A stretch of DNA of 51,473 nucleotides from the NCBI GenBank assembly GCA_013115145.1, contig JAAPAO010000220.1:1-51473 (forward strand), in the 5' to 3' direction. Shown here one piece after another: positions 1 through 51,473 of this stretch. The stretch's first letter is position 1; each line of letters opens with the position of its first letter. A program made the position numbers and the translations under genes. A model generated the notes under the pieces. It saw only the letters and a program-made list of their open reading frames with translations. It did not search any database and was not told where the DNA came from. Source of the stretch: Perkinsus chesapeaki ATCC PRA-425 (lineage: Eukaryota > Protista > Perkinsozoa).

Positions 1-267
1 TCTACACACTCAATCATTATGCATGCACCCTTCAACGAGTTGCGTCAAGAGAATGAACGTGATATCTTAACAAAATCGATTAGACAATCGAGGAAGACGA
101 TAAATCAGTCGCAGAATCCTTTTTCTAATCTCTCAACATTTAGTATTGTGTCGTTAACATTGTAGAGCTGAGCTTAGGAAGCTGAGTTAAAGGATATTTC
201 ACCGCTTAGATATGACGGTGGTGTTTTGATAGTTGTAGATGTATTGGTTGTCCTTGCCCCTCATCAG

Positions 268-504
268 GTTGCCACTACCTTACGTTCACTTGGTGAGGTT
301 GAGCCTTCTATGACCATGCTTGTTGTATCTCATTATAAGCGAATGTTTGATGAGCTGCGCCCGAGTAGAGTGTTGGTGATGCAGGAGGGTATAGTGGTGC
401 ACCAAGGTGGGCCTGATCTTATTACAGAGGTTGATGAAGGTGGATTCAAGAGGGATTGGTTCAGGGCAAGTGATGAAGATGAGGATGATGATAGTATTAA
501 CTAG
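268..504 (+). CDS. sufC: Terminal exon of an Fe-S assembly ABC ATPase SufC-like protein (5' exons not identified in the window)
   Basis: After acceptor tcatcag (261-267) the frame reads VATTLRSL...MLVVSHYKRMFDELRPSRVLVMQEGIVVHQGGPDLITEVDEGGF, matching the SufC C-terminal pattern LIITHYQRLLDYIKPDxVHVLxDGRIVxSGGxELAxELExxGY. Ends with an acidic tail and TAG. Confidence 0.8.
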   Translation, partial: VATTLRSLGEVEPSMTMLVVSHYKRMFDELRPSRVLVMQEGIVVHQGGPDLITEVDEGGFKRDWFRASDEDEDDDSIN

Positions 505-789
505 GTTACCTCTTTCATAGTGAATATTTTCTCTCTTTATTATTTGTTTGGTTCGGCAAGGTATGGAAGGGCTGCTGTTAAAATGATCGTTGTTGTAGTG
601 GTGTCCGCCTTATTCTCCCCAGCCCTACGGTGTTTCAGTCTATCAATGAGTCAAGAAAGGTCGCCGATCTTATCATGATTATATATTTAGTTGTGCATTT
701 ATTTCCCTCGAAGTGCACCAGATACTAGAGCTTACCTTTCAACTGGCCCACAAGGCAGTTCGCTGCGTACGCGTTGAGGGTTCGAAGAG

Positions 790-2400
790 ATGAAGGAACG
801 GGTCAGGTGTTTTCCACTGTGTTATCGAAAAGCTCGGTGTTTCCATGGCATCCATGGCACCTCAGCCATGGATTCTATGACGGTTTATTGCATCATAACA
901 CTTACCGACTTTCCGACCATTTTCCATAGCGGCTGGTGAATCCATCGTCACTGTGAAAAGGCTCCCACCTTCTAGGGTTCTCCTTTTACTATTTTATACC
1001 TCAACTATGTTGCCTAAACAACTGACTACGAAGGGTGCTAAAAGGCGTAAGATGGATATTCCTAAGAAGATAGGATTCAGAGGACGATGGTTCCATGGCA
1101 AGGAGCTGGATGATCCGGTCTTTAAGACACATAAAATACCGCATATACTGATACCAAGTGAGCAGCCACAGGAGTCAGAGGAGGGTGGCATCATTAGGAA
1201 GGCTTTGTAATGCGTATTGGATCACTCGCGTGCCTGTAAGGAGGTGGTATGGAATTTGAGTAGTTTAGGAACTTCAATTTTGATAGTTGAACTATTAGAA
1301 TTGAAGTGAACTATCATAGTTCTCTCTACAGATAACTACTCACATAATAGGAAAACGGGGCTGTTGTAAAAAGCCTCTGCCGACGTTATAATTGATTAAT
1401 TGAGCTACCCCTAGAACCGCATTTCTGTGGGTCATTCTGCGATATACGGTGAAGTACAGTATACATTCAGTATGGTGATCCAATAAAGTTACGTAGCCAT
1501 TGCATTGGAAGAAGCTAGAAGTGGAAGTGGTCTACTGGACTATTGTGGAAGGATGGACTTCACAAAAGCTAGCATTGTTACCTGTCTTAGAGACCATAAC
1601 GGATTGGCGTAATGGTGGTAGAGCACTGCTCTGTATAGCTATGGCACAGTTGGAGGATATTAAAATACGTACAAGGGGAGCTGCTATAAGATGGTAAAAA
1701 GTATAATAAAGGAATATAAAGCTGGCAAGTTCAGGCAACACGATCCTAAGAAAGGGTGCCAAGATGGACGATGCGGTAATGCCTGTTCACAGGACTATAA
1801 CAGGTGTATGTGCGCATGGCGGGTGGAGGGAACAAAGCATCAACACTTCTCTAGAATGGACGGGGTAAGACTACTCTTTTCATGTCCTCCCTCTGGCTTG
1901 AAGACCATGAAGTAGTGAGTGCATATTTATATAGCAATATTTGCAGTATAATGCACAGTATTTAGTACATAGTCCTTAAATAGTTTCTTGGCCTTCAATC
2001 CGCAGTGTCCAAGGTATCCACTGAAACCGTTTAGTAGGTGTTGATGAAATATAAAGGAGATGTCCCAGTGCACCACCTAGTACCTATTTGGGGTCCAATG
2101 AACGCTGTAGGGCTGAGGAATAGGACCAACAGTTTGCCTTACAGGTAGCTTGCTTTGGAGGTTTAGTAGATCTGGAGCTCTGACTCTCAGAGTTCTGCCG
2201 GATGGTTCGCTAATACCATGTCCGATTGATGCATCATTGGCACCTCATCCAGCATTTAATGAGTCGAGGACGTTTCGGTATGAAGAGTATTTTAAAGGTA
2301 AAGGTGTTAATGCCAAACAAGATGAGCATCCTAGAAGAGGGAAGAAGGAATGGACTGGGTGGGTTGTAATAGTGTGGACCAGAAACAACTTTTACAACGT
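790..2400 (+). CDS. Possible multi-exon hypothetical gene (structure and ends unresolved)
   Basis: Several coding-like + strand segments (953-1210, 1500-1915, 2050-2370) separated by GT-AG-like gaps; no recognisable family motif. Confidence 0.25.
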
Positions 2401-2503
2401 CGCATTTAGTGGTTTTTACAACGTCGCATTTAGTGGTTTTTACAACGTCGCATTTAGTGGTTTTTACAACGTCGCATTTAGTGGTTTTTACAACGTCGCA
2501 TTT
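2391..2503. repeat. 24-bp perfect tandem repeat (TTTACAACGTCGCATTTAGTGGTT) x4.7
   Basis: Identical copies start at 2391, 2415, 2439, 2463, with a partial copy at 2487; no spacers. Confidence 0.95.
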
Positions 2504-3223
2504 CGTGCCTCACGCCTAGACTGATAGGGTGGATTTGGGCTACGAGCTCAGATCGTGGTCGCTCAACTGCTACAAGTAGTAGCGTTTGGAGGACGACGGC
2601 CTGAGCTTGGGAGTAGGCGGAAGATAGTCAAAAGCATTGAGAAAGTGATACGACCACCATTAGGAATACCGGTTCAATACCAAGCGGATTACCTGAATCA
2701 ACCGGAAATATTCTTCACTTTCTTTGCAGTGATGAGTCGCCTCGTAGGGCGGAACTGATAGCGACTCGCTTTAAGCGAGTAGCTTTTATTGGTGAACTCG
2801 AATTGACAAACTGTCCTCGACGTAGGCAGACTTCGGGGTGTGGTACGGTCATTCCCGAGAGGCAAGGGTTCACCACGGCATGGATTGGAATCTACTACTG
2901 TCAAGCGCAACGAGACAGTATTGATTTGGACCCGTCCTCAGATTCGACAGTGATTCTGATGCAGAGCACGATCCAGTTAGAATGGCAGCTGAAGAGAGCG
3001 ATGCCGAGGATGAGCTGGTTTCGGATGGTAACCCGCTCCTATAGCAGGCCATCGGTGTCGCATTGCTCTTTTAGGCACTGATGGGCGGGACCGTGACCTT
3101 TATTTGACAATACATAACGTTTGATGATGATCATATTGCATGCAGTTGTCTTGTTTCTGTTATTGTGCTGGATATTGTCGTGCTGAATTCTCTGATCTTC
3201 TCTTTATAGTATTTTATTTTAAA

Positions 3224-5408
3224 ATGTTTCCGTCAGGCAACCGTGAGATAATAACACTTCAATTGGGGAGATGTGGCAATAATATGGCGCATGAATTTTG
3301 GAGGGATCTCTGTGAAGAACATCTTATAGAGTACAGAGATGGCTCTGGTAGACAAACCACCACTCAGTTAGCGCCGAATTGCTTGCATTCTCCGGACTCG
3401 TTACTACCATAGCCCACAGAACACCTCCGCCGCTTTAGTATTCAGGCGTGGTGCTGCTGCTGCTGCTGCTGCTTTGTGAAGTGTACCCTGCTGAGGGCCC
3501 TCCCGTAAGGTACTTATACTGGTGAAGGTGATGATGTCCGACGAGACCATATATCGGTATTTTTCAATGAAGGCACTAAAGATCGCTATGTATGATGATA
3601 CTATTGCTAGCCCTTCGCTCTTCTCCTCCTCTACATTGGCATCAGGTCCCTCGGACTGTATTAGTGGACTTAAACCTATCAGACCTCCATCAGGTCACAG
3701 CCAGCTCAGATGGTCTTGGATCACTCTATCGCCCAGAGGCCATTATTGCCAATGATGAAGTAGAGCGCTGCCCTGCGGAAGTTGAACTACACTTACTGTT
3801 CAATAGGGCTCTGGTAACTGCTATGCTCGAGCCTTCCATACGGAGGGGCCGGACTTGGCCGAACATGTCCTCGAGACGGTCCGGAAGGAAGTGAGCTGCC
3901 TCTGCTGTGGTAATTGGTACGATGCTCCCCTTGCAGGTGGAGAACTGTGACTGTCTACAGGGTGTCCAGTTTATTCAGTCATTATGTGGTGGTACTGGCA
4001 GCGGATTAGGAGGCCTTTGTATGAAGACGATATCCGAGTATCTCGATAGTGGGGTTGGTATGAAGTGTATCATGCAGAGCTTCGCCACCCTTCCTTCACC
4101 AGAGTAATTGCTCAACCGTCTTCTCATGGGTTCACGGCAAACAACACTATATCCTGTTTAGTGTTGGTGATAGAGTCTTGGAGTACTATAACTCGGCCCT
4201 GGGCGTGCAGGACCTTATGGATTACTGCCACCAGGTCGGCTGCCTACTACACGGTGGATAGCCACTTCCTCAGGCCTTCCTGTTCGACAATATGGCTCTG
4301 TCCTCTATCTGCCAGAAGACTCTGAATATGGAAGTGCCTAGATTCTCCAATATGAACAATATAGTGGCGTTGGCTATGAGCGGCATAACGGTACCTTCCA
4401 CCAGACTAGCAGCGATCACTTGGGCTACCTTAGAGCTCCCTCCGATTCTCCGGAACTCTAGACGCCGATCTGCGTAAGATGCACACCAATTTGGTTCCGT
4501 TCAAAAATGCCCATTTCCTCATGACCGGTAGAGCACTTTTCTACGTCACCGTGCTGATGGCTCTGTCCAGGTTTTGCACCGCTTACCGCTCTGTCCTCCA
4601 GTAAATACCGTAAGGTATCTATACTCGATCTGGCCCAACAAATGATGAGCAAAGATAACGTTACGCTGTCGTGTGACCCCCTCAACCCAGGTGGACCTGC
4701 CAAGGCATGTCTCCCATCAATCCGCGTCTCAGGTGATCCACGCAATGGCATTCCGCGGTCTCGGTTCCTGGCCTCGTTTGCGGCGTTCCGTGGGCAGTGC
4801 CCCTCTGGAGAGGTCGATGAGATATGCCATGCCCTACAGCGTGATGGTTCGAGGTCCGTTAGCCTAGCTCAACCTAGCTCGGCGTATCTTTTACAATAGA
4901 TGGGACAAATTCTTTCCTGATTGGATTCCTAATTCTATATCGGCATCCATCTGTACAGTGGGCCACTGTGAGGCCGGTGACTCGGCGACTATGGTATTTA
5001 ACAACACTTCCTTTTATGAAGTCATGGACAGGTTAGGAGCGTGTTGGGACAGCATGTACAAGGTGCGACACAACGAATCTTTGTGCGCTGGTTGTGATAG
5101 ATGATGTTGCAGGCCAAATCCCATTTGTATGTGTATCAGCAAGATGGTATGTCTACCGAGGATATGTTAGAGTCACGGAATGTTCTACAGTATATATCAG
5201 ATCAGTACTTGACGCTGCTGGCTGGGGCTACTAGCTATAGGGTCGCCACAGGTACCGGGAGTTCGCCTCGTATGAAGACAAGTTCTTCGAGGAACGAGGT
5301 GATAATGTCATCAACCAGCAAGCGGTCAAATCGGACGAGCACCAGCAAATCATGGAGGAGCTGGCCTCGCTCACCGAAGCCTATATCCGCACCGAAACAC
5401 GCGCATGA
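3224..5408 (+). CDS. Highly divergent beta-like tubulin, multi-exon
   Basis: Spliced reading: [26 protein letters not shown]...VPRTVLVDL...[53 protein letters not shown]...[72 protein letters not shown]...WIPNSI...[14 protein letters not shown]...IRTETRA*. Collinear with beta-tubulin, including the beta-type DLRK. Confidence 0.9.
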
Positions 5409-5486
5409 GATTTCTCCGTGTCTGGCAGTTTGCCTTGTGTTTTTTCATGTACGCAGAGCTTGTAGTGATTACTGTTGTGATTGATA

Positions 5487-5974
<488 letters not shown>

Positions 5975-6463
5975 GCAGAAGGCAGACGACTGTATGACTG
6001 GGATGATAATCGTTAAACACTTTTTCGTAGCGTTTACAATATCCCTCCGTGTCGCGTTACTATTGAAGTTAATCTCTGTGGTCTTAGTGATGACCGCAAC
6101 CTCGCAGTCAAATAGTGGCCGAACTTCCTCCCGGAACGGTGTGAGGCCCTTCGCGAACCTCCGAGATATCTGGATACTGCTTGCCACGTACTCGAAACAC
6201 TATGCACATTGGGTCTCGAACTCGGTAAGATACTAAGGCAAGACTTTGCTATGTGTACACGGTGTATACACTAATTCTCCTTGAACAACCAAACACTGAG
6301 TGTAATTGTTGAGAACAAGATGAATGTCTGTCTACTTGAGCTTTCACTATAACTCTTTTCCTAATCTGATATCATTTACCATAGAAGGGCAAGTACAGGT
6401 ATGGGAAGTATGGCATAGTTCCATCATGAGAAGGGAATGCCTGTGTCGAGTAACGAACATTCA

Positions 6464-6886
6464 CTATTGCACGTTCTGGGATTTTGTGAACTCACCGTAC
6501 CAAATATTTTTTACTGAGCGTATCTCAACAACCTGATCAGCATCAGGGTAGGAGGCGTACAGCCATTCATTGAAGTCTGCCAGTTGTGTCACCGTCATGC
6601 TACAATTAAGGACTTGTTCCTCCATATTAGTCCATCTGAAATCCGGGTAGAGGAACTTAATATAGGGCTCGGCTTCATCTTTGACGGAGCTGTAGGGAAC
6701 CTCGGTCGCACTGAACTGACATCCCAGCACGTTGATATCAAAATGGACAACATCGCTAGCTTCTGACGATGTGAATGTAAGCATGCCACTGACCCCGCCC
6801 TTCCCTTCTTTTTCATTGAAGACCGTTGTGGTATCACCATTGGAGGTGCAGAAGATAATGACCATTACAAGAAGGAGGGATGACAT
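6464..6886 (-). CDS. Small secreted protein family, member 1 (intronless, 140 aa)
   Basis: Hydrophobic N-terminus (MSSLLLVMVIIFCTSNG). Shares GxLxF, FDxxVLxC, EVPY, EEQVxxC and terminal WYG motifs with ORFs at 9422, 11286, 12700 and 15654. Confidence 0.85.
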   Translation of the reverse strand: MSSLLLVMVIIFCTSNGDTTTVFNEKEGKGGVSGMLTFTSSEASDVVHFDINVLGCQFSATEVPYSSVKDEAEPYIKFLYPDFRWTNMEEQVLNCSMTVTQLADFNEWLYASYPDADQVVEIRSVKNIWYGEFTKSQNVQ

Positions 6887-9421
6887 CGTTAGTGATTACT
6901 GTTTCGAACAACTACAACTACGCGAAAATGGAAGGTGTGGCTGAAGCCTTTGGGGAGCATCCCCGAAGGTATTTAGTAACTCGTTTAGTGACACATCCTC
7001 AGCTGAGTCACGTCACGCGAATCAATGAAGACTGCGGTCAAACGGACTCTCCATTTCAAATATCCTCGTCATTATGATCACTGTACACTCTAATGCAGAA
7101 TAACCATCCAATCCCTGACGGACTTTCCCTCCACCGAGCCATGCTCCGGTATCTAGGGGTAATCTACGGAATACTAAAACCATGGCTCAGACTCGTGACA
7201 TGACATCTCTGGTAGGAGAGTTTTATCCGATAACATGCCACTCAGCAATTCCACCAATGATATTTAGTATGACCACGTACTTCAATTCCGAACCTCATAT
7301 AAAATCGAACTCAGCAGCTCTATTAGAAGGCGAACTATGATAAGTTCTATTGCTTTCTGATTCAGGAATTCTCTCCGTTTGTGAGAATATGCGCTGAGCC
7401 GTTTATCCTGTCATCCAGCTGCATGCCCGTTAAGTGTTCAGTTCACCCCATTCACGTGATTTTCCGCAGCTCAGCAGACTCAGAATCCGAAGCTCTTCCG
7501 AGGCCACCAACGTGATGGCTCCTGATCGTGAGGATGTCACGGTGATACCACTGGCGACTTGGTAAATTTGGTGACCATGAAGTACCCTCATCATGCCTTC
7601 TGCCCTCAACCGTAAATAGTTCATGCACGCGCAGCGTTATCATTCTCGGGTGTACTTTAATACAACTGCAATGGGGGAACAAGTCAAAGAATGCGATAAT
7701 ACAAAGATTAAGGTACGTTGAGTCGTTCATAGTTCAACTCGAACTTTATTACCTCGTGGACTAGGTTGAACGAAACTGGAGGCACCTCCTGGGTCCGGAC
7801 GAAATTGAAAGTTCAAAGACGAAACTGAACGTCCCAAGCACGAACGAGATCTTTTTATTTCGGATTCGGACCTTCAACTTCGCTCGCCGCCACGAAATTG
7901 ATGTTCCCAAGGACGAACTAGATATTGAAAAGGTGTAGATGTATTGCGTCACAATGAGACTACTTACTTAATTTACTTAGAATAAGGCCAGATGATATTA
8001 CAGTCTGTGATGAATTGTAGTAAAAGCTCCCGTCGGCAGTCGTATGTACTTAAGTGCATCGGTTATATTCAATTATCTCATTCGAAATGTTCACGGTTGG
8101 CATTCAAGAACAGTTAATATACAGAACATGCCAGGTATTAATGTCAACGTTTTGCTCTGTGAATCATGGACGGTGAAATGTCGGGTTTGATTCGCAGGAT
8201 GGTTGACCATTTTCGATAGAGTGGACTTGAAGAAAAATGAATGCGTCGAAGACCAGGGACTGGGCACTTAAGATCAGTTGTTGACTACGCGTGCTCGTAG
8301 TTGATCGCATATCGATACACCCTCAGACCCGTTGAGCAATAAGGCTAACATCGTGGCTTCAAGCCACTGACTCACCAGGTTGGGTTAGGAGAGCTCTTTA
8401 CTATACTTTTCATCTTACTCTATAAGCTACCTCGCATAGTTCGTGTTCCCACTCTCTCGTGTACACATTTTGTAGTTGTGATGCCCTGTTAATTTATGCT
8501 GTCGATCAAGGCTGTGATGCGTTCGCGAGCCATGGACACTCATTTTGCTCGAGCCTTTATCACACGTCATCCAATAGGATTTCAGGGATTGGATCTACGA
8601 CTGTGATACCTCGCAGGGTGAATCAGCGAGATGTGCTCGACCATAAACTCTTAGTCTGAGTCGTTTATCCAGCTGACTTCCCTAAGGCCCGGGGGTTATC
8701 CGAAGTCATAATTTGGAAACATAGCGGAAACCATATACTTCACATAACAATTTGTCATAGCGACCGATCGATATGCAGATGCCTCGAATACCATATTTGT
8801 ACTTTAATCACTAAATACGGTTTCGAACACTGTACGACGTACAGTTTACCACAAGCGTTTTAACTCTGTTACGACAGCATAGTGACAATAACAGTTTAGG
8901 TACTGAGCTCTCGCTCTGAAGCTGCACATAGAATGGATAGTCTAACTAAGCCAATTTCGGCGTTGGACTATAAACTCACACACACGACAGCACAATACGG
9001 AACTGTAAGTTCGGCAAGTGACGCGCCTTTTTGTGACTGTCTTACCATTAAGCAGTCGGCTTTCCATGTTGTGTAGAACTTTTATAGTTGAAGAAGCAAT
9101 TCCTCTTGCCCTTCGTGTTTCCAGTAAGCCACTTTACCTAGTTTGCTGATTTGTTATATAATATATACATCAGTTAGTTGCAATATCTTGTTGATACAAA
9201 TCATAACTGGCGTACCGCAGATTTCATCTCGTTTGTATGCGTACGAGAGCTTAGTCCACCAGCAGCGAATGCTGAGTCTGGCCAAGTAAGCTCTTACAAC
9301 CGTGCCCATTCTCCCGTTCGGTTCAAGCTGACTTACGCTCTTGGATTGGATCTCAGTATATACATTCCTACGTCCTTCATCTACTGAGTGTTCCTTATCT
9401 GTAGTTGTTCGTTGACTCAAG

Positions 9422-9895
9422 ATGACTTTCCTTCTCGTTGCTACCATGGCTATCACGACTCTCGTCTGTAATGGTGGAACTGCCTCTCAAGGAGAGACAA
9501 CTTTCCTATGGGCTCGTAACGCGCCATTGAGTGGACCACCGGACGATCACCCGGTGAATATATTTGACTGTAAAATCGAAACGTCCAATGGTACTCTAAG
9601 CTTCAGCCAGGAGGTCCTTACCGTCACTGTTGACTTAACGGTACTGACGTGCCACATTAAGGTCAGCGAGGTTCCCTATAAGGTTCTTCCGTGGGAAGAG
9701 GGATTCGATTATCTTCTAGTGAACTATACCGGTACCACACTGGCGGAACAGGTGAAAAAGTGCCAACAACGTGAAAAGATCAGCCCCGGAGATTTCGACA
9801 CTATGATGTACTTTCAGACTTCTGGCAGTCTCGAAAGCATAGAGATATTGGTCCTCACTAGTTATTGGGGTGCTTCATGCAAAAAGCGTTATTGA
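9422..9895 (+). CDS. Small secreted protein family, member 2 (intronless, 157 aa)
   Basis: MTFLLVATMAITTLVCNG signal-like segment; FDC..NGTLSF..VDLTVLTC..VSEVPY..YLLVNYTGTTLAEQVKKC..YWGASCKKRY. Confidence 0.9.
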   Translation: MTFLLVATMAITTLVCNGGTASQGETTFLWARNAPLSGPPDDHPVNIFDCKIETSNGTLSFSQEVLTVTVDLTVLTCHIKVSEVPYKVLPWEEGFDYLLVNYTGTTLAEQVKKCQQREKISPGDFDTMMYFQTSGSLESIEILVLTSYWGASCKKRY

Positions 9896-10494
9896 TACTA
9901 TCAGCTATCGAGAGAAGTTATATCGTCTTCACTCGAGCCCTATTTAGCAAAGTCCGAGTCTATTTTTCCCCACTTTTCTCCTTTGCTCTTTTTATAACCG
10001 GTAACTTTGTCGCGTGGCGACACCGGGCGATAATCTCATGTTGCCCTCTCTTTGCCGTGCTAAAGTCGTCATCCCCTGACGAGTAAAAGCGTCTACGTAC
10101 CAGATAGCTCGGCTGAATTGGCCACCACGGTGCGGGTGTTCACTCCTAGCAAAAATCCCTATGATGAAGTTTTCGTCCTTTCAAAGGACTCCCTTGTAGC
10201 ACCATCAAGGTTATATTCAATTGCCGGCAAAGTATTAATCGTTTTAACAAAGCAATTGCTGACTTTCGTCTGTCAATGTTCGAGTGTATAGAAACTTTGG
10301 CAACAGAGAACTGAGACTAGTCGCCGCATGCATCCGGTAGACTGGATCGTTTCAAGCGAAGTGGTATTGGACTTGAGGCAGGGTGGTTAAGTGAACAAAT
10401 GATCGGTACATTAGAGTTACGGTAACATTGGCGACAGAAACAGTGATTAATCAAGCGATTAATCATTGTGATAAGTGATTAATCGTGTCAATAT

Positions 10495-10557
10495 CTATAA
10501 TTTCGATACTTCATCGTCATTGCGTCTGAATTCATTAACAAGCGTGGATCGCTCCAA
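10495..10557 (-). pseudogene. Duplicated last 21 codons of the DEAD-box helicase gene (source 16944-17006)
   Basis: 57/63 nt identical to 16944-17006; reads LERSTLVNEFRRNDDEVSKL* versus LKQSTLVNEFRRNDDEVLKL*. Confidence 0.85.
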
Positions 10558-11285
10558 CCACGCTTGCTTTGGAAATTAAGCTTCGTTCCGTAAGTTCTTT
10601 TCTTGTACTTATTCGAGTACGCTACCTGATAGTGCTGGAAGTTGACGAAGTGACGCGCTTTCTCGTGACCATCGTGGCTTCAAGCCACTAATTTATCAAA
10701 TTGGGGTGGGATAGCGTTTTATTCGTCGACATGTATGGAATGTCAGACACGATGCCCTTCCTATAGCACGGGAATAGGCTGTCGGGAATTCAAATCTTTT
10801 CCCTAAAGCTCTTTTCTCTAACTAGTTTGAGCACACCACATTATAGTACTCGAAACTGGCCAAGTGACGCCCCTTTTCGTGACCATCGTGGGTTCAAGGC
10901 ACCGATTGGCCAGGTTGAGCCAGAATGACTCTTTACTCGGCTTTCTTCGTATTTCCTCTAGGCTACCTCACATCGTTTGTGTGCCTATTCTATCCTATAC
11001 ACATTTGGTAGTTATAGATCCCTCTTGCTGTTGTCGATCAAGGGTGGGATGCATTCGCAGCTGAGTGAGTATGCGTACATCAGCTAAAGTCCACAGCGAA
11101 TTCATTGAACCCCATATCTTAGTCTAATTGGGGAGCCGCTTATCCCTTCGCTTGCGGCACGGGCTGGTTTTTCACGTGATTCTTAGTTGAGCTGAAATCT
11201 AGCAATACTGGAGTAGCATTTTTCAAAGTCTATTCGCTCTTGAGTATTTCTTCTTAGGGCTTAATCCGGACAGTAATTACTCTCT

Positions 11286-32500: not shown

Positions 32501-35500
32501 GCATCGATAATATCTTAGTCGTCTCGACCTGTACCGAGTCACCACTGCTGTCACCACCACCTCATCAACTCACCTCAGCCTGCTTGCCGGATGCCTTCAT
32601 AGCTTCTACTAGCCGATCATTCAGCGAAAGCAAAGAGTTGATGTAAGCCTGAGCGAGCGACATGACTGCAGCCAGTGGCACGAGCTTCCATAACACACCT
32701 CGGTTCGATCCTTTGCAGCGGCACTTTCATTCTCATTTGACTTCACCGCCCTCCGCGCCTTATCCACTATAGCCTTTATTTGCTTCCTAGTGGTATCAAC
32801 ATCTCTCTCATATCGAGCCTGAAGATATATACATCGATCCAGAGGTTCGAACGCTCTGCCGCCTCGTGTGCGCCCACTTCAGCAGATTGCTAGCAAAAAC
32901 TTGAATGGCTCTTAACCAAAGCTATACGACCACATATCTTCTTAAACCTTAACAAGCCCTCATTCCCCACCTTGCCCTCCTCCGCCTCTTTCTTCCTTCT
33001 TTCATTCAACTCCTTATACTTCTCCCCAAGTGTCGTATACTTCTCTTTCATCTCGGCCATGGCTCCATCCTATCACACAGCATTGCTCTTATCGCTACTC
33101 CTGCTGTTGTAACCCTACCTTTGCCTTCAAAGCCTCAGCAGCCTCCCTTGCCAGACTTCTAACCTTATCTGCCTGATCAGCGCCAGATCGGTGCCATGCC
33201 TCAGCCAGAGCATTGCCCTGTTCCTTAGCCGCTGCCAACTGTTCATGCTGAAGGCACTCGGAGTCAGCAGGTTCCACTTTAAATCCGGCAACTCACCAAA
33301 GCCTTCAACTGCTTATGATAGTCCGTAGCTAGATCCGCTCGATTCTCGGCCTCCTCGCCCTGAATACATCGTAACTTGGGCAGCACACAGCAGGGAACTC
33401 CCTACCAGAACAGCGACGTCCTTAACCAACAGGTCGCGGTAGTCGGTGAGCTGCTTGATGAGGTCATCCCGAGCATCCAGTGCCTCAGTGAGCTTATCGA
33501 TGTGCTCCCCCTGATTCGAACCAGATACCTCTCGAATGAAAGTCGACCGCACTCACCTTCACCCTGTTGTCCTGATCATACTCTTCTATCATCGACTCTG
33601 CGCTGCAAAGGTCATCCTGGGCTTTCTGAAGACAGGCACAGCCGTCTCTTATCCTTCCCCCCCCACCGAAGCCTACAGCAAACTCTTGATGCATCTCCTC
33701 CAGCCTACTCTTCAGCTCCTCGATCTCCTCTTCATGGGACTTTCCATCAGCCTCAGCCTCCGACAGCTGCTTCCTCTGTACAGCAGGAACTCGACTTCAA
33801 GTAAGCCTCCGTCACCCTACCGCCTCCACCAGTGCCTCATTAGCTGCAGCTGCTCGCTGCTTATCCTCCTCCATCTCCTCATTGGCCTTCGATAACTCCT
33901 CCTTCAACGACTCAACATCACCACGTAGAGTAGCACAGACCTCCTCCAGATTCTTGGAGCGATACTCCTCCAGCTGAAGGCAACAAGGCTTTAAAAAGCT
34001 AACATACGCCAGCAGCGAGTCCAGCTGTGCATATGAGAATAAACTAATCGAAATCGTCAAGGCGAACAGAAGAGGATGAGTCCACAGCAAACCTCCGAAC
34101 AGCACGATGAATATCATTTAAGACCTTCCTACCTCCTTGGTCAACTCAGTTACGTTAGCCTCCAAACTCGACACCTTTCCATTGAGCCTCTCCACCTCCT
34201 CAGCTGCTTCCGCCGCTCTGCCACATAACTCCTACCAGCCCCCACCACCGCTAACCTCCTTACTCTGCCTTTGCCTTCCCCAGCTCCCCTTGCAACTCGG
34301 TCTCCCTATCCTGTGCCTCCGTCAAGGACATCTGGGCATCGGATAGCTCCTCCTCCTAAACCATCCACATCACCGCAACGCTGCCCACCCCCACCTTACC
34401 AAACCATCGGCCAAGTTCGCTCGTCCAACAGCCTGTTGCAGCTGCTCTTTAAGGCCCTTAACCTCTGCCTCATGCTCCTCTATATTGCTCGTCGCCTTAC
34501 TAGTAGCCATGGCTGACAGGACAGGTAACCCGTCGTCCTCCAGACTCCCTTAACCTTACCGACTAGTTCCTTAGCTTGTTCCTCCACCTGCCCCTTCAAA
34601 GCACCCACCTCCTGCAGTAGCGCATTATAGGTATCCTCCTTGGCCTCCAGCTCTCGTTGAAGCGCTTCCTAAACAGCAAGCTGCCCCCACAACTGTTAAA
34701 TCGCCTACCGCCTCGTCATCAGCCTTGGCTTTGCCTTCCTCAGCACTCTTCTGCTGCTCTCTAAGACCTAGGGTAGCCTCTGATAGCTCTTGAAGTGTCC
34801 GCTGGCGACCAGCCTCAGATTCTGACACCTCTAGCTATCACCATAGCCCCCCGCCTCCAACGTTTACCCTTGAGCTTAGAAGTCAAGTCGTCCACTTGCT
34901 GTTGCAGATACTCTACATCACTCTGAAGTTCTTCCACCTTCTCCGAACTTTCGTTGAGTTGGGACCTCAGTGATGCCTACCAGTGGCACTACCCTCAGCA
35001 CCAAAGATTCCACGCATGAACAAGGCAGATAAAAATAATGACGGAAACTAGTACCCACAGAACCGGGCAATGATCGAATTGACCTTCAGTGAAACGGTAA
35101 GATACATAATACCTCAATAATAGATGATGAAATCAGACAAGTTACGCGAGCTGCTAGTCCATACATTACAGACCCTCCTTAGAGAGGCACGCACACCAGT
35201 CGTTCTAGGCAATAACTACCTTATCCTCCTCAGCCATCCTCAATTCCTCCTTAGACGGTGTTTCGCCTTGCTGTTGTCCTCCCTGAGCTGGCTCAAAGTC
35301 CACCACCTCGTAGCTGGATGCCATTGACGATCCCTACAACCCCACACATCAATAACACTGGCTCCCATCCCCCCTACTACCCCATCTCTCTTAGGGCTGC
35401 TGGTCCTTTCCAGCTCATCAATCCTAGCCTCATACTTCTCGGTAGCCGCCGCCTAACAACACTCCTCTTCCCTTTCCCCTGCCTCCCCCTACATGTGCTT

Positions 35501-37010
35501 CATGGGCCTCCTTAAGCTCCTGTTGCAGCTCCTCCATAGCCTGCTGTGCCTCCACTGCTTTACTATCAAACTCCTTCCCTACAAAGACAGTCACCGACCA
35601 TCTTGCCCGACTTCCACGTACGCTGCTCAACCTTGGCCTCCTCAGCTTCAGCCAGCCTGTCCTCTGCCAGCTGCAGCTGCCCCTGAAGCTTCTCGACATC
35701 CGCGGCATCCACTGCATCTATACAGCGGCCGTCACCCCTCCGACCATTTCTATACCACACTTTACCTTGATTATTGCTAGATGACGCCTCCTCAGCTGCC
35801 TCCTAACACCACAAGCTTCCTCCTCCATGTTTCCCCCACTCACTGCCTCACCTCGGCCTTCTGCTTGGCTACCTCAGCTTCACTCAACCTCAGCTGCAGG
35901 TCCGAGTTCTCAACCTAAACCACTCTCCATCTCCACCAACACCCACCAGCTCCACTACATCCCTTTTATCCAACTCTTCCCGATACTTCTGCACAGTGCT
36001 CCTGAGCCTCTCCAGCTCCTCACTATCCTCGACTGACTTCGCCCCTGCTGCTGCTGCTGGAGTGCCCTGTAGAGCTGCCTGTAATGCAGTTATCTGAGGT
36101 AATGATGTATTATCCTTGCCTCCTGCCATTTGATAAAGTATTCAGTTCTGACTACAAAGATATCTACTCGGCGGAGAATACTAGTAATAATTTACTCTTA
36201 ATCACCGCCGATCACGTAGTAAAGTAGAGCCGAGTAATCTGGATCCCAATTATAGCTCAGTGCTAGGAATCCTCATATTTTCCCTACTAGCCTCGCCTCG
36301 TTGTCGACGACGCAACGTGGAGCCCGAGCTCGACGACGCTACCTTTTCTTCTTGCTCCTCCACCCTATTCCTCAGCCTTTTAATCTCCTCCTCCTCCCCT
36401 CCTGATGCTACTGCCTGCTGACCCTGCTGCTGCTGTTTCGTGTTGAGCCTATTAACCTCCTGAAGTGATGGATACATTATCTACCTCAGTCGGATACTAG
36501 GTTAACACTGCAGAGCACTCCACCATTACCAAGACGTCTGTGGCTGCTACTACTCTACGGTAGTAGGATAGCTTGTACAACTATAATACTCCGTACTGCT
36601 CTGTTAATTCATAGCTCTACTAAGCCTCCTTCCCCCAGGCCCCCTAAACCTACTGCTTGTAGCAGCTGTACTGTCTGTTGTAGCTGTTCTGCCTCCCTCT
36701 CTTTATTAGATAATGCTGCCCTCAATTGATCCCCCATGGTGGATTCTGATCATCATCACCTACCACCCTTCCCCCCAGCCTCAGCTCACCTCTATTCAAC
36801 CTATCCATAGCCGAATCCAACTTCATCTGCATATCCTGGAGCTCCTCACTGCGCCAGTCACCTCCGGACGACTCCATCGACTCTGAGTCACATCCCTCCT
36901 ACTTCTCAGCTTCCAATGTACCCACCTGGCGACCGCTGCAGCCCCCCTCGTGGCGCTCCCTCGTTTTGATGTTCGCTTTGCGATTCCTCCCCGAATAGCC
37001 GGGATAACAT
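29542..37010 (-). CDS. Large coiled-coil protein with a ~800-aa acidic low-complexity terminal exon (golgin/tether-like)
   Basis: Start MLSRLFGEESQS at 37010; many short E/K/Q/A-rich heptad exons from 32.3 to 36.9 kb; a single 2.4-kb last exon (804-aa ORF 29542-31956) ending DDLDDDFWDLLNSA*. Confidence 0.75.
30274..30414 (-). repeat. 42-bp coding tandem repeat x3.3 (HLEPANAHGEEATA/V)
   Basis: Units start at 30274, 30316, 30358 and (partial) 30400. Confidence 0.9.
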
Positions 37011-37309
37011 ATCAGTGAAAAACTACTGCAGTGGAATCGGTACAAATTGGCACTATGAGGATCATCATCCCGCAATCTCCAAGCCTGACATTCTCGAGAG
37101 ACGACTTGGGGGAACTCAAGCCGACAAACAAACACAAAAACACGTTTAGCAAAGCAGCCGACAGATGACAGCTGAACCTCCATCTGGGAGAACTCAACAC
37201 GAGGAGGTCCGAACAGAAAAGACCTATTCAAAAATCTCACAGACAGGTCACCGCAGGAGGCTCATCAGACAAAGAACCAACTGCTATGATGATGATGTTG
37301 TTGAAAACC

Positions 37310-39711
37310 TTACACTTTGTAGTAGTTAGCCTCGACAAATGGCATCTTAGTAACCTAATACGAATCCTCATATCCCTTCATTCTACTAGCCTCTACCGTA
37401 GCCTCATTGATCTTGCTTCTCACTTCAGTCTGCACTACTGTATCACTTTTGGTGTAGCCTGCCTTAACGTAACCCATCGCCACTGGTCGGTTAAGTGTAG
37501 GACTAAACGTCCCTGATGTAACCTCACCAATCTAAAACACACCAGTCCTATAGCAGGGGCACACCAGCACACAATCTGTCCCCCCCTTCCACCCTTTCAT
37601 CATACATATTCCACTTGATCTCTATAATAGGTTCAAACAATATCAACCACTCGATTCCCCTTGTCTTATAGCTATATCCTTGAAGGCTTCAGCCGATTTT
37701 CAGCACTCTAACGCGAGATATTCAATTTTAATCAACTTGCCCAACAAACGCGAACGCACTGTATATATTAAAGCATATAACAATTAATAATTATGATAAT
37801 AGCAATAATACTATATATTCACAATCCATATTATAATACGTATTAAATCACTTCCCCCTATACCACCCTTCCAGCCTCACCTTCTCCCCCTCAGTGTTCA
37901 GTATAGGACTGCCCTCCCTAGCCGGTGGCCCCGTTACCAGCAGGCCCACTCGCTTCCGATCAACTCCACCTGCCGCACATGTCACACCCTACCCCCTTCC
38001 CGATGGTTCCCACCTTTCTTGGCCTGCTGCAAGAATATTTCCGCTCCGGGGAAGTTGGCTTCGTTACGTCGACGCTTCGATACCGTCCATCCTAGGGCCG
38101 CCTCGGCCACTGAGATCCACCACTGTAACATATTGCTTGCTGCCCTATTGCTACCAGTAGTGGACTCCGATATATCATGGCCATATAAGCAAAGGCCAGC
38201 CTCGATCCGTAGGGTATCCCTGGCTCCTAGACCAGCTGGGAGGACGGTCTGAGCAAGGAGGACACTTTGCCCCGTAAAGTAGCCTACTCCGAAATGTCCG
38301 AATCTTCCTCGAGCATTCATCTCATCGCCTCACGGAAGTGTGCTCCGTGAAATTCTATTAAGTGCTACCAACGGCTGAGTTGTACACTGGGTTCCACTGG
38401 AAGATATGACTCCAAAGAGAGTCCCGTCGTCCAAAGACATGACCGGTAATAATTCCTCCCCTCCTCCTCCTCCATACGACCTCATCATCGATCATCCTCT
38501 CCGCTATAGCATTAGCTCCCTCTGGTGTTGGTATAGATACCTCAAAGCCATCCTCACCGGTATACCCACATCTTGTCACCGTGACGTTTGGTATATCATT
38601 CACAGTCGTAGTAAAGGATACCATAAACGGCACCTAGCAGCAGCAGCCGAGTCCAAGCCAACATCAGCGGTGCTGCTCCTCATTTACCTTGGTAAGGTCC
38701 TCATTGAGCATCGTCTGGAGGACTTCCATAGCCTTAGGGCCCTGTAGAGCTATTAAAGAGGCCTCTGGATGGGGCTGCAGACTAACTTCACCATCGAACT
38801 CCTCGAGGGCTTTCTCCTACATGAACGTATAATGAGGGCAGTAGAGCTATCTTTCCATCCTACTATATGCAGCATATCTTTGTCAGTGTTACTGGCATTA
38901 AGGACCACATAGAGATGATCACCTTCATTGCAGACAACAGTATCATCAATAATAGTAGATTGTGGTGTTGTTAATAGTGTAAGTCTGCCTAAATAATTGA
39001 TCAACACATATAGCTCACAACACGCTCGACTATATCCCGTCTGTAGCGCCACAAAATAACAAGTATGAAAAAGACGTCCAACTCGCCTAGCAAGGAGAAG
39101 CGTGGATGATGAATGCATCGCTCCGCCCCCACAAGCATGAAGCCGATTCAAAGAGTTCAAGACTACAGGCTGCTGTATACTGTAGTCTTTAGCCTACATC
39201 GGCGACTAGCTAATATGAATAGCACTGGCAAGCACCTGAGCACCCTGTCCCCTGCATTCCCGAATAGACCTGAGCCGGCTCTTAAACTTCCCTCCAATAC
39301 TACCCTCTCCAGGCTTTAGTATAGCCAGATCTCCCACTGTAAGTGATTCCATAAATCTAACCCTATCCTTTCCGAATACACGTAGTTGGCCCATATGAGA
39401 CACATCGAACAGCGACGCCTCAGCCCTACAGCCAGCAGCACTACACAGCAACAACAACCTTTCTGATCTACCTAGTATGCAGGCAACTAGTAATAATGCC
39501 GGTATCTTTGTACTGCACCGGCATGGCCCAGCCGGCAAAGTCAACCATCTTAGCACCATGAGCCAGGTGAAAGTCATACCTAATCGCAGCGCCGAGTGAA
39601 GCGAAGCAACCGTCAAAGCATCCGCTACAGTGCAGTCTTTTTTAGAGCTGCAGCGGTCGCCATCGACGAGGACATCCTCACAGCCCCACTCGAGAGAGCA
39701 TTACGCAGCAT
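37310..39711 (-). CDS. GCVT: Glycine cleavage system T protein (aminomethyltransferase), mitochondrial, multi-exon
   Basis: [120 protein letters not shown]. Confidence 0.97.
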
Positions 39712-39749
39712 AGGGAGGAGAGGGTTGGGCTACAGGGCTCTAGGAGACA

Positions 39750-41730
39750 ATACTCAACACAAAACCTCCACAGTAGTAGATGAGACGGCAGCTTCCTTGG
39801 AACATGGCATGCCCTTCACGGCATCGTCTCGAAGCTCTCGGCATGTCCATATCCTAGACTCAGCTCGAGTGCATAGGACGGCCTAGTCGCCTTAGGTCCT
39901 CCCTAGCTGCCTCAGAGTATCTAAATATCTTGCTAATGCAAGCTCCAACCTTGACCAGACAGTACTTCAGGAAATCCCTCACGATATGATCCTTGATGTC
40001 CTCATACCATTCCCTTCCTCCTCCCTCGCCCGGCGTACTGCCTTCCCTATCAGTCTGACAAGTACCTTCTTTACTCTGTGACCCTGTGGCAGCTCTCGTC
40101 CTCAATACTGCCACTCGCAGGAGCCTGATGACATTGCAAGCCAAGGAAGTAGCTAAACCGTCTCCGGAAGAAGAAGACACATTTCGGAATCACACGGTGG
40201 TCTATGTCGCCGGCCGGCTGCCGTCCAGGAGGTTTCCCATCTAGACTCGTCGCTTCAGAAATACGACTTTTCTGTACGTACACATAGTGGCAGCTCTCGT
40301 CCTCAATACTGCCACTCGCAGGAGCCTGATGACATTGCAAGCCAAGGAAGTAGCTAAACNNNNNNNNNNNNNNNNNNNNNNNNNNNNNNNNNNNNNNNNN
40401 NNNNNNNNNNNNNNNNNNNNNNNNNNNNNNNNNNNNNNNNNNNNNNNNNNNNNNNNNNCGGCTGCCGTCCAGGAGGTTTCCCATCTAGACTCGTCGCTTC
40501 AGAAATACGACTTTTCTGTACGTACACATAGTCGGAGTAACCCCAATAAAAGATTTTTTATTCTCTATGATCTCCCCATCGGCTCAATCTGCACTCACGA
40601 TGAGGAGGATGTCGGCTCCTATACTACCTCCTATTCCCCTCTACTCCATCCGCCCCCAGCCTAGTATCCTGCCTCTCACTGGCCTCCTCCTTAGCTGGAT
40701 TCCCAGCAGCGAAAGGCCCATTTTGTGGCGTACTATTCCTGGCCCCTCCTTCTCTGCTACTAAATAGAGTCCTTAGTAAGGATTGGTAAGGTCCAGCAAG
40801 GACTCCTTACTGACAACAAGCTCATCACCACTTACCTCGCTGGCCTTCGTTGACCTTTGACGTAGCTGTATGTCCTCCTCGGTGTGTCACAGACCACAGG
40901 TGCCAGGAAGCGGTCACATATCTACAACATTGTTGTTACAACAGCAGTAGTAGCAGGAGGAGGAGGCCCATAAAACGACATCGAATGTTCCCCGAATATT
41001 AATAGACAGTCCGATCGAATATTAACCTTGTTTAAGGAAGAATGCTTTATCGCAGCGACCGTGTACGCACCCCCTCTTCATTACCTTATCATTTGCCATG
41101 CCTTGCCTCCTTCCCACCTTCCTCCCTCGGCCTCCCCCCGGAGCATCCCTCCAACCATATCCGCCTCTACCATGGATGACAGCATAACCATTCTCACTAC
41201 CACCCTCCGAAGGCTCCCCTCCACCAGACCTTTGTCTCCTATAATAGACCCGGGGCCCAGATGAGGCTCTTTTAGACCTTCCCCTCCCTTTTGCCTTCTT
41301 ACGGTGGTCAAACATATCCTCCAAGTGGGGATGGTCAATACCTAGATCACCCATATATCCACCTATCCCCTACAGCCAGCCTCACTCAGCACTCCATTCC
41401 CTCCTTCTATCCGTCCCACCAAGCCAAGGAACATCCTGGTAGCATCTCCACGGCTCGTGAAGTAGTGAAGCTCATAGCAGCAGTAGTCGATAAATTCAAT
41501 ACACGAGACCGTCCTGAGCCCCCCGCAGCTGTGCCCCAATCCCACGGCCCTCTACTACCCCGTCGAAGTGCCGTCCATCGCCACCAGCGCCTCTCTAATG
41601 CCACCGAACCGCCCCTTCAGGAACGCTCCAAACTCCTCAACTGCCTCATCCGTCGGCAGGCTCCCTGCCATCCGTCCGCCCCCTATGGCCGAACTACCTT
41701 AGTTGATCTAACACAACCTATGCCGTGATG
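39750..41730 (+). CDS. Possible multi-exon hypothetical gene (strand and ends uncertain; contains an assembly gap)
   Basis: Coding-like + frames such as VAALVLNTATRRSLMTLQAKEVAKPSPEEEDTFRNHTVVYVAGRLPSRRFP and PDEALLDLPLPFAFLRWSNISSKW; no family motif. Confidence 0.25.
40087..40530. repeat. 200-bp direct duplication spanning an N gap (40360-40458)
   Basis: 40087-40286 is repeated from 40287 up to the gap and resumes after it with sequence matching 40215 onward. Confidence 0.85.
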
Positions 41731-41856
41731 GAGTAGGAAACAGGAAGGACTAAGTACGTGGTAAAATTGGGCACGATGGCGGTGGCGGTGGTACCAATCA
41801 TCAATCGAATAATCTTATCATCATCGCACCACCAAAGGTTATATACGTTTGCCATC

Positions 41857-44800
41857 TTAGCTGGTGGTGGTAAAGTTGTTGCGATTGGCACCACCAGTCG
41901 TGGCCGCTACCCCCGCCGCACCGAGGATCTGGTCTAGGAGGCTCGGCAAGAGCTTCGATGGCAGTGGGCAAATATGTGACGGAGCTGTGGGCTCAACAAC
42001 GCTGTTCAGCGCCTTCATCTAACATAAGCAACCATCCTGTCCTATATTCTCGCGCGCCACAATATTACCACATTCACATTGCCCAGGCGTTCGTCTACCA
42101 AATTCCACTGGTCCATAGCGTCTATGAGATCCTCCATATCCTGCTCCTCCTCCTCAGGCTCCTCATCAACAAGCATCTTGCTGTCCTCCACAGCCTCTTC
42201 GACGCCCTCCTCAACCACAGGCATTGCAGCATTAATCCTAGTAACACCTTCAATAGGTGAGTCAGGGTCCATCTTGAGAACCTAAGACAACATCCATGGA
42301 CCAAGCCAGTGGGAGTGTACCTACCTTGCCAGACTGGTCCCATACCAGGACCAGACCAGATGCCAGCACGCAGGAGTCAACTGCTGGGGAGGGAAGAGGG
42401 ACGCTTGACACGATCTTAAGTGATGGAGCCGCGAAGCACAGGACCTACAACCCCCCCGCAGTTCCAGTCCAAAGGGCGGCATATGACTACCTTGCGCGGA
42501 CAAGTAACAAACATCTTAGACTCTCCTGGTTGACCAGAGAGGGACGAGGCCTTGCCGTGGAAGGTAATAACCTTCTTAATCTTCAACGTTAATAAATCCA
42601 CCGATGTCAACAGGGACACTGCGACACAACACAGATTCCGAATGACCACCGTAACCCTTCTACCTCCCTTGCTAGCCGTGAGACAGTACAGGCGCGTACC
42701 AGCTAGATGGACGCCTCTCACAAGCATTGACAGGTGCTAAAGATAAGACTAGTACGCACAACAACACTAGTAGCAGCCCTACAATGCGGCCTGCTGTGAG
42801 CTCCGAGTAGGTATCGAGCGCCCATATGGTAACGTATTTATCAAATGCTGCCACCAGCACCTGAGGACGAGGCCACTGCCGCCCCTCCGGCTGGCCAACC
42901 ATTCTTACCGATCCATCCTTATCAGAGGTCATGGCCCGTGGGGTAGTATGGCCTCGCCAGCCCAGTGAAGCTCTGAGCTCCCACCGACTGCTGCTGCTGC
43001 TGCCGGCCTTCTCATCATCAGCCTTCACCAAACCCCACACAGATATCGTGCCTGCCATAACTCAGCGTCATCACTTTGAGCCTGACCTACCATCCCGAGA
43101 GGCCGAGGCGAAGAGCTGCTCCGTCTCGCTGCCATCAGCGGCCATGGCCGGCAACTTCCGTGTGATGGGCAACAGGGCGGTGATACGGTCATTATGTGGT
43201 GACACGCATACCTACACCAATCACCATCCACGTCCCTGCGGCGGCGGCCTTCTTTGTTGTCTATTACAGTATGAAGCCTATTAGCTTTCCTATCCCAGAA
43301 CTTCAGTAGTGTCTCATCTCCCTCATCCTCCAGAGCGCTTGGTCGATACAAAGCCCCCACCAACCAGGAGCCATCGGAGCTGCCACTGGTGGCTGACACC
43401 ACCTAAGAGATCACAATTCAGGCCTACCGCCATCGGTTTGGTGTACCCAAGGCACCGCTGGTATGGCTGTCTTGCTGCCGGTCTGCCAGGCTGTCGTTAC
43501 GAAGTTACGTGCCACCAATGGAACGATCTCATCAGCTAGTCGAAGCTCTACAGCATCGAATACCTGCGTAGGAGTTACTCTGTGTGGGATTCGACCCGCA
43601 GACCTCTTCGACACTGAACCACAACCTTAACCACCGTACTACCTGGATATCTGTGAATGCCGGTGAGCTGACCAACACAGCATTGTCCTCCAATGCCGTT
43701 AGGCAGCATGAGCTTGATGATGGCTCCACTGCCGACCTCTCAGTTGCGCGTTTGTTATCTTTCCTCGTACCCTCCTCCGGTGCAGCCTCGATTGTCGCCA
43801 TGCCATAGAGTGTCGATTTTCTGATGCCATCCAATCTCACGCACCACTACCCTCTACCAGCATCCAGCTCACAGTTGGTTATTATTAACATCGACAATGG
43901 AGACCGAGTTGCCCTTCCCAACGACTGCCACTAATCCCTGAGCAGCCGGTCCAACAGCCATCTGTGCCGCTCCACTTCGGGCGATTCGGGGCAACACTCC
44001 TGGGTGCCTTTGAGACGGTGACGTCCATTGACATAGGACCTGATGGAGGCCGAAAGGTGCCATCTCCAGTGTCGAGCTGGCAGCCTACCGCTTCACCGGC
44101 CACGGAAATGAGTACGTCGCTGGAGCCAGCGAATGCCAAACCCTTAACGGCCGTACAATGCCAATGCTGCTCGCTCTTAACTGCCTCCCTCTCACCCGGA
44201 CCCACCAAACTACTATTGCCTTCACCCGAGAACACGTACCTTAATGAGATGGTTAGACACTATACGACGATACACGCCGCACTACCATCGCCTTATACGG
44301 CCGCACTGGTCACCAGTGGCAACATGGTCGTCCGCTGGATGGAAGGCGAGCGACTGAAGGACATCGGCCATCAAAGTCTAAATGCTGCTGCTGTTGTTGT
44401 CTCTCACAGTGAGCTTGTTATGTGACGCCCCCCGCAATGGCTGCCTCCATTCCCTTGTAACCTTTTCACTCCGGCAGTTCACCAATAATCGTCCAGCATG
44501 CCCTCCAACCTAAGATTCTTGCATCGACCTAAGCAGTCCCAGAGGCTTACAATGGCGGCAGCAAAGCGTCCAGAGGGTGACACCTGCATGGCATGGATGC
44601 AGCCGGCATACACATGGGCGTATCTGTAAACGAGCATCACCGCCGCCGCCCTGCTGCGGCCGAGAACCATTACACTTTCCCAGTGGCCAAGTCGAACTCG
44701 CATAGGGTACCCTTCGGATAGGCCGGAGTAGCTCCCTCATCCTCTAGTACTACGAACCTGAAACAAGGTACCCAATAGCAGCCAGCCGTAGGATGCCAGC

Positions 44801-45289
44801 GGTGACCACCTACCAGACGTTCCGGGCTTTATCGGAGTCCATGAAGCGAATGGGCTTGTCCAAATTATGGACCTTGGAACATACATCCCCCTTCCACTCT
44901 CTCACAGTGCCATCTAGACCACAACCTGGCAGGGCAGTGTTGCCAGTAAAGGTGAGGTTGAGGATACTTACTGACAAGGTCGCCATCTGAGTTGAGGCAA
45001 AGACCGGTGACGGCATCCTCGTGCCCGAAGAGAACCGATACCAAGCTCTCTGAGCTTACACTGTATTTCAGGATCTCCCTGCCGCTGCCACAGTAAAGGA
45101 ACCTAGGACGGGTGTAAGGTACACCAGCAGACTGGGCGGGATGGCGACGGCCTACTTGCTGTCTCGGGAGAATACCGGTTTCACTTTCGAGAGATCACCG
45201 GATATGATTTCTGTACGTAACGACGGGACATCGGCAAAGTCCACCTTCTGTGGCTTCACTGATACGTCCGTCGAAGCTGCAGGGCTCAT
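41857..45289 (-). CDS. WDR75: WD40 protein WDR75/UTP17/NAN1 (t-UTP, SSU processome), multi-exon
   Basis: N-terminal GDLSKVKPVFSRDSK, GLDGTVREW, HWHCTAVKGLAF, PGVLPRI, DIQVFD..EIVPLVARNFV and C-terminal PSKLLPSLLD follow the WDR75 order (AVFSADSK, SLDGTIKLW, HWHxxxVxxLAF, FLPRLG, HLQFY, LPxxxxL). Confidence 0.75.
43564..43642 (-). other. 79-nt spliceosomal intron consisting almost entirely of a tRNA-like sequence
   Basis: GTAGTACGGTGGTTAAGG...CTGCGGGTCGAATCCCAC...CTACGCAG. Removal joins ..FTDIQ to VFDAVELRL in frame. A-box-like and B-box-like motifs sit at exact tRNA spacing (T8 to C56). Confidence 0.55.
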
Positions 45290-45333
45290 GCAACAACAAG
45301 AACAACACGACTGATGAGATAGAGGACGCTGCT

Positions 45334-45420
45334 GCCGCCGAACTCCGGTGGGGATGTCCGCGTCACGCGCCACGAAATTCCTGGGAGCGAGAGATCAAGG
45401 TTCGAATCCCACGGACGGCA
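45334..45420 (+). pseudogene. Degenerate tRNA-like element with intact B-box and T5 terminator
   Basis: Perfect GGTTCGAATCC at 45399-45409; acceptor-like pairing GCCGCCG/GGACGGC with discriminator A; TTTTT at 45425-45429; weak A-box AACTCCGGTGG. Confidence 0.5.
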
Positions 45421-45569
45421 AGTATTTTTCCTTTACCCCGCTCGAAGATCTTGGAAACTATTTTGTGCGCATTGATATAACTGAGTCAGCCAGGCGGATA
45501 AACTGTGATAAAATGAAGATATCTTTTAGACTATGCTTCTCTTTATAATTTATAACTTGTAAGTTTGAC

Positions 45570-47600
45570 GTTAATCGTGCTCCACGGGTCGTGGACTCCC
45601 AGCGCTCGGTAAAAATCGGTTCCGAAATCGAGTAGATCTTTGAATGAAACAGTCCGAATTCCACGGTGAGATGATTGGTGAATTGCAGCAGATGCAGAGG
45701 TGGGCGACTGCAATATTACTCTTACTGTAGCATATGAATGCTGCTGCACCACGCATATGGTGACATCTCATCGCGGACACCTTCGAGAGTTCCCGACGCT
45801 CATCTAGTGATACCACACTGTCAGAAAGGATTAGTCGAAGAGAAATGATTATACTTTATCGAAGGTGAGGACTAAACAGTGCGATGACAAACCTTAGTAG
45901 GATGTCGAATAACATTGCGTATTGGAGGTCGACCCCATTTGATGGACATATGGGTTGACGAGGGGGGGATGTGGATAACCTATAACTGAATTAACTGGAT
46001 AACGGGATAAGTGAAACGGGTGAAAACATCTGCACCCACTCGTGGAAATACGCCGGTTGCTCTCTGGCTGAGGCCGCTCTCTTCTACTGAGCTTCTTGGT
46101 GGTTTTTCCACGAGATAGTCTGGTATTGCATTGCCATAACAATATGCTTCAAGTCGGTGCGGGTTGCCTTGCCTGCAAGCAAGACACGGCTGCACAGGAT
46201 GAGATGGTTTTCGGAGTTCTCAAAGTCGTTCAGTCAACGCAAACCTCGCCGGTTAGAGGTGGGAGAGTCGCATGGTCAGGCTACCCCGCCGCAAAACCGG
46301 CGTGTGCCTATAGCAGCCACGATCCTCTGGCAAGGTGCTTCTTTATATCAGCCACCAAACATTTCCTAGAGTCAGGTTGAAGACGTTAGAAGAATACCTT
46401 TACTGATTCCTCTATGCCGATCTCCAGCCGACCTCATACGTGAGCCTTCGAGTTCTTGCATGGATTTTTTATAACCCAGCTTCCCGTAAACTCTCAACGG
46501 AATTTCAGGAGTAAATTTCTTGTGCCTGGGGCTCACATTGGACATTGTGTCATGATCTTCTTTTAGGAATTGTCAGCATCTACAGAGAATCCTTAATTCA
46601 CACAGTTCAGGATCAGGCATGGGCCCTCCATTCAAGCAAGGCCGATTCTAGTTAAATAATTAACATTTATAGCCTCGCCGCGTGGAGAAGGCTTCTGTAC
46701 TCCTTTCCAGGTCCTTAAAGATGGTGTTATGCTGATCAGACATGATGATTAGGGCTTACAAGAGCTGATTTAATATTGCCATACTCAATGAACTCAGTGG
46801 ACTAGTGAACAGCAGAACAATGTGCTAAGGGATTCGAGATGGTTTGCAGGTCTGAAGGATTACTTGTGTCGGAGCGTAGCTGTGCAGGCGCAGCTAGCAA
46901 TGCTAGCTGTGGCGCCGTTTCTTCAAAACACCTTGAGCAAGGACTTCGCTTTCTGCTCGTTAAAGCAGTTCCATTACGTTCTAAATTATTTCTAATGGTC
47001 CTTCATCGATAGCCACAGGGCCCTAGGGCGATGCCCACTAGTAGGTGGAATGGGATCGATCATTCTGGTGATCCATAACGTCACCTGAGCCGTCGGCCGT
47101 AAAAGGAATCCCGATTCGTACTTTAATAGGAGAAATAGAAGACACGGCAGCCAGACCCGCAAATAGGCTTGAGCTAGGAACAGAGCTCGTCTACTCAATT
47201 CCAGCTTGATCGGCTTCAGTCGATGAGAATCATATAAGTTACTAGAGCGTTACGTGACGTACGTAGCGCTGTCGAGAAGGTAAGAAACCTACTGAGTATG
47301 GCAATCACACGAAGGGTGAGATTGTCACTCAGAATGGATCTTCCGCGGCGATGAAGGGAACCAATGTGCATGAAGAGGCGACAATGCAATCAGATTCACT
47401 AGACGGTTGTTGCGATCATCCTGTGTAAGAGTCGGTTCGGAGGGCATGGATTCCGGAGGCAATCTCAAACACGTGGGTCGAAGGTAGTTCCAGGGAAGGG
47501 TCTCAGCGGGTGCGGAATTCACATGCTGACTTGATGCAATTATCCTTATTGTATCTACTAAAGGGTGCTTCACTCTATTGCGGTAGACCCGTCCTGGCTC
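45570..47600 (-). CDS. Possible multi-exon hypothetical or degraded gene
   Basis: Coding-like minus-strand segments (LNDFENSENHLILCSRVLLAGKATRTDLKHIVMAMQYQTISWKNHQEAQ; 47325-47573 ORF); not assembled into a model. Confidence 0.25.
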
Positions 47601-47889
47601 TAGTTAATCTACGAGCCGAGCTGCGGTTATATGGAGTCTAATTCCATTTTGCTTTCCATAAGCTTTGATCGGCATAAGGACCGTAAGCTAGCGTACATGG
47701 GTCAGTCTTCATACGTAACACCACTCGGCGGCCTGCGGCATAAGGACTTGAGAGTTTCGAACTCAGTTACGTGGGTTCGAAGCGATCGTCATGCATGCCG
47801 GTAAAACATGAAATGTAAAACTTTCTACACAGTGGATGTTTTGGGGCTACGGGGACTTTATTAGCACCGTGCGTTGCCACAGGTCTCCG

Positions 47890-47938
47890 CAGTGGGTATG
47901 CGTCTTCCACGCATACCCACTGAGGCATCAGTGGGTAT
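47890..47938. repeat. Three-arm palindrome: 14-bp perfect inverted repeat overlapping an 11-bp perfect inverted repeat
   Basis: CAGTGGGTATGCGT(47890-47903) cttcc ACGCATACCCACTG(47909-47922); also ATACCCACTGA ggca TCAGTGGGTAT(47928-47938). Confidence 0.92.
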
Positions 47939-48166
47939 CATGCCCATTTGATGACACCTCAGCAGCAGCCTGCTTTGTCGTGCTTTATTAGTGATGTAGG
48001 CTCACGGCCTCGCTGCAGCCTGGGAAGTACATTCCACTAACTCTCTTCGGTAACATTTACAGCTTTTACTTGTCAATTAGCAATGGGTGGCTGCTCGTTA
48101 CTGTGCTGTTGGAAATGATGAAATGCTTCATTTTTGGTGATTCAGAAGAGTTTTCCTGCAGATGTC

Positions 48167-51100
48167 ATGCACGTCGCTTTCGCGGCAGTATTGTTAGGAA
48201 TAACCCAGTCGGCGTTGACGGGATCGACAAATCGCTGGGATGAGTCTCAGGATCTTCGCAGAGCTTCGAAGATGACTCGAGAAGAGTGGCAGAGAGCTGC
48301 GAAGCACGCAGTTGGTGGGGTGTCGGAACGGTGGCACCGAGATGACGATGTTGGCCCATATTCTGGGGCATCTTACGCATTTGACAAGGAAGCAAGTAAC
48401 TTCCACTTAGATGGATCGGCGACTCAGCGGAGTGGCCAGAAGGCTATACGGGAATCTGGATTGACGAATAGATGGGATGGTGAAACAAGGTCGAAGGCAT
48501 ATGCGAACCTTGGGGAGTGGAAAGCGCCCACTGATATAGTTCAGAGTGGGAGGGATGCCACTTTCACGGACTCCAAGCCTAACGCAGATTCGGGTGACAC
48601 CGGTATTTGGACTCATCGTTCCCCACTTCCTGGATCTGGTGGCTCCAATAGCTGGGACCGTGCTCACGAGGAGAGCCTAGGGTCGACATGGAGTACGGAA
48701 GAATGGCGGAGAGCACCGCATCAGGCAACTGGTGGGAGAGAGGAAAGTTGGGGCCGAGATACCACCGAACGACGTTCTGGAGTGTCTTCTACCTTCAACA
48801 AAGAGGGAGAAGGATCTCTATTAGCTGGAACGACAACCCAGTGGGGTGCTCAGAACGTTAAGAGAACTTCTGGATTGACTGCCACTTGGAACGCCAGAAC
48901 AACGGCAAGGGCTCTCGCAGCAATCGAGGAATGGGTTGCGCCGACTTACGTAACTCGGAGTGGAAGATCAGTCACGCTTACGGGAGCGAAGGCTAGTGCC
49001 GGTAACGGTCACATCGACGCCTGGACCCATCAGTCACCGCTGTCAGAGTCAGGGCAGTCCAGTCGCTGGAGCCGCGACCGGACAGGCCGTCAGTCTTCAG
49101 TTATGAGTAGAGAAGAGTGGTGGAGAGCAGCACGGCACGTGGCTGCCGGAGCCTCGGAACTGTGGGGACGAGGTGAAATCGATCGATATTCAGGAGCGTC
49201 TTCGACCTTCAACAAGGGAAGAAGAGAATCCGAGTTGGCTGGATCCATAAATGAGTGGAACACTAACAATGAGGGAAGAGCATCTGGGTTGACGGCCACG
49301 TGGAACGCTAAAACAACAGCAATGGCTCTTGCGACACTTGAGGAATGGACCGCACCAACTCGTGTATTCAACAGCGGGAAGAGTGTCGCTTTTACTGAGA
49401 CGAAGTTTTCCGATTCCGGTGACACCAACAGCTGGATCCGTCCATCGATTCTGCCTGAGTTGGGTCACTCTAGTCGTTGGGGAAGCCCACACAAAGAAAG
49501 CCTGTCTTCAGTAACAAATGCAGAAGAATGGTGGACAGCAACACGTCAAGCTACTTCTGGCAATGAGGAGCTTTGGGACCGAAATGGCGCCGACCGATAT
49601 TCTGGAGTGTCTTCTACCTTCAACAAAGAGGGAGAAGAATCTCTATTAGCTGGAACGACAACCCAGTGGGGTGCTCAGAACGTTAAGAGAGCTTCTGGAT
49701 TGACTGCCACTTGGAACGCCAGAACAACGGCAAGGGCTCTCGCAGCAATCGAGGAATGGGTTGCGCCGACTTACGTAACTCGGAGTGGAAGATCAGTCAC
49801 GCTTACGGGAGCCAAGGCTAGTGCCGGTAACGGTCACATCGACGCCTGGACCCATCAGTCACCGCTGTCAGAGTCGGGGCACTCCAGTCGCTGGAGCCGC
49901 GACCGGACAGGCCGTCAGTCTTCAGTTATGAGTAGAGAAGAGTGGTGGAGAGCAGCACGGCACGTGGCTGCCGGAGCCTCGGAACTGTGGGGACGAGGTG
50001 AAATCAATCGATATTCAGGAGCGTCTTCGACCTTCAACAAGGGAAGAAGAGAATCCAAGTTGGCTGGATCAATAAATGAGTGGAACACTAACAATGAGGG
50101 AAGAGCATCTGGGTTGACGGCCACGTGGAACGCTAAAACAACAGCAATGGCTCTTGCGACACTTGAGGAATGGACCGCACCAACTCGTGTATTCAACAGC
50201 GGGAAGAGTGTCGCTTTTACTGAGACGAAGTTTTTCGATTCCGGTGACACCAGCAGCTGGATCCGTCCATCGATTCTGCCTGAGTTGGGTCACTCTAGTC
50301 GTTGGGGAAGCCCACACAAAGAAAGCCTGTCTTCAGTAACAAATGCAGAAGAATGGTGGACAGCAACACGTCAAGCTACTTCTGGCAATGAGGAGCTTTG
50401 GGACCGAAATGGCGCCGACCGATATTTTGGAGTGTCTTCTACCTTCAACAAAGAGGGAGAAGAATCTCTATTAGCTGGAACGACAACCCAGTGGGGTGCT
50501 CAGAACGTTAAGAGAACTTCTGGATTGACTGCCACTTGGAACGCCAGAACAACGGCAAGGGCTCTCGCAGCAATCGAGGAATGGGTTGCGCCGACTTACG
50601 TAACTCGGAGTGGAAGATCAGTCACGCTTACGGGAGCCGAGGCTAGTGCCGGTAACGGTCACATCGACGCCTGGACTCATCAGTCACCGCTGTCAGAGTC
50701 GGGGCACTCCAGTCGCTGGAGCCGCGACCGGACAGGCCGTCTGTCTTCGGTAACAGGGAAAGAAGAATGGTGGGAGGCAGCGAGTCGCGCAAATAAAGGA
50801 AAATCGAATATGTGGGAGGGACATAATATCGACTTATACTCTGGAAGAGCTGCCGTCTATCATAAGGAAACGAGCAAAACACAGCTGACCGGATCGACAA
50901 ATCAGTGGGGCACACAAGATGTTAGGAGAGCGTCAGGAACGACAGCCACTTGGAACGCCAGAGCACCAGAAATGGCCTACGCAACTCTAGAAGAGTGGAC
51001 GGCGCCTGGTGGTGTAATTCAGAGTGGAAGCTCCACTGTTTTTGCGGATGCTGGTTACGACTTTTCCGGTTCGGCAGACGAATGGCAAGATGCGTATGCA

Positions 51101-51473
51101 TATGGATTAGCGGGCTCTCAGGTTTACAGTGGAAATATTATCACTCTAATAGCGGAAGATTCTGCGTCGATTGCATCCAACGAAATCCGCGATGTGTGGC
51201 AACGACCCACTGAAACCCGATATGCCGGACGATCGCTCACGTTCGATATTCCCAATCGACATGTATCCTCAACGACTACCCCGAAAATACCAGGAGACAA
51301 GGGAGGGAGGGGGCCTGAAGTCAATACTACGTCAACAACACTCGAGTTTACTACCAGCACCACCATAACACCAACAGTGACAACGACGACAATGACGATC
51401 TCTACATCCACTGAGGAGCCTGAAATACCAGAGGACCCGCAAATCGATACTACGTCAACAACAGTCGAGTTAA
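48167..51473 (+). CDS. Intronless, putatively secreted Trp-periodic repeat protein, at least 1102 aa, open at the window end (missing from the supplied ORF track)
   Basis: ATG 48167 after acceptor-like cctgcag; MHVAFAAVLLGITQSA signal-like peptide. No stop in hand translation of the unique parts, and the frame is in register at the window end. Seven ~138-aa modules, then a Thr/Pro/Glu-rich stalk (VNTTSTTLEFTTSTTITPTVTTTTMTISTSTEEPEIPEDP). Confidence 0.9.
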   Translation, partial: MHVAFAAVLLGITQSALTGSTNRWDESQDLRRASKMTREEWQRAAKHAVGGVSERWHRDDDVGPYSGASYAFDKEASNFHLDGSATQRSGQKAIRESGLTNRWDGETRSKAYANLGEWKAPTDIVQSGRDATFTDSKPNADSGDTGIWTHRSPLPGSGGSNSWDRAHEESLGSTWSTEEWRRAPHQATGGREESWGRDTTERRSGVSSTFNKEGEGSLLAGTTTQWGAQNVKRTSGLTATWNARTTARALAAIEEWVAPTYVTRSGRSVTLTGAKASAGNGHIDAWTHQSPLSESGQSSRWSRDRTGRQSSVMSREEWWRAARHVAAGASELWGRGEIDRYSGASSTFNKGRRESELAGSINEWNTNNEGRASGLTATWNAKTTAMALATLEEWTAPTRVFNSGKSVAFTETKFSDSGDTNSWIRPSILPELGHSSRWGSPHKESLSSVTNAEEWWTATRQATSGNEELWDRNGADRYSGVSSTFNKEGEESLLAGTTTQWGAQNVKRASGLTATWNARTTARALAAIEEWVAPTYVTRSGRSVTLTGAKASAGNGHIDAWTHQSPLSESGHSSRWSRDRTGRQSSVMSREEWWRAARHVAAGASELWGRGEINRYSGASSTFNKGRRESKLAGSINEWNTNNEGRASGLTATWNAKTTAMALATLEEWTAPTRVFNSGKSVAFTETKFFDSGDTSSWIRPSILPELGHSSRWGSPHKESLSSVTNAEEWWTATRQATSGNEELWDRNGADRYFGVSSTFNKEGEESLLAGTTTQWGAQNVKRTSGLTATWNARTTARALAAIEEWVAPTYVTRSGRSVTLTGAEASAGNGHIDAWTHQSPLSESGHSSRWSRDRTGRLSSVTGKEEWWEAASRANKGKSNMWEGHNIDLYSGRAAVYHKETSKTQLTGSTNQWGTQDVRRASGTTATWNARAPEMAYATLEEWTAPGGVIQSGSSTVFADAGYDFSGSADEWQDAYAYGLAGSQVYSGNIITLIAEDSASIASNEIRDVWQRPTETRYAGRSLTFDIPNRHVSSTTTPKIPGDKGGRGPEVNTTSTTLEFTTSTTITPTVTTTTMTISTSTEEPEIPEDPQIDTTSTTVEL
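48776..50839 (+). repeat. 825-bp higher-order coding repeat (A 414 bp + B 411 bp): A-B-A-B-A
   Basis: A units start at 48776, 49601, 50426; B units at 49190, 50015; more divergent units at 48362 and 50840. Same-type copies differ at only scattered positions. Confidence 0.95.

What the first reader, a model, noticed from the sequence alone, without database searches (positions are those of the whole stretch)
48167..51473. Hidden 1100+ aa secreted protein with a 15-residue tryptophan ladder and mucin-like stalk
The ORF track lists only antisense shadows here, apparently because the real frame has no stop in the window. In module A, aromatic or hydrophobic residues fall at about F7, W23, W38, W53, L/F68, W83, W98, WW115, W130 and F145: nine ~15-aa turns per 138-aa module. 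Most are preceded by (S/A)G-x4 (SGVSSTF, AGTTTQW, SGLTATW, SGKSVAF, SGDTNSW, SGQSSRW, AGASELW). This Ser/Thr/Gly-rich periodicity suggests a beta-solenoid with a stacked Trp ladder, a plausible glycan-binding or self-assembling surface, displayed on a Thr-rich stalk behind a signal peptide. It is intronless in an intron-dense genome. I do not recognise the repeat family; the fold and function are inference.
Basis: partly seen in the sequence, partly recalled or inferred. Interest (0 to 1): 0.85.

Follow-up and report, generated by a model that had tools for sequence, protein, structure and literature searches.

The report
Orphan tryptophan-repeat surface protein gene
A shellfish parasite (Perkinsus chesapeaki) carries a real gene, with no detectable relatives, for a large and probably secreted protein in which a tryptophan recurs every 15 residues 63 times ahead of a threonine-rich stalk; its shape and job remain unknown.

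Summary
Window 48167-51473(+) is one open frame of 1102 codons that runs off the contig end.

- **Start:** a 10-residue hydrophobic, signal-peptide-like stretch.
- **Head:** seven tandem modules of 137-139 aa. Each holds nine 15-16-aa sub-repeats with consensus S-G-x-[ST]-x-x-W.
- **Stalk:** a Thr-rich 41-aa tandem unit follows. DNA runs show it continues past the contig end at 15-51 times single-copy depth.

The Trp periodicity beats all but 6 of 1000 shuffles within every single module. Module types differ with dN/dS 0.2-0.5 and almost no indels.

The gene is not fully "hidden". GenBank annotates it as hypothetical protein FOL47_003792 (Perkinsus chesapeaki), but the model is truncated by a 53-nt intron that is probably an artefact.

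No relatives appeared in 1.84 billion representative proteins, PDB, Pfam, NCBIfam, metagenome contigs or prokaryote genomes. A Pfam Slp hit is sub-threshold per module and has no BLASTP support.

AlphaFold2 gave no confident fold (pLDDT 32-40), so the beta-solenoid idea is neither supported nor excluded. No RNA run holding the gene was listed, so expression is untested.

Verdict: a lineage-restricted, mucin-stalked surface or secreted repeat protein with a new repeat type. The scan had not noted it on other DNA.

The parts
48167..48211 (+). Start codon and signal-peptide-like N-terminus (aa 1-15). The hydrophobic core is VAFAAVLLGI; small residues at -3/-1 (T, S) precede aa 16.
   Evidence: the 9-residue Kyte-Doolittle mean reaches 2.68. 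No signal-peptide predictor was available, so the cleavage site is inferred.
48212..48271 (+). Short lead-in (aa 16-35) holding one extra G-x4-W unit (TGSTNRW).
48272..48688 (+). Module 1 (aa 36-174), the most divergent N-terminal copy.
48689..49102 (+). Module 2 (aa 175-312), type A.
49103..49513 (+). Module 3 (aa 313-449), type B.
49514..49927 (+). Module 4 (aa 450-587), type A. Modules 2+3 and 4+5 form an 825-nt super-repeat that differs at 39 nt.
   Evidence: (lag 275 aa).
49928..50338 (+). Module 5 (aa 588-724), type B, 97% identical to module 3.
50339..50752 (+). Module 6 (aa 725-862), type A.
50753..51166 (+). Module 7 (aa 863-1000), a divergent last copy whose final sub-repeat has decayed.
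51070..51122 (+). The 53-nt GT..AG 'intron' of the GenBank model FOL47_003792, probably not real. It removes the conserved SGSADEW sub-repeat of module 7 and shifts the frame to a stop at 51211-51213.
   Evidence: plus the alignment.
51167..51265 (+). Linker (aa 1001-1033) with one more Trp (W1011) and a degenerate AGRSLTF unit.
51266..51473 (+). Thr-rich mucin-like stalk (aa 1034-1102). The 123-nt / 41-aa tandem unit runs 51318-51440 and its next copy starts at 51441. The array continues in frame beyond the contig end.
   Evidence: 123-nt spacing; depth is 15-51 times the flank in four DNA runs; a loose end after 51471 reads TACTACCAGCAC, which is the continuation seen at 51349-51361.

Best explanation
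This is a real, lineage-restricted (orphan) gene of Perkinsus chesapeaki for a very large secreted or surface-anchored glycoprotein.

**Shown**
- An uninterrupted frame of at least 1102 codons.
- A hydrophobic N-terminus.
- A Cys-free head of about 965 aa: seven tandem 138-aa modules, each holding nine 15-16-residue units with consensus S-G-x-[ST]-x-x-W. That makes 63 units, with an aromatic residue in register in nearly all of them.
- A Thr-rich 41-aa tandem repeat that runs off the contig and is present at many copies.

**Inferred**
- The N-terminus is a cleaved signal peptide.
- The Thr-rich array is O-glycosylated and works as a stiff mucin-type stalk, holding the head away from the cell surface or wall.
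- The head is a regular extended repeat structure, one structural turn or hairpin per 15-16 residues, presenting a line of Trp side chains. This rests on unit length being kept almost without indels between module types whose synonymous sites are saturated.
- The Trp array acts as a multivalent binding surface, most plausibly for carbohydrate (host glycans or the parasite's own wall polymer) or for self-association.

Whether the regular structure is a closed beta-solenoid is not shown.
For: **Gene and repeat**
- Open frame and composition: (no Cys; 55 W, 136 S, 133 T).
- Module and sub-repeat anatomy.
- Periodicity beats shuffles in the whole head and inside each module type.
- Purifying selection between module types: dN/dS 0.18-0.52 with dS of 1.0 or more.
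- Only two single-residue gaps separate the modules before the decayed end of module 7.

**Secretion**
- Hydrophobic N-terminus.
- The head has no N-x-S/T sequon, against 5.2 expected (P = 0.003; reverse control [ST]xN = 10). This fits passage through the ER. It is a post-hoc observation.

**Stalk**
- 41-aa unit, 43% Ser+Thr, acidic.
- It continues in frame past the contig end and has 15-51 times the flank depth in four DNA runs from two studies.
- Depth over the A and B modules is compatible with the assembled three and two copies.

**Orphan status**
- Only the protein itself was found: with a 7-module profile against 1.84 billion representatives, by word search, and in metagenome and prokaryote contigs.

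**Context**
- Species-specific recognition of Perkinsus surfaces by host galectins is documented. MaGal1 binds P. chesapeaki strongly; CvGal1 and CvGal2 bind it weakly (PMC7053492).
- Unchecked scan notes list other mucin-stalk surface proteins in this genome.
Against: - No expression evidence. No RNA run holding the stretch was listed, and the two small RNA-type runs of the species held next to none of its words.
- The signal peptide was not scored by a dedicated predictor. It lacks a basic n-region, and an upstream exon cannot be excluded: a pyrimidine-rich stretch ending in cag sits 5 nt before the ATG.
- The C-terminus, and therefore any TM segment or GPI anchor, is off the contig.
- AlphaFold2 gives no confident fold.
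- Each unit has one hydrophobic position only.
- The charge-hydropathy plot is borderline disordered.
- The protein language model barely recognises the sequence: recognition 1024, below the level that most real families reach.
- The high depth of the tail unit could partly come from other genes.
Confidence: 0.55

Rival explanations
1. Each 15-residue unit is one coil of a beta-solenoid, so the Trp residues stack into a continuous ladder. It would resemble the Tyr ladder of the 16-residue coils of bacterial ice nucleation proteins, forming a flat glycan-, ice- or self-binding face.
For: - The 15-16-residue period is very regular and has no insertions.
- Gly is conserved 5 residues before the aromatic, as a turn residue would be.
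- The composition is rich in Ser, Thr, Gly and Ala.
- Ice nucleation proteins show that a polar 16-residue unit with one aromatic can be modelled as a solenoid (PMC9418140 and PMC10727499).
- AlphaFold2 put a short beta-meander with a period of about 15-17 residues and pLDDT of about 60 in the second half of type A modules.
Against: - AlphaFold2 predicted no solenoid and had low confidence overall.
- Only one strongly hydrophobic position per unit, and 22% charged residues.
- The nine units of a module differ greatly in their second halves.
- Hydropathy shows no period-2 signal.
- No Pfam ice-nucleation or other solenoid family hit at E of 1 or below.
Confidence: 0.2
2. The head is intrinsically disordered. 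The evenly spaced Trp, together with many Arg, act as 'stickers' in a polar 'spacer' chain. They would drive multivalent weak binding or condensation into an extracellular matrix or wall layer.
For: - Very low AlphaFold2 confidence with and without the module alignment.
- Borderline-disordered charge-hydropathy values: H 0.410 against a boundary of 0.414.
- One aromatic per 15 polar residues; 86 Arg and 55 Trp.
- Low language-model recognition.
Against: - Unit length and register are kept almost without indels between modules that are only 39-54% identical and have saturated synonymous sites. This is unusual for disordered regions.
- The Gly at -5 and the Ser/Thr at -3 are conserved as well as the Trp.
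Confidence: 0.3
3. The frame is not a working gene. It would be a recently expanded repeat that is unexpressed or decaying, or is partly an assembly product.
For: - No RNA run holding it was listed.
- No orthologue was detected anywhere.
- The 825-nt super-repeat copies are nearly identical, and short-read contigs break inside them.
Against: - 1102 codons without a stop, while every other frame is closed within 112 aa.
- dN/dS well below 1 between the old module types.
- Selective conservation of W and G.
- The locus is present in DNA runs of two separate studies, with depth compatible with the assembled copy numbers.
Confidence: 0.08
4. It is an intracellular GW/WG-type 'Ago hook' protein. 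Its spaced Trp residues would dock into Argonaute pockets.
For: Many Trp residues sit in a polar context rich in Ser, Thr and Gly, and 9 of them are followed by Gly.
Against: - No GW dipeptide; only 9 WG among 55 Trp. Glu or Arg most often precede the Trp.
- Hydrophobic N-terminus.
- A Thr-rich mucin-like tandem tail.
- Sequon depletion, which suggests ER transit.
Confidence: 0.03
5. The modules are diverged copies of the bacterial Slp outer-membrane lipoprotein domain (Pfam PF03843).
For: The whole protein scores 47.1 bits, E 2.1e-12, in three stretches. The hit region coincides with the beta-meander AlphaFold2 drew at pLDDT of about 60.
Against: - A single type A module scores 18.8 bits, below the 22.5-bit cut-off. 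The total comes from three near-identical copies.
- Type B, module 1 and module 7 do not hit.
- BLASTP with E. coli Slp gives E 5.8.
- The protein has no Cys, so no lipobox.
- The module profile found no Slp protein among 1.84 billion representatives.
Confidence: 0.03

Closest known systems
Mucin-stalk surface adhesins of microbial eukaryotes (for example fungal Als/Flo/Epa-type adhesins and Cryptosporidium gp900-type mucins; comparison from general knowledge)
   Same: The order of parts matches: signal-like N-terminus, a distinct N-terminal 'head', then a long Ser/Thr-rich tandem-repeat stalk.
   Different: The head is a Cys-free array of 15-residue Trp units with no sequence relative. The C-terminal anchor is unknown because the contig ends. 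There is no homology to any of these families.
Bacterial ice nucleation proteins: 16-residue repeats modelled as a beta-solenoid with Thr arrays and a Tyr ladder (PMC9418140, PMC10727499)
   Same: Short polar repeats of 15-16 residues rich in Ser, Thr, Gly and Ala, with one aromatic in register per unit, grouped into a higher-order period.
   Different: - The consensus differs: S-G-x-[ST]-x-x-W against the AGYGSTxTA-type unit.
- There are no TxT arrays.
- The nine units of a module differ strongly from one another.
- No Pfam hit.
- AlphaFold2 did not predict a solenoid here.
- This is a eukaryotic secreted protein with a mucin stalk.
Thrombospondin type 1 repeat (TSR) Trp-Arg ladder of apicomplexan adhesins
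   Same: An extracellular parasite protein in which Trp and Arg are prominent.
   Different: There is no WxxW motif and no Cys. The Trp residues are 15 residues apart, not 3. No Pfam TSP_1 hit.
Aromatic-rich beta-hairpin repeats that bind cell-wall ligands (choline-binding or clostridial-toxin-type ~20-residue repeats; comparison from general knowledge)
   Same: Short tandem units with a conserved Gly and an aromatic, which together build multivalent ligand sites.
   Different: Unit length is 15-16 rather than about 20 residues, the consensus differs, and there is no Pfam CW_binding hit.

Membership tests
Slp outer-membrane lipoprotein family (PF03843) | A domain score at or above Pfam's gathering cut-off (22.5 bits) from independent sequence | tested here: not met
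   A single type A module scores 18.8 bits, E 0.0011. Modules 1, 3 and 7 give no hit. The 47.1 bits for the whole protein is the sum of three near-identical copies.
Slp outer-membrane lipoprotein family (PF03843) | An N-terminal lipobox Cys and pairwise similarity to a bona fide Slp | tested here: not met
   There is no Cys in 1102 aa. BLASTP with E. coli K-12 Slp gives E 5.8.
Ice nucleation protein repeat / beta-solenoid | A match to the family profile, and the 16-residue AGYGSTxTA-type unit | tested here: not met
   No Pfam hit at E of 1 or below. The unit consensus here is S-G-x-[ST]-x-x-W.
Ice nucleation protein repeat / beta-solenoid | A solenoid fold with stacked aromatics | tested here: inconclusive
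   AlphaFold2 pLDDT was 39.9 and 31.6, and no solenoid was drawn. The alignment depth, 1 and 7 rows, is too low for a verdict.
Thrombospondin type 1 repeat | A WxxW(xxW) motif and conserved Cys | tested here: not met
   No W-x-x-W/C motif; no Cys.
GW/WG Argonaute-binding ('Ago hook') proteins | Many GW or WG dipeptides in a non-secreted disordered region | tested here: not met
   0 GW and 9 WG among 55 Trp. The N-terminus is hydrophobic and the tail is mucin-like.
Mucin-stalk surface or secreted glycoprotein (an architecture, not a homology family) | A Ser/Thr-rich tandem-repeat region | tested here: met
   The tail is 43% Ser+Thr and has a 123-nt / 41-aa unit. It continues past the contig end with 15-51 times the flank depth.
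Mucin-stalk surface or secreted glycoprotein (an architecture, not a homology family) | A cleavable signal peptide | tested here: inconclusive
   A 10-residue hydrophobic core at aa 3-12 is followed by T-Q-S. Sequon depletion fits ER transit. No dedicated predictor and no transcript 5' end were available.
Mucin-stalk surface or secreted glycoprotein (an architecture, not a homology family) | A C-terminal membrane or GPI anchor, and actual O-glycosylation | not testable with these tools
   The window is the whole contig and the frame runs off its end.

The most novel reading that the evidence does not exclude
The 15-16-residue S-G-x-[ST]-x-x-W unit defines a previously unseen structural repeat class. 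It would be a Cys-free, Trp-stacked solenoid or ribbon that a perkinsid parasite displays on a mucin stalk as a multivalent glycan-binding or self-assembling surface. It might contribute to the species-specific host recognition seen between Perkinsus species.
Probability: 0.2. Interest if true: 0.7.

Novelty: new variant of a known kind. Interest (0 to 1): 0.42.

Why it matters
Perkinsus parasites damage shellfish stocks. Their entry into host haemocytes depends on recognition of parasite surface glycans by host galectins, and that recognition differs between P. marinus and P. chesapeaki (PMC7053492). A species-restricted, heavily Thr-rich surface protein is a candidate carrier of such glycans.

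Its head is a very regular Trp array with no relative in about 1.8 billion representative proteins. If the head is folded, it would add a new repeat architecture for structural biology.

On the practical side, the public gene model is probably truncated by a spurious intron placed at a contig end. This kind of annotation error is likely to affect other repeat genes in this assembly.

Tried and rejected
**Family and homology searches**
- Pfam on the whole protein gave only Slp plus sub-threshold noise: HTH_1, RHS_repeat, DUF6617.
- Slp was rejected after the per-module scan and BLASTP with E. coli Slp.
- NCBIfam gave nothing.
- PDB sequence searches with the protein and with the module profile gave nothing better than E 9.
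- The module profile against 1.84 billion representatives found only the protein itself.
- Word-index searches with the head, with the tail inside the full length, and with the tail alone found only the protein itself or nothing.
- ESM Atlas features: best score 0.60, recognition 1024, no lead.
- Back-translated pattern scans of metagenome and prokaryote genome contigs found no relative.
- tblastn of modules and tail against the rest of the window found no paralogue.

**Structure**
- AlphaFold2 was run twice with low confidence. Fold searches were therefore not run, since matches of such models are meaningless.
- A two-module alignment meant to deepen the input (A2) came out staggered by MAFFT and was not used.

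**Reads**
- RNA runs: none holding the stretch was listed.
- The four runs laid were DNA-like, with flat depth across the intergenic DNA, so they say nothing about splicing.

**Other**
- Tandem Repeats Finder found nothing because the period exceeds 500 nt.
- Rfam and tRNA scans of the upstream 2.9 kb were empty.
- Literature searches for a Trp-periodic secreted repeat or a Perkinsus wall or mucin protein found nothing pertinent.
Full report
**Where we are.** The window is a complete contig, JAAPAO010000220.1 (51,473 bp), of the Perkinsus chesapeaki assembly GCA_013115145.1. Earlier scan notes on the genome also name Perkinsus. P. chesapeaki is a protist parasite of clams and oysters.

**The observation.**
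- Translating 48167-51473 in frame +1 gives 1102 codons with no stop. The nearest in-frame stop upstream is at 48119-48121.
- The mechanical ORF list holds only short ORFs here, at most 112 aa, because the real frame has no stop before the contig ends.
- The protein has no Cys and is rich in Ser (136), Thr (133), Ala (121), Gly (103), Arg (86), Glu (85) and Trp (55).
- Self-comparison shows a 275-aa super-repeat and a 137-138-aa repeat.
- Seven modules (aa 36-1000) align with two single-residue gaps until the decayed end of module 7. The invariant columns are dominated by W and G.
- Aromatic residues occupy alignment columns 6, 21, 37, 53, 68, 83, 98, 113 and 128, which makes nine units of 15-16 residues per module. 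A Gly lies five residues upstream of seven of them.
- Over the 36 units of the four distinct module types the consensus is S(-6) G(-5) x [S/T](-3) x x W(0). The eight residues after the Trp are variable and polar or charged.
- The spectral power of Trp at period 15.3 is 2.48, against a maximum of 0.58 in 2000 shuffles. Inside each single module type, only 0-6 of 1000 shuffles reach the observed value.

**Is it a gene?**
- The four old module types (1, A, B, 7) differ at 46-61% of residues, and their synonymous sites are saturated (dS 1.0-3.5). dN/dS is 0.18-0.52, so the frame has evolved under protein-level constraint.
- The three 825-nt super-repeats are recent: copies 1 and 2 differ at 39 nt.
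- Four DNA-type runs from two studies hold the locus.
- Their contig depth over type B modules is about 1.6 times the flank. Over type A modules it is about 2.5 times the flank. This is compatible with the two and three assembled copies, although the tool warns that summed word depth is not a copy number.

**The existing annotation.** The gene is not wholly hidden. GenBank has hypothetical protein FOL47_003792, 997 aa, identical to the frame for 968 aa. The model then removes 53 nt (51070-51122, GT..AG) and ends after 29 unrelated, Cys-containing residues at a stop at 51211-51213.

That intron deletes the SGSADEW unit of module 7, which aligns with SGDTNSW and its counterparts in the other modules. 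The unspliced frame stays open to the contig end. I read the intron as an artefact of needing a stop near a contig end. RNA evidence would settle this, and none was available.

**The two ends.**
- *N-terminus.* Residues 3-12 (VAFAAVLLGI) form a hydrophobic core with a 9-residue hydropathy mean of up to 2.68. A polar T-Q-S-A-L-T-G stretch follows, with small residues that fit the -3/-1 rule before residue 16. This looks like a short signal peptide, but no predictor was at hand.
- *Possible upstream exon.* A pyrimidine-rich stretch ending in cag lies just before the ATG, so an upstream exon cannot be excluded.
- *Post-hoc support for ER transit.* The non-redundant head has 24 Asn and 127 Ser/Thr but no N-x-S/T sequon. 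Shuffles give a mean of 5.2 and P = 0.003, while the reversed pattern occurs 10 times.
- *C-terminal part.* After a 33-aa linker comes a Thr-rich, acidic region that is 43% Ser+Thr. It contains a 123-nt (41-aa) direct repeat at 51318 and 51441.
- *Continuation past the contig.* Contig depth over 51284-51473 is 15-51 times the single-copy flank in four DNA runs. A contig running past 51471 continues with TACTACCAGCAC, the sequence that follows the first copy, which keeps the frame (…E-F-T-T-S-T). A contig entering at 51324 carries the end of the preceding unit.
- *Meaning.* The stalk is a tandem array of probably a dozen or more units, which explains why the contig ends here. The stop codon and any membrane or GPI anchor are unknown.

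**What is it related to?** Nothing detectable.
- Pfam lists only Slp at 47.1 bits in three stretches. One type A module alone scores 18.8 bits, below the 22.5 cut-off, and the other module types do not hit.
- E. coli Slp gives BLASTP E 5.8, and the protein has no Cys for a lipobox. The Slp name, which is also precomputed for the GenBank protein, is therefore a summed chance or compositional match.
- NCBIfam, PDB sequences, the ESM Atlas, metagenome and prokaryote contigs and the rest of the window gave nothing.
- A profile of the seven modules read against 1.84 billion representative proteins returned only the protein itself.
- Word searches with the tail found no protein sharing the stalk unit.
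- Predicted proteomes of other organisms therefore hold no recognisable relative. Unannotated copies in other Perkinsus genomes could not be searched with these tools.

**Fold.**
- AlphaFold2 on three modules without an alignment gave mean pLDDT 39.9 (pTM 0.20). It drew long low-confidence helices and, in the second half of each type A module, a four-strand meander at pLDDT of about 60.
- One module with the seven-module alignment gave pLDDT 31.6 and almost no secondary structure.
- The charge-hydropathy plot sits on the order/disorder boundary: H 0.410 against 0.414.
- Each unit has a single strongly hydrophobic position, and hydropathy has no period-2 or period-3.6 signal.

These results do not support the Trp-stacked beta-solenoid. 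They are weak tests for an orphan, however.

In the other direction, strict retention of the 15-16-residue register, of Gly at -5 and of Ser/Thr at -3, across modules that are only 39-54% identical, is more typical of a structural repeat than of a disordered chain. Bacterial ice nucleation proteins show that polar 16-residue units with one aromatic can be modelled as a solenoid with an aromatic ladder (PMC9418140, PMC10727499). That is a resemblance only: the consensus differs and the Pfam model does not hit.

My estimates for the head are:
- a true Trp-stacked solenoid, about 0.2;
- a disordered sticker-spacer chain, about 0.3;
- some other regular structure, the remainder.

**Function.** This part is inference. 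The order signal peptide, repeat head, Thr-rich tandem stalk is the usual plan of mucin-type surface or wall proteins. Unchecked scan notes list other mucin-stalk proteins in this genome.

An array of 63 exposed or semi-exposed Trp residues with many Arg suits multivalent binding of carbohydrate, or self-association. The stalk would carry O-glycans. Host galectins distinguish P. chesapeaki from P. marinus by surface glycans (PMC7053492), so a species-restricted mucin is a reasonable candidate ligand carrier. Nothing here tests that.

**Expression.** This is untested. No RNA run holding the stretch was listed, and two small RNA-type runs with the species label held next to none of its words.

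**Verdict.** This is a real, orphan, probably secreted repeat protein with a new short repeat type on a known kind of architecture. It is moderately interesting. It would be more so if the head proves to be a folded Trp ladder, or if the protein turns out to be a surface determinant of host recognition.

Noticed in passing
window 51070-51122 and 51211-51213: The GenBank model FOL47_003792 ends through a 53-nt GT..AG intron that removes a conserved sub-repeat and reaches a stop in another frame. It is probably an artefact of gene calling at a contig end. Other repeat genes at contig ends in this assembly may be truncated in the same way.
   Followed up: partly
window 48224-49513 and 50753-51166 (non-redundant head, aa 20-449 and 863-1000): There is no N-x-S/T glycosylation sequon, although the stretch has 24 Asn and 127 Ser/Thr. 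Shuffles expect 5.2 (P = 0.003), and the reversed pattern occurs 10 times. This suggests selection against N-glycans on the head.
   Followed up: yes
window 47887-47925 (and 47929-47938): A 17-nt hairpin palindrome (CCGCAGTGGGTATGCGT / ACGCATACCCACTGAGG, 5 nt apart) is followed by a third partial copy of CAGTGGGTAT, about 240 nt upstream of the ATG. It resembles the hairpin 'scars' that another note describes in this genome's intergenic DNA.
   Followed up: no
window 48084-48121: A short upstream ORF (MGGCSLLCCWK, then two stops) lies 46 nt before the main ATG. A pyrimidine-rich stretch ending in cag sits at 48151-48161, so an upstream exon or a uORF in the leader is possible.
   Followed up: no
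window 49246, 49691, 49813, 49845-49907, 51394-51415: Single-base differences separate the two sequenced samples. One example is 49246 C>A, seen in all three runs of one sample. Two variant contigs cover 49815-49937. These are strain or allele variation, or differences between repeat copies.
   Followed up: no
window 47773-47784: A GGGTTCGAAGCG stretch resembles a tRNA B box. ARAGORN and Rfam find no tRNA or other RNA family in 45300-48200 (ARAGORN: 45000-48300).
   Followed up: partly
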